A stretch of DNA of 62,382 nucleotides, counting the filler. It is 3 parts of 3 records of this genome, joined end to end, with 100 filler letters (N's around TTAATTAATTAA, not from the genome) between each part and the next. Parts side by side here need not be neighbours in the genome. Positions count along the whole stretch, not along the records: positions 28,271 to 44,401 come from DRR378314_1369; 2 more parts are not named here. One strand, written 5' to 3'. The position numbers and the translations under genes were made by a program. Positions within the stretch are counted from its first letter, which is position 1. Each line of letters opens with the position of its first letter. The notes under the pieces were generated by a model. The model saw only the letters and a list, made by a program, of their open reading frames with translations. It made no database searches and was not told where the DNA came from. This document shows, piece after piece, positions 1 through 62,382 of this stretch.

Positions 1-3000
1 GCGTGCTGCCCGCGGACGGCGCGCCGGGCACTGCGGGACCGGCGTCCTCGCCTTCCCACGACTCTTCGTCGTCCGAGTCCTCCGGGAGCTCGCGGAGAGG
101 CGTGTCGAGGTCGAGCCCGTCAGGGACAGGGACCTTGCGCTGCGCCTTTGGCGCCACAGGCGGAAGGTCCTCCGCAATCGCATCCGTGAGCGCCTGCACG
201 AGCGTCGCATCGGCAGCCATCAGACGAGCCAGCTGCTGCACGGCAACAGCGCGCTCTTGCGCCTCCAAATGCTCCGAGTGCGCAAACGGCGCGAGCTGCT
301 CGGCGAGATCGGCAAATACAGCGTTCGCATTGTCGGCAGCTGGCGCTGCATCGGCATCGCCGCCCTCGGGCGCCACGGTCTCGTTCCGGCCGGCAAGCGC
401 GATCGACAACTTGAGCGCGCCCTGCACAAACACCGCTTGCACCGATCCAGGCAGCACATGCGCCGTCTCGTGCCGCAGCACATGGCTGAGAGCGGAGCGA
501 ATCGTTACCGACTCGATATCTTCCGCAGTTCCAAACTCGCCGCAGATAAACGCGGCGGCGTGCAGAACCTGGCACGCATTCGCCTGCTCTGTCTGCGCGC
601 GATACAGACGCTCGTCGCCAAGAAGGCGCAGAGAGGTAGCGACGGCAACGTTGCGAACGCCTTTGACGCGAACGGCGACATTGATCAGCTCGTCGCGGAT
701 CAGCACGCCGTGAACGTTGTTGGGCACAACAGCAAGGTCCGCAAGGACGCTTATGTACCACGCAAAGTCCGTCACGTGCACATAAGTACCCTGACAGCAT
801 GCTTGGACAACTTTTTCCACAAGTGTATTGCGGAACGCGCCGTCGGTGGTCCGGATATGGTTGACAATAAGCTGGATGATGTCCACTAGGTTGTCCTGCG
901 AAATCATTCCCGTGACAATATCAAGCGCTCGCAGACGGATCGTTCGGTCCGGATCGTCCAGGCATGACAGAATCGCGCTGCGGAACGGCGCAACAAGCGC
1001 CAGGCTGGTGCGCTGGAAGTTTCCGATGGCGACCAGCGCAAGGTAGCGCAGATTCTGATCCTTCGCCGATAGGAATTCACCGAGCTTCGACAGCGCAAGC
1101 TGAACGATCTGCTCGTGCTCCATCATGCCGTTCGACACCGTAACAATGCTTTCGTACAGCAGCGACTTGGCAGAGGTGTTGTTCATAATGTTGGAGACGG
1201 GTTTCACCAGTTTCTTGGAGAGACGGGGTTCCAGCGGGCACAGCACGCCAACCTGACCGCGGGAGACGGAAGCAACGGCGAGAACATGGCGCACCAGGTA
1301 TGAGCTCAGGGCTGAAGGCGCGTTCAGATGAGATGCAAGAGGTGCAAGCAGCGGGCGCGCGTTCTTCGGTTCGGAAATGAACTCTACTCCTGCACGACAT
1401 CCACCGAGAATCGCGACTTTCTTATTAATTTTCCCGTTCCTGTCGCACCCGCCTGCTCGCATGCGGCTAGGAAGGGGAAGCAGCCAGCTCGAAGCGGCCA
1501 CCAAGCGACGACCGTTGCCGGAACAGCAACAGCAATAACGTCCAGTACAGTTGCAACAGATACGATCGCCAACCGCACATCCAAAGCAGACAAGCACTAT
1601 GGAGCGTCTCCCACGTTTTGCGCCAGACCTTTCGTCATCTATGCGATCAGTGGTGTAGTGCCGTACCAGTTTCATGACCTTGATCAGCATCCAGTTGTTG
1701 GCGCTAGACGTGAGAATGCGGTAGAAAACGGGAGCGAGACCCAGATAGTTTTTCGGGTTCTTCCGAGCAAGCTCGCACACAACGTTTACCGCCGCGCACG
1801 CGACAGCTGCACCACGCACAAAAGCGCAGACGAAAAAGGGAAAATGAAAAGAGGAACGGGATCAGCAATACTCGTTGTGTGGCACAGAAACGAGGGTTAT
1901 TCGCCTACGCTGGCTTGGAGGAGGCACAACGCCGAGCGCGTCCCCATCGGTGTACAAAAGGCGCGCGCACGCACACGTTCACGCGGTCACGGAGAAAACG
2001 AGAAATGAATGCAACCGCTACGCTATCACCGACTCCGTTCCGACCGGGAGAAATAGCACAACCTAGGACTACCCACGGCAACTGCAAACAAATAAGAACG
2101 TGCGTCCTCTTCTGTGTATGTGCACGGATGGCCACCGAATATAGCCTCGCTTCAGGAGCATCTACGCCGGAGCTATTGCTTGGCCACTAATGCAAAAGGA
2201 CGACAAGCACCGACGGCGACTGCAGTTCTTGTTTCGTACTTGTCACGGACAACATTGTGACTCAGCATGACTTCCTTCAAGTACAAGATCACACAGCACT
2301 TCACTGGACCGCGCGGAGCACAATTCCATAAATATCGCGCAAATAAAACGGGAACGATCAACATACATGGGTTTTCTTCTTTCATTCGTTCCTGAATCGC
2401 CGCAAAGGACGGGCGAAGCGCATCCGGGAACTCGAGGAAAATGCGGAAGAGCGACAAGGTCGCTCGTTTGCGCACAGTTGGATCGCTGTGATCCGTGAGA
2501 CGCAACACATCCGCGACCACATCTCGCGCAAGATCTTCCGTCACAATGTTCGCGAGAGTATTCAACGCCAGGCAGCACTCGAAAGGATTCGGCGAATTCA
2601 ACTCCTGCAATACAGCATACCAACAACGCCAACGAAACAGAAACAAAATCGGATGCAGCAGCAGCGCACGGATGCAGCGTGCAGGCGAGCGGCGTGAGCA
2701 CTCCCGTGAGAACCACACCGCAGTGCCCGCTCGCAAAGCTCTACGAGAGGACCGTCTTCCGCGTTACGCGCTTACAAGGCTTTACAGAGGGCCTTCGCGA
2801 TGCATCGCCATCATAAAGTGTGAATAAAGAAAGCAAAAGGGGGGACGCAAAGAGAGAAAGGAAGAAACAAGCCTGCGCGCGCACTACGAAAGAACGACGA
2901 GCCACAGAGCACACGCAGTGGCACAGCGTTTCGCGAGTGCAAGCTGCACTGTGAGAACGCCAATCGAGCACTAAACATCCCAGCACCGGGCTTACCTTTT

Positions 3001-4281
3001 TCAAAAGGTTCGTGGTGAGCAAAATAACGTCCGTCGACTCGTCAAAGGTGAGAGAGGCAGCAAGATATCCAATCCGCTTGTGCGAGAACTTGGGCAAACT
3101 CATGCACTCGACAAACTGGAACGCTGCCCATGACACGTCGTACCCGAGCATATACAGCTGCAGAAGAGCGAGCGGTAAACACAATTCCATATTTTGTTAG
3201 CGTACTGACGATAAATGCTACACACACACACATTGCGCTGCACAGGTTGCTCCTACAATAGACGGAAAACGAAGAAGAGTTTGTAGTCGGCGGAGAAGCG
3301 CGCAGAACACGCGCGCTAGTACCAGAGAAGAACGGCGTTACGCCCAGGAAGATGCACATCGACCGTACTCACACCTCCCCGTCGCTTGAGCGCTTATTCC
3401 ACGCATACAAATCATAAAGCAACAATTGGCATCAAATGCCTTGCTCCTTGATATATGTACGGGAAAATGTCTATCGCCAATGGGTGACGTGCGCAAGACC
3501 GAGCGCGCGAGAGAGTGGAGAGCGCTCGCCTACTGGTGCCCAAGTGCGCTAGACTGCAGCCAAAGCTGCCAACGGCGAAAGAAGCGCGTATATGTTCTCA
3601 ACTCGATTCGCGCCACAAGTACATTTCTTTCTATATATTGTGATTTATATTGCGGAACGAATATTTCGGGTGTAGCAGGGTAAGAGAGGCGGTTCTGTGC
3701 AGCTGGCGCGAGGTGCGCCGCCGCGGGGCGCGCCAAAGCCGCAAAGGGGCCCCAACGAAGCGCGGAAACCAAGCAAACGTGGCTCCTGCCGCCGCAAGGC
3801 GGCCTCCCGCGGGGTGCGGGTGACGATAATCCACTGAATATTTGGATCGCATTGTTTCCAAGAGAGTGAATTTGAAGTACTAATCGTTATAACCAAAAGA
3901 AATTATTGGTGCTGCGCGGCTCGCGGCGGAGGAGGGCGCAAGGCGGCGCGACAGGGTACGGCGCGGCGTCTCAGAGCGGCAGAGAGGCGCGCGCACCTCG
4001 TCACACCAGCACGTGCGGCGCGCCGCGCGGAGCGCGCAAGGACAGCGTGCGCGCCCTCCACAACATTTAGAGCAAAGCAACGCCGCTAGATATTCTTTTT
4101 CCGCACCCGATCATTCCAAACATACATAAGTAAGCTTGAGAACCGCCTGCGACTTGAGCTTCGGGTTGGTTGTTCTCAGCTCGGTTTTGATCTCCTCCAT
4201 GCAGCGGGCGATGTACTCCGCTTCATCGCGCTTGTGGGCGCGAATTCCCTTGATCAGGTCACCGAGTGACTTTTCAAACAT
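1..4281 (-). CDS. AP3D1: AP-3 complex subunit delta (delta-adaptin), spliced, 3' part runs off the window
   Basis: Phase-consistent GT-AG exons: 4126-4281, 2996-3157, 2367-2604, 1667-1806, <1-1252. Translation MFEKSLGDLIKGIRAHKRDEAEYIARCMEEIK...LKLTY/LYMLGYDVSWAAF...KRIGYLAAS...AAVNVVCELARKNPKNYL...PLEPRLSKKL...PVAPKAQRKVPVPDGLDLD matches delta-adaptin hallmarks. Confidence 0.95.
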
Positions 4282-5072
4282 ATTTCAAGCAAACCAATAC
4301 ACGCTTCGTATGACTGAGCGAACGTCGAATGTGTAAAACACGCCAATCTTCCCGGAAAGAACCGCGCGGCAGAGACTACGCCGAACCGAAACCAGCGCAG
4401 CGGGGCGGAAAGCAAGAGAGCCGTGGAAACGCAAAGGCCGTCTTGTCGCACCGGCGCGCGGAAGTTCCGGGATGAGCCCTAGTCCAATGGCCAAAAATCC
4501 ATAGCCCTACCACCCGGTGGCACGTCCGCTGCGGCGCCGCGGCTGTTCTGTGCGCGCGCACGACTCCCTATGCTTCCAGAGCGTTACTCTTTCGGCGCAA
4601 AGATACGCAATCTGTGCAAGGAAAAGCGTGGTGAGCGAAGAGAGGATCAGCGCACGGCATACCATTGCTGCAAAGGGACGGCACCGTGTTTCATCAGCTG
4701 CCGCTAGCCGCGCCCTGTTCCTCGGCGAAGCAGGCCGGCGTTCTACCCCACGGAGTTGTATTTTAAATCATACGCGACTCTGAGCATCCATACCAGCGGT
4801 AAAGCTGTAGAGCAAAACTGTGCCTAGCGTGCGACGACAAAGTGAGCGAGCGCAATCCACCAGTCAGGAACTTGGTCGCCGACGCTTGGGCAGACGGAAC
4901 TGAGAAAGCAACGGCAAAGCGTCTCCCGCCCTTGCCAGGGCTGCAACAAAGTCAGGGTTCGACAGCGCTCGCCCGCTTTACGTGCATACTGGGTGTGTTA
5001 GCGTCAAACACAGAGGCCATCCCGCTCGACATGAGAGAGCGCAGCCGGCCGCTGCACGCACGTCTCTGCACC

Positions 5073-8000
5073 CTACGAAGTCTGCACCGATCCGACTCTG
5101 CTCGCGTACTGGATATCCTCGACCAGACGCTCCATATGCTTCGAGAAAGAGGGTGAATCCGTATCGCACCCGACGCTGCGAAGCAGATGCTGTAAAACGC
5201 AGAGATATGCGAAAGTACGTTACTGTCTCGTAAGCGTCGGCGCGCAAAGAGAGGCGCAGAATGCAACGATCTGCTCGCGCGCTGCTCGCAATGCACCTTG
5301 ACGACGTACCTCGCGCTGCTGCTGGTCGAGTGTCGAATGGTCTTGCAGGAACTGTGGTAAATACGAGCCATAAAACGATGCAAAGTCTACGGATGCCACG
5401 TTGTACAGGGTGGTAAGTAACTCTTCGCGCAGAATGTCGTGGCTTCCACCGAACAGACTCACTAGCAGCCGTGTGAGCATATCTTGAGCAACGTCTTGGA
5501 TGAACTCGGTTCGCTTGTACAGCCGCTGCACTGCTCCGAGGCGATTCATCCTGCAGACGCAACAGGAAGCATCGCAGCACAACACACCCACGAAAGAATA
5601 TTAGTAGAGCCCGCACGAGAACAAGTTCCTTCGCGAATGCGCATATGCGAAGGGACATGGTGGTGGTAGTCGGCACTGTGGTCAGCCAGGCGTGCACCAT
5701 ACGCAATGGGACACCTCTAGGTGTACGCACGGCGCAGTGCAGTCGCGAGCAGGACGTGCAGCGCTGCGCCAGATCTCTTCTGGCACCGCAGCTTCCACCC
5801 TCCACCTACTGCTTCAAAGAAGCACGTTTCCAAGGAAACGCGCCTTCTGTGCAGAACACTACAAGCGCATTCAGACGGAAATAAACTTATGCGTGCTCTG
5901 TACAATGTGGTGGCCACTGCGATCCACTATCGCTTGGAGAAGCAGCCGGTGCGACATCTGTGATCCCTACCACTCCCTTGCAACACGCACAGCCGCTGCA
6001 CAACGTCCGCCGCCTTTCCGAGAGGACCATCGAAAATTCACGGCATATCAAAAGATGCAAAGCGGAGAAGCTGATGCAAAGTGCTGCAACAGTTTGGGTT
6101 TGGCCACGGCCGCGTTCCTCGCGTTTCACGCTGCGGCAGCGTACGCACCCTGCCAACACGCTACGCACTGTGTCCAGGTCAGCATCGGAAATGGCGGAGC
6201 TGAGCGACTGCAGCGATGTTGCAAGTAAATGCCTTCGCGATGGGTCCGAAACAAAGTACGACCAATGTTGCAGTAATGCTTCGACCAGTATTGCAGCTGC
6301 GCGTCGACGGAGAAGCGCATGGTCGACCGACCCGGTCGTCTGCTGCAGAATTCCACGCGCACACATGTCGACTGTGGGGGGGAGGAATCCCTCGTATGCG
6401 CTTCCGGGATCACCGACAACGCTCTGTAGCGCCGAGAGAACGCTGCTTAGCGTCCGGCCCGCAGCCGACGTTCGTGCCAGTACAGCCTCGCGCAACCGAT
6501 CCCCCTGCAGTACGTCCAGTCCCACGAGAACGCTGACCGAGCGGGGCGCGGGCAACGGGAATCGTGAGTGCGCAACCATGACAGATGTTGAGTCGCAGAG
6601 GAAGAAGAAAAGAAAAGAAACCGAGTTGGCATACAAGAAAAAAATGATATCATCAGGACTCGTACCCGTAAGTTGCAGGGGCTCACAGAATGGTGTGCGC
6701 GAGACACCTGAGGGCAAGACAAGTAAACCATATTCGGAAAAAAGAGAAGCACACCATCACATTGCGGCAGAGCGCATGTGCCGTGTATGGACTCACCTCA
6801 GCATGTCCCGCGCAGCGTCATTTCCGAGCTGTCGTCGGCAGGAGACCAGAGCGCGTTCCAGTGCGCGCGCAAAGAGTGCAATGCCATCGGACCCGCTCTG
6901 CCGCATAGCATTTACGCACGCGTCCAGCGCAGGACGAGCTGCAGCAGCAACAGCGGCCCTGCACTGCGTCGACTCCTCGGCGACCGCGTCGAGTGCCACA
7001 ACAATCATGTCCACCACCGAGCTCTCCATGACAGATGGGCTGTTCGCAATCGGGTGGATCTCGGCCTGGATCGGACGCATCCACTCACACAGTACCGCAG
7101 TGCGCTCTTTCCACTGTGCGGCGTCACTGAAGACTCCTTGCGGAGGAATGAGTGCCAATAGGACTGCGCCGCGGAGAAGGACGCGCCACCCTTCCTCTTC
7201 CATTGGATCTGCGCTTCCCGGGCCTCGGTCCATCACGAGTTGTAAAAAGGGCGCTGCAGTTGATCCGTTTTCGAAAGGAAGATTTGCGCGCTGTGCAATG
7301 AGAGAGACCACACGCGCGGCACTCGAGGTCGCGGACGCGGCGGCAGTACCGCGTCCGTTTCGAGCGCTCACTCCGTTACCGCGCAGAACAGACTGCACAC
7401 ACTCCAAGAGCGCGCGCACGACCTGCACACGCTCTTCCTGCGCGAGAGCCACGACGACATCCCCAAAGCACACTATCGTTCCAAACGCCGCAGCGGCAAC
7501 GTCCAAGTATTCTACATTGTGTCCGAACGTCCCTGCCATATTGTTCACCACAGCCAGCAGCTGGATTAGCGCAGCGCGCTCGTCCGGGCCGCCGCAAACC
7601 GCGAGCTCCGCAGCCATCCTGCCGGTAAGGTGCAGCATCGCCCGAGTATCCAATTTCTGTACATCGTTCAAGGGCCCAGATGCTACCATGTGACTATGCA
7701 CCATTGGTAAAACTGATCTTGCGACCTCTTGTGGGAACAAGTGAGCGCACATGGCGGCAACATTGGCGTGGAGCTGCCAAAACTGCGCGAGCTCCGTTCC
7801 GGCAGTCAGCTCATCGGTGCCTCCCACGACACGTTCGTCATCGAGTTCTTCGAGGCATGCGCCATTGCGACTCATCAGCATACGCTCTGCAACATGACCG
7901 GCGAGAGCCAGCAGCCCGCCCTGATACGGTGCGGACGGGTTCGCCGCTCCCACGGCAGATGCGCCAGCTTCGCGGTCGGGACCAAACAACTGCTCGCGCA

Positions 8001-9784
8001 TCACCAGGTAGTCCAGCAGCGCTTTCCAGCTGTGGATAAACGCCAACTCTGTCTCTGCGTGCTGCTGTATAATCGTGAGCTGAAACAAGAGACCAAGAAA
8101 ATCCAGCAGTGGGAACGAGGCATTTCCCTCTATCCGATGGACGTGCGCAGAGAGGAAGCTCGTGACCAGCTGAGCCACTTTTCCCGTAAAGTCGTCGACC
8201 GAGTTCGCGCCTGCATTTTCTTGCACCAGTGCGCGTAGCATCTCGTGCATGCAGTTGAATATCAAGCGAAGGAACTCTTCAAATTGCTGCGGCACGCAGT
8301 TCCGGGTCAGAAGCTCGTTTACGCAGCCAAGTGCCGCAGTGCCAACCGTTCCGCGCTGAGTAACTAAAGCAAGCAGTTGCTGAACCGTCTCCAACGTGAT
8401 ATGTGCAGACAGCTCTGCCCACGAGAGAAAGTCGCCGACCACGTCAAGGGACATCGAAACCTGCGGGGCAGACGCGTGCTGCCCGTGAGCAAGCGCGATG
8501 AGCGCAGGAAGGATATCGCTCACGTATGAGCTCACCGCGCGCCGAATTTCCGGTGTGCTCCGCCCGCCGCTCCCCGATGCCACATGCGATAGGCAGCGCA
8601 GCGCGTCAATGGCAAACGCGCTCCCGCGGCCACCGGGAGAAGAGCGCATGTCCTGCACGCACGCTTCGCATATCTGGGCTACCGCATTCGCAGAATCAAA
8701 TACGGCCATATCAACCACGACTTGCGCAACTTTGGACCTCGTCGAAATACAGAGCTCTGCGCCGTTGTCGCGGGCAAACTGCCACAGTGCAGCGCGCAAA
8801 TTTTGCTGCATAGTGCACGATTTCGGAAAGGGAAAGCAGAAAAGGCACGGAGGGGCAGAGGTGCGCACAGCAACGAAACACGAACGTCACAGTGAACAAA
8901 ACCGAGAGGGAGGAAAGACAAACACAGCAAAGAAAGAAAGCAGGAAAAGAAGAAAAATACAAGCACACGACAGTAATCATCCAGCACAGCGAGCGACCAT
9001 AGCCCTCTCCTTCTCCTTCCACAAAATTGTACAGCTCCATAATAATGCCACAAACACGTTGACAAGCATCGCGTCTAGCGCCCACATAGCTTCGTACTTT
9101 GGTATCGCCATCTGCACCAGCATACGCGGTGGGCGTCAATTTCTCAAACGCCGACAGCGCGAGAAGCTGCACAGAAGGGTCTCTCGATGATGTCAAGACG
9201 CTGTGTGCCGCCTGCAAATTTAGACTGTCACGTAATGCGCTGACCTCTTGCTCTGTAGAACAGCAGCACGTGTCCGAGAATAACATGGGAGAAAAATGGC
9301 GTTCTTGTCAGTGTCACTGCTCTGCTGTCGCTTCTTTCTAGCGAGCGGGCGCGCCTGGCCACTATGTGCCGTCGACACCAATACAGCTACACATTGTCTT
9401 GTCACACCCTCGAACCAAGACAGTACGACCACATGCACTTCGTTGCTTGAGCCTTTGTCGATTGCCTTTGGTATGCAGCCGTGCGAGCCGCAAACACGAG
9501 CTCAGCTTGCAGTGACGACAAATGCCTACCGCAGCACTACATTCTTCATTGGTGCTTGCGGTGGTGGAGCTCCTGCTGCTTGCCTTTGCCACTGGCAGCA
9601 AACCGAGAAGGGAAGGGAGAAAGAAAAGAAAAAAAGACACCGGAGACGCTGGCCAGGACCGTGCCTCGTATCGATACGTACCGAGAGCAATGCGCCGCTC
9701 GTAAGGCGTGGCAGCGCTCTGTACTTCGGCAAGCAGCGACGCGACCCGCTGCACCTCATCGTGAACAGGAGCGCCGCTGCCGCT
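5073..9784 (-). CDS. XPO6: Exportin-6 (importin-beta/HEAT family nuclear export receptor), spliced; start exon not located
   Basis: Phase-consistent exons 9682-9784, 9098-9252, 6797-8805, 6149-6532, 5310-5550, 5073-5189 (about 1000 aa). Motifs ALGCVNELLTRNCVPQQFEEFL, HVHRIEGNASFPLLDFLGLLFQLT, SHDILREELLTTLYNVASVDF and DSPSFSKHMERLVEDI correspond to conserved XPO6 segments as I recall them. Confidence 0.85.
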
Positions 9785-12263
9785 CTACACAAGCAGCGAA
9801 CGCGAACAGTGCGCTCTGCGTAAGTACAGCGGCAGCTCGAGGAGGGCTCTGTGAAATGCACTGGGCAATTTCGCGTTCAATCTGAGCTTGGTCGCGCCCT
9901 TTCTGCCTTCTCAACCACGGTGCATTGGTTACAGTCGTTTCAGAGAGAACCATTTTCAAAGTGAGAGATCGCTGCAGAAGCCAGCAATTGCTAAAGGCGC
10001 GAGCACAACGAACAAACTCCTCGCGACCGCACGGCGAAAAGTGCACCGGGCACTCACCGCCGTGCGGCAGGCTGCCGTCCGTCACAGCTGCTGCACAACG
10101 GCCGCCTTTGACAACGCCACTCCCCATATCGAATTCGCACGGTGAATACAAAGGGGTATACTCCATAAGAACATATGATTCCATTTGGTTACTTAGGAAG
10201 CACTCAAGGCGCGGAGCTGGCGGAGACGCACTTGCGAGGCGCGAGAGAGCAAGAAGAGCCGCGCACGCGCTCGTTGGAGCATTCCTGTGGAGCGGCGCCT
10301 CCGGGAACCCGCAAAGAGCGCCCGCCTGCAGAGTGCTCCGGTGTCTCCAGCTTGCGCGCTCCCCAGCAAACGTTCCGAAATTTGCAGGCGTAACAGGATG
10401 GATAAGTGTCGTAACGCAGCATACCTGCATCGTACAGAAAAGGCTCTGCAGAAGGCGCCCGCACGGAACAAAGCGCGAGGCCGCAAACACGCTGGAATCC
10501 AGGCTCCGGAGTGGCACCGCAGAGTTCACCGAAGCATTACAGTGCAACACACCAGGGAGGTGGGGAGAAACACGAAACCTAGTATGTAAGCCATTGCATC
10601 ATCGAGCAGACCCTGTGCGGCCGTCTCTGCTCGATATCCTGGACGTACCGCGAATGCAACCTCCCTGTAGCAACACTACAAGCCTGTGAATTTATACTTA
10701 TGAACCTGCACTCCAAATAACGTCGGAAAGTGTGGGAGCTGTTGCTATTCCTCGGGTGTTGGATTGGTTGCCGCGCGAGAGGCTCCATAACAATCCGCGC
10801 CCTAGTTTGCGAGGCCTGGAGCACAAGCCTGCCCTTGAGCGCAGAGAGAGCTCCGTGATAGCCTCTACTTTCGTCCCGCATTCCTTGAACCAAGAGCCTT
10901 GCCGCGCATCTTGGCGAAGCCACCCGTGTTTGACAAGGTGTGTCCTTTTGTTTTGTGCCACACTGCGTCTGAACCATTGAGCATATTCTGGGAGCATCGG
11001 TATTGCCTTTCATGTATTGTATCTTGTGCGGTGAACAAGGAGAAACGATGGGTGCTTTTGTGCTTCAAGCGCACGTGGAACAGACTGCCCCGTCGGTTCT
11101 CGCCCGTGGAGTGTGCATGGTTCCACGCAAGTGACGTCGGAAGGACTGCTCTCTGTGCAGCGTCGCGCGCCCATCGGTGCTGTTCCGTGTCCACAGAATG
11201 CCTCCTTCCCGTAGCATTTTCCGCGTCGTCATTTGCCAAATGCTAAGCGCGGTGAAAGTGCTTATCACTACAATGTTTCCCTGCTAACTGGGCGTTTTTC
11301 GCATACCCTGATACGGGCGTGCAGGAATTTCGGAAGCTTGTCGGAACGGCGGTGCTGAGATACACGAGCGGAAGCTGCAAGCGTTCGCTGCATTGCAAGT
11401 GGAGCGAAAACCCATACCGAGAGTTGTGCGCTCGCGTTTGTGTCTGTTTGGCTCGAAGCTCTTGCTAGGCGGACCGCTGTGGACCAGCAGATATGGCCAA
11501 CAACGATATGCAAAATGCGGTACGATGCATTTGGTGTGCTCAGTGGGATCGCTGCGGCAATGATTCCCCGTTTGCTGTGCGCGCCGTCGCAGCAACTGGA
11601 GCCAGTGCTACAGGGACGGCTTGTATTGCTCTTTGCGTGCTGACACTGCACACAGATACTCGTTTCTCACACACGCGCTCGCACGCTGCGCGACCGTCAC
11701 TTGCGCTGGCGTCCGCGCTTGCCGGAACCTCTTAGTCGCTCGCCCGACGCAGAGCGCTTCGCGACCACCCTCTGCTGCCGCGCTCGTGATCTTGTCGCTA
11801 CATATTTTCTGTCAAGAACCATTGTTTCCGTGCTGTAAAACCCCTTCAATGAGTTTTTGATTAGCGCCGCGTTTGAATCCTCGCAACGGAACCGCTGTTG
11901 CGAAGGTGTGCCGGCTGCGCGCGCGCCCCAGCGCCTCGTTGCCCCTGCGCTGCCCTAGCTCTGCTGCGCTGTCCGCGCGTTCGCCGGCCCCCCCGAACTA
12001 GTGCGCTTCCGTATCATCGCCGCCGTCGCAGTATTGCCCCCGCACGCCGGGCGCGCTTTTGTATGCATGAATTTGATCGTTTTGTGGATCAAACACTCGC
12101 GTGCACACGGAGGTGGCGGCAGCTTTTAGTTACGCGCGCGCACCTTGCAAGGAGGAGAGGAACACGCGGTGCGCGGAGCCACCTCGGGCGCAAGCCCTCC
12201 TCGCCTTGACGCTCACTTCGCTACGGCTCGCACTGCCTTGTGTGGTGGACTGTTGTGCGGCGC

Positions 12264-15200
12264 ATGTCTGGCATATTCGGGGCGCGCTCGGCATGTGTGC
12301 AGCCCGAGGAGCTTGAACGTGCGGATTCGCGCGAGGCCGTACAAGGCGCCGTACACGATGCTGCAGGCTCAGACACGGATATGCATGATGACGACCGGCT
12401 CGGAGCCGAAAACGGCGAAGCAACTTCCGACACGGAAAACATGCAGGACGAAAGCGAGGGCAGCGGTGCGTTTGTCTTGCGGTGCTCCATTTGCGTCACA
12501 CACAGCGCACACAGCGTGGAGCCTCTCCCGGAGCATCCTTTCAAGACGCTATCGCGCGTGAATTTCCACTCTATTTGCGTAGGATGGCATGAAATCTTAT
12601 TTTTTATGTGATTAGAAGGATTCGTGAGCGCCATGATGCTTCCTTTGAAGAGGAGCAAGCCTATCAGCTGCTGGCACGGTCGCAGGACGCGCGCTTCTGC
12701 ACGTATCGCCGACGCCGGGACGACTGACACAGTGCGTGGTGGAAGTGCAGACCGCGGCGCGCGTGCGCTCGTAGATGCAAGTCCTGGCGTAGGCAGTCCG
12801 TCTTCGTTCGATTATTAGCAGTGAGTGTCTCCTTTAGGACCGATTCGTAAAGTTTCGTTGGTAGACTGCTGCTCTTCGATTGTTTGGTATGAGTGAGTGC
12901 TACTCGCGCCACGCGTTCTATGGAGTCGAGCCCTTTTGTGTGCTACCCGCTGCTGCGTACAAGAAGCACCGCGTACCATAGAATGTGCGCCCCCTTGGTC
13001 GCCCTATACAGTGCTGCCCTTCAGCCTTCCCTCCCATCGATACAATGTGCCGGCACTTTAGCCCTTACGCGAGTCGATAGAGAATTTGCAGAGAGGGAGG
13101 CCGGGGAATTCGGCGGTTGCTTTGTCTTGCTAGGTTCTCCCGCGCGCCTCTGCGGGAAGTACGCGCACTGGCCTTTCTGTACACAGCTGCTGTGAGCACG
13201 ACGTACGTGCCCGCTGTGCGAAGACAATTTCCTTGACTTCCAAGTTCGTTGTTGTGCCAACCTGCGCTCTTGCTCTCTGTCCACGTGGATACTTAACTGG
13301 CGGTGTATGTGATTGTGGTTTACGTTTCGTTTCGCGATCATATCCGCGTGTCAAAGCCGCGCGCGCAGAGCGTATTGCCAAACAGTGTCCTGTCGGGGAT
13401 ATCCACCTGCCCCGCACTGACATTGGTGTATTCGTTCCGGGATGTCATTGCCAAGACTTTTGCAATATTGGTTTTGATTTGTTTATTGTTTGTTTGTTTT
13501 TCGTTCCTACCGGCGTCGACTGTGCAGAGCCCTCGAGTGGAAAGTTCATGTGGAAAATTCCAAACTTTTCAAAAGTCACGGATCATAAGCTGTATTCGGA
13601 CGTGTTTACCGTTGCTCGTCAGAACTGGTGCGTTCCAACGTCGGTGACCAAGGTTGTTTGAGAATGAAAATGCGGAATGCGCACGTGCTCCTGTATCACT
13701 GGGCGATCGTTGTTGCTTCGCCGCGTAAAAGTCGGATTGAGTCCGGCTTGCCGTACCTTACGGAGCAAAGTATGCTTTGGTCGGACTCTCGGTACTTCAT
13801 TCCGGGTCCAGTGCTCTACGATGCGATTGTGAGTATTGAAAAAAAAATACCGCATCGCCCTCTGTACAGCGCTCTGCAGGAGCGGCTTTGTTGCTATGTA
13901 ATGCGCATGGATACCTGTGAGCGGCTCGCTGCGCGCACTGGGCCGTTGTTGGCGAGCACGCCCGCTGTCCACCGTTCTTCAGTTTGTACAAGCATTCTTC
14001 TCTGTGCATCTCTTTAGATCCCGTGAAATGGGTCTGCGATGTATATTGATTTGGTTTCTGCTGCTATTCCTTGCGTATGCAGCCGCTGTGCCTGGCGTAC
14101 GATTATGCCTGCGGGGCCTGGCAAAGATCGCTGTGTCCTTGATGCTCTGTTGCACTTGACCTTGACTAACGATGCCCTTTCTTTCGTTTTTATGCTCGGC
14201 TTGAATTCGCAATATCAGGCGGATACTGATTTTCCCGCGCGGAAACAACTGCAACGAGCTGTCCGTGTATCTGGATTGTGCCGACAGCAAGGTGTTGCCG
14301 CCCGGCTGGTCGCGATTCGCGCACTTTACGCTTGCTGTAGTGCATCCTTTCGATCCTCGCAAGACACACAAGCGTGACGCGACGCACCGTTTCTTTTCGG
14401 AAGAGTCCGATTGGGGATTCACGCAATTTTTGAAGCTAAGCGCTCTGCACGACCCCGAAGCTGGGTACTTGAATTGTGACGCCCTTGTTCTTGAGGCTGA
14501 AGTGACTGTGCTGAAGGAGACATCCTTCCAGCATTATGGCCCGAATTGGCAAGGATGGAACTACGATAGTAAAAAGGAAACGGGCTGCGTGGGATTAAGG
14601 AACCAAGGCGCAACGTGTTACATGAACTCCCTGCTGCAGGCGCTCTTTCACACACAGCGCTTCCGACGAGCAGTGTATCAGATGCCTGTGGAGACCGACG
14701 AGGGAACGAGCAGCGTTTCGCTTGCGCTGCAGCAAGTGTTCTATGATCTGCAGTTTAGCAACTCGAGTGTTGGGACAAAAGGTTTGACGCGCGCTTTCGG
14801 ATGGGATTCGTACGAGGCGTTTACGCAGCATGACGTGCAAGAGCTGAACCGGGTGCTCTGCGACAATTTAGAGGAGAAGATGAAGGGCACCTCCGTGGAA
14901 GGAACGATTGCGGACCTTTTCAAGGGCGAGTCGCAAAATTTCATCGAGTGCGTCAATGTGGACTATTCTTCGCGAAGGACCGAGCCGTATTACGACCTGA
15001 GCCTCACGGTGAAGGGGTGTGAAGGTGTGTACGACTCCTTCAAGAAGTATGTCGAAGTGGAGATGCTCGACGGCGACAACCAGTACCAGACTGAGAAGTA
15101 CGGGATGCAAGATGCTCGCATGGGCGTCGCATTTCGATCGTTCCCCAAGGTGCTGCATCTGCACCTTAAGCGCTTCGAGTACGACATCATGCGCGACGCA

Positions 15201-18200
15201 ATGGTCAAGGTCAACGATCGGTACAACATTCCCGTCCATCTCGACCTGAACCAGTTTTTGACGGAAGACGCCGACCGGAGCGTCTCAAATGAGTACAGCC
15301 TCCACTCTGTGCTGGTGCACGTAGGCGATCTGCACGGTGGTCACTACTACGGCTACATCCGCCCGACTGCTGTCGAGGGCGGACAGTGGCTCAAATTTGA
15401 CGACGAGCGCGTGGTCAAGGTGACGGAGGACGCCGTCCTCGACGACAGTGTTGGCGGCTTTGACGAACACCCGACCGGCCGTCGCCTTTCATCAATGAAG
15501 CGCTACGCGAATGCGTACATGCTCGTGTATGTCCGTGACGCAGACCGTGATGACGTGCTCAAAGAAGTGACTGAGGAAGATATTCCGAAGCATTTGCGCG
15601 AGCGCTTCGAGAAGGAGCGCAAGGCTGAGGAGGCGCGCCGTAAGGAGCGCGCGGAGGCGCACTTGTACTGCACGATCAAGTATGCGCTCGAGGACGATAT
15701 GCGCAAGCACCACGGGGTGGATCTTGTGAGCGTGGACGCGCTGCATGCGCTCCGTATCAAACGCGAGCGCACGGTGGGCGAGTTGCGCGAGGAGCTTGCG
15801 GCGAAGCTGAATATCTCGTCGCGCCGCGTGCAGCTGTGGACCTGGGTAACGAGGCAAAATAAGACGCATCGACCCGACGTGCTCCTCTCCGTGAACGACG
15901 ACGATCGCATGCTGCAGGAGGCGTTCCGGCTCGCGCGCGTGGCGGAGCAGGAAATCTTTGTTCGGGTCGGCCCGGAGGAGTGGGAGGAAGCGGAGCACCA
16001 GTCGGATGATGTGACAAGCAACGACATTCTGCTCTTCATCAAGTCGTTTGATCCTGCCACGTCGAAGCTCGCATACAAGGGATGTCTCGTCGTCCAGGCC
16101 TCTGAGGGGATTGTAGAGGCAGCTGGAGGCATCAAGGAGCTCGCGGGATTCCCCAGCGACTCTCAGGTGCTGATATACGAGGAGGTTCGTCCGACTATGA
16201 TCGACGCGCTGAGCGTCAAGGGGACATTCCGCGAGGCGGAACTCGACAGCGGCGATATCCTGTGCGTGCAGCTCGACCCTCCGACATCAGCTCCCGATGG
16301 CGCTCCGTTGACAGTACCGGAGTACTTTGATCGGGTCGTGAACCAGGTCAATGTGCGCGTCCGTAAACTCTCCGACCCGGACGAAGAGGGCGTCTCCCTG
16401 CCGCTTTCTCGGAAGATGCTCTACGACGAAGTCGCCGAAAGTGTCGCCAAGGCCGTGAACGTCCGCGATCCGATGTGTCTGTCCTTTACAGCGTACAATA
16501 AGCAGCAGGACGGCCCGCGATCGCACTCGATCCGACGCTCGCCGGACCTGAGGCTCACTGATATGCTGTCAACGAAGGAGGACCACGACGATGTGCTGTA
16601 CTACGAGGTGCTCCCCTATTCAGTCCTGGAGTTGGAAACGAAGAGTGCCATCAAAGTGGAGTGGCATAACCGCAAGACGGAGACAGAGGTCCGTAGAACG
16701 AGATGCCGCAGCGCATGCGGCCGGAAGGTGCCCCTGCATTGTTGCCGTGTGCTCGAACTGGTGGTGCTGTTGCCGCTCCAACCTTGTTGGGGGGGCAGGG
16801 TTCATTTTACCATGCATGCTTGCATAGCGGACCTTCTTCTTACCGCTTCCATCCCCCTATGATCGAAGTCACTTGCCCTCGCGTGGATCGTGGTCGTTTC
16901 CATTTGCAGTGGCTATCCTGAGCAGCGGTGTGTAGGTCTGCGCGTTCAAAGCGTAGTGTCCAGCAGTCCGCGTCGCTTTCTTATAGGGATCGAGCGCGTT
17001 GTCCGCGCGCCGAGGCTTCCCACGCCAGCTGGCCGAAGCACGGTATATCACGGTCGCAGAGAGTGCCTCCACGAGAAGGCAGAATGTGAGATGCTATCAT
17101 TGCGCGCCCTCACAGGATGGCGCGGAACTACCCGCCCCCACTGCAGCTTCTGCGTGCTGACGTACCTGTTTGCTCACTGTGGCCGGATTGCGGTGATGGA
17201 TCCGTGGCGTGTTTCCGCTCGTTGTCCAGGCCGAATATACCATTCTTGTACCGAAGGACGGTACGCTTGCGGATGTCGCGGCGCAGCTCAAAGAGCGCGT
17301 CAACCTGGACCCGTCGACTCCAATCCAAATCGTGGACGCGTGGCAGTCGCGCATTGCCAAGATCCTCCCGGAAACGGTACCTGTGCAAGAGGTCAGCTCG
17401 TACCTGGATCTCTTTGCAGAAGAAGTCACCGATGACCAGCTGAATCTCGGCGAAGATGAGTTTCTGTTCAACTGCGTACACTTTTGCCCAGATGCGGGCA
17501 TCTACCACTTCTTCGGCAACCCGTTCAGAATGAAGGTTACGGATGTACGTTTTGTATATGATTCGTGCAGTGATGTGCCGGTGGAGCTTCGCGCCATCCG
17601 CGTTTTTGGCTTCGCGCGGCCACTGTTCCGTCGCACACCACACTAGCGCTCCAGTGCAGAGCTTGCGATTTGCGGTGAGCAAAGAGGCAACAGTGTGGAA
17701 TATGTGCACCGATGGCATACTCTGTTTGGCGGAATTTGATAGTGTACTCATGTCCAAAAACCTGGCGTGTTTGTGCTCGTGGTATGCTCGTGCTATAGGG
17801 AGAAACCGTCAAGTCGATCATGGAGCGGATTCGCGAGCGCCTGGAAATTCCAGAGAGCGACTTCAGCAAGTGGAAGCCCGCGCTCGTCTCGTACGGGAGA
17901 AAAGAGCCGCTCAAGCCAGGTGCGCATGACTAATCGATCGCTACTGCTGCTTATGTAGTAGCGAGCGTTCCGGAACCTTTTGGCTCGCCGTGCGTTCGCC
18001 ACGTTGTCGCATTTGCCTATCTATGTGAACGTTTGTGTGTATCATTGGTGTCGGTGCTCCCCATTGCTGGGAAGTCGTGCTATGCTGCTCAGCAGGCGCT
18101 TCGCAGTGGCAAGATCGCTCTGTGCATGCGCCCTTGGTTTCCCCCACGGCGTTGAAGCAGAGCGCGCGGCCTGAGATCTCTATTCATTCGTCCAACCAAT

Positions 18201-18428
18201 CAGTACCTGTTTTCATGATTGCGATTTGGTTGATTTACCTGTGAAGATGTTCATTTCAGTTCTGAGATTGCCCTCATCGATGTTGTGCTGTGGATGCGTG
18301 GGCATTACGCAGAGGACACTGTTTCGCGTAAACAGGTGGTGCCAAACACGTTTTTCGGTCTGGAGCACGCCGATGCGAACTTCAAGAATTCCTTGCGCTC
18401 GGAGCGCGCTGTGAAGATTTACAATTAG
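12264..18428 (+). CDS. USP7: Ubiquitin carboxyl-terminal hydrolase of USP7/UBP12-13/Ubp15 type (MATH + USP catalytic + C-terminal Ubl domains), spliced
   Basis: Exons 12264(start uncertain)-12465, 13528-13627, 14219-16688, 17230-17544, 17799-17919, 18313-18428, all in phase (about 1107 aa). MATH motifs (FMWKIPNFS, WRILIFPRGN, DWGFTQF), Cys box GLRNQGATCYMNS, His box HGGHYYGY, WLKFDDERV, C-terminal GLEH...AVKIYN. Confidence 0.95.
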
Positions 18429-18952
18429 GCTCGAAAAGATGTGCTTGAGCGGTACTGCGGTGGCCACACTAAACGATCGCGCGCATATGCTGATACTCTC
18501 CGACGTGCCCCGTTGTGATTTGTGGCTATTTTTGGGAGGGTTGGGAGCGGCTCGCGCAGCGCGTGGGCTCGCTGGCGCGCTACGCCCGAGTACCTGATGT
18601 TGAAGGCACGGCGCGGCCGATTGTTGAGACCTCTGGAGTTGTGTGCAGCAATTGCGCATTGATGCCGTACCTGTGCCTGCTCGAAAGAGTCTCTGTATTC
18701 GCTGCGCGCGGTGTCTCTGCCCGAGAGCGTCCAGGCAGGTGTTTGCGCGCGTCCGCTGAGGCGTGAATGAACGTGCTGCTTCGTCGGCCGGCTGGGATCA
18801 GCACTGCGCACCCCTTGTCGCCTCGTGCGCCTTTCCCCTCTTCACATCGCCCTAGCAAGAGCGCAGCGGCGCGGCGGCAAGGTTCCGCCCCTCCCTTCTC
18901 CGCGGCCTCCTGTGCGGCCTTCCTCTTGCGCGGGTGCAACGTCGAGCTGGCA

Positions 18953-21602
18953 ATGACGGACTCGCCTGCCACACCGTCGCGAGGAGGCGGACGGGCGCGT
19001 CGCTCGCGCGGCGTGCCGCAGTCGCCCAGCCTGTACCGCGTAGTAGTGCAGGAGAGCGACGGCTCCGAGGTCGCTCGCCTCCTTGGCGCCGTGGACGTTC
19101 GCGACCCAAGCGTACGGACTGCTCCAGTGGAGGAAACGGTCGGCGGTGTGCTCGACCGCTTTGCCTCGTACGTTGCAGATTATCAGCGCGCGCGCTGGTA
19201 AGATATCGGGTCGTGTGCCTTACGAAAGGGATGCGGCTCGCAATCGCAACGTGCGTGCCGCCGCGGAATAGCTGCGCGTAGAGGAAGGGCAGGTTTTTAG
19301 TTCGCACGAGCGCAGTCGCACGCAGGCGAGCGGCGTTTGCCCGGCGCAGCGCCCGGGGCAGCACGCCCTGCCCGACAACCCAGGATCCTTGCGCTGCGTA
19401 TACACCTCCAAGGCTCCATAGATCTCAGCAACGCCTCATAGGGCGAGCGCAGAAGGGCGGCTGTCGGCAGCAGCCCGTGGCGCGGTGGCCGCGTGCGCTT
19501 CCTGTGCCTGTGCCCCTGGCAGAGCTTTGGTTCGTCTAGGCGAAGGGGAGTGAGTGTGCGTGTGCGCGCGAGCGTGTCTGGCTCTTCGCCCTGAGAAAGC
19601 GTCGGAAAGAGTTCGTTGATCTCGTTCTTTGCATGAATTGTAGTAAACGTAGCGTCTCTGTGTTGCAAGAGTCGAGACTGCGCAGCACTTGATCGAGCGG
19701 AATGGGGTAGTGCCCGCGCCTTCGAGAGCGCTTCTCGCACGGGTCGTTTCGCCGGCCACTCTCCGCAGGCCCTTTCGTTTCGCGAGTGAAATGCTGCATT
19801 CGGGATACATGCGCATCCATCCGTTTCCCCGCGCACGCGAGCAGTATGTTGGAGGTCTTCTCACAAGGTTTGCACGCCGTAATGCTTCTCTCGTTCGTCG
19901 ATGTGGTTGCAGTGCCGGTGCGCTCGCTGGGGAGCTGGCGGCGCGCGCGTTTTCCGTGGTGACGAGCGACGAGTTCGTGTGCGACCCGACGGCGCCGTTC
20001 GCGTTCCTCTTCCCGCAGCCTGCGACGCTCATCGTTCGCCTTCGGGCATCTGGGACGCGCGCGGCTGCAAAGGCGCGAAGAGGTATGCATACGAGTACCC
20101 GAGTTCCACCGTGATCGCTGTGTCTTATATTTGAGAATGCGGGAACAGAGAATGCGCCGTCTGCGCGACACGCTGCCAGGGGAAGTGTGCGGCGGGCGCG
20201 TGTCCCTTGTCGCTCCGCGCCGCGGCGTGTTCTCTGAAGCTGCGCGCACCTGGTGCCTTTCGGGCCCACTTTCCGACCCGCTTTCCCCGCACCGACTGTC
20301 TCGTACGGGTTACCGTGACGTGCATGGACTGGATTCTTACGCTTGTATTCTCCCTGTTGTCTATGCCGTGGGGCGTGGAAACTCTGCGCGTTTCCAGTTG
20401 CTCCTGACCAAGGCGCCAAGGCGAAGCGCGGCGAAGAGAATCGCGCGCCGCCCGTCGTTGCCGGAGTCTCCCTCACGAAGTCAGCTCCTGTCCACTCAGC
20501 TCGCCATACCACAAGCTCTGACTCGAGTCAATCGCAAAACAAACGACGAAAAGCTGAGGTGGAGTCGTCTGCGAAGACGAGCGGCCATGATGAGGGATCT
20601 GCCGGATCCGGCGGCGCCGAGACATCCGGCAAACACACAGTCGGCAAGCGGGCAGTGACCAGCAGCGACACGAAAAAGCCTGCCGTTTCTTCTGATAGCC
20701 ACGACAAGGTCGATCCTGTCAAGCTATCTACAGCGATTGGCGGTATATCGAGTCCCGTGCGCTCGAACGCAAGTGGGAAAGCAGGGGCCCAGGCGCCGCT
20801 CCCGCCATCCGCCAAGGGCGGAAAGGCTGGCGCCGACAGCGCGAAGAGTGCTGTCGGGGAAAAGCGAAACGGCGAGGCCAGCAACGACAAGCCGTCTTCG
20901 AAATCCGCAGCAGAGAAGCCGCGTCGCGTTGGGAATGATAATGTACGTGGCGAAACGGCAGCGTCAAGTGCGTCGAGCTCGTCGAGCTCGTCCAGCTCGT
21001 CCAGCTCGGAGAGCTCCAGCGCATCAGGATCCGCTTCCGACGCTGCATCGAGCTCTTCGTCGACATCCAAGTCCTCCTCTGATGCGAGCTCGTCAGAAGA
21101 GAGCCCGCGCGCTCGTCCCGCACAGAAGCGCAGCGGGACGAAGCGCAAAGAGCCGACTAGCGAGCGCGAAAAGCACGCCGGCAACTCGTGGATGCAGGCG
21201 TTCGAAAGCCTCGACAAGAAAGGTACGACTTTCGTCGCGTAGCGATCTCCGTGTGGGCTGCGGCGTGCTCGCGTGGAGACCCGCCATATATTCATTGAGC
21301 GCTGCGCCGCGCGTTGCTTCCGCACATCGCACGAGGGTACGTTGCCTATGGCAGCAGTGCACCGCCTCGGTCTCGCTCTCGCTAACCGGAATATACGTTC
21401 CGCGTATCGTGCGCCCGACGCCGTCGTGCATGTGCTGCTCGTTGCAGCGGAAGTGACCGCCCCGGACCCGGCCGCGTCGGTCACGGTGCCTGCGGACTTT
21501 CTCTCGCCGCTTCAGCGGCAAAAGCGGCGCAAGTCTTCGCAGCGCGTGCGTACGCCCGAAGAAATCAGCAAGCTCCTAGACGAGGAACAAGACTGGCCGT
21601 AG
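18953..21602 (+). CDS. Unknown protein: small globular N-terminal domain plus long Ser/Lys/Ala-rich low-complexity tail, spliced
   Basis: Four GT-AG exons in consistent phase: 18953-19197, 19913-20082, 20398-21222, 21448-21602 (464 aa). Poly-Ser tract and basic NLS-like clusters (KRRK, KRKE, RQKRRK). Confidence 0.7.
20961..21100 (+). repeat. Degenerate 9-bp tandem repeat (TCSAGCTCG) encoding poly-Ser
   Basis: tcgagctcg tcgagctcg tccagctcg tccagctcg... inside exon 3 of the 18953-21602 gene. Confidence 0.75.
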
Positions 21603-22588
21603 CGCCCGCGCGCGGGAGTACCTATGCCGCTGCTAGCGTGTGTGCGTTGCAATACACTTGAACCGCGTCACAGTGCGATCGAAATGAATCGGAAACGCGC
21701 AGCATGAGAATGGTGAATTCTTTATTCGCCACAAAACACACCCGTACCCACCTGGACACGTTTGAAGACCGGAAGGAGGTAGCCGCAGCGCTTCAGAGGA
21801 GCCTCGGCTGAGGGTGAAATCACCGCAGGCGCGAGACCCCTTTCGAGCGCTGTCAGACGCCTCCGGGCTCACTGGCACACGTCCGCCAAGAGCTATCCAA
21901 TCCAACAAGGATCAAGAAATACAACACTCTACAGTCTCTGGACAATATACTTCGGCCAGAACCAAAGGGAAACACGAGCGCACAGGCACTTTGCCAGTGC
22001 GCTTCAAGCAACGGGCTCTGCGCGCACGCGTCGGCGCGAGTCGCAGAAACCGGGAGCTTGAGGAAGGAAGCAACCGCCCCTGTGCGGTACTCCAGAACCT
22101 TTCTCCGGAAAAAGAAAGTCGAGAAAGTTTGAAAAAAAAAGATACACTCGAAGTACGCGCTCGCGACGTTCTTTTGCGAAAAGAAAAGCTAAAGTACGCC
22201 GCTCAATCACTCTCGCTCTATGTCTCACTCTCTACGTAGATCGCGCTAGTACGCGCTAAACCACACTTCACGCTTCCCTCGGCAGGGGAAACGAGATGAA
22301 ACATACACACGGAAACGAAGCAGACGCACTGCGATATAGGCAGTACATCCGCGCGTTTCACTGCTCGAAAAACGAGCGTTGCAGCGGGAAAGCACAGTGC
22401 TTTCTCCGCCGCAGCCTTCTTCGCCGGCGACATGCCGACCCAACTCTCCCTCCTTGGCGCGACATCCGCTCCAGCACGAAGCCAACAGACAGCAAAGTCT
22501 CGACCAAGGCAAACCTGACCGTGCCCATTCCCCCTGCACAGCAGCAGTTTCTGTGCACGGCGTCTCGATCTCGCGGGCCAAAGCGCCA

Positions 22589-24690
22589 TCAGAAGAAGAA
22601 CCGCCTCATTTTGGGCAGCGGATGGGCGACATCTTCGGAGCTGCGGCGGCGACGGCGCGACACGAGCGCGGTGTTGCCGCCAGCCGGTTCCGTCCCGCTC
22701 TGGTTGATCTCGTCCGCAATCGCGGAAAACCCGTACACAGAAGGCGATAGTGTGGCCCCCGCGCGCGGTGCCTGTTGCCGAGCATGCATGTAACGCACGG
22801 ATTCAGGGCTATCGCCATCGACAAGGCGGCGGACGACATCGGCGACGTGCTGCTCGGGGATCCCGAGCGAGCCCGCAAGCTCCAGCACGGCACCCGAGCA
22901 CCCGCTGCAGGATCCTTCCAGAGCGAGCTTCACGGCTGCTGTACCAATGACACTGGGCGCGTAGCGCAAGCACCACGAGTTGCGGGACGCAAATCGGACG
23001 TGCTCGAGGCAACAGGCAATCAGTTTGTCAAAGTCTGTGCTCTGCTGGAAGTGCCCGTCGCGCCGCAGCGCCATCAGGACGTGATACGCAAAGTGCAGCG
23101 GCGAGAGTTCCGATATGAACCAGGCAACCGTTTTGAGCACATATCCTTCGAGGTCCCGACGCGTCCTGCCATCAATTCGAACTTGCAGGATCTGCTGCAG
23201 GTCCTCATTGGATATTATTTTCTCATCGGCGTACTTGGAGGCTATAGAGACGCACATGGCGGACAGGAGCCGTGCCGGCGGCAGGGGGCGGTCCGAACGC
23301 GCACGAACACAGCGCAGGAGCACCAGTTCCGCAATACCTTCCGTGTACGCCGGCGCACCGAGCAGAAGACACATCTACAAACGCAACACAGGACAGTGGG
23401 AAAAAATATAGCAGGTTCGTCAGTTCCTTTACATACGCACCCCGGGTTTTAGAAGGAAGAAAAGAAACGGTGAAGTAGAGGCAAGACAGATTGCGAATGC
23501 AGTGGGGAGGTGCGTGAGAGGCGTCGCTGACTAGTCTTGCGTTTCTCACATTATGGCAGATCGCGACATACCGCGCACGCGGGCTGCAGAAATTCGTGTC
23601 GCCGACACTGACGCAAGACCCAAGAGGTACATATTTATGTCGGTGTAGCACCATCGCTCAGTACGAGGGCGACGAGGACTCGTTCCTCCAGGATCGCCTG
23701 ACCCTGAAGTCACGCGCGTCGCTGCTTGCGAGCGTCGCGCAGCGCAAAGCCTGAGCAAGAAATTCTCTTCCAGACGTGCGTTACGTGTATACGCCCCACG
23801 ACATAGATACTACATTTTAGGTACAGGTTCCGCATCGGTGTCGTTGAACAGGACCAGACCGAGCAGCGACAGCAGGGTGCGACGCCGAGGCGTCTGCGCC
23901 AAGCGCAACGTGACTCACTGCGCCGCCGCACAGCGCCGAGACCAGCACTCCGCAGAGCGAGGCGACACCGAGATCCCACACACGCGCGTTCCCGCCCGCA
24001 AGCGCGCTATTTGCCAGGAAACTACAATCGCGTGCTTCCGATGCAAGTGTATCGTCTGCACTTCCCTTGTAGCTATAGACGAGACAGGCAAGGTGCCAGT
24101 GGAGGAGGAAAAACATCCGCGTTGCGACTCCGCTGCCCCGGGGAAGTTCGCAGTGCGGGAGCGCGGGTCCGGGTCCGGGTCGGGGTCGCGGCGCGGCGCG
24201 ATTGCCAGGCGCGCGGCGACAATCGTAATCCGTGTTACGTCCCGCGGAGACTCCTCCAAGGGGGCCCGCGGGAGCCAGCGAGCGCAACGCGTCCCCACTG
24301 CCGCTACTTCCACCCTCAGTCCCGTCCTTTTCCCCAAACCCGCGGGACATATATCGCCTCACAAAAAGCTACGAAACATCAGAAATTATCGGAATACAAA
24401 TACTTATTCGTAAACTTCTCGCGAGGAGAAGTGTGGGACGGCGGGAGTCCCGTCAAGCTCACCTCCGCAACGTGGCTCTCCGGAACCACCTGCTCTTTCT
24501 CAAGCGGCTTGCGCCGCGAAGGCAAGTTGGACGCCCGCTCCTCGCACACCGTTGCGTGCTTCAGAACCGCGACATGGTCGACGTTCTCCTCGTCGCAAAT
24601 CGTTTCTTTTTGTTCTTCCGCTTGTGACTGCGGAGTTTCTGGCTCCAGAACCTCCAAGCTCACCAGAGGACTGAATCCGCCGAAATCCAT
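22589..24690 (-). CDS. Divergent cyclin (cyclin N and C domains), spliced
   Basis: Exons 24404-24690, 23919 (or 23949)-24072, 22589-23374 in phase. Cyclin-fold motifs LLSAMCVSIASKYADE, LEGYVLKTVAWFISELSPLHF, LRYAPSVIGTAAVKLA. Confidence 0.8.
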
Positions 24691-27241
24691 CGGGGGGACT
24701 GGCTGCGAAATAGGTCGCGCTTGGCGTCACGGCTCGAGCACAGCTGAAGGGGCGCGCGTCCGCGGGAACCGCACGCTCTCGGGCTGTAGCGCACACGCAA
24801 CGTGGCAATGCAAGCGCCAGGCCAACAAGGCCAGCAGATACGCGCCGAGATCAACGAAAGACAAAGGGTGTGCCGGCGCCAGAAATGCAGCCGGAGCAAG
24901 CAGTGTCGATTGCTTGCACACCACGCGTAGAGGACAAACCGAAAGCGGCGGCGGCGGCGGCAAAAGGGCACACGAGGCGCACAGAGCTGCCTCGGCGGGG
25001 TGACTTTGCGTCGTCGCGCTTCGGCCGGGAGGACTGCAGATTAGCTCTCACCTCGCCGCGCGCGGGCCCGCTCCACCCCCCAACCAGCGCACATCCACAC
25101 CGGGATGTCGCACCTCGCCCCAGATACCTAAACAGGTCAATGCACCAGGCACGCGGTGCACGACCGGTCCCTTGCACCTACAACCTCGAACGCCAAGAGC
25201 GCGCGGGGCGCCGCCGCGGCTGGCGCTTACGCACACTACAGTGCCAGGCTACGCTGACGCACCGAAAACAAGCAACGCTTCTACGACGAAAACGCCTGCC
25301 ACATAGACCAAACCATGAATATTAGCTTAAAATTTGCTGATCGGAGAACGTGCCAGCGAAACCGCCCGGCGCGCGCCTCAGCGGGCTGCGTGGATAACGG
25401 TGACGCGCGGGAGCGAAGCTCCACTGCGCAGCAGTCGTGCGAAAGAGCAGAGCGCGAAACCCGCGGGAAGCGTATCCCGTCCGAACTGGGGCTGACGCAG
25501 TTCCCGTTCTGGACTGCACACGCGTGCAGGCTGGCGCTGCGCACGCTGCCCGCTGGGCCCCTCTTGTGTAGCGGCCGCCTCGGGCCATTTCCCTGGCGCA
25601 AGCGGAGACTTTCCGCCCCAAAAAGGAACAAATCCACGAACTCTAATGGAAAGAATACTAATGAACACGTGCAAAGCTAGCTGGAGCACGTGGGGCTGTG
25701 TAGAGCCGCGAAGAACCGACGCGCAGGCAGTGTGCCCAAGGCGCAGCAAGCACGGCTCCACCCCACGTCACATTAAGGCACAAGGGATGGTTCGCGAGCG
25801 CTCACTTGCTCGTGACAGGTACACTTGTTCAGTATGACGTGACTGGGTCTAGTGTGAAGTTGAGCCAGTGCGACCAGCGCGGCGAGCGCTTCGGAGTCCG
25901 CGCAGTGCGCAACGCCAGTGCCACCGGCTGCTAGCGCAGCACCAGCGAAGCGGCTGCGGCATCCAATCTACAAAAAGCAGCAAGAAAAAAACATTTCTGA
26001 ACTAAATGTATACACTACGTATCCGCTTGGATTGTGAAGATCTGGCCGGAGATGACTGGCCAGGGGCGTGGCGGGAAAGCAGCGGCAGTCGCGTTCAGGG
26101 GCACCGTTGCAGCCATCCCGTGGGCGCGTACCGGCGGCGCAAGTCAAATACGCACTCTCGCGCGTCTCATATACCACGTCGTCCTTATGGCCTTCGACCT
26201 CCTGCCACATCGCAAGGTCGCTGCCAAGGTTCGTTGGTGCAATTTCAGAAATTTCATGGATTAAAACTACTTTGGGTATTCTTGCTAAACAGAAGCATCC
26301 TCACCCCTCGTATCTTAACCTACTTTGGCATGCGGCAGTGGAGCTGTTGCTGCGGCACGCTGTCAGCGAGGGCGCAAACTTCCCACGCGCAGAAAGCCGC
26401 GGCACTTCTCATAGCCGTACGATTCCAGCGTTAGCCAAGGTACGAACTGCACGCTCGAACCCGTACAGTCTCATCTTTAGAACATGTGCGGTACAAGGCT
26501 GAGAGGTGAAAAATTAACCCCCGGGCTGCGCAAGAAGCGCAGCGTGCGTGGTGCACCTCGCTTGTCGCTTGGACGCCGAGACGCTGTCACTGGTCTCAAA
26601 CCGTCACCGCTTTCAGTGCTGCGAGTTTCTTGCACCGTTTTCCCATGGCTTGCCAGCGCGACTATGAAGGCCCCCCGTTACAATGGTGTAGATGCGCACG
26701 CGTGCAGAATCCCTTCACCGTCTTGTCTCCGGTTGTCGTATATACAGCAAAGGCGGTCGCCGAGCGGAAGATGGACATTTGTTGTTGTGAGCCGGGCGTT
26801 CGCCGTGGTCTCGATAGAGCCGCCGTTCCGTGGGTCCAGCGTCTGGTCCGTGTGGGAAGAGCTGGTGGCGCTGCGCCGTGCTCTTCCGTGTAGTCTGCTT
26901 CCAGCGCAGCGACTGCAAATGCGGCTTTGTCTCCGTGCGTAGCAGCTGGCGACAATACTCAACAGGCACAAACACGATGAATGCGGCTTCTTTGCCTGCC
27001 GTCCGTGGCTAGCATAGTCCTTTTTCCTGGAATAGGTGCTTTGCAGCAGCGCCTGTGCTTCCGAGGCGCAGAGGCCGTGCGACGTGCCTTGTAGAGCTCA
27101 GGGAGGGGGAAGCCTTTCTTGATACTGAGCTGGCTTTCTGCGCCCTTGTTCTCCACACGCACATGCTGAAGCGTTCGGAGTTTTGGCGCGATGTAGAACT
27201 GACGCATGCATCTGGGTGCTCTGCCGTGCGCAGACATCGTC

Positions 27242-28170
27242 ATGGACTTGAACCAGCTTCGCGGCCTTATGCAAGGTGCGCAGCAGCTTGCTGCCGCGCA
27301 AGGTGCCGGTCAAGGCGTACGTGGGAACCAGCAGTCCCAGAACGCCATGTTCGGTGGCGCCGGAATGGGACAGGTACGCGACCTTGGATGCGGAGCCTTC
27401 ATACAGCTCATGCACGCATGTAACTTGTGGTTTGTATGAAGGAATTCGAAGTGTGTGCTTCGTTTTGCGGCGCCTCGCTGCGAGAGGGGAGGCGCTGGTT
27501 GAACCCTTTCGCCCGCTCGCTGGAGCTGCGCACGTTCCGCCGATCCTGCGACAGCCAGCACGCGTTGCAGAGGCTTAGACTGTACCACGTTGCTGCGGCA
27601 TGTCTATCCTGCATAGAGCACCAACCGTCGTGTTTTTTTGTGCAGCGTCGCTTTCTTACCGTTCCTTGGTCTGTATCGTTGCAAAGAGTGGTCCGACGAT
27701 CATTCATTTGCCAGCGGTCAACGAGCCCCACCGTACAGGCGGCGCACGGGCACGCGCGCTGCGCAGGCGCGTCGTTCGCTTTCGTTATCGTTCGCACGCC
27801 ACCCACGCCTTCTTTTTGTGCTCCGCCCGCTTGCCTGCTTTGCTCATGTTGTTGCTGTTGTTTGCCTTCTCGATTTTGTTGCCTCTTTCCATGCGCAACA
27901 CAGCTGCAGCAAATGATGGGTGTTGTCCAGCAGATGGGCGGCAGTGGAATGCAGCAGAACGCAGGGTACCAGCAAAACGCGGGCAACATGCAGCAGAACG
28001 CAGGATATCAGCAAAACGCGGGCAACATGCAGCAGATGGGCGGAGTTACGGTGCTCGGCGGCGGCGGACAGCCAGTTATGCTCGGCGGCGGTCGTGGCGC
28101 TGTTGTGATGGGCGGTGGCCGGGGCGCTGTTGTGATGGGTGGCGGCGGCATGTACCAAATGGGCGGCCAG
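27242..28170 (+). CDS. Gln/Gly/Met/Asn-rich low-complexity repeat protein, truncated by contig end
   Basis: Exon 27242-27373 (MDLNQLRGLMQGAQQ...GMGQ|gtacgc) and exon 27904->28170 (LQQMMGVVQQMGG...QQNAGYQQNAGNM...GGGRGAVVM). Composition is the same on both sides of the intron. Confidence 0.7.
27949..28140 (+). repeat. Coding tandem repeats: 39-bp unit (MQQNAGYQQNAGN) x2 plus partial, then 27-bp unit (GGGRGAVVM) x2
   Basis: Directly visible: 27949-27987 and 27988-28026 differ only at synonymous positions; GGGRGAVVM repeats at about 28084-28137. Confidence 0.85.
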
Positions 28171-28270
28171 NNNNNNNNNNNNNNNNNNNNNNNNNNNNNN
28201 NNNNNNNNNNNNNNTTAATTAATTAANNNNNNNNNNNNNNNNNNNNNNNNNNNNNNNNNNNNNNNNNNNN
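28171..28270. other. Artificial contig-joining spacer (N44-TTAATTAATTAA-N44, stops in all six frames)
   Basis: N runs flank TTAATTAATTAA at 28215-28226; sequence type switches from eukaryotic to bacterial across it. Confidence 0.98.
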
Positions 28271-30775
28271 AGGCAATTCAAGCGCCTCTACTTGAGGTCG
28301 AACTTGAGCCAATACACTAGCCGCCGTCACGCCGCTTAGCGGGTCGGGTTCGCCATACACTGCCAACATGCGCTCGCGGTCACGGCGCATCACCAATGGG
28401 TCAGCGACCTCGGTCGTCACATCACGCATCACTTGATCAGCCGTGATGTAACGCCCCTGTTCGGCGCTCCATACGTTAAGCGACCCGATGTTATCGATAT
28501 CGTTGCGCTGCTCTGGTATCGCTCTAGCGACAATCGGAATCAAGTCGCTGCCGTCACGGTAGATGCCCACCTGACTACCGCTAGTGCTCAACGCCAATGT
28601 GGCCGCCAGGTTCTCGCGGGTAACGCCCAGCCGTCGTGCGGTGTCTTCGGCAAAAATTGGCACCACGGCCTGAACACGGTTACGCCAGCTAGTGCGAACA
28701 CTGACCATATCGGACGTATCACTAAACAGTGCCGCGACTTGATCACCGAGCTGGCGTAATACGGCGGGGTCGCTGCCGTAAAACCTTGCTTCGATCTTGG
28801 CTTTCGGGGCAGGACCAACTTCCAGCGGAGCAATTTTATAGTCGATATCGCTGTGATCACGCTCAAGTACCGCTTCGATATCCGCCATGCGCGCTTGCTG
28901 TATCGCTTTGTTATCGGTTTCAACAATTAGCTGTGAATAGCTGGCATAGCGGTCTTCCGGCGCATAGGTCAAGGTAAAGCGCTGGGCACCGCCGCCTACC
29001 ACGGTGGTGAGATGGCGGACACCCTCCATCTCCATAACCACCTCTTCCAACTCTGCAACCCGCCGCTGGGTTTCCAGAATATCGGTGCCTTCCGGCGTGC
29101 GGTAATCAACAAAGAAGATGGGCGTATTCGAGGCAGGGAAAAAGGCATTTTTGACGGAACCAAAACCGACAACCGCACCTGCCAGTATGACCATCACCAG
29201 ACCAAGTGTTAGCCAACGCAGCCGGATACCTGCCACAATCACGCGGCTAAACAAGCGGTACACCACCCCTTTGTAAGGATCTTCATCAGTGCTGCTAGGC
29301 GCCACATTGCGAAACAGCAGTTTGAAATAGAACGGCGTGAGCGTCAGCGCTGTCAGCCAACTTAGCAGCAGTGAATAGAGCAACACATAGAACAGCGAGC
29401 CGATAAATTCACCGGTGGTATCTGGCGACAACCCAATCGGTGCAAAGGCGGCAACTGCAATCAGCGTGGCTGCCAGCAGAGGCCATGCGTTTTGCCGAAC
29501 CACCTGATGCGCTGACTCACGAATACTTTGGCCACGCTTTAGGCCCACCAGCATGCCTTCAGTGACCACAATGGCATTATCGACCAGCATCCCCAAGGCG
29601 ATAATCAGTGCCCCCAGCGAGATTTTTTCCAATTGCAAACCGTGAATGCGCATCAGCATAAAGGTGCCAATAATGGTAATCAGCAGAATAAAGCCCATTA
29701 GTAGGCCGCTGCGCCAGCCCATAAACAGCATGAGCACCACAATAACGATGGCCACCGCCTGGATCAGACTGATTAAGAAACCGGATACCGCCTCATCCAC
29801 CACGCTCGGCTGGTCATAGACCACGTTGAGCTCCATACCTAACGGGGTGCGTGCCTCCAGTTCGTCAAGCCGCTGTTCAAGTCGGGCACCTACTTCGACC
29901 ACGTTGACGCCGCTTTCAAACGAGATGCCCAGGGAAATAGCCGGTCGCCCCATGTCGCGATAAAGCTGCTGTGGTTGCTCGGTCAAGCCACGGGAAACCT
30001 CTGCGATATCGCTCAGCCTTACCAGCTCGCCGTTACCTTCACTAACGATTAACGCGCGTAAATCCTCAATATCGGCGGAACTACCCGAAGGCGTTACTCG
30101 GAAACGCTGCCCCCCCTGCTTCAAGTGACCCGAGTCCACTACGGCATTTTGCGTATTCAGCAATTGCTGGAGTGAACTTAGCGGAATGTTCAGCGCACGT
30201 AGCCGCTCTCGGTCGACTTCAATGAAAATACGCTCGTCTCTCACCCCCGCCAGCGACACCTTTTCAACGCCGTCGACCAAGGCGAGTTCACGCTTAAGAA
30301 ACTCGGCTTGGCTTTTCAAATCGGGCATGGCATAGCCATCACCGGTCAGGTTAATCATCAAGCCGAACACATCGCCAAAGTCATCGTTAACTCGTGACTG
30401 GCTGGCGCCTGGCGGCAAGGCGGCCTGCGCATCGCCAACTTTACGGCGTAATGAATCCCACAGCTGCTGAAGCTCATCGTTTTGCACCGTGCTTTGCAGC
30501 TCGATGGTAATTTGCGAAAACCCGTTTGAACTCACCGAGCTGATGCGTTTAATCGCGGGCATTTCCTGAATGGCTTCTTCCAGTGTCGAGGTGACTTCCT
30601 GCTCCACCTCTTCTGGCGTAGCACCAGGATACTGGGTAGTGACTAGCGCATTGCGAATGGTAAATTCAGGAAACTCAAGCTGCCCCATGCCAGTGAAAGC
30701 GAGCGCCCCGCCGAAGAGCAGTACCACGGTCATTAAGTAACTAGCGGCCCGGTGGCGTAAGAAGTAATCAACCAT
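28271..30775 (-). CDS. RND efflux transporter permease subunit (AcrB/AcrD/AcrF family), C-terminus truncated by contig end
   Basis: TQYPGATPEEVEQEV, VNDDFGDVFG, LGALIIALGMLVDNAIVVTE (TM4 motif), multiple TM helices. Confidence 0.95.
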
Positions 30776-30776
30776 C

Positions 30777-31874
30777 TTATAGCCCCTGTTCCTTTTCCCA
30801 CGGTGTTACACGCATATCAGCGCTGACACGATGGGCTCCCGCTGCCACCACACGATCATTCGCGGCTAGTTCGCCACTCACTTCTAACCCTTTAGAGGTT
30901 AAACGCCCCACCTCGACCGGCACCGCCTCTACACGGTTCGGTGCCTGAAAACGCCACACCACCGCCTGCTCCGGGTGCTCACCTTGATAGCTAATGGCGT
31001 CAGGCGGCAAATGCCAAACAAGACCTTCAGACGCGGGTAACAGTTGGCCTAAATCAAGCCGCACGGTGGCGCTCATGCCATCAAGCAGCGTGATATCGTC
31101 GGGCTGCGGTAGCCGAAGCGTTACCTCATAAGCCAAGCTTTGGGCGCTGGCCTGGGTGGTGTAAGACGCCAACTGCGCAAGGTAAGGTTTTTCGCTATTG
31201 CCAAACCGCACTTCAAAGGCCATCGCCGTTTCAAACGGGGTCACCTCGTCGTTGCGCGGTATCTGCTGAACGATTTGCTGCGGTAAATGAAAGATCACAT
31301 CAAGCTGCCCAGGCTGCTGAATCACCGCCACGGTTTCCTGCACCTGGACAATCTGCCGATTATCTACCGGCACCTGGGCAATCACACCATCGTAAGGTGC
31401 GCGCAGTTGGGTATTTTCCAGTTGCTCTTCGGCCTGCTCAAAGATTGCCCGAGCGGCACGCAATTCCGCCTCTGATTCATCAAACCGCGCTTGGCTAATC
31501 GCTCCACGCTCTAGGGTATAGCGCATGCGTTCGTGAGTGGCCCGCGCCAGCTCTAGCCGCGAACGGGCGCTATCCAACTCACTGCGCATATTACGATCAT
31601 CAATACGCGCGATCAGGGTGCCTTCCGTTACCCGCTGACCGGGACTCACGTTAATCTCTAACAGCTCACCCGCCATGCGAAACGATAGACTGCTGCGTGT
31701 AGTGGCCTCAACGCGCGCAGGAAATTGGCGCTGCAGCGCGGCACCAGACGCTTCTAATGTCACCAGCTTCACCGGCCGAGGAGGAGGTTCATTCTGGCTC
31801 TCGGCATAAGCGTCACCTGTTGCCAGCAGCAGGGCCAGCAGCGCTGGAAGCAATCGAATCACAGTGTTACGCAC
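30777..31874 (-). CDS. RND efflux periplasmic adaptor (membrane fusion protein)
   Basis: Signal peptide, PRPVKLVTL, LSFRMAGELLEINV, LRAPYDGVIA lipoyl/hairpin motifs; SD GAGGAG before GTG; directly upstream of the permease. Confidence 0.93.
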   Translation of the reverse strand: MRNTVIRLLPALLALLLATGDAYAESQNEPPPRPVKLVTLEASGAALQRQFPARVEATTRSSLSFRMAGELLEINVSPGQRVTEGTLIARIDDRNMRSELDSARSRLELARATHERMRYTLERGAISQARFDESEAELRAARAIFEQAEEQLENTQLRAPYDGVIAQVPVDNRQIVQVQETVAVIQQPGQLDVIFHLPQQIVQQIPRNDEVTPFETAMAFEVRFGNSEKPYLAQLASYTTQASAQSLAYEVTLRLPQPDDITLLDGMSATVRLDLGQLLPASEGLVWHLPPDAISYQGEHPEQAVVWRFQAPNRVEAVPVEVGRLTSKGLEVSGELAANDRVVAAGAHRVSADMRVTPWEKEQGL

Positions 31875-31917
31875 AGCGGACTCCTCGGTGGTGTTATCAA
31901 TACGTAGTCATAAAAAC

Positions 31918-31945
31918 TTCACTGACATTCATGAATGTCAGTGAA
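31918..31945. promoter_or_regulatory. Perfect 28-bp palindrome, probable TetR/AcrR operator
   Basis: TTCACTGACATTCA|TGAATGTCAGTGAA between the divergent MFP and TetR genes; core ACATT-N4-AATGT resembles AcrR-type operators. Confidence 0.75.
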
Positions 31946-32023
31946 TGTGTATACTAATCGCCTACTGGCGACTTTGCCATTCAGTAATGCCAATATAAGT
32001 GCACTTTTTTGTTAGGAGCCGCT

Positions 32024-32644
32024 ATGTCACGCCGCAAAGCTGAGGCTGAACGCACCCGCGAGACCATTCTTGATGCTGCAGAAGCTCAGTTTCTCGCTCA
32101 AGGGGTTTCGCGTACTACATTGGCCCATATTGCCGCAGCAGCAGGCGTTACCCGTGGTGCGATTTACTGGCATTTTGAGGATAAAGCGGCGGTATTCGAT
32201 GCCCTGCTAGAGCGTGTTCGCGTGCCGCTCGATGAAATCGTCGATGATGCTGTGCTGCGACTGGGCCACACCCCCACCCAGTGCCTGCAAGAGATTGCCC
32301 TGAGTGCGCTTGGCGCTATCTGCCATAACCTTCCGTTACAGCGCGCCGCCACCATCGTGCTGCATCGCTGCGAAAAGCTGGAAGATGACCATCCACGTAT
32401 CAGCATGATCACTCGGCTTTCTGAGCATGCCGAAATGCAGGTTGAGCAGCTGTTTGAGAAAGCCCGGCAAGCCGGCCATCTGCGCGCTGATCTCACGCCC
32501 GCCAGCGCCCGGCGCCAGTACCATAGCTTTTTAATCGGCATTTGCTTTGATTGGCTACAAGACCCGCAGCAATTCTCATTAGCAGACGAGTACGAGAGTA
32601 TGATCGAAACGTTAATGCGGGGGTTGTTGAAGAGTACGCTTTAA
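32024..32644 (+). CDS. TetR/AcrR family transcriptional repressor
   Basis: N-terminal HTH TRETILDAAEAQFLAQGVSRTTLAHIAAAAGVTRGAIYWHF; SD AGGAG before ATG 32024; divergent from the efflux operon. Confidence 0.95.
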   Translation: MSRRKAEAERTRETILDAAEAQFLAQGVSRTTLAHIAAAAGVTRGAIYWHFEDKAAVFDALLERVRVPLDEIVDDAVLRLGHTPTQCLQEIALSALGAICHNLPLQRAATIVLHRCEKLEDDHPRISMITRLSEHAEMQVEQLFEKARQAGHLRADLTPASARRQYHSFLIGICFDWLQDPQQFSLADEYESMIETLMRGLLKSTL

Positions 32645-32664
32645 ACGCCTTGGGGAGCTAAGCT

Positions 32665-32680
32665 TGGCACGCAGGTTGCT
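32665..32680 (+). promoter_or_regulatory. Sigma54 (-24/-12) promoter of codBA
   Basis: TGGCACGCAGGTTGCT matches the consensus TGGCACG-N4-TTGCW exactly, 38 bp upstream of the codB ATG. Confidence 0.8.
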
Positions 32681-32718
32681 TATATAACTAGGATAATAAT
32701 ACTCACCTGGAGTCCCCC

Positions 32719-33984
32719 ATGCACCACTCTGACTATCCGCTAAGTGAAGTCCCCACTAGCGCCCGTAAGGGCTTGCTCTCCACCTCCGTTGTGCTGCTCG
32801 GCTTTACCTTTTTCACTGCCACCATGTGGGCCGGTGGTTCGCTTGGCCAATCGTTCCCGATTGGCCAACTGCTCTGGATCATACTGGTGGGTAACTTGTT
32901 GCTGGGCGCATACGCGGCAGCCCTTGCTTACATTGCCTGTCAAAGCGGCCTTAACTCCGTACTGATGGGACGCTTCTGCTTCGGTGAAAAAGGCAGCAAA
33001 CTTTCCGATTTTATTCTCGGCTTTACGCAGATTGGTTGGTACGCCTGGGGCACCGCGACGATTGCCCTAGTGTTAGTACGCACCACAGGGATGCCTGAAT
33101 GGCTGGAAATCCCCTTAATGGTGCTATTTGGGTTTGGTTTCTGCGTGACGGCCATGATTGGCTATAAAGGGATGGACTGGCTTTCGCGCTTTGCCGTCCC
33201 CGCCATGATGCTGTTTATCTTGATTAGCCTGTTCACCGGGCTGGTGGATGCACACGGATTTGCCGGACTAAGCCAGCAAACGCCCACGGAAAGCATGAGC
33301 GTAGCGGCAGCGATTACCGTCATCATTGGCACCTTTATTAGCGGAGGCACCCAAGCGACTAACTGGAGCCGCTTCGCCAAGACGCCGAAAATTGCCGTGA
33401 TCGCGACTCTGGCGGCTTTTTTTGTGGGCAACGGCTTAATGGTGCTGACTGGCGCACTGGGTACCATGATTTACCAGCAGGCGGATATTGTCGATGTATT
33501 GATCGCGCAGGGCTTTGTCACCATCGCGGTGCTGATGCTGTTTCTAAATATCTGGACCACTCAGGACAACACCATCTACAACTTTGCCGTAGCGGGCTGC
33601 AATTTGCTGCGCACCGAGAAACGCCGCTTAGTCACGGTGTGTGGCGCAGCGATTGGCACCGTACTGGCGGTAGGCGGTATGTATAATCTGCTGATTCCCT
33701 TTCTAGTACTGCTAGGCACCTTTATTCCTCCCATGGGCGGGGTGATCATGGCGGACTTCTGGCTCAAACATAAAGGCCGCTACCCTACTCTGGAATCCAC
33801 TCAGTTACCCAATTTTAATCGCCGAGGGTTAGCCGCCTATGCATTAGGCGCTGGAGCCGCTTACCTCTCCCCATTGCTCCCCCCATTGGTAGGTGTCGTG
33901 GTAGCGGCAGTTAGCTACGCTGTACTGCTTCGTTTAAACCACGCTACGCTAAGTGATACCTCCCCTTCGACTGCCAAACAATAA
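32719..33984 (+). CDS. codB: Cytosine permease (NCS1 family)
   Basis: VLLGFTFFTATMWAGG, QIGWYAWG, GTFISGGTQ..NWSRF, LNIWTTQDNTIYN; adjacent to codA. Confidence 0.93.
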   Translation: MHHSDYPLSEVPTSARKGLLSTSVVLLGFTFFTATMWAGGSLGQSFPIGQLLWIILVGNLLLGAYAAALAYIACQSGLNSVLMGRFCFGEKGSKLSDFILGFTQIGWYAWGTATIALVLVRTTGMPEWLEIPLMVLFGFGFCVTAMIGYKGMDWLSRFAVPAMMLFILISLFTGLVDAHGFAGLSQQTPTESMSVAAAITVIIGTFISGGTQATNWSRFAKTPKIAVIATLAAFFVGNGLMVLTGALGTMIYQQADIVDVLIAQGFVTIAVLMLFLNIWTTQDNTIYNFAVAGCNLLRTEKRRLVTVCGAAIGTVLAVGGMYNLLIPFLVLLGTFIPPMGGVIMADFWLKHKGRYPTLESTQLPNFNRRGLAAYALGAGAAYLSPLLPPLVGVVVAAVSYAVLLRLNHATLSDTSPSTAKQ

Positions 33985-34000
33985 GTGAGCCACTAACTAT

Positions 34001-35257
34001 ATGAGCATGCAGATCATTAACGCCCGCCTACGCCAGCGCCCCGAGCTTTACCGGCTTGAGATTGAGAACGGTACGTTCACAGCGATTACCGCTCAAGACG
34101 CGCCACAAACGGCGGGGGATGGGCAAATTGATGCGGGCGGCAAGCTGCTTTGCGCGCCGTTCATTGAACCGCATATTCACTTGGACGCCGCGTTAACGGC
34201 GGGCGAGCCAAGCTGGAATCAAAGCGGCACGCTGTTTGAAGGCATCGAGCGCTGGGGTGAACGTAAGCCCATGCTCACCGAAGCGGATATTCGCGAACGC
34301 GCGCTTAACACCCTGAACCTGTTGATAGGCAACGGCGTCCAGTTTGTGCGTACACACGCTGACACCAGCGACCCCAGTCTAATCGGCATTAAAACGCTAT
34401 GCGCCTTGCGCGATGAATTGAAAGATAAAATCGATATCCAAGTGGTCGCTTTTCCGCAAGATGGCCTGCTTTCCTACCCCGGCGGCGACCGCCTGATGGA
34501 AGAGGCGCTGGAGATCGGTGCGGACGTTGTCGGCGGCATTCCCCACTTTGAGTACACCCGAGAACTAGGCGTCGCTTCCATGAAGCGGGTGATAGAGCTA
34601 GCGATCAAATATGACCGCTTGGTGGATGTGCACTGCGATGAGATAGACGACCCTAACTCGCGCTTTCTTGAGGTGCTGGCCTGCGAAGCGCTGTTTAACG
34701 ATTTAGGCAGCCGCGTGACCGCTAGCCACACGACGGCGATGCACTCCTACGATAACGCCTACTGCTCTAAGCTGTTTCTGCTGCTCAAACGTTCGGGCAT
34801 CAACTTTGTCTCCTGCCCCACCGAAAGCATTCACCTGCAGGGACGCTTTGATAGTTACCCAAAACGTCGTGGTGTTACCCGCGTAAAAGAACTAAACGCC
34901 GCGGGCATTAATGTCTGCTTTGCCGAGGATTCGATCTTCGACCCCTGGTACTCGCTGGGTAACGGTAAGCTGTTGCGGACGCTCGATTTTGGCTTGCATA
35001 TCTGCCAAATGATGGGCTATCAGGATTTCAGCCAGGCGCTGTCGCTTATCACTGACAACAGCGCACGCACACTCAATATTGAAGCGCGTTACGGTATCGA
35101 GGTCGGCAAACCCGCCAGCTTCAACCTGCTGGAGGGCGAGGATGACTACAGCGTGCTGCGTACTCAGGGCGAGGTGCTACTTTCCGTTCGCCACGGTGAG
35201 ATCATTATGCAGCGCGACCCCGCAAAGATTACGACACCCCCGTGGCTTGGTATTTAG
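34001..35257 (+). CDS. codA: Cytosine deaminase (amidohydrolase superfamily)
   Basis: EPHIHLD, GTLFEGIERW, GGIPHFEYTRE, DVHCDEIDDP, ASHTTAMHSY, HLQGRFDSYPKRRG, DPWYSLG. Confidence 0.95.
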   Translation: MSMQIINARLRQRPELYRLEIENGTFTAITAQDAPQTAGDGQIDAGGKLLCAPFIEPHIHLDAALTAGEPSWNQSGTLFEGIERWGERKPMLTEADIRERALNTLNLLIGNGVQFVRTHADTSDPSLIGIKTLCALRDELKDKIDIQVVAFPQDGLLSYPGGDRLMEEALEIGADVVGGIPHFEYTRELGVASMKRVIELAIKYDRLVDVHCDEIDDPNSRFLEVLACEALFNDLGSRVTASHTTAMHSYDNAYCSKLFLLLKRSGINFVSCPTESIHLQGRFDSYPKRRGVTRVKELNAAGINVCFAEDSIFDPWYSLGNGKLLRTLDFGLHICQMMGYQDFSQALSLITDNSARTLNIEARYGIEVGKPASFNLLEGEDDYSVLRTQGEVLLSVRHGEIIMQRDPAKITTPPWLGI

Positions 35258-35293
35258 AAAAAGCGTAATATAGCCGGGCTGATAATCAGCAAA

Positions 35294-35454
35294 GTTCTCA
35301 GGGCGGGGTGAAAGTCCCCACCGGCGGTGATGATGGCTGAATAAATTTTTGTCATCTAAGCCCGCGAGCGCTCAAGACGGTTTTTTTATTTCTTGAGGTC
35401 AGCAGATTCGGTGAGAAGCCGAAGCCGACGGTGATAGTCCGGATGAAAGAGAAC
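35294..35454 (+). ncRNA. FMN riboswitch (RFN element)
   Basis: Conserved blocks TCAGGGCGGGGTGAAAGTCCCCACCGGCGGT, AGCCCGCGAGCG, GTCAGCAGATTCGGTGAGAAGCCGAAGCCGACGGTGATAGTCCGGATGAAAGAGAA upstream of a lumazine synthase gene. Confidence 0.95.
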
Positions 35455-35557
35455 GGTACCTTAGACACGCAACTTAAAAAGTGGCTTCAGCCGCCTTTTT
35501 CGGTTGCCTGACGACCGGTCCCGCGTGCCCTGATTCTGGTACAACTTATCCAAGAGA

Positions 35558-36061
35558 ATGACCATGAATCAGACATTTCCGCTAACGCTTTCAACACACA
35601 CCACGGCCCAGCGCATTGCGTTTATTCAAGGCCACTGGCATCACGACATTGTCGAGAAGGCCTATGAAGCATTTATCACTGAAGTAGAACGCTGCGGTCT
35701 TAACGCCGAACAAGTGGACATCTTCACCGTATCAGGTGCTTACGAAATCCCCCTCCAGGCAAAGGTACTCGCCGAAAGTGGCCGCTACGGCGCCATTGTC
35801 GGGGCAGGCTTTGTGGTAGACGGCGGCATTTATCGCCACGACTTTGTCGCCCATGCGGTCATTGATGGCTTAATGCGCGTGCAGTTAGATACGCAAGTAC
35901 CGATTATCTCGGTCGTCCTAACACCACACCACTTCCATGAGCACAGCACTCACCACGACTTCTACACCCAGCACTTTGTTACCAAAGGGCAAGAAGCCGC
36001 CCAGGCGTGTCTGAATACGATGGAAAACCTGCATCGAGCGCGCAAGCTAAGCAACGCATAA
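35558..36061 (+). CDS. ribH2: 6,7-dimethyl-8-ribityllumazine synthase, type II (RibH2-like)
   Basis: IAFIQGHWHHDIV, VSGAYEIPL, VDGGIYRHDFVA, VLTPHHFHE; start could be 35564. Confidence 0.92.
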   Translation: MTMNQTFPLTLSTHTTAQRIAFIQGHWHHDIVEKAYEAFITEVERCGLNAEQVDIFTVSGAYEIPLQAKVLAESGRYGAIVGAGFVVDGGIYRHDFVAHAVIDGLMRVQLDTQVPIISVVLTPHHFHEHSTHHDFYTQHFVTKGQEAAQACLNTMENLHRARKLSNA

Positions 36062-36106
36062 ACCTGTATTGCGCTTAAAAAGCTGTGTTGTAAGTCACTG
36101 TCGTCT

Positions 36107-36129
36107 GAGCCCGGCTGAACGCCGGGCTT
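36107..36129. terminator. Hairpin between convergent ribH2 and GNAT
   Basis: AGCCCGGC-tgaac-GCCGGGCT inverted repeat; weak U-tract. Confidence 0.5.
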
Positions 36130-36159
36130 GAAATGGCTGCTTATTAGCCATCATTTTCG

Positions 36160-36609
36160 TTATTTGATATCCAGCAGATAACCGTAAAACGCCGTGTTGC
36201 GCTGCCAGTCCAAGGACTCATAAAGGTGCTGGGCGCGCTCGTTCTCTACCTGGGTCATAAGGATTAAGCGCGCGACACCATGCTCGCGAGCCAGTTGGGT
36301 GGCGGCTTCCATTAACGCCCTTCCCGTGCCCTTATCGCGACACTCCGGCAACACAAAAAGATCATTTAGCGTCCAACGCGCATTCAAGCCCACCGTGGAA
36401 ACCCCAGGATAAAGTTGCACGAAACCAGTGAGGTTAGCGTCGCTATTTTCACTCACTAAAATGCGCGAATCCGCCAGCCCAAAGCGCTGACGCAAGAAAT
36501 CCCGCGCCGCACCGATATCACTCGGCTGATTATAGAACTGCCGATAGCCGTCGAGTAATCCACTAAGTGCCTCTAAGTCAGACAGTACCGCTGAACGAAT
36601 ATTAACCAT
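36160..36609 (-). CDS. GNAT family N-acetyltransferase
   Basis: YRQFYNQ, GFVQLYP, WTLNDLFVLPECRDKGTGRALM (acetyl-CoA loop), NERAQHLYESL. Confidence 0.92.
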   Translation of the reverse strand: MVNIRSAVLSDLEALSGLLDGYRQFYNQPSDIGAARDFLRQRFGLADSRILVSENSDANLTGFVQLYPGVSTVGLNARWTLNDLFVLPECRDKGTGRALMEAATQLAREHGVARLILMTQVENERAQHLYESLDWQRNTAFYGYLLDIK

Positions 36610-36655
36610 GGCAACTACTCCATTAAGATGGTGAACAAACTCAGCTTGCCGCTAT

Positions 36656-36679
36656 AGTGGTCTATAACAAAGAGCCACT
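36656..36679. promoter_or_regulatory. Imperfect inverted repeat, candidate MocR-family operator
   Basis: AGTGGTCT-ataacaa-AGAGCCACT between the divergent GNAT and MocR genes. Confidence 0.4.
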
Positions 36680-36701
36680 TATCGCTAAATTGAGGGAACC
36701 A

Positions 36702-38180
36702 GTGAAACGACGTAACGCTGCTAGCGATTGGATTACGGAGGCGCTAGCGATAAGGCTAGCAGCGAATGATGCAGCCACGCTGGTTCAACAGCTCTACCGC
36801 TCGCTTAAGGATTGGATTCAGCATGGCGAATTAACAGCAGGCGATGCACTTCCCTCTTCTCGCTATTTATCCACCGCTTTAGGTATTAGCCGCAATACGG
36901 TGCTGGCCGCCATGGACCGGCTGCTGGCGGAAGGATTGCTGATCGCTCGCCAGGGAGCGGGGCTCTATGTGGCACAACTACCCACACGATTAAACAGAAC
37001 CGAACCTCCCTCTCCTGTGCCTGTTCGCTATTCACACCGGGGCAACACACTACTAACGCTAAGCGGCGCGTTAAGCCACGGCCATCGAGCGTTTGCCCCT
37101 GGCGTTCCGGCACTCGATCTGTTTCCCCGCGAGCTATGGCAACGCCTTTTGCGTCGTCACTATTATCACGCAGAAATGTCATGGATGGATTATCAAACCA
37201 ACGGTGGGCTGCCTGAACTTAAAGCAGCCCTTTGTGACTATCTACGCCTCTCCCGCGCGGTGCGCTGTGAACCAGAGCAGATCGTGATTACCCAAGGAGC
37301 TCAGCAGGCATTTGAGCTGACTACCCAACTACTCACCGATAGCGGCGATTCGGTTTGGATGGAAGAGCCTGGTTACCGCGGAGCGCAAGCATGTTTCCTA
37401 GCCTCAGGCTTAACGACAACGCTCATACCCGTAGATAAAGAAGGACTAAACCCTTCACTAGCGCCTGCGGGCGCCCCCTCACCCCGGCTAATCTATGTAA
37501 CACCTTCTCACCAATACCCCAGTGGCGTTACCATGCCGATACCACGCCGGCTAGCATTGTTAGAGTATGCTTCTCATGCTGGCAGCTGGATCATCGAAGA
37601 TGATTACGACAGTGAATTTCGGTACGACACGCCGCCTACTCCCTCTCTACAAGGCCTCGCCGAACAGGCGCCGGTGATTTATGTGGGCACCTTCAGTAAA
37701 GTGCTTTACCCCGGCTTGCGTTTAGGCTATTTGGTATTGCCTGATAGGCTTGCCGAAGACTTTAAGCGCGCCCATACGCGGCTGCACCGCGAGGGTAACT
37801 ACCCCATACAATCAGCGCTTGCTGAACTTATTGCCAACGGCCACTTTACTCGCCACATCGCTCGCATGCGGGCTGCTTATTGCCAACGCCAAGCCTGCCT
37901 GCGCACTGCGTTAGCGCCTGCGGTGGCCGCAGGGCTTCAGCTTTCTGACGGCCATGCAGGCATGCACCTTCTGGCTGAGCTCGATAATTTTGAAACAGAA
38001 GAGATACTGGTAAGGCGTGCTAGTGAAGCAGGTATTACGCTTTCTCCTCTTTCCCGCTATTACCTTGGTGAGAATAAGCGGCCTGGTTTAGTGCTCGGCT
38101 ATGCAGGTTCAACGGAAAGCGAACTTATCAACGCAGGTGCTTGGCTTAGCAACGCATGGTTAAACTTACGCCAGGGTTAA
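36702..38180 (+). CDS. MocR/GabR family regulator (GntR wHTH + PLP aminotransferase-like domain)
   Basis: LPSSRYLSTALGISRNTV, IVITQGAQQA, YVTPSHQYPSG, IIEDDYDSEFRY, GTFSKVLYPGLRLGY; GTG 36702 follows GAGGG. Confidence 0.93.
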   Translation: MKRRNAASDWITEALAIRLAANDAATLVQQLYRSLKDWIQHGELTAGDALPSSRYLSTALGISRNTVLAAMDRLLAEGLLIARQGAGLYVAQLPTRLNRTEPPSPVPVRYSHRGNTLLTLSGALSHGHRAFAPGVPALDLFPRELWQRLLRRHYYHAEMSWMDYQTNGGLPELKAALCDYLRLSRAVRCEPEQIVITQGAQQAFELTTQLLTDSGDSVWMEEPGYRGAQACFLASGLTTTLIPVDKEGLNPSLAPAGAPSPRLIYVTPSHQYPSGVTMPIPRRLALLEYASHAGSWIIEDDYDSEFRYDTPPTPSLQGLAEQAPVIYVGTFSKVLYPGLRLGYLVLPDRLAEDFKRAHTRLHREGNYPIQSALAELIANGHFTRHIARMRAAYCQRQACLRTALAPAVAAGLQLSDGHAGMHLLAELDNFETEEILVRRASEAGITLSPLSRYYLGENKRPGLVLGYAGSTESELINAGAWLSNAWLNLRQG

Positions 38181-38265
38181 TATCTACTCGCTAAGGGCGT
38201 TCAGCGGCCGCGCTGTCGTTGGTTGGCAGCGAGAGGTAGCTTTCTGTCGTCATACATTAAAACTA

Positions 38266-38292
38266 CCGCTGCCTTAAGACTCAAGGCAGCGG
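38266..38292. terminator. Hairpin terminator downstream of the fasciclin gene
   Basis: CCGCTGCCTT-aagactc-AAGGCAGCGG; T-rich tail on the minus strand. Confidence 0.6.
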
Positions 38293-38341
38293 GACAGTCA
38301 CTTGGCGAATGAGTGTTCATAAGTCGCCAGCATCAAATCAA

Positions 38342-38893
38342 TTAAGGCATTAATACACGATCAACCACGTGGATAACGCCGTTAGCTTGGGCAACATCAA
38401 TCACCGTTATATTGGCACTATTGCCCTGCGCATCCATCACCATTAGGTTATTACCGTTACGAATAACGGAAAGATGCCCGCCTTGTACGGTTTTAAAAGC
38501 CACGGTGCCGTCGTTCTCCATAACCTCTTCCCACAACGCGTCCCGCGTCAGGTTGCCTGGCACCACGTGATAAGTCAGAACGGTCTGCAACTGCTCAAGG
38601 TTCTCAGGCTGTAGCAACGTATCAACGGTGCCATCGGGCAAGTCCGCAAAGGCCTCATCCGTGGGTGCAAAGACGGTAAAAGGGCCATCACCTTGCAACA
38701 CATCCACTAGCTCAGCTGCCTGCACTGCAGCCACCAGCGTTTCGTGGTCACCTGAGTTAACGGCATTTTCGATAATATTACGCTCGGGAAGCATGCTGGC
38801 TCCGCCCACCATGGTAGGGCCATGATCAGCAACGGCAGCACTAGCATAAAGAGCAGCGGCACAAAGGCTAGCAGTAAGAAGTTTGAGTTTCAT
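38342..38893 (-). CDS. Secreted fasciclin (FAS1) domain protein, MPT70/MPT83-like
   Basis: Signal peptide; TLVAAVQAAELVDVLQGDGPFTVFAPTDEAF (H1), LTYHVVPG, DVAQANGVIHVVDRVLMP (H2). Confidence 0.95.
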   Translation of the reverse strand: MKLKLLTASLCAAALYASAAVADHGPTMVGGASMLPERNIIENAVNSGDHETLVAAVQAAELVDVLQGDGPFTVFAPTDEAFADLPDGTVDTLLQPENLEQLQTVLTYHVVPGNLTRDALWEEVMENDGTVAFKTVQGGHLSVIRNGNNLMVMDAQGNSANITVIDVAQANGVIHVVDRVLMP

Positions 38894-38949
38894 TGGGGCA
38901 TCTCCTACTTGTGATTAAAATGGCTCAACAATGCAAGCTCATTAACACT

Positions 38950-38976
38950 TACGTGGCTAATGCCCAGCTGGATGCA
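38950..38976 (-). promoter_or_regulatory. Candidate ECF-sigma promoter for the fasciclin gene
   Basis: Minus strand TGCATCC-N16-CGTA, with ECF-type spacing and CGT -10 element, 57 bp upstream of the fasciclin ATG. Confidence 0.5.
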
Positions 38977-39078
38977 AACTTTTCAGAATTTTTTATCGGC
39001 CACTAATATGAAGTCTATTGCCTTCAACGCCACGCTACCCAAGACTGATAGTTCGGTTTAATGCGCAGAGATGCCTGA

Positions 39079-39642
39079 ATGCAAGATGCCACGCAACGCC
39101 AACAGTACCTTATTGATCAGCTCAGTGGCTGCGCCCAAGGCGACCGCCAAGCATTTGCGCGCCTTTATCGTGCCACTAGTGCGCATCTATATGCCCAACT
39201 GCTGCGTATAGTAAGAGAGGAAAGCGCTGCCCAGGATTGCCTGCAGCATGTCTTTATCAACATATGGCGCGTTGCCAATCAGTACGATGCCACTCGTGCT
39301 AAACCTATGACCTGGCTTTCAACACTTGCCCGCAATACTGGCATCGACTGGCTACGCCGCCAGAAGCCGCAGGATGCAACCACCGGCGAACCTATATTAG
39401 CAACGCTGCTAGGTACCGAAGACCCTGAAGGTGACAGCATAAGCGGCCAGAAAAAAGACAGACTTAATGATTGTCTAGACACACTAAGCCTTCATCAGCG
39501 TCAGTTAATGGAGATGGCTTATTTTCAGGGGTTAACGCATAGCGAGCTTGCTCACTCTTTGTCCCAACCGCTGGGCAGCGTTAAAAGCTGGATTCGTCGT
39601 GGGCTTGAGAGGTTAAAAACATGTCTAACCAATGGGATTTAA
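39079..39642 (+). CDS. ECF RNA polymerase sigma-70 factor (SigK-like)
   Basis: GDRQAFARLY, AQDCLQHVFINIW, TWLSTLARNTGIDWLR, YFQGLTHSELA...PLGSVKSWIRRGL. Confidence 0.93.
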   Translation: MQDATQRQQYLIDQLSGCAQGDRQAFARLYRATSAHLYAQLLRIVREESAAQDCLQHVFINIWRVANQYDATRAKPMTWLSTLARNTGIDWLRRQKPQDATTGEPILATLLGTEDPEGDSISGQKKDRLNDCLDTLSLHQRQLMEMAYFQGLTHSELAHSLSQPLGSVKSWIRRGLERLKTCLTNGI

Positions 39643-40331
39643 CCAACCCCGATGAACGCCACCTAGCGGCTGGTGAGTATGTACTCGGCGTATTGGATAA
39701 AGAACAGAAAACACACTTTGAAGCGCTGCTGGCCGTCAGCCATGATCTACAAAATGATGTGGATAGTTGGCGAGAGCACTTGCAGTTATTCAACGAGCAA
39801 CTTGATCCTAGAACACCTCCCAAAGAAGTTTGGCAGCGTATTACCCAAGCAACCGGGGCATTTCCCCCTCCCTGGTGGCAACGCTTAGGCGTATGGCAAA
39901 CAATCGCTGCCGGATTTGGGGCAGTCGCAATAGTTTTTGGTACTCTTTGGCAGCAGGCTGAACTGTCTACATTGCCTCAGGGCGAGGCGGTCTTTGTGGT
40001 TCAGGATGAATCGCGCACGCCGGGCTGGATCATTAGCGCGACCACTGGGGGCGAACTGATCGTGCAAGCCGTTCAACCTACTCAAGTCAGCAGCAATCAG
40101 ACTGGGGAACTGTGGTTAATCGCCGAAGGCACCCCAATATCGTTAGGTTTACTACCTGAGCAAGGTAACCTACGGCTACACCCTAGCGCGGAGCTACGTG
40201 CGCAATTATTCAATGCCGACCTCGCCGTCAGTATAGAACCACAAGGGGGTGCACCTGACGGTCAACCCACAGGCCCCATCATCGATCACGGGCGTTTGAT
40301 ACCTATGCGCGGTAACACACTCAACTTATGA
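39621..40331 (+). CDS. Anti-sigma factor, RskA family
   Basis: AAGEYVLGVL N-terminus, PPKEVWQRI, single TM, ELWLI..PISLGLL, LAVSIEPQGG.P.GQPTGPII; overlaps the sigma gene. Confidence 0.9.
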   Translation: MSNQWDLTNPDERHLAAGEYVLGVLDKEQKTHFEALLAVSHDLQNDVDSWREHLQLFNEQLDPRTPPKEVWQRITQATGAFPPPWWQRLGVWQTIAAGFGAVAIVFGTLWQQAELSTLPQGEAVFVVQDESRTPGWIISATTGGELIVQAVQPTQVSSNQTGELWLIAEGTPISLGLLPEQGNLRLHPSAELRAQLFNADLAVSIEPQGGAPDGQPTGPIIDHGRLIPMRGNTLNL

Positions 40332-40359
40332 CGTTTGGGATATTGCTAAGGAGCGCCCA

Positions 40360-40965
40360 ATGCCTGACTTTATTGCCCCAGATAACCTGCCACGCTGCCA
40401 GTGGTGTGGCGGTGCCGCCGAATTTCTGCCCTACCATGACAACGAGTGGGGGTTTCCGGTGGTTGACGACCAGCGGCTATTCGAAAAGCTCTGCCTGGAA
40501 AGTTTTCAGTCGGGCTTAAGTTGGCGCACCATTCTCAACAAACGCGAGAATTTTCGCGCTGCCTTCCATCATTTCGACTTCCATCACGTTGCCCGCTTTG
40601 GCGAAGAGGATGTGCAGCGCTTGCTGCAGAACGCCGGCATTATTCGCCATCGTGGCAAAATCGAGGCGGTGATTAATAATGCTCAACGGGCACTGGAAAT
40701 GGTCAAGCAGGAAGGTTCACTGGCCACATATTTCTGGCGTTTCGAGCCAGCGCCAGATCCATTGACCACGCCTCAGACGCAAACCACCTCGCCTGAATCC
40801 ATCGCACTTGCTAAAGATTTGAAAAAGCGCGGCTGGAAATTCGTTGGTCCAACCACTGCGTTTGCGTTTATGCAGGCGATGGGGCTACTCAATGATCACT
40901 CGCCAACGTGCATCACTCGAGAGCACGTCGAACAGGCAAGGCAGCAATTTCAACGACCAAAATAG
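40360..40965 (+). CDS. tag: DNA-3-methyladenine glycosylase I
   Basis: RCQWC, YHDNEWG, LFEKLCLESFQSGLSWRTIL.KRENFR, GIIRHRGKIEA, LKKRGWKFVGPT, MQAMGLLNDH. Confidence 0.95.
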   Translation: MPDFIAPDNLPRCQWCGGAAEFLPYHDNEWGFPVVDDQRLFEKLCLESFQSGLSWRTILNKRENFRAAFHHFDFHHVARFGEEDVQRLLQNAGIIRHRGKIEAVINNAQRALEMVKQEGSLATYFWRFEPAPDPLTTPQTQTTSPESIALAKDLKKRGWKFVGPTTAFAFMQAMGLLNDHSPTCITREHVEQARQQFQRPK

Positions 40966-41125
40966 CCACAGAGGCACAAGACACGGTACTTTTTGCACAA
41001 ACGTGCCATACCCAGATAGCTGGCCTACGTATTCGCTGGGTGCTGTCTTGTAGTAGGGTATGGTTTTTACACACTCATCTATACACCGAACAGCAAGGGG
41101 ACATCACGTTCCCAATGGGGTCAAC

Positions 41126-41851
41126 GTGGTCCAAACGCTCTCTTCGCACACAGAATCCCGCGCTTCGATATGGAAAGCTTGGAGCGTGCATATATTCACG
41201 GCCAGCGGCGTACTGCTCGGCACAATGGCGCTGCTCTCGCTGATCGACAACAATCCAGTCGCCTGCTTACTATGGCTTGGCGCAGCGATGATGGTCGATG
41301 GTTTCGATGGCACTCTGGCACGCAAGTATGAAGTAAAAACCATCCTGCCCCACTTCGATGGCTCGACGCTTGATATGGTCATCGATTATCTAACCTGGGC
41401 ATTTATTCCCGCTTTGTTCATTTACTTCTTTATCGAGTTACCGCCCAATTTCGAATTGCTGTCAGTGTTTATCATTCTGCTGTCATCGATGTTCTGTTTC
41501 TGCAACACTAATATGAAAAGCCAGGATAATTATTTCGTTGGCTTTCCTGCTGCCTGGAACATTGCTGCGGCCTATTTTTATATTCTCGATTTACCGCCCT
41601 TCATCACCTTTGCATCTATCGTTTTTCTAGCCATTCTTACCGTGACCAAGATGAAGTTCCTGCACCCGTTTCGTGTTCGTCAGTACATGCCACTCAATAT
41701 CGCCGTCACGCTATTATGGTGCGCATGTACAACGTCACTGGTGCTCTCCAGCCCCGTGCACGCCGCCTGGGCCCTATGGGGATGGGGCATTGCATCCGTT
41801 TACTTCATCGGCATGTGCGTATGGCGTACCGCGCAGGAGTGGTTCGATTGA
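41126..41851 (+). CDS. pcs: Phosphatidylcholine synthase (CDP-alcohol phosphatidyltransferase family)
   Basis: AWSVHIFTASG, VDGFDGTLARK, FDGSTLDMVIDYLT, MKSQDNYFVGFPAAWN, KFLHPFRV; GTG 41126 is the likely start (ORF open from 41060). Confidence 0.9.
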   Translation: MVQTLSSHTESRASIWKAWSVHIFTASGVLLGTMALLSLIDNNPVACLLWLGAAMMVDGFDGTLARKYEVKTILPHFDGSTLDMVIDYLTWAFIPALFIYFFIELPPNFELLSVFIILLSSMFCFCNTNMKSQDNYFVGFPAAWNIAAAYFYILDLPPFITFASIVFLAILTVTKMKFLHPFRVRQYMPLNIAVTLLWCACTTSLVLSSPVHAAWALWGWGIASVYFIGMCVWRTAQEWFD

Positions 41852-41909
41852 TGCCCAGAGCCTGCTTTATTGGTACTGCCTAAAGCATTAACGAAACGCA
41901 CCCAAGGTT

Positions 41910-42001
41910 GAGAGCTATCGCGCTGTCTTCCACCATTTCGATTTCCACCAAGTTGCTCATTTAGCGAAGATGATGTTCAGCGTTTACTTCAAGAAGCAGG
42001 C
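41910..42001 (+). pseudogene. Frameshifted internal fragment of a second tag gene
   Basis: Reads ESYRAVFHHFDFHQVAH(F, -1 nt)SEDDVQRLLQEAG versus ENFRAAFHHFDFHHVARFGEEDVQRLLQNAG at tag 40546-40638: 23/31 residues identical, many synonymous differences. Confidence 0.85.
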
Positions 42002-42020
42002 CCTCAATTTGAAGCAATAG

Positions 42021-42974
42021 TTATTGCATCCGGTCGGCGAAGTCTAGCAACACCTTTTGGCCTTTCGGCTGGAGCGCCACCTCAATAGCTTGACGCCATT
42101 CCTGGCAAGGAAATACTTGATAATTTGGCATATCTGCCTGGCTCAAAAGTCGCCAGATATGGGAGAACTTATGTTGCCAAGCCTCAGCAGACATCCTGGC
42201 TAAACTGTCGCGTAGATGAAACTTTCTATAGTGAGCCCTAGGTTTGGCATCCAACTGAATGGCCTGCCCAGTCAATAATCCATAGGCAATAAACATTCCG
42301 TCAGGTGCCATTAACTGCAGGATATTCGATGCCACTGGGCCGCCCAAAGAATCAAATACCAAGTCAGACTCCCGCGCAACATCCGAGATCTTCGACGCAT
42401 CTCGAATAGATACCGGTTTGATACCGAGCTGTTCCAGTCGGGCAACTCGACTCTCGGAGCGGTATATGCCAGCAACTTCCCTGGCGCCATGATGATATGC
42501 CCATGCTCCAAGATAATCAGCGCAATTCGACCCAGCTCCACTTAGAAGAACACGCTTCCCCTTTACAGGCCAAGTCTCAAGCATTGTAAGGGCAGCTAAA
42601 GGGTTAATGTAGGCACGTGCCGCGACCACGTCAGGGATGACATCTGGGACGGGCACTGCGAGAACAGGATCACAATCCAAAATAGTCTGCCAAGTACCAT
42701 CGCCTCGTAATGGGAGAACTCGCTTTCCGATCAAGTAGGCGTATTTTCGCGGGGCATCAATGACCCGACCAACCCCTTCATAACCAGCGACAGCAGGGAG
42801 CTTTATACGGTGAGAATAAGCACCGGAGATGGGAATCAAGTCAGATGGGTTAACTGGGGCACATAACATCCTCACCCTGAGCTTGCCCTCACAGCGTGGA
42901 ACGTCCGCGATTTCCATATTCAATGTTTCAAGCGGCTGTCCGAACGCGCGAAAGGTGAGAGCATGACGACGCAT
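42021..42974 (-). CDS. MDR-superfamily NAD(P)H oxidoreductase, enoyl-thioester-reductase/quinone-reductase-like (no catalytic Zn ligands)
   Basis: APVNPSDL, PAVAGYEGVG, GTWQ, AYINPLAA, DLVFDSLGG, YGLLTG, KVLL; SD GAGG before ATG 42974. Confidence 0.88.
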   Translation of the reverse strand: MRRHALTFRAFGQPLETLNMEIADVPRCEGKLRVRMLCAPVNPSDLIPISGAYSHRIKLPAVAGYEGVGRVIDAPRKYAYLIGKRVLPLRGDGTWQTILDCDPVLAVPVPDVIPDVVAARAYINPLAALTMLETWPVKGKRVLLSGAGSNCADYLGAWAYHHGAREVAGIYRSESRVARLEQLGIKPVSIRDASKISDVARESDLVFDSLGGPVASNILQLMAPDGMFIAYGLLTGQAIQLDAKPRAHYRKFHLRDSLARMSAEAWQHKFSHIWRLLSQADMPNYQVFPCQEWRQAIEVALQPKGQKVLLDFADRMQ

Positions 42975-43033
42975 GGGTACCTCTAACATAGCGGATGAAT
43001 TTCCATGGCCTAAATATGAATACGGATAAATGC

Positions 43034-43552
43034 TCAAGGCTGTGGTCTAGACGTCGAGTCACTTAAAGGTAATGCATATCCAGACTTGACCGTGTCCATG
43101 GAAACCAGCGTTGTGAATGAGCGTACGTTGGAGTGCTCCATCAGTGCCTCACGGGTAAAATCTTCGTACTCCTGAAGCGAACGAGTCACTACTACCAGCA
43201 CGAAGTCCAAACTCCCTGTCACGTAATAACACTGCTGAACATTAGGGTGTTCCCGCATCTGCCGCTTATACGCATCAACATGCTGGTTACGTTCATATTC
43301 GAGATCGACTCCAACAATGCAGGTAGTCGGCAAGCCTAGCGCTTTAGCATCTAGCCGCGCCTCCTCCTTGGCAATAACACCCCGCTCCCTTAACCGTTTG
43401 AGCCGTCGTTGCACCGCAGCCGCCGATAAGCCAACCGCCTGCCCGATACTCTCCCCCGTAACACGCGTGTCGTACTGATAAATAGCCAAAATTCGGCGAT
43501 CAAAATCATCCAGTTGCTCCGCGCGCAGCTCGCCCGCAGTTGAGTCACTCAT
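43034..43552 (-). CDS. Lrp/AsnC family transcriptional regulator
   Basis: LDDFDRRILAIYQ, VGLSAAAVQRRLKRLRERGVI, VQQCYYVTGSLDFVL. Confidence 0.95.
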   Translation of the reverse strand: MSDSTAGELRAEQLDDFDRRILAIYQYDTRVTGESIGQAVGLSAAAVQRRLKRLRERGVIAKEEARLDAKALGLPTTCIVGVDLEYERNQHVDAYKRQMREHPNVQQCYYVTGSLDFVLVVVTRSLQEYEDFTREALMEHSNVRSFTTLVSMDTVKSGYALPLSDSTSRPQP

Positions 43553-43644
43553 TTAGCAGTCTCCCTGCAATGGCCACCCAGAATATGCGGCCAGAAAAAA
43601 CGTATTACCCCTTAAGCTAACTCAACACAAGCGGAGACAACACC

Positions 43645-44401
43645 ATGAGCCAAATACGTACGATCCTGATCGATAGCGACCCACGATTAAGAATAGCATC
43701 ACGCACAGTCGAAGAAATAACGCCCGACGTAACAGCGGTGATTGCGGCATTGCATGCCACACTTGCCGATTTCAGAGCGCGTACCGGCTTTGGCCGCGCC
43801 ATCTCATCCCCTCAGATAGGCGAGCCCTTGCGTATCGTTGCGGTTCAACTGGGTGGCCAACCCTTTACATTAATCAATCCACTCATTGTCTGGCACAGCG
43901 AAGAGACGCAGCTGGTATGGGACGACTGCATGAGTGTACCCAATCATATTGCCAATGTTAGGCGCCACGCCAGCATCAGTCTGACTTACCGGAACGAAAG
44001 CGGCAAAACCTGCCACTGGAATCACCTTTCCGCTTCACTTGCTGAACTGATCCAGCACGAGGTAGACCACCTTGATGGCGTGCTAATGGTGGATCGGATA
44101 GAGCATCCGGAGGATTTACAGCCTATCTCACAACACCACCAACTGATTGCACCCCGGCGAAGCGAACATCGCATCAAGCTGGATCATATTGCCTCTGCCG
44201 CCAGCCGCATCAATCCCACCTTCCTGGCATCCCCACAGTATCGCTCTCCCACGCTTGATGCCGCGTTAGGGGTTGCCATAACACTCAAGGTCGAAACGCT
44301 TAATCCCCTACGCAATTTCAAAGGGCGAGGCGCAGACCACTTTGTCTTCCATCATATTCAGCAAGAGCAACCTGCCCCGCTGGTTTGCGCCAGCGCCGGG
44401 A
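43645..44401 (+). CDS. Fusion: atypical peptide deformylase-like domain + N-terminal part of a PLP-dependent Thr/Ser dehydratase-like (fold-type II) domain; truncated by contig end
   Basis: One uninterrupted ORF: DPRLR, GRAISSPQIG, LINP, WDDCMSVP, QHEVDHLDG (PDF fold), then SPQYRSPTLDAALGVAITLKVETLNPLRNFKGRGA and LVCASAG (PALP family). Confidence 0.85.
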
Positions 44402-44501
44402 NNNNNNNNNNNNNNNNNNNNNNNNNNNNNNNNNNNNNNNNNNNNTTAATTAATTAANNNNNNNNNNNNNNNNNNNNNNNNNNNNNNNNNNNNNNNNNNN
44501 N
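44402..44501. other. Artificial contig-joining spacer (N44-TTAATTAATTAA-N44)
   Basis: Same structure as 28171-28270; genes are truncated on both sides. Confidence 0.98.
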
Positions 44502-46341
44502 TGACGTGACTGATAGCGCCGCGGCTTCCAGCCAGCGAAACGACCATGTCATCGTTGAGCAAGCTGAGTTTGATGCGTGGCTAGCGCGACTGAAAAAAGC
44601 CGAGCGCTTTTGCTTCGACTTAGAAACGACCAGCCTGAATTATATGGACGCCGATATTGTCGGCGTTGGCTTGGCACTGGAGGCCGGTGAAGCTGCCTAT
44701 ATTCCACTGGCCCATGACTACCTGGATGCGCCCGCACAGCTTGATCGTCAACAGGTTCTGCAGGCATTAAAGCCGCTGCTGGAAGATCCTGAAAAAACCA
44801 AAATTGGTCAGAACCTTAAGTACGATATTTCCGTGCTGGCAAACTATGATATTCGCGTGGTGGGGCCGCTTGCCGACACTATGCTAGCCTCGTACGTGTT
44901 GAATTCCACCGCCACGCGTCATGATATGGATTCGCTGGCGCTAAAGTATTTGGGCGAAAAAACCATCTCTTTCGAAGAGATCGCTGGAAAGGGGGCCAAG
45001 CAGCTCACCTTTAACCAGATCGCCTTAGAGCAAGCGGTTCCTTATGCCTGTGAAGATGTCGATATCACGCTGCGGCTGCAAGAAATACTGCGTCCTCAGG
45101 TGGAACGGGAAGGGCGTTTAGCGGACGTGCTGGATCATCTTGAGCTGCCGCTGATTAACGTCTTGTCGCGGATTGAACGCAATGGCGTCGCACTGGATGC
45201 CGAACGTCTACACGAGCAAAGCCAGCAGCTAGAGCGCCGTATTCGTGAGCTTGAAAGCGAAGCCTTCGAGTTAGCCGGTCGTGAGTTTAATCTCGGTTCG
45301 CCCAAACAGCTGGGGCAGATTCTGTTCGAAGAGCAGAAAATTCCGGTGATCAAGAAAACTCCCAAAGGCGCACCTTCGACTGCAGAGGCGGTGCTAGAGG
45401 AGTTGGCGCTGGATTACCCCTTGCCCAAGGTGATTATGCAGCACCGGGGGCTGGCGAAACTTAAGTCCACCTATACCGATAAGCTACCGCGCCTGCTCAA
45501 TAAAGCTACTGGGCGGGTGCACACCAGCTATCATCAAGCCGTTACTGCCACTGGGCGGCTGTCGTCGTCGGACCCGAATTTACAGAACATCCCTATTCGT
45601 ACCGAAGAGGGACGCAAAATTCGTCAGGCATTTATTGCCCGCCCAGGCTACCGCATTGTGGCGGCAGACTACTCGCAAATTGAGCTGCGTATTATGGCGC
45701 ACCTCTCAGAAGATAAAGGGCTTTTAGAGGCGTTTGCGGAAGGGCGCGATATCCATACAGCGACCGCTGCCGAAGTATTTGGTACTGCGCTTGAAAAGGT
45801 CTCTGCCGACCAGCGGCGCAGCGCTAAAGCGATCAACTTTGGCCTAATTTACGGCATGAGCGCTTGGGGCCTATCGCGCCAGTTGCATATTGATCGCAAT
45901 CAGGCGCAAACCTACATCGACCGCTATTTTGACCGTTATCCTGGCGTTGCCCGCTACATGGATCGTATTCGTACCCAAGCGGCAGAAGATGGCTTTGTTG
46001 AAACCGTGCTAGGGCGACGGCTGTACCTGCCAGAGATCCACTCGCAAAACCGCAATCGCCGTCAGGGTGCTGAACGCACCGCCATTAACGCGCCTATGCA
46101 GGGCACGGCAGCAGATATCATCAAGCAGGCGATGATTGATGTCGATGCTTGGCTTGCTGAAGGCGATTTTGATGCCCTCATGGTTATGCAGGTGCACGAT
46201 GAGCTAGTGTTTGAGGTGGCCGATAAGCAGGTTGAGGCGTTTATTGAGCAAGTTCAGGCGCGTATGCAAGCCGCTGCCACGCTTAGCGTGCCGCTGATTG
46301 TTGAAGCCGAAAGCGGCGCCAACTGGGATGAAGCCCACTAG
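44502..46341 (+). CDS. polA: DNA polymerase I, 3'-5' exonuclease + polymerase domains (5' part missing at contig start)
   Basis: [71 protein letters not shown]. Confidence 0.97.
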
Positions 46342-46380
46342 TAACCACTAGCATGAAGCCCGCTAGGCTAAGCCCTCTAG
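46328..46380 (+). repeat. Four degenerate direct repeats of the polA 3' end, each ending CTAG
   Basis: ATGAAGCCCACTAG / TAACCACTAG / CATGAAGCCCGCTAG / GCTAAGCCCTCTAG. Confidence 0.6.
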
Positions 46381-46429
46381 GCCAAGTAAGGCTTAAACGG
46401 CGTTATGGGGTCGTTACCGGCACCCCAAT

Positions 46430-46465
46430 AAAAAACACCTGCAGCTGAGCTGCAGGTGTTTTTTT
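46430..46465. terminator. Bidirectional rho-independent terminator (polA / Fe3+ binding protein)
   Basis: AAAAAACACCTGCAGCT-G-AGCTGCAGGTGTTTTTTT. Confidence 0.9.
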
Positions 46466-46505
46466 AGTTAGGCTTGTGGCTCCTGAGTCCTAAGAGCCGC
46501 AGAGC

Positions 46506-47531
46506 TTAACGCCAGCTTACGCGATCGAAAATACGAATCGCTTCTGGGTTATTTTCACCCAGGATGCTGATGTTGATATCGTCTTTGGCGAAATCACCCC
46601 AAGATTCCAGCACCGGGTTTTTCTTGATGCCTTCCACGACGGGGAACTCGTAGTTACGGTCAGCCAGTACTTCCTGAGCTTCGTCAGAGGCTAAGAACTC
46701 CAGGAAACGAATGCCGTTTTCTGGGTTTTGCGCGTTAGCCACTAAGCCAGCGCCGCCAACGTTAATGTGGGTGCCACGGTCATCCTGGTTGGGGAAAATC
46801 ACCCCCACTTTGCGCGCGGCTTCGCGGTCGGCATCTTCATCGGAATGCAGCATGCGAACATAGTAATAGTGGTTTGCAACTGCTAAGTCACACTCACCGC
46901 TCGCAACGCCAAGAATCTGATCGGTATCGCCGCCTTCTGGGTCGCGCGCCATATTATTCACAACGCCTTGGGCCCACTCTTCCGCACCTTCTTCGCCATG
47001 ATGCTCAATCATTGACGCTAGCAGCGACTGGTTATAAATGTTGTTGGAAGAGCGAATGCATACTTGGCCTTCAAACTGCGGATCGGCCAAGTCTTCATAG
47101 GAAGTGATTTGGCTGGGGTCAAAGTTCTCACGGTTGTAGAAAATAACCCGTGCGCGCTGGCTAAAGCCAAACCACAAACCTTCAGGGTGGCGCATTGATT
47201 CTGGCAGGCGCTCGTTAAGCACGTCAGAGTCTACGCTTTGAAAAAGGCCGTCCTGCTCGGCGCGCCATAGGCGGCCTGCGTCAACGGTAAGCATTACGTC
47301 AGCAGGGCTAGCAATGCCTTCACGCTGCATGCGCTCCATCAACTGGTCGGAGTCGCCTTCCAGGACATTAACTTCGATGCCGGTCTCTTCAGTGAACGCT
47401 TTGTAGAGAATCTCATCAGAGTCGTAATGGCGGGCGGAGTAAATGTTGACCTCGTTAGCGAGCGCGCTACCTGCAAAAGCAGAACCTGCCATGATGGCAG
47501 CTACGGTAGCCGTAAGACGTGCTTTTTTCAT
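46506..47531 (-). CDS. Fe3+ ABC transporter substrate-binding protein (FbpA/FutA-type)
   Basis: Signal peptide, EVNIYSARHY, SPADVMLTVDAGRL, CIRSSNNIYNQSL, GGDTDQI, ANHYYY (Tyr ligands). Confidence 0.93.
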   Translation of the reverse strand: MKKARLTATVAAIMAGSAFAGSALANEVNIYSARHYDSDEILYKAFTEETGIEVNVLEGDSDQLMERMQREGIASPADVMLTVDAGRLWRAEQDGLFQSVDSDVLNERLPESMRHPEGLWFGFSQRARVIFYNRENFDPSQITSYEDLADPQFEGQVCIRSSNNIYNQSLLASMIEHHGEEGAEEWAQGVVNNMARDPEGGDTDQILGVASGECDLAVANHYYYVRMLHSDEDADREAARKVGVIFPNQDDRGTHINVGGAGLVANAQNPENGIRFLEFLASDEAQEVLADRNYEFPVVEGIKKNPVLESWGDFAKDDINISILGENNPEAIRIFDRVSWR

Positions 47532-47550
47532 AACAAATACCCTGAATGTT

Positions 47551-47697
47551 TATGATAATAAGTTGCATTAGCGACGTGGCGTATTGAAACGCTTCTCATG
47601 GTTGGCGTCAAGTTAAATGCTAATGAAACGCATCTGCTGTTTAGCAAGAAACGTGCATCTCTACTCAATAGAAAATAGAATGCAAATAACTTTCAAC
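47551..47697. promoter_or_regulatory. Fur-box-like sites in the divergent Fe-transporter promoter region
   Basis: TATGATAATAAGTTGCATT (47551-47569) and AATGCAAATAACTTTCAAC (47679-47697) resemble the 19-bp Fur consensus. Confidence 0.55.
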
Positions 47698-47755
47698 CGT
47701 GTTCGCAGCGGCATGCATTTATCATGTCGCGGGTGGACGAGACAATGGTGAAATA

Positions 47756-48853
47756 ATGACGGCCACTGTGTCACTTTCCGATGTGTCGGCGCCTGCATCA
47801 GCACTGTCGCTTCGTGGTATTCAGCACACGTTTGCGGCTAATAAAGTGGTGAAAGGCATTGATCTTGATATCGCTCCAGGCGAGGTTGTGTGTTTACTGG
47901 GCCCTTCTGGTTGCGGCAAAACCACACTGCTTCGGATTGCTGCGGGCTTAGAGGTCGTGCAGGAAGGCTCGGTTAGTCTTGATGGTCTATCCATTGCGGC
48001 ACCCGGTAAGCGTCATGTGCCACCGGAAAAGCGCAATGTTGGTCTCGCTTTCCAAGACTCAGCCTTGTTCCCACACCTTAGCGTGCTGGAAAATGTTACC
48101 TTCGGTCTGAAAAATTTGCCCTCTAGCCAGCGCCGGGAGCGTGCGCTGGAACTGTTGGCTCAACTCGGCATGGCCGACTACGCCGAGAGCTATCCGCATA
48201 TGTTGTCAGGTGGGCAGCAGCAGCGCGTTGCGCTGGCGCGCGCGCTGGCGCCCACGCCTAAATTAATGTTGCTGGATGAACCCTTTTCGAGTCTGGATGC
48301 GCGGCTACGTGATCGCATCCGAGACGATACGCTACACGTGTTGAAAAAGCTCGGCTCAGCGACCCTGCTAGTGACCCACGACCCTGAAGAAGCCATGTTT
48401 ATGGCAGACCGTATCGCGCTGATGCGGGATGGCGAAATTGTGCAGACTGGCACCCCCCGTGAGCTTTATTGTGCGCCAGTGGCTCCCTTTGTGGTGACGT
48501 TCTTTGGCGAGGTGAATGAGTTAAGCGGCATTGTTAGAGGGGGCTTTGTCGCTACGCCCGTTGGGCCGGTAGATGCCAGCTGGTTGCCAGAAGGCAGTAG
48601 CGTTCAGGTGATGATTCGCCCCGAAGCACTGCGTATCAAAGAGCGTGACTTGCCCGTCGAGTCGCATAGCCACAGTCATGTGGTCATGGCCAAGCTGCTA
48701 GGGCGTTCCAGCCTTATTCACTTATGTGCGCATGGAGAAGATGGTCAGGAAGCCCACCTTCACGCCCGTGTGCCAGGCGTGTTTTTACCCCAGGAGGGCC
48801 AGCCGATTGATATCGACTTGGACCACTCCCAGGTATTTATCTTTCCGCGTTAA
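47756..48853 (+). CDS. Fe3+ ABC transporter ATP-binding protein (FbpC-type)
   Basis: Walker A GPSGCGKT, PPEKRNVG, LSGGQQQRVALARA, LLDEPFS, VTHD, C-terminal TOBE; start uncertain (ORF open from 47699). Confidence 0.92.
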   Translation: MTATVSLSDVSAPASALSLRGIQHTFAANKVVKGIDLDIAPGEVVCLLGPSGCGKTTLLRIAAGLEVVQEGSVSLDGLSIAAPGKRHVPPEKRNVGLAFQDSALFPHLSVLENVTFGLKNLPSSQRRERALELLAQLGMADYAESYPHMLSGGQQQRVALARALAPTPKLMLLDEPFSSLDARLRDRIRDDTLHVLKKLGSATLLVTHDPEEAMFMADRIALMRDGEIVQTGTPRELYCAPVAPFVVTFFGEVNELSGIVRGGFVATPVGPVDASWLPEGSSVQVMIRPEALRIKERDLPVESHSHSHVVMAKLLGRSSLIHLCAHGEDGQEAHLHARVPGVFLPQEGQPIDIDLDHSQVFIFPR

Positions 48854-48880
48854 GTTTTCGCTGTTCAGCGCTTGCTTCCA

Positions 48881-50581
48881 CTACTCAGCCTGGCTCCCAG
48901 GGCGCGCCCGGCGCATTGCCAAGCTGAGTAAAATCACCGGTAAGATGCCCACTACCACAATGGTCAGAGAGGCGGTTGAAGCTTCAGCTAAGCGTTCATC
49001 TGAGGCGAGGCTGTGAGCGCGTACTGCCAGCGTGTCAAAGTTGAAGGGGCGCAGGATGATCGTGGCAGGCAACTCTTTCATCACATCGACAAATACCAGA
49101 ATCCCGGCTGCTAGGAGACTGCTGCGCATCAGCGGCGTATGAATATGGCGCAGTGTACCGCCAGCGGTTTGGCCCAAGGTGCGGGATGCGGCATCCATGC
49201 TGGGGGTTACTTTGCCAAGGCTCGCTTCTACCGCATTAAACGAGACGGCCAAAAAGCGTACGACATAAGCGTAAATCAAAATAAATGCTGAGCCGCTAAA
49301 CACTAGACCAATGATTTTTCCGTAGTGCTCGTGAAGCCACATGTTCAGCGAGTTATCCAGCCAAGCAAACGGAATCAGGATGCCTACGGCAACCACCGAG
49401 CCAGGAATGGCATAGCCCATTGCGGCGATACGGGTGAAAAATCGTGCGCTTGGTGAATTGTTGAGCCTAACCCCGTAGCTCAGAAGTACGGCTAAGCCTA
49501 CCGCAATCAATGCAGCAACGGTCGCGAGGCTCAGGCTATTCATAGCAAAGCCAATAAATCGTGTGCCGAACAAGCTATCGCCCGTTTTAATGGCCATATT
49601 GAGCAAAATGCCGCTGGGCAACAAAAAGCCGATAACAATAGGCAGCAAACACGCCAGGGTAGCCCCCATTGCATGCCAGCCACGCAGCTGATATTCCGGT
49701 AGTTGCTGATAGCGGTTAGTGGTATGGAAGTAGCGCCGTTTACCCCGCGAATAGCGCTCTAGAAGAACCAATACAATGACGAAGGTCAGCAAGCAAGCGG
49801 CTAGCTGAGCGGCAGCGACGGGTTCACCTAAGCCAAACCATGTGCGATAGATCCCCGTAGTGAAGGTATCTACTCCAAAAAACTGCACCGCGCCAAATTC
49901 GTTAAGCGTCTCCATCAGTACCAGTGAAACGCCGCCGACTAATGCCGGGCGGGCGAGGGGCAACGCCACGCTGGCAAACAAGCGCCAGGGGCCACGCCCC
50001 AGGGTACGGCCTACATCTAATACACATACCGACTGCTCAAGAAAAGAAGCCCTAGCTAACAGATACACATACGGGTAAAGCACAAAGGTAATCAGGATTG
50101 CCGCGCCGCCTAGTGAGCGCACATTGGGGAAATAGTAATCGCCCACTCCCCAGTCAAACCATTCACGCAACATGCTTTGTAGCGGTCCTGCTACTTGGAA
50201 AAAGTCTGTATAGGCGTAGGCAATGACATACGTTGGTACCGCTAGGGGTAACAGTAGCGCCCATTCAAATATGCGCTTGCCTGGAAAACGGCACATCACC
50301 ACCAGCCACGCAGTCCCGGCGCCTGTAATAAGAGTGCCAATGCCAACCCATAGCACCAGCCAGAACGTATTAGAGAGGTAGCGTGGTAATACGGTGCTTG
50401 CAAGGTGCTGCCAAACGCCCTCTGTCGGCACAAAAATATGGCTTAGAACCACAATAATAGGCAGGGCGACAACAAGGGCGATCAAAAAAAGCGCGATTGA
50501 CCAAGGGTTGAGCGATAGTGAAATGCGTGACGCAAAACCTGAAAGCAGAGCCGATGGTGAGCGGCGAGCTGGCGTAGACAC
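48881..50581 (-). CDS. Fe3+ ABC transporter permease (FbpB-type, duplicated domain)
   Basis: LLLPLAVPTYVIAY, LYPYVYLLARASF, METLNEFG, GYAIPGSVVA, FVDVMKELPAT.ILRPFNFDTLA. Confidence 0.93.
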   Translation of the reverse strand: MSTPARRSPSALLSGFASRISLSLNPWSIALFLIALVVALPIIVVLSHIFVPTEGVWQHLASTVLPRYLSNTFWLVLWVGIGTLITGAGTAWLVVMCRFPGKRIFEWALLLPLAVPTYVIAYAYTDFFQVAGPLQSMLREWFDWGVGDYYFPNVRSLGGAAILITFVLYPYVYLLARASFLEQSVCVLDVGRTLGRGPWRLFASVALPLARPALVGGVSLVLMETLNEFGAVQFFGVDTFTTGIYRTWFGLGEPVAAAQLAACLLTFVIVLVLLERYSRGKRRYFHTTNRYQQLPEYQLRGWHAMGATLACLLPIVIGFLLPSGILLNMAIKTGDSLFGTRFIGFAMNSLSLATVAALIAVGLAVLLSYGVRLNNSPSARFFTRIAAMGYAIPGSVVAVGILIPFAWLDNSLNMWLHEHYGKIIGLVFSGSAFILIYAYVVRFLAVSFNAVEASLGKVTPSMDAASRTLGQTAGGTLRHIHTPLMRSSLLAAGILVFVDVMKELPATIILRPFNFDTLAVRAHSLASDERLAEASTASLTIVVVGILPVILLSLAMRRARPGSQAE

Positions 50582-50689
50582 GTCGTTGTCTCCTTGGATG
50601 AGGGGCAGCTTGGCTCGTCAATGCGAAAAAATAGCGGCTGCAAATAGTATCACTTGCGTTAGGCGGCTGCAGCCAACATTGTGGCTATC

Positions 50690-50718
50690 AAAAAAATCCC
50701 CCCGCAAGGCGGGGGGAC
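50690..50718 (-). terminator. Rho-independent terminator of the TRAP operon
   Basis: TCCCCCCGC-aag-GCGGGGGGA hairpin with a T-run on the minus strand. Confidence 0.8.
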
Positions 50719-50747
50719 GTTGTGCGTTTTGCATCAGTAGCTTGGTA

Positions 50748-52079
50748 TCACTGGTAGCCCACCAGCACACTAGGTAGTCCCGTAATCAAGCTAGGGAAAA
50801 TAGCCATTAGTATGCAGGCGAAAAGGATGATGGCCACAAATGGCACGACGGCTTTATATAAGTCGACGATTTCGACCCCTGGTGGAGCCACCCCTTTCAA
50901 ATAGAACAGCGCATAACCAAAGGGCGGCGTTAAGAAGGAGGTTTGTAACACCACCGCCACCATGACGACGAACCACAGTACATCCACGCCCATCTGCGAA
51001 ATGATTGGCAGCATGATAGGGAAGCTAAGCAACACAATGCCAGTCCAATCAAGGAACATGCCGAGAATGAATACCAGGAACAGCATTAATAGCAGAGCAC
51101 CAACGGTGCCGCCCGGCATGGCCAGTACAAAGTCACTGATCACGGTCATCCCGCCACCAATCGAGAATACCCCAGTGAATGCGGTGGCCCCGACGAGCAC
51201 TAACATCACCATCGTCGTGGTTTTGCCAGCTTCAATCAGCGTGTTGTAACAGGTTGATAGTTTGCGGTCGCCGAAGATTAAAAACAGTAGGAAAGCGATA
51301 AAAACACCAATGGCGGATGCCTCAGTCGCTGTCGCCACACCGGTAAACAGTGCCCCTAGTACGCCGAGAATTAACGACATGGGGGGAACAACATACTTGC
51401 CCAGCATGATCAGTAGCTGTTTTGTGCTGACTTCAGCGCGCTCTTCTGCCGGAACTTTAGGGCCATAGCTAGGTTTGAGCCAGCAGATTACCAGCACGTA
51501 CAGGGCATACATCACTCCCAGTATCAGGCCGGGTACTAACGCGCCAGCAAAGAGTGCGCCTACGGAGACAGGTGAGTAGCTTGCCATCAAAATCAGCATA
51601 ATGCTGGGGGGAATCAAAATGCCCAGACAGCCGCTAGCCATGATGACGCCAGCACTCAGCTCTTTGTTATAGCCATACTTGAGCATTGGCACTAAGGCAA
51701 TCATGCCCATAACGGCAATCGACGCGCCGACAATGCCAGTGGTCGCTGCAAGTAAGACAGAGACAACCACCACGGTCAGCGCTAGTCCACCGCGAAGGTT
51801 CGCCAGCAGCAAGCGCATGGCGTCAAACATTTTTTCGGTGACGCCTGAGTCATTAAGGAAGCGCGCCATCAGAATAAACAGTGGTATCGCCACGAGTACA
51901 TAGTTGTCCATGGCGTTGCCATAGACGTTGTTAATGATGATACCCAGGGTATTAATGCCCGGCCCTAAATAAGCACCGATGACCGCCATGCCACCCAATA
52001 CAAAAGCAAGCGGGTGACCCATAAACAGGCCAACTAAAAGGCCTCCAAACATCACCAGCGTCAGTAGTTCTGCACTCAT
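50748..52079 (-). CDS. TRAP transporter large permease (DctM)
   Basis: LVAIPLFILM, LAATTGIVGAS, GCLGILIPPSI, LQTSFLTPPFGYALFYLKG. Confidence 0.95.
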   Translation of the reverse strand: MSAELLTLVMFGGLLVGLFMGHPLAFVLGGMAVIGAYLGPGINTLGIIINNVYGNAMDNYVLVAIPLFILMARFLNDSGVTEKMFDAMRLLLANLRGGLALTVVVVSVLLAATTGIVGASIAVMGMIALVPMLKYGYNKELSAGVIMASGCLGILIPPSIMLILMASYSPVSVGALFAGALVPGLILGVMYALYVLVICWLKPSYGPKVPAEERAEVSTKQLLIMLGKYVVPPMSLILGVLGALFTGVATATEASAIGVFIAFLLFLIFGDRKLSTCYNTLIEAGKTTTMVMLVLVGATAFTGVFSIGGGMTVISDFVLAMPGGTVGALLLMLFLVFILGMFLDWTGIVLLSFPIMLPIISQMGVDVLWFVVMVAVVLQTSFLTPPFGYALFYLKGVAPPGVEIVDLYKAVVPFVAIILFACILMAIFPSLITGLPSVLVGYQ

Positions 52080-52579
52080 GCGGACGTCTCCTCACGCAGC
52101 TGCATAATGGCGCGCAGAACGATAGCAATCGCCTGCAACAAAATAAGCACAGCAGCGACTACGATAACGCCTTTCACCGGATACACCGGGATTGAGACCA
52201 TTCCGTAGGTCGTTTCGCCACGACTGAACGAGCGCTCGAAAAAACGCCAACCGTAGGTCAATAACAGCCAGATGAAGGGCACAAAGAATATCAAGTAGCC
52301 GAGCAGGTCTAGTACGGCCTGCTTTTTACGTGATAGCAGGCGTTTAATAACGTCGACTTCCACGTGGGCATGGTGGCGCAATCCATAGGCGGCCATCAGC
52401 ATAAAGTGGGCGCCGAACAGCATTTTGGTGACATCAAACGCCCAGTCGCTAGGGCGGCCAAAGAAGAAGCGCGACACAATGTCGTAAAGCACTATTAGAG
52501 TAATGATGGCAATTAACGGTGCAATGATGCGGCCCAGCAGCTCGTTAATTGCATCGATCGCCTTGGCAATCGCGTTCAT
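52076..52579 (-). CDS. TRAP transporter small permease (DctQ)
   Basis: Four TM helices, SRFFFGRPSDWA, HVEVD; 4-bp overlap with dctM. Confidence 0.93.
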   Translation of the reverse strand: MNAIAKAIDAINELLGRIIAPLIAIITLIVLYDIVSRFFFGRPSDWAFDVTKMLFGAHFMLMAAYGLRHHAHVEVDVIKRLLSRKKQAVLDLLGYLIFFVPFIWLLLTYGWRFFERSFSRGETTYGMVSIPVYPVKGVIVVAAVLILLQAIAIVLRAIMQLREETSA

Positions 52580-52640
52580 GGAAGGTCTCCGCAGCTAAGC
52601 AATAACCGCCCCAGCAGCGCAGGGGCGGCACTTAAACGTC

Positions 52641-53744
52641 TTATAGGCAGGCTTCGATCTCTTCCAATGAAGGCAGGTTATCCATCGTGCGGCTCATGTT
52701 GAATGGTGCAGTAACATCACGCCATGTAGCGTACTCTTGTAGATAGGTAATCATGGAGTGATAGACCTTGGCGTGGTCGGGATTTTCACAAGCGCCACGT
52801 ACGATGACATCGTTGGTGATTTCCTGGATGCGCGCCAAGTCTTCTTCTGAGAACTGGTTAATGGTGACGCCCGCATCAATAAACTTCTGGGTTGCTTCGG
52901 TAGATTCACGCTCCGACCAGGAAAGTGACCAAGCCATGGTGGCTTCAGCCGCTATTTTAAGCTTAGTCTGGGTTTCTTCAGACAGGGCATCCCAAGCGTC
53001 TTTGTTAATCATAACGCCGAAAACGCTTGCCGACTGGTGCCAACCAGGTGTCGCCCAGTAGTCAGCAACTTCAGCAAAACCTGCCTTAAAATCAACGCCT
53101 GGAGTCGAGAACTCACCGGCATCAATTACGCCGCGTTCAATCGCTTGATACACTTCACCACCGGCCAGAGTGACCTGGGAGCCGCCTAGCTCTTCGAGTA
53201 CCCGGCCCTGGTCGCGTCCCGATAGACGCAAACGCTTACCTTCAAGATCTGCGATGCTCTCAATCGGGGTGCGGCCCATGAAACCAGATTCGTTGTTGGT
53301 AATGCCGTAGGGCAAATACACCATGTTGTACTGGCCATAGATTTCTTGATAGAGCTCAAAACCGCCCCATTGTTGAATCCAGTTCAAGTAATCCACGCCG
53401 TTAAACAGGCTGGTAGTGGTGGCCAGAGGAGAGAACGCTGGGTTTAAGCCTGCCCAGTAGCCTGGCCAATCGCCAGAAGCTTGGATAGCACCGGTTTCGG
53501 TAGCGTCAAACACTTCAGTGCCAGGCATTAGCGTGCCGCCCGCACGGAAGTTAATTTGTACTTCGTCACCTGCAAGTTGATTTACAAGCTCTACCCAATG
53601 CTGATCAACCTTAATCAGGTCAAGGTTTTCGGGCCAGGTAGTGGTCATTGTCCACTGCTCTTGCGCTTGAGCAGTAGAGGTGAGTGCGGCGAAAGCGACA
53701 CCAGCGGCGAGGCTGGTTAGTGCGAATTTAGTCATCTTTTTCAT
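52641..53744 (-). CDS. TRAP transporter substrate-binding protein (DctP; TakP-like monocarboxylate/2-oxo-acid group)
   Basis: Signal peptide, WTMTTTWP, EVFDA, GYWAG, DLEGKRLR, GGEVYQAIERGVIDAGEF, PGWHQ. Confidence 0.92.
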   Translation of the reverse strand: MKKMTKFALTSLAAGVAFAALTSTAQAQEQWTMTTTWPENLDLIKVDQHWVELVNQLAGDEVQINFRAGGTLMPGTEVFDATETGAIQASGDWPGYWAGLNPAFSPLATTTSLFNGVDYLNWIQQWGGFELYQEIYGQYNMVYLPYGITNNESGFMGRTPIESIADLEGKRLRLSGRDQGRVLEELGGSQVTLAGGEVYQAIERGVIDAGEFSTPGVDFKAGFAEVADYWATPGWHQSASVFGVMINKDAWDALSEETQTKLKIAAEATMAWSLSWSERESTEATQKFIDAGVTINQFSEEDLARIQEITNDVIVRGACENPDHAKVYHSMITYLQEYATWRDVTAPFNMSRTMDNLPSLEEIEACL

Positions 53745-53821
53745 TGTATGTTTCCTGGTACTTTGGCGGTTGGCGTTATTAGTGTTTATTACCTGAAAGC
53801 AGGAAAGTGCAGTGAGTGTGG

Positions 53822-53837
53822 CTTACGTTTACGTAAG
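53822..53837. promoter_or_regulatory. LiuR-type (MerR family) operator upstream of the TRAP operon
   Basis: CTTACGT-TT-ACGTAAG palindrome matching the TTACGTWWACGTAA LiuR motif as I recall it, 78 bp upstream of dctP. Confidence 0.65.
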
Positions 53838-54076
53838 GTAAACGCCGCTAGGCTGCATCGCTAAGCTAGCACACTCCCCCCGCTGCAGCGCAATATCAGT
53901 AACTCAAGGAATTTAACGTCGTATAAGATGTTTCTTTGAAAAATTTAGCTCATTAAAAACAATTATTTGTATATTTTTTAGTAACTTTCTTAACCTTAGG
54001 GTTAGTTCTAAGAGCGTTGAAAATTACGCTAATCTACAACCAAAGTTGTAAATAAAAGACAATCTCAGGAGTTGCT

Positions 54077-56263
54077 ATGCGAGCAGGCTGCCGCATTGAC
54101 ACACCCAACGCTGTCATTAAGCAGGCATCAGCCTTGGTTCATCATGCCGCCCGCTTGCAGCGCCGTCGTTGGCGGGCACTGGTATGGCTATATGGGGCGC
54201 CTGATAAGGCCCGCCAGCAGGCGCAACGGTTGTGGGAAGCGCAAACGTGGCAGGCACCGCTGTGGGTGGGTGCTGAGCACGAGACGCCAGTGGCGCCATG
54301 TTTACCAGCCAGTAAAGCTCGCACACGGCTAGGTGCGGAGCATCAGCTAATCGTCCTAGACGCTAGTGGTAGCCAAGGATTAGATCCAGATGCGCTAGGT
54401 GCATTAGCGGGTACCGTGAGTGCTGGCGGGTTATTGGTCGTTATCACGCCAGACAACTGGGGCGAACAGCCTGATCCTGACTATGCCCGCTTTGCCGATT
54501 ATCCGTGGCGTTGGGATTCGCTGAGCGCTCATTACCTTAAGCGGTTAGCGTTTCAATTAACGGGTGAGAGCACTATTGTTCGCTGGGAGGTAGACGGTAG
54601 CCTCACGCTGCCTGGGCTGTCTATTCGAGACCCGCGTGCGGCTCCGTTTGACGACGCAGACTGTTTGACGGCTGACCAGGCTCGTGCAGTGAATGCGCTA
54701 GTAAAACTAAAGCGTCGCCGGCCATTGGTTATTACCGCGGATCGTGGGCGGGGTAAAAGCGCTGCATTGGGCATTGCTTGTGCTCGCCTGCTACAAAAAA
54801 GTGTGACGCAACTGGTGGTGACGGCACCTCGACTCAGTTCAGTGGAAAGCTTGTTTGCGCGCGTGGTAGCGCTATGCCCGGAAGGTCAACGCCTCAGCTC
54901 AGCGCGGTTTGAACTGCCGAGCGGTAGCTCGCTGTGTTTCCTTGCGCCTGATGCGCTTAACGAACAGGTTGATCAGGCAAGACTCGGCGGTAGCGGCAGC
55001 TATTTACTCGTCGACGAGGCAGCGGCCATTCCTGCGGCAATGTTAGCCCACTGGCTTGCTGCCTTTCCACGTATCGCGTTTGCAACTACCGTGCATGGCT
55101 ATGAAGGCTCAGGGCGCGGCTTTGCACTACGCTTTCGCGAGGTGCTCAACCGAACAGCCCCTCAATGGCGAGAGTTACCGTTAGATGCCCCTGTTCGCTG
55201 GTCTGTGGGAGATCCTTTAGAAGCGACTATCCAAACGTTGCTACTGCTCAACGCTCCGTTGCCTGAGGCACACGCCAGTACTCATTGCCAGGCGGCCTCT
55301 ATGGTGTTGACCCAGGCGCAGCTAGCCAAGCAGCGTGAGTTGTTAGCGAAACTGTTTGGCTTGCTGGTGCAGTCCCACTATCGCACCACACCTAGTGACT
55401 TGCGCCAGCTGTTAGATGGCCCTGGTACCGCCATTCGCACAATCATCGCATCACAAGAGCCCCAGGCCGTTTTGGTGACCCGTGAAGAGGGCGGCTTTAA
55501 TGCCGCACTTGCTGAGCAAGTGGCGCGTGGTGAGCGACGCCCTCAAGGCCATCTACTGGCCCAGTCGTTGGCGGCTCACAGTGGCAGCCGTGAGGCGTTA
55601 ACCTCGCGCTGGCGGCGGGTGGCACGCATTGCTACTCATCCAGAGCGGCGGCGTGAAGGATTAGGGCGCAGGTTGTTAGAAGAGGATATAGCTAACGCTA
55701 GCCAGCAGGGTATCGCGCTTTACGGGGCTACCTTTGGTGCCGAAGCATCGTTGCTGCGTTTTTGGCTGGCGCTCGGGTTTACGCCTGTTCGTTTAGGCAT
55801 CACTCGAGAAACGGCTACCGGCGAGTACGCCATTATGGTGGCGCGCGCGCTGACCAGCGAAGGGCAAGCCGTGCTAGCGTCGCTGGGTGATACCTTTGCG
55901 GCCTCATTGATAACGCTATTGGCCTTTGAATTAGCGACACTGCCCGCACCGATCGTCGCGTTACTGCTGCCGTCCTTGCCTCGTTTGCCGCTTAGCACCG
56001 CTGAGCTTCAGGCGGTGGACGATGTGGCGTATGCGCACCGCGACCCTGCCTTGGCAAGGACGGCGCTTCAGGCGCTGGCCAAAGAGGCTAGCCATTGGTC
56101 ATTAGAGCAAGAGGCGCACATCGCCCACCAGCAGTTGATTACCTGGGCCTTCCAAAACCAGCCGTTAGCAAAGGCGCACGGTGAGTCAGTGCGGCTGATT
56201 CGTCGCGCGACTCAACAAATTATTGAGCAGCGCACGCTTTTCCCCAGTAGCCCGGAGGGGTAA
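54077..56263 (+). CDS. tmcA: tRNA(Met) cytidine acetyltransferase
   Basis: LVITADRGRGKSAALG, LLVDEAAAIP, FATTVHGYEGSGRGFALRF, HYRTTPSDLRQLLD, RRPQGHLL, RIATHP. Confidence 0.95.
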   Translation: MRAGCRIDTPNAVIKQASALVHHAARLQRRRWRALVWLYGAPDKARQQAQRLWEAQTWQAPLWVGAEHETPVAPCLPASKARTRLGAEHQLIVLDASGSQGLDPDALGALAGTVSAGGLLVVITPDNWGEQPDPDYARFADYPWRWDSLSAHYLKRLAFQLTGESTIVRWEVDGSLTLPGLSIRDPRAAPFDDADCLTADQARAVNALVKLKRRRPLVITADRGRGKSAALGIACARLLQKSVTQLVVTAPRLSSVESLFARVVALCPEGQRLSSARFELPSGSSLCFLAPDALNEQVDQARLGGSGSYLLVDEAAAIPAAMLAHWLAAFPRIAFATTVHGYEGSGRGFALRFREVLNRTAPQWRELPLDAPVRWSVGDPLEATIQTLLLLNAPLPEAHASTHCQAASMVLTQAQLAKQRELLAKLFGLLVQSHYRTTPSDLRQLLDGPGTAIRTIIASQEPQAVLVTREEGGFNAALAEQVARGERRPQGHLLAQSLAAHSGSREALTSRWRRVARIATHPERRREGLGRRLLEEDIANASQQGIALYGATFGAEASLLRFWLALGFTPVRLGITRETATGEYAIMVARALTSEGQAVLASLGDTFAASLITLLAFELATLPAPIVALLLPSLPRLPLSTAELQAVDDVAYAHRDPALARTALQALAKEASHWSLEQEAHIAHQQLITWAFQNQPLAKAHGESVRLIRRATQQIIEQRTLFPSSPEG

Positions 56264-56295
56264 AGTAAACTGGTTATCGATAATGAAGAGTTTCC

Positions 56296-57759
56296 ATGAA
56301 CGCACATCTAGAAGCCCTCGAGCCACGTTTAGTGTGGCAGCACTTTCGCACACTATGTAATACGCCGCGTCCCTCTGGTCATGAGGCCGCGCTGGTGGCG
56401 ACGTTGGAGGCCTGGGCCGATTCCCAGGGGCTACCCCACGACCGTGATGAGTTTGGCAACTTGCGCATTTGTAAGCCAGCCACGCCCGGCTGTGAAAGCG
56501 CGCCAGGCATCGTGCTGCAGGGCCATCTAGATATGGTGGCGCAAGCTAACGCAGGCCATGACCACGATTTTACCCGCGATCCTATTCAGACGTATGAAAA
56601 AGACGGTTGGCTCTTTGCTGATGGCACCACACTAGGTGCTGATAATGGCCTTGGTGTCGCCGCTATTCTGGCCGTATTGGAAGACCCAGAGCTTACTCAT
56701 GGCCCGTTAGAAGCACTGTTTACGCTAGAGGAAGAGACCTCTATGGGGGGCGCGCTCAATCTTGCTGAAAATTGGCTGGAAGGGTCATTGCTGCTCAATT
56801 TAGACAGTGAAGATCGCGGCCAAGTCTATATCGGCTGCGCCGGAGGCGCTGATGTAGTAGTGAATGCGCAGCTCCCCAGTACGGCGCTGCAAGATAATGA
56901 GCAAGTGATTTCGCTGGCGCTGACGGGGCTGAAAGGCGGCCACTCGGGGATGGATATTGATAAACCCCTGGGCAACGCGAATCGCTTGCTAGTCCGCGTG
57001 CTGTGGGCATTGGAATCCTTTGGTGCGCGACTGGTTAATTACCATGGCGGCACACTGCGTAATGCCATCCCTCGCGAAGCGTTTGCGCAAATTGCCCTGC
57101 CTGCGGATGAGCTGGACGCCGCGCTGGCGATGGTGGAAACGCTTGCTGGTACGCTAAAAGCTGAATTGGGCAGTGGCGATAGCAATATGACGCTTACTGC
57201 TGAGCGCGTGGAGCTGGCTGACGCTGAACCACTAACGCGGGACGCCAGTGCGATGCTGCTGGCTGCGCTGCATGCGGCCCCCTGTGGGGTCGAACGCATG
57301 AGTGCTGATGTACCGGGGGTAGTGGAAACTTCGAACAATTTAGGTGTATTAAGCGTCGAAAACGGACGTTTCCATCTTTGTGCACTGGTGCGTTCACTGC
57401 ATGACAGTGCCACTGACGCGATGGCGGGACGTTTTCAGGCGCTATTTGGCCTGATAGGCGCTAGAGTGAAAGTGGAAAATGGCTACCCAGGTTGGGTGCC
57501 TAATCCACAAAGCCCCTTGCTTGCTACCTTTAATGCTCGGCATGCTGCATTAATGGGCCGTGAACCCGAGGTCAAGGTGATTCATGCCGGCCTTGAATGT
57601 GGCATCCTGGGAAGTAAATACCCACAGTTAGACATGATTTCGTTTGGCCCGCTGATTCGCGGTGCGCATTCGCCAGCCGAGCGAGTGGAAATTGCCTCGG
57701 TGGCGGAGTTCTGGGAGATGCTGCGCGATTTCATTGAAACCTTGGCGAACTCTCGTTAG
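56296..57759 (+). CDS. pepD: Aminoacyl-histidine dipeptidase (M20 family)
   Basis: PRPSGHE, LQGHLDMV, GTTLGADNG, EEETSMGGA, NLDSED, GLKGGHSG, IHAGLECG, HSPAE. Confidence 0.95.
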   Translation: MNAHLEALEPRLVWQHFRTLCNTPRPSGHEAALVATLEAWADSQGLPHDRDEFGNLRICKPATPGCESAPGIVLQGHLDMVAQANAGHDHDFTRDPIQTYEKDGWLFADGTTLGADNGLGVAAILAVLEDPELTHGPLEALFTLEEETSMGGALNLAENWLEGSLLLNLDSEDRGQVYIGCAGGADVVVNAQLPSTALQDNEQVISLALTGLKGGHSGMDIDKPLGNANRLLVRVLWALESFGARLVNYHGGTLRNAIPREAFAQIALPADELDAALAMVETLAGTLKAELGSGDSNMTLTAERVELADAEPLTRDASAMLLAALHAAPCGVERMSADVPGVVETSNNLGVLSVENGRFHLCALVRSLHDSATDAMAGRFQALFGLIGARVKVENGYPGWVPNPQSPLLATFNARHAALMGREPEVKVIHAGLECGILGSKYPQLDMISFGPLIRGAHSPAERVEIASVAEFWEMLRDFIETLANSR

Positions 57760-57771
57760 ACAAATCGCCAT

Positions 57772-57803
57772 AAAAAAACGGCACCGTATAGGGTGCCGTT
57801 TTT
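57772..57803. terminator. Bidirectional rho-independent terminator (pepD / dps)
   Basis: AAAAAAACGGCACC-gtatag-GGTGCCGTTTTT. Confidence 0.88.
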
Positions 57804-57854
57804 GTTAGTGCTTACCCCCTGCCTACGTTGGTTGTCAGCGAGGTAAGCCTCGTA

Positions 57855-58331
57855 TTATTTGCTCAAGTAAGCGTTGAGCATCCATACGGTTTTTTCCTGC
57901 TCGCGAATATAGTCGCCGGCTTGTGCAGCGGTGCCTTCATCGTCAGCGTCCGACGCAATTGCCAGCAATTCCCGCTGTAATTCAATCAGTGTTTGATAAC
58001 CTGTGAGTACGCCTTTCACGCAGGTTTGACCATCATGAACATCTTTATCTTCTTCAATACGCGAAATTTTTACATAGTCGCTATACGCATGAATAGGCTT
58101 GTGGCCTAACGTCAAAATACGCTCTGCCACTTCATCTACTTTGGTAAGTAAGTCGGTATAAAACTCTTCAAATTTTGCGTGTAGCTCAAAGAAGTCGCTA
58201 CCTCGAACGTTCCAGTGGTAGCCACGAACGTTCATATAGAAAATCTGATAATTGGCCAGCAGGTGATTAAGTTTCTCGGCGAGTTGGCTTGCGCTGCCTT
58301 CGTGTAAGCCAATGCTATTTGTATCACTCAT
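57855..58331 (-). CDS. dps: Dps family DNA starvation/stationary-phase protection protein
   Basis: HWNVRG.DFFELHAKFEE, DEVAERILTLG, EKTVWML; SD GGAGGAG before ATG 58331. Confidence 0.95.
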   Translation of the reverse strand: MSDTNSIGLHEGSASQLAEKLNHLLANYQIFYMNVRGYHWNVRGSDFFELHAKFEEFYTDLLTKVDEVAERILTLGHKPIHAYSDYVKISRIEEDKDVHDGQTCVKGVLTGYQTLIELQRELLAIASDADDEGTAAQAGDYIREQEKTVWMLNAYLSK

Positions 58332-58422
58332 GTAGTGCTCCTCCATGGTTGCAACCGCTCTGAAAACAGTACGGTCATCAAATCGTTCGATTTAGCTTAA
58401 GACGCTTAGCAAGCGTTGCAAA

Positions 58423-58459
58423 ACAAGTTTTTTGCATCGCGGCAATAGCGTCATACCAT
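58423..58459 (-). promoter_or_regulatory. Candidate OxyR box adjacent to the dps -35
   Basis: Minus strand ATGG-N7-CTAT-N7-ATGC-N7-TTGT versus OxyR ATAG-N7-CTAT-N7-ATAG-N7-CTAT, just upstream of TTGCAA-N16-TAAGCT. Confidence 0.5.
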
Positions 58460-58613
58460 TACCTTGGCGGTGAGCTGGCGACGGCTGACTCATCGCTTAC
58501 GCAACATAGTACAGGGCTGATATGCCGTCGAATGTATGCCTAATAAAAGAGATGTAGGCGCCTAGGGTGTTTTTCAAGGGGCATATTTTTCACGCGTTGG
58601 CTGGCTGGTCCGT

Positions 58614-59744
58614 TTATCGAGCGAGCCAAAGCCTTGCAATGCTCTCACAGCGGTCAGCGAGTAGCTCTGCGGTGCGTGGTAAAGCATCTTCAAGTGTCAT
58701 CGGGCCGTCGGCAAGGGCAAACGCAGCGGTAACGCCTTCTTCTAGGCAGGCCTGCCACCCTTCACCCAGGCTACCGGCCAGTACGATGACCGGCTTGCCG
58801 TGGCGTTTGGCGGTACGGGCAACGCCAATAGGCGTTTTACCCGAAAGGCTTTGGCCATCTAGGCGACCTTCTCCGGTAATCACTACGTCAATATCAGGAA
58901 GCAGGCTGGGTAGCTTGGCCTGCTGCATCATTATCTCAATGCCGGGCGTGAGAGTGGCGTTCAGAAAGCTGCGAGCGGCAAATCCCATACCACCTGCAGC
59001 CCCCGCGCCGGCTAATTCTTTTTCATCGCGACCCAGTACCTGGGCGCTTAGCTCGGCAAAGTGGCCAATAGCGCGATCAAGCGTGGCAACATCGTCAGGT
59101 GATGCGCCTTTTTGTGGGCCAAAGACAGCGCTCGCCCCACGTGATCCTAGCAGCGGGTTATCTACATCCACGGCGGCTTCAACTTCTAAGCTGTTTAAAC
59201 GAGCGTCTAGCGTGGAAAGGTCTAGTGTTGCAAGCTGCTGGAGTGCTGCGCCACCGGGGGGAAGCGAGTTACCGTGCTTATCTAATAACTTGGCTCCCAG
59301 TGCTTGGAGCATGCCTGCGCCTGCGTCATTGGTGGCACTACCTCCTAAAAAGAGCAGCGCCTTCGTGGCGCCAGCATCAAGCGCCGCGTGAAATAGCTCT
59401 CCGACGCCGTAAGTGGTGGTATGCAGGGCATTACGTTGATGAGGGGATAGATGCTGCAGCCCACTGGCTTCTGCTAGTTCGATAAACGCGGTACGCTGCT
59501 CGCTAAGCCAGCCCCAGGATGCTTGACGCGGCCGCCCCAAGGCATCTTGTACCGTAAGGTGACGTCGCTCGGCATGGGTGGCGGCAATCAGCGCATCCAA
59601 GCTGCCTTCGCCGCCATCAGCAAGCGGGCAAAGGTGGATCGTGGCGGTTGGCGAAGCCCGTTGAATACCGTCTGCCATGGCGCTTGCTGCTTGTTCAGCG
59701 CTAAGCGCATCTTTAAAACTATCGGGGCAAAGCAGAACATTCAT
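58614..59744 (-). CDS. Glycerate kinase (GlxK/GarK family)
   Basis: CPDSFKDAL, PLADGGEG, IELAEASGL, LGGSATNDAG, VFGPQKGA, GAGAAGG, VITGEGRLDGQSLSGK. Confidence 0.95.
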   Translation of the reverse strand: MNVLLCPDSFKDALSAEQAASAMADGIQRASPTATIHLCPLADGGEGSLDALIAATHAERRHLTVQDALGRPRQASWGWLSEQRTAFIELAEASGLQHLSPHQRNALHTTTYGVGELFHAALDAGATKALLFLGGSATNDAGAGMLQALGAKLLDKHGNSLPPGGAALQQLATLDLSTLDARLNSLEVEAAVDVDNPLLGSRGASAVFGPQKGASPDDVATLDRAIGHFAELSAQVLGRDEKELAGAGAAGGMGFAARSFLNATLTPGIEIMMQQAKLPSLLPDIDVVITGEGRLDGQSLSGKTPIGVARTAKRHGKPVIVLAGSLGEGWQACLEEGVTAAFALADGPMTLEDALPRTAELLADRCESIARLWLAR

Positions 59745-59878
59745 CGCACAACCTCCCTAACGTGTTGTCATAATTGTTTATCGTGGTTTTTTATCATTTA
59801 TCTTAATGAATGGCTGCTGGCGAGCTTAGCGCGGCGTTCGATGACACACCAGCCGCATCTGAGATGAGAGGATCACTC

Positions 59879-60457
59879 ATGAAGGCAATACTACCGATTA
59901 GCATGACGTGCTTGTTGATACTGACAGGCTGCCAAGCAGTGCCAGAGCGTCTTCCTCAAGCGGAGCCAGCGCCTTCTGCAGCCTGCTACTTTCCCACTGG
60001 GCCGTCTGGTCAAACGGCACCGCCATTGGAGGTGGTGGCGCAAAGTATTGACGTATTGGAAGCATGGGGGTTTGAGCTTGAAGCTACCGACACCGATTTA
60101 GGCTTGGTGACCGCTAGTCGACAGCGAGATTTGATTGGCTACTACGACCCTTATGATAACGACTTTGGGTATGGGCGAAGCATGCGGGTATTTGGTGGTT
60201 TTGGTTTGGGGCGTGGTGGTTCCAGCATTGGTCTGGGGATTGGTAGTGGATTTGGAGGCGGTTTCCGCCACCAACCTGTCGAAGTAGAGCGAGTATCGCT
60301 ACTGGCACGTGATGGGCATATTCGGCTTTCCCGAGATATTCGGCGCTTTGACCACTTAGGGGATCTGCGTGAATCTTACAGCGCTAGCAATGATGATTTT
60401 TGTCAACGTTTCCAAACTGCGTTTGAGCAAACGGCAGCTACCCCGAGGGCGTTATGA
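59879..60457 (+). CDS. Hypothetical lipoprotein with Gly-rich insert
   Basis: Lipobox LTGC, SD GAGG; segment GGFGLGRGGSSIGLGIGSGFGGGF. Confidence 0.8.
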   Translation: MKAILPISMTCLLILTGCQAVPERLPQAEPAPSAACYFPTGPSGQTAPPLEVVAQSIDVLEAWGFELEATDTDLGLVTASRQRDLIGYYDPYDNDFGYGRSMRVFGGFGLGRGGSSIGLGIGSGFGGGFRHQPVEVERVSLLARDGHIRLSRDIRRFDHLGDLRESYSASNDDFCQRFQTAFEQTAATPRAL

Positions 60458-60828
60458 AATCACTACGTAAGCACTTTTTAACGGCCACCGCAGTTCTCAT
60501 GATCATTATGCTGGCAGGCTGTGCCTCTACGCAGCCACTAGAGCCGCGAGAACTACGTTACAGCGCTTCCCCAGAGCAAACGTTCCGCGAAGCCATTGAG
60601 TTAATGATGGAGCAAGGCTATGTCGTTCGGCACGCTGATTTAGCGCTAGGGCGCGCAGATGCAACGTTAGCCCGCTGGCCGGAGTATCGCTTGCAACTGC
60701 AGGTAAGTGAGGTGCCTGGTGGCAGCCGTGTCAGCCTGTCGGCGTTGCGTGGGAATCAGCCGCTGCCACCGTATGTATTAGATCCCTGGCTGGTTGAGCT
60801 GCAACATAAATTAGGAGAGTTGCCGTGA
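60454..60828 (+). CDS. Hypothetical lipoprotein
   Basis: Lipobox LAGC; ATGA overlap with the upstream gene and GTGA overlap with the downstream gene. Confidence 0.8.
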   Translation: MKSLRKHFLTATAVLMIIMLAGCASTQPLEPRELRYSASPEQTFREAIELMMEQGYVVRHADLALGRADATLARWPEYRLQLQVSEVPGGSRVSLSALRGNQPLPPYVLDPWLVELQHKLGELP

Positions 60829-61520
60829 CAGGCGTATTCCCCCTGCTAGGTAACTCACTGAATAAACTCCGCAGTTACTGGGTAGTGCTGGCAATAGGCG
60901 TTTGTAGCACGCTAAACAGTAGCCTTGTGTTGGCCCACCCCCATGGATGGATTGATCTCAGCGTGAGGGTGATAACAAACGATGAGGGGGTCGCAACAGG
61001 GCTTCATCAAACATGGCGAATGGACCCCTTTTACAGTTTGGTGGTGCTCGAAGAGTTACAGCAGGTTCAAGGCAGCAACCTGCAAGAAGGACTTGACCAG
61101 CTAGGCAGCGACATCCGCGATAACCTGTCGCAGCAGCACTACTTTACCGAGGTTCGTGTGAATGGCGAACCGCAAGCGCTGGGTGAGGTATCTGAATACA
61201 CGGCGTTGGAGCGCAATGGTCGCTTAACCTTTATGTTTATTCTGCCGTTAGCAACGCCTCAGCCATTGGCCGGGCGAATGCTGGAGTATCAGGTCTTTGA
61301 CCCAACCTACTATATCGAAGTGGTGCACGAAGAAGAGGACGGGGCACCCTCTGAGCAGGCGCTGATTCTCTATGGTGAGCCCGACTGCCGTTTAAGCGTG
61401 CTACCTGCTGACCCTGATCCCGAGCTCGTTATGCAAGCAGCGCTGTTAGATGTGGATGAAACGGGAGAGTCAGGATTGGGCCGCCATTTTGCAGAAACGG
61501 GGCGGATTGAATGCGACTAG
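60825..61520 (+). CDS. DUF1007 family exported metal-binding protein (ZevA-like)
   Basis: Signal peptide followed by HPHGWID, WRMDPFYS, FDPTYYI. Confidence 0.85.
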   Translation: MTGVFPLLGNSLNKLRSYWVVLAIGVCSTLNSSLVLAHPHGWIDLSVRVITNDEGVATGLHQTWRMDPFYSLVVLEELQQVQGSNLQEGLDQLGSDIRDNLSQQHYFTEVRVNGEPQALGEVSEYTALERNGRLTFMFILPLATPQPLAGRMLEYQVFDPTYYIEVVHEEEDGAPSEQALILYGEPDCRLSVLPADPDPELVMQAALLDVDETGESGLGRHFAETGRIECD

Positions 61521-61544
61521 CGGAAAACCTGGAAGGTCGTGTAT

Positions 61545-61567
61545 AAAGTGTTACTTTATAACTTTCC
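61545..61567. promoter_or_regulatory. Zur-box-like site
   Basis: AAAGTGTTACTTTATAACTTTCC versus gammaproteobacterial Zur consensus GAAATGTTATANTATAACATTTC, 12 bp before the transporter start. Confidence 0.6.
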
Positions 61568-61579
61568 GGCGGAGGGGCA

Positions 61580-62382
61580 ATGCCTTTAACGCGGCAACAA
61601 CTGTTATGGGGAGCGCTTACCGTGTCGGGGGTGCTGCTGTTGGTCTTCATCGTACAGGCTAATTTGCAGGGGGTAAGTCTTCAATTGCTGGCTTGGCAGC
61701 GAGATTTACATCGCACCCTGACGCTTGCTATTACCGAACTCTCTCGTACGCCTTCTAGCAACACTTGGCTAACGCTGCTAGGGGTAAGTTTTGCTTATGG
61801 CGTTTTTCATGCCGCGGGGCCAGGGCATGGCAAAGCGGTATTAGCGACGTATTTAGCGTCTCACGGTGGTGCTACCCGTCGCGCCTTGGGGCTCTCTTTT
61901 GCGGCAGCTCTGCTGCAGGGGGGAACGGCGATTGCTATGGTGGCAGTGCTCGTACATGGGCTAGGCTGGGTGACCCGTCAGGCGATGGGCAGCGTGGTTT
62001 GGGTAGAGCAAGCCAGCTTTATATTAGTGGCACTGTTAGGTGGCTGGTTATGCTGGCGGGCGATAAAACAATTGCGTCACGCTTACTCAGTCCACGCTAG
62101 TGATGCTGCTGGCCACAGTCACAGTCACAGCCATGATCATTCCCACTGCTGCGGTGGGGCTCATCATATTGAGCCTCAACAAGCGCTCGACTGGCGCACA
62201 GCGCTGATGACCGTTGGTGCGATTGGAATGCGTCCGTGCACTGGGGCAGTGCTTATGCTGGGGGCTGCTAGCCTGCTTGGGCAGTTTTACGTCGGTGTCG
62301 CTTCGGTGCTTGCCATGTCGCTTGGTACCGGTATTACCGTTTCTGTGCTGGCGCTTGCAAGCATCGTGGCTCGGGGTTGGGC
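61580..62382 (+). CDS. Ni/Co transporter family protein (RcnA/NicO, ZevB-like), runs off the window; absent from the ORF track
   Basis: SD GGAGG, MPLTRQQLLWG..., WQRDLH, YGVFHAAGPGHGKAV, His-rich loop GHSHSHSHDHSHCCGGAHH, GMRPCTGA. Confidence 0.9.
   Translation, partial: MPLTRQQLLWGALTVSGVLLLVFIVQANLQGVSLQLLAWQRDLHRTLTLAITELSRTPSSNTWLTLLGVSFAYGVFHAAGPGHGKAVLATYLASHGGATRRALGLSFAAALLQGGTAIAMVAVLVHGLGWVTRQAMGSVVWVEQASFILVALLGGWLCWRAIKQLRHAYSVHASDAAGHSHSHSHDHSHCCGGAHHIEPQQALDWRTALMTVGAIGMRPCTGAVLMLGAASLLGQFYVGVASVLAMSLGTGITVSVLALASIVARGW

Follow-up and report, generated by a model that had tools for sequence, protein, structure and literature searches.

Peptide deformylases (PDFs) are antibiotic targets and are usually regarded as ribosome-associated enzymes with one purpose. 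What, then, is to be made of a bacterial gene in which a PDF fold runs in frame into the start of a pyridoxal-phosphate (PLP)-dependent enzyme: is the fusion genuine, how widely does it occur, and what might the two domains do together? The gene lies on the plus strand at 43645..44401 of the 62,382-nucleotide stretch of DNA analysed here (the window, three genome parts joined end to end). From its sequence and that of its relatives, it is a real, conserved and unstudied bacterial gene, the first half of which lies in the window.

The fusion gene and its extent

Translation of positions 43645-44400 on the plus strand yields 252 residues with no stop codon, bearing out the proposal of the first-pass annotation that a single frame joins a PDF fold to the start of a PLP enzyme. 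A GGAG ribosome-binding site at 43633-43636 stands 8 nt ahead of the ATG. The first-pass annotation had treated 43645-44401 as an ORF, and the open frame stands, but it ends with the contig and not with the gene, a truncation that was missed; what the window holds is the 5' part of the gene (codons 1-252 and one base). The remainder is outside the window, which continues at 44402..44501 with an artificial contig junction consisting of an N-run, TTAATTAATTAA and another N-run. A second copy of the TTAATTAATTAA linker occurs at 28215, and the contig that follows the 44501 junction is another one, opening mid-polA.

Recovery of the full gene, sought in related genomes, was successful in two members of the same genus (G004 and G024), both of which carry 82%-identical orthologs as uninterrupted genes of 497 codons with a complete PALP domain (226.8 and 224.9 bits). 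Full-length 497-aa orthologs in related Halomonas-group genomes are 82-90% identical, and a database protein of 497 aa is 90.5% identical. Logan contigs from two independent public sequencing runs, X1 and X8, cover positions 43400-44401 with 4 and 60 differences, respectively, and extend 870 and 1795 letters past the end of the window's contig; both cross the domain junction with 0 gaps, and the stop or frameshift between the domains that would have spoken against a fusion is absent. Of the 64 positions at which 20 fused homologs are all identical, the window fragment matches 63, the exception being A55S.

The deformylase-like domain

The N-terminal Pep_deformylase-like domain (aa 5-155; 43657..44109, plus strand; Pfam PF01327, 3e-33) scores 115 bits against a cut-off of 22.8 and matches profile positions 2-153 of 156, and an ortholog scores 126.5 bits. 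The motif readings of the first-pass annotation are each present in the sequence, motif I as GRAISSPQ at 43792-43815 and motif II as DDCMS at 43921-43935, both on the plus strand, and so is the PLP lysine described below. Motif III, QHEVDHLDG (44053-44079, plus strand), matches Q-H-E-x-D-H-L-x-G and is invariant in 20 of 20 fusions. The Cys, His and His metal ligands and the Glu and Gln, which had been described as retained, are invariant in the 20 fusions and in 39 rows of the wider subfamily.

Motifs I and II depart from the canonical pattern. The motif I consensus is G-Phi-G-Phi-A-A-x-Q (Giglione 2004, as quoted in the available part of a 2025 survey of accessory PDFs, PMC12690207); the family instead has G-R-A-[ILM]-[AS]-A-P-Q or, as set against ordinary Def, G-R-A-[IL]-[AS]-[AS]-P-Q. 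Arg stands where the first hydrophobic residue is expected and Ala where the second Gly is, and both the Arg and the Gln are invariant. For the canonical E-G-C-L-S of motif II the domain has D-D-C-M-S, in which Cys, Ser and D93 are invariant and D94 is at least 90% conserved. Residues invariant in 20 of 20 aligned fusions are G48, G50, R51, A52, A55, P56 and Q57 in motif I, W92, D93, C95 and S97 in motif II, and Q137, H138, E139, D141 and H142 in motif III. Two equivalog models are missed by window and ortholog alike, TIGR00079 (87.5 and 95.9 bits; cut-off 103.95) and NF001159 (88.7 and 100.6 bits; cut-off 125). The domain belongs to a distinct accessory PDF subfamily recognisable by its motifs, G-R-A in the first and D-D-C in the second.

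With ordinary Def (EC 3.5.1.88; PF01327; types 1-4) the fusion has in common the full-length Pfam match, the exact motif III, the metal ligands with the Glu and the motif I Gln, and about 33% identity to the ordinary def found in its genus. It differs in having D-D-C and G-R-A where ordinary Def has E-G-C and G-Phi-G, and in falling below the NCBIfam equivalog cut-offs; moreover, type-1 Def ends in a ribosome-docking tail, whereas the fusion continues into a PLP domain of 320 residues. Each of the 41 related genomes contains an ordinary def, and all five genomes that contain the special PDF (four as a stand-alone protein, one fused) also possess one, scoring 147-178 bits on PF01327 as against 105-140 bits for the special PDF. 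In all of these genomes the special PDF is an extra copy, and it is probably not the housekeeping def.

The suggestion that the domain is not a ribosomal deformylase gains indirect support from its always accompanying an ordinary def, but members of the same PDF subfamily also stand alone, without the PLP enzyme, in Acidobacteriota, Gemmatimonadota and Bacteroidota. The stand-alone genes lie in heterogeneous, housekeeping gene contexts, which is compatible with an ordinary second deformylase. In addition, a change designated A48S, equivalent to A55S of the window, was found to be compatible with normal PDF activity in the available part of the 2025 survey (PMC12690207), and to that extent the correspondence leaves room for a peptide substrate for the PDF domain.

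The linker and the PLP domain

An inter-domain linker (aa 156-195; 44110..44229, plus strand), which includes an N-terminal helix ahead of the PALP core, leads into a fold-type II PLP domain assigned by Pfam PALP, of which the window holds the first 57 residues (aa 196-252; 44230..44401, plus strand). Both the Schiff-base lysine K226 (FKGRGA; codon at 44320-44322, plus strand) and the S-A-G of the S-A-G(-N) loop precede the cut, which falls after the G. Both Pep_deformylase and PALP were found in the Pfam scan that had been proposed for this gene, and the PF00291 score of the fragment (29.3 bits) is below the cut-off of 35 only because 57 of the 295 profile positions are present. In the 20 aligned fusions, the Schiff-base Lys K226, the S-x-G-N loop (S250-A-G-N253), the Gly-rich phosphate loop (G352-N-G354), E450 and G479/N481 are all invariant.

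An AF2 model of the 497-aa ortholog (pLDDT 90.3, pTM 0.87) contains an ordered linker, with a defined strand and helices at pLDDT 83-95, and suggests that the two domains form a fixed compact body. The best Foldseek match is TdcB (2gn0; TM (target) 0.93, rmsd 2.0, 318 columns), and the serine racemases listed have TM values of 0.84-0.91. The equivalogs tested on the PLP domain comprised IlvA, TdcB, EutB, BhcB and threo-3-hydroxyaspartate ammonia-lyase; the NCBIfam dehydratase equivalogs were all missed, the best score being 184.6 bits against a cut-off of 378.75 (TIGR01127), and the TdcB model gave 150 bits against a cut-off of 453. The structural model predicts a TdcB-like domain of the dehydratase type. 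The fold, the F-K-x-R-G-A lysine, the S-A-G-N loop and the Gly-rich loop are common to the fusion and the TdcB/IlvA/serine racemase group, whereas the loop Asn is followed by His in that group and by Trp or Phe in the fusion; compared with the TdcB/IlvA group, the fusion is without an ACT domain and has an N-terminal hydrolase domain.

Distribution and origin of the architecture

A search for the architecture, as the first-pass annotation had recommended, found PF01327 and PF00291 together in 119 of the 120 best database clusters, at 48-54% identity. The source names of the fusion clusters are Halomonas, Cupriavidus, Deinococcus, Thermoanaerobaculia, Holophagales and Actinomycetota, and also Bordetella and Kushneria, and the sole source name given to the proteins themselves is 'pyridoxal-phosphate dependent enzyme'. 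Within the genus of the window the fusion is found in only 2 of 25 genomes. Mean pairwise identity among fusions is 57.5% for the PDF domain, 59.5% for the PLP domain and 50% for the linker. The architecture defines a populated family that spans several phyla and is under selection. A full-text literature search found no description of the PDF-PLP architecture, in agreement with the earlier statement that no enzyme of this kind has been characterised, and the supplements of PMC12690207 may list the PDF subtype. An ESM Atlas search gave no usable match.

Phylogenies bear on how many times the fusion arose. On the PDF side, 34 of 34 fused domains fall in one clade (SH-aLRT 96), and in a first PLP tree 34 of 35 fused domains fall in a clade of 41 (support 81). 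A single origin is supported by these two trees but fails in an enlarged PLP tree that includes the Actinomycetota-type fusions P0282 and P0286, two proteins absent from the PDF tree; there the fusions do not form one clean clade, and the tree requires 9 changes, of which at least 4 are forced. The trees were built from PLP domains of at least 280 residues and PDF domains of at least 135 residues, leaving out L001 and L002 (duplicates of L094 and L093), and the enlarged PLP tree left out a further 12 rows that were near-duplicate or very long-branched.

Gene neighbourhood

An Lrp/AsnC-family regulator gene (43034..43552, minus strand; Pfam AsnC_trans_reg and HTH_AsnC) lies divergently, 92 bp upstream of the fusion gene, and a divergent Lrp/AsnC gene adjoins the fusion gene at L093/L094, L014, L095 and L098 as well as in the window. 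Among 111 neighbouring ORFs of 22 loci, Lrp/AsnC alone recurs across lineages, and the fusion gene is probably controlled by this divergent, amino-acid-responsive regulator in several lineages, that of the window included. A promoter scan of the short 92-bp divergent region returned 0 sigma-70-like sites. Downstream of the regulator and on the same strand is a Zn-dependent alcohol-dehydrogenase/quinone-oxidoreductase-like gene (42021..43037, minus strand; Pfam ADH_zinc_N and ADH_N), an arrangement that is syntenic in Halomonas only; the Halomonas neighbours, namely this Zn-ADH-like gene and genes for a MocR-type regulator, a PhzF-like and a DeoC-like protein, were not found at non-Halomonas loci. 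A conserved operon was looked for in the fused clade and none was found, and the absence of a conserved operon partner fits a self-sufficient enzyme.

Unfused neighbouring pairs, for which the first-pass annotation had suggested a search, did not appear: in loci reaching up to 10 kb on each side, no PDF-like gene accompanies the PLP-alone genes at 76 loci, and no PLP ortholog lies near the PDF-like-alone genes at 35 loci. Both the special PDF subfamily and the PLP subfamily consist mostly of unfused proteins. Genome-wide, five PDF-like-only genomes contain 0 clear PLP orthologs, their best matches scoring 157-206 bits, with one ambiguous match of 315 bits; conversely, a PDF-like gene is found in one of five PLP-only genomes. 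Such poor co-occurrence lends no support to a general pathway link between the PDF-like and PLP families. In one freshwater lineage, a stand-alone PLP ortholog sits between a methyltransferase gene and asd, with an aspartokinase gene upstream, a context that points to plain threonine metabolism. Long open frames upstream of stand-alone PDF-like or PLP genes (L035, L040, L054, L061, L034, L019, L096, L144 and L172) were considered as other fusions and rejected; they contain no further Pfam domain and are taken as read-through of non-coding DNA.

A candidate two-step function

The reading that we tentatively favour, and to which we assign nearly an even chance, is that the protein is a self-contained, two-domain catabolic enzyme in which a PDF-like step is followed by PLP-dependent deamination. 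The N-terminal domain would be a PDF fold with its catalytic machinery whole (a Cys-His-His metal site, a general-base Glu and an oxyanion Gln) and with a substrate cleft altered by the motif I Arg and by Asp-Asp in place of the Glu-Gly that precedes the motif II Cys, and the C-terminal domain would be a PLP-dependent ammonia-lyase of the TdcB/IlvA type. In the first step, the metal domain would remove an N-formyl group, or another very small N-acyl group, from an amino acid, or a very short peptide, whose amino group is blocked, thereby freeing the alpha-amino group that the PLP enzyme requires and releasing formate as a by-product. In the second, the PLP domain would form an external aldimine with the deblocked product and carry out alpha,beta-elimination to give a 2-oxo acid and ammonia. 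Activity of the two domains, and their action in sequence, are inferred, and a beta-hydroxy amino acid such as N-formyl-Ser or N-formyl-Thr is a guess at the substrate.

Parallel fusions bear on this proposal. Proteins that combine CN_hydrolase with PALP (P0137, P0280 and P0281, on separate contigs) score 400-410 bits on the PLP subfamily profile, which lies inside the span of the orthologs (357-539 bits), and proteins that combine an M20 aminoacylase with PALP (the P0212 group) score 281-288 bits, the M20 part of the latter reaching 284 bits on TIGR01891 (cut-off 153.75). The M20 fusions fall into three clusters, seen on 1, 1 and 3 contigs, and member P0273 lies on a further contig. In both types the C-terminal PLP subfamily is the same as, or nearest to, that of the PDF fusion, and the N-terminal part is, as in the PDF fusion, a C-N bond hydrolase of the kind that deacylates N-blocked amino compounds. 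The hydrolase folds differ, being of the nitrilase superfamily and the M20 metallopeptidase type rather than the PDF fold, and these fusions are much rarer, with three clusters at 90% identity each, from metagenome contigs only. The joining of one PLP subfamily to nitrilase-type and M20 N-deacylases supports the deblock-then-deaminate reading. The earlier suggestion of a bifunctional small-molecule enzyme gains indirect support from the equal conservation of the two domains and from the nitrilase and M20 fusions, but not from the 76 and 35 loci at which unfused pairs are absent.

Two known systems invite comparison. In Exiguobacterium, a def-fmt fusion likewise places a PDF in frame with a second enzyme; it complements a def-fmt mutant and is the only PDF fusion reported in the available part of the 2025 survey (PMC12690207). 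Its partner, however, is the formyltransferase that serves the same cycle of translation, whereas the PDF of the present fusion has non-canonical motifs and is joined to a PLP enzyme of amino-acid catabolism. Ectoine catabolism (EutB with DoeB/DoeB2) likewise brings together a deacylase and a Thr-dehydratase-like PLP enzyme in one pathway. It is regulated by Lrp/AsnC and MocR-type regulators, and regulators of both types flank the fusion gene in Halomonas. The DoeB/DoeB2 deacetylases, in contrast, do not have a PDF fold, and the fusion family is found in many non-halophiles, so the comparison is no more than a lead. A EutB/ectoine identity for the fusion itself was rejected because its scores on EutB models, 180 and 153.5 bits, are far below cut-offs of ~413.

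A broader claim, that small-molecule metabolism has taken over the PDF fold from the ribosome and that the fusion is the first N-formyl-amino-acid deformylase/deaminase, in a modular 'deblock-and-deaminate' class, is one that we regard as somewhat doubtful. If it is true, one Ser/Thr-dehydratase-like PLP subfamily has been joined repeatedly to different N-deacylases (PDF-like, nitrilase-like and M20), and the stand-alone Arg-type PDFs would not be spare peptide deformylases but free N-formyl-amino-acid deformylases. To our knowledge, N-formyl-amino-acid deformylase activities lack assigned genes, and the fusion could supply one. Coupling of the domains would mean that the PDF fold has another role, in metabolism, and would define an Arg/Asp-Asp PDF subtype that is at present lumped with def or hidden under the name 'pyridoxal-phosphate dependent enzyme'. 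It would also bear on how def copy number is read in environmental bacteria, and on possible sinks for actinonin-type inhibitors.

Alternative explanations

Of the alternatives, the one that survives best, although unlikely, is that the protein combines two independent activities, an accessory peptide deformylase acting on nascent chains or formyl-peptides and an ordinary Ser/Thr dehydratase, fused for co-expression or stability. According to the available part of the 2025 survey (PMC12690207), accessory PDFs are common, and changes in their motifs often leave them active; the housekeeping contexts of the stand-alone special PDF, its lack of a co-occurring PLP enzyme, and the single lineage in which the stand-alone PLP ortholog adjoins asd downstream of ask all agree with such an arrangement. 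It is harder to reconcile with the retention across several phyla of the fusion and its ordered linker (50% identity; pTM 0.87), or with the shared logic for which the M20 and nitrilase-type fusions argue. Moreover, the C-terminal segment that docks type-1 PDFs on the ribosome, as described in the available part of the survey (PMC12690207), is here replaced by a dimer-forming 35-kDa domain. Were the domains independent, the fusion would be a curiosity of domain architecture.

We consider it rather improbable that the PDF-like domain serves to sense or regulate, binding a metal, a peptide or a formylated ligand and controlling the dehydratase as ACT domains do in IlvA-type enzymes. A more distant relative (P0253) does consist of PALP and ACT, whereas the fusion has no ACT domain; DUF2087 and GNAT domains also occupy the N-terminal position among the PLP relatives; and motifs I and II deviate as they do in type 3 PDFs, which are reported as weakly active or inactive in the available part of the survey (PMC12690207). 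Against this, the Cys, both His, the Glu and the Gln are invariant in the 20 fusions, which share about 50% identity, as well as in the 39 subfamily rows; a domain used for binding alone could be expected to have lost one or more of these residues.

That the PLP domain, instead of being an ammonia-lyase, racemises or epimerises the deblocked amino acid or carries out a beta-replacement on it seems improbable. Its best PDB sequence matches are serine racemases (5cvc, 4e-41; human SR, 1e-33), and the failure to reach any NCBIfam dehydratase equivalog leans the same way. The second Ser of the serine racemase loop is the second catalytic base; in alignments with 5cvc, 3l6b and 3hmk, the racemase S-S-G-N-H corresponds to S-A-G-N-W of the fusion, with Ala in place of this Ser, and the top structural match is TdcB.

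An artefact, whether a chimeric contig, a frameshifted gene pair or a decaying pseudogene in the window's strain, is barely credible and largely refuted already at the family level by the intact orthologs in G004 and G024, the X1 and X8 contigs across the junction, the architecture shared by the 119 clusters and the 63 retained invariant positions, even though the gene is incomplete in the window and the contigs of two runs from one strain (X2 and X3) break at 44267-44276 with a 10-base overlap. By eye, the loose ends of the X2 and X3 contigs resemble imperfect inverted repeats, and an insertion element could be present in the gene of that strain.

A deformylase-PLP fusion gene at a contig end

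The plus-strand reading frame at 43645-44401 opens with an ATG 8 nt downstream of a GGAG and translates to 252 residues without a stop, joining a complete Pep_deformylase (PDF) domain (residues 5-155; Pfam, 115 bits against a cut-off of 22.8) to the first 57 positions of a PALP domain (residues 196-252), which scores 29.3 bits, under its cut-off of 35, because the remaining domain is missing. NCBIfam peptide-deformylase models match the first part and threonine ammonia-lyase/EutB-type models the second, all under their curated cut-offs. Every motif quoted in the first-pass annotation, which had proposed an in-frame fusion of a PDF to a PLP-dependent enzyme, is present in this translation: G-R-A-I-S-S-P-Q (43792-43815), D-D-C-M-S (43921-43935), Q-H-E-V-D-H-L-D-G (44053-44079) and the lysine of F-K-G-R-G-A (44320-44322), all on the plus strand, with V-C-A-S-A-G as the final residues. 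The proposed fusion therefore stands, apart from its truncation: it is the contig rather than the ORF that ends at 44401. Artificial linkers, consisting of N-runs around TTAATTAATTAA, lie at 28172-28276 (linker at 28215) and 44402-44501. The window is a chain of at least three draft contigs and not a single molecule, and since the contig ends at 44401 against such a linker, the fusion gene is represented by its 5' half only. The contig starting at 44502 opens mid-polA, with the 3'-5' exonuclease and polymerase domains only.

The complete gene could be recovered from relatives, as had been proposed: two of the 41 related genomes, G004 and G024, both from the same genus, carry 82%-identical orthologs without internal stop, whose 497-codon genes encode PF01327 (5-156) and the whole of PF00291 (194-479; 227 and 225 bits). 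A 497-residue database protein shares 90.5% identity with the window fragment, which matches 20 fused homologs at 63 of their 64 invariant positions, A55S being the sole exception. Logan contigs of the public sequencing runs X1 (4 differences) and X8 (60 differences) span 43400-44401 unbroken and with zero gaps, extending 870 and 1795 letters beyond the window's contig end, and the Logan contigs of four public runs report no indel across the fusion region, leaving no sign of the interdomain stop or frameshift considered at first pass. Uninterrupted orthologs and gap-free contigs show the fusion to be real, and that it should be an artefact is highly improbable.

In another strain (runs X2 and X3), contigs break within the fusion gene at 44267-44276, their ends overlapping by 10 bases; the 24-28 letters left loose on either side look, by eye, like imperfect inverted repeats (about 15 of 19), a pattern typical of an insertion element that has duplicated its target. 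At the codon of the family-invariant Asn253 these contigs read GAC, and the fusion gene may be inactivated in this strain.

Distribution and predicted structure

When 5.8 billion clusters were searched with the full-length ortholog, the architecture proved to be shared well beyond the genus: of the best 120 matches listed, 119 have both Pfam domains in 463-535 residues, with 48-54% identity outside the genus. Source names include 'pyridoxal-phosphate dependent enzyme', 'peptide deformylase' and 'threonine dehydratase/peptide deformylase', and the organisms named among the best 120 are Halomonas, Cupriavidus, Deinococcus, Thermoanaerobaculia, Holophagales, Actinomycetota and Gammaproteobacteria; a separate search added Bordetella genomosp. 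9 and Kushneria aurantia. The family is compact, since full-length fusions reduce to about four representatives at 50% clustering. Full-text searches for the PDF-PLP architecture returned nothing relevant, and the fusion is absent from the searched literature, in keeping with the first-pass statement that no characterised enzyme of this kind was known. A 2025 Mol Biol Evol survey of accessory PDFs (PMC12690207) describes one def-fmt fusion, from Exiguobacterium, as 'an unusual case'; the words 'pyridoxal' and 'dehydratase' are absent from its main text. The fusion combines two familiar enzyme families in a new architecture and includes a distinctive accessory PDF subtype.

By sequence, no PDB chain was found that covers both domains, and the longest fold alignment among the PDB chains listed takes in 329 of 497 columns. 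An AlphaFold2 model of the 497-residue ortholog, built with a 20-sequence alignment, has a mean pLDDT of 90.3 and an ordered inter-domain linker (pLDDT 83-95) of one strand and two helices; because its pTM of 0.87 is high for a two-domain chain, the model suggests a defined mutual orientation of the domains. With mean pairwise identities of 57.5% and 59.5%, the two domains are equally conserved, and the linker (50%) is conserved too.

An accessory deformylase subfamily

Twenty fused proteins are invariant at G48, G50, R51, A52, A55, P56 and Q57 around motif I, at W92, D93, C95, S97 and P99 around motif II, and at Q137, H138, E139, D141, H142, L143, D144 and G145 around motif III. The metal ligands, catalytic Glu and motif-I Gln read from the window copy at first pass are therefore retained throughout, and motif III has its canonical form. 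Motifs I and II depart from the canonical G-Phi-G-Phi-A-A-x-Q and E-G-C-x-S (quoted in PMC12690207): in the fused domain Arg takes the place of the first hydrophobic residue and Ala that of the second Gly, and the Cys is preceded by Asp-Asp, so that the deviation noted in the window copy extends to the fused family.

These changes are not peculiar to the fusion, since they recur in 35 stand-alone proteins of about 180-200 residues (loci L023-L055, L057 and L061, on genome contigs), with G-[FY]-G-R-[AG]-I-A-A-P-Q as motif I and W-D-D-C-x-[SC]-F-P or W-D-A-C-L-S-F-L as motif II. Against a profile of the fused PDF domain these special PDFs score 131-206 bits, versus 39-112 for the ordinary PDF genes in the same loci. 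Their sources include Acidobacteriota, Gemmatimonadota, Bacteroidota, Paraburkholderia susongensis and a Heliomicrobium MAG, and no description of the subfamily was found in the searched literature. An ordinary def with a higher PF01327 score accompanies the special PDF in all five genomes checked (four stand-alone, one fused) and is present in 41 of 41 relatives of the window genome, while the fusion occurs in only 2 of 25 members of the genus; the special PDF domain is therefore an accessory paralog. In a 91-domain PDF tree all 34 fused domains form one clade (SH-aLRT 96), and fused and stand-alone special PDFs lie apart from 22 ordinary defs (support 93).

Six Rhodobacterales loci (L067, L068, L074, L080, L082 and L083, about 9990-11500) carry three PDF genes in tandem, a cluster already reported (PMC12690207). 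The third is probably inactive, because E-E-[AG]-S-P lacks the metal-binding Cys and Q-H-Q-I-D-H replaces Q-H-E-x-D-H.

The PLP domain and its other partners

Invariant positions of the PLP domain in the 20 fusions are K226 in F-K-G-R-G-A, S250-A-G-N253, the G352-N-G354 loop, E450 and G479-x-N481. Its closest PDB sequence matches are serine racemases, then TdcB and IlvA, and its top fold match is TdcB (TM 0.93, rmsd 2.0); its scores against NCBIfam equivalogs (IlvA, TdcB, EutB, BhcB and others) all stay far below the cut-offs. In the printed alignments S-S-G-N-H of serine racemases becomes S-A-G-N-W, and because Ala replaces the second Ser, the racemase's second base, the domain is predicted to be more likely a lyase than a racemase.

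Most members of the PLP subfamily stand alone: of 80 loci recovered from metagenomes with a PLP-only alignment, 12 are fused, 1 is fused but contig-cut and 67 have the PLP domain alone, and scanning genomes gave a further 2 fused and 8 stand-alone loci. An exhaustive phmmer search found longer proteins that share 40-49% identity with the fusion PLP domain over their C-terminal 300 residues, resolved by Pfam as CN_hydrolase + PALP (P0137, 613 aa), Peptidase_M20 + M20_dimer + PALP (P0212, 651 aa), GNAT + PALP (P0155), DUF2087 + PALP (P0129) and PALP + ACT (P0253). Against a profile built from the fusion's PLP domain, on which orthologs range from 357 to 539 bits, the DUF2087 form scores 452, CN_hydrolase forms 400-410, the GNAT form 346, M20 forms 281-288 and the ACT-type threonine dehydratase 213 bits. 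The CN_hydrolase form is replicated in three clusters (P0137/P0280/P0281; 60-100% identity, a separate contig each), as is the M20 form (P0212/P0273/P0398/P0399; three clusters, 59-100% identity, contig counts 1, 1 and 3), of which member P0273 lies on an additional contig; all seven are uncharacterised metagenome proteins. The M20 part belongs to TIGR01891 'amidohydrolase', an N-acyl-amino-acid hydrolase group (284 bits versus 153.75), and the CN_hydrolase part is closest to N-carbamoylputrescine amidase, under that model's cut-off. In a 112-row PLP tree the CN_hydrolase forms make one clade (95) and the M20 forms another (100), both weakly placed within the stand-alone radiation. Thus three different C-N hydrolases of an N-deblocking kind have been joined N-terminally to the same kind of PLP enzyme.

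Gene neighbourhood

In Halomonas the fusion gene is flanked on one side by a divergent Lrp/AsnC regulator, then a Zn-ADH-like gene (window 42021-43552), and on the other by a convergent MocR-type (GntR + aminotransferase) gene, then a PhzF-like isomerase gene (locus L093, span 10977-13658). Clustering of neighbours at 127 loci places a divergent adjacent Lrp/AsnC gene in 3 fused and 4 stand-alone loci, confirmed directly in the window, L014, L095 and L098; among 111 neighbour ORFs of 22 fused-clade loci, AsnC domains occur three times and any other family at most twice. No other neighbour recurs across lineages in either set. Lrp/AsnC and MocR regulators are also paired at ectoine-catabolic loci; an ectoine-catabolic EutB identity for the PLP domain was set aside, as the domain falls short of the EutB models. 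In a freshwater lineage (L109, L111, L114, L116-L118, L122, L125, L143) a stand-alone PLP ortholog lies directly between a class-I methyltransferase and asd (aspartate-semialdehyde dehydrogenase), with aspartokinase upstream; the 6-kb neighbourhood also holds a PhyH-type dioxygenase on the opposite strand.

The unfused neighbouring pairs envisaged at first pass did not appear, none of the 76 PLP-alone and 35 PDF-like-alone loci examined (up to 10 kb each side) carrying the other half as a neighbouring gene. Nor do the two co-occur well across whole genomes: none of five PDF-like-only genomes has a clear PLP ortholog (one ambiguous match of 315 bits), and one of five PLP-only genomes has a PDF-like gene.

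Possible function and number of fusion events

PLP enzymes require a free alpha-amino group, which is absent in N-formyl, N-carbamoyl and N-acyl amino acids, and placing a deacylase before a deaminase is therefore chemically sensible: the N-terminal deacylase would unblock the amino group and the PLP domain would then deaminate. The best-supported reading, close to the bifunctional enzyme of the first-pass annotation and held tentatively, is accordingly of a putative self-contained enzyme that deblocks, then deaminates, which fits the parallel N-deacylase fusions, the missing operon partner and a regulator of the amino-acid type. What speaks against it is that the two families normally occur unlinked, which would make the coupling new to the fused lineage, and that stand-alone special PDFs, neighboured by unrelated housekeeping genes, look by context like ordinary spare deformylases. 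Independent activities of the two domains are a somewhat unlikely alternative to this sequential reading. A regulatory role for the PDF-like domain is a good deal less likely, given that all catalytic residues are invariant, and a different chemistry of the PLP domain is slightly less likely again.

The PDF tree, together with a first PLP tree in which 34 of 35 fused proteins fall in a clade of 41 (support 81), suggests a single origin of the fusion. The PDF domains of Actinomycetota-type fusions score only about 129 bits against the fused-PDF profile, and adding these fusions to the PLP tree breaks the fused group, with 9 changes, at least 4 of them forced.
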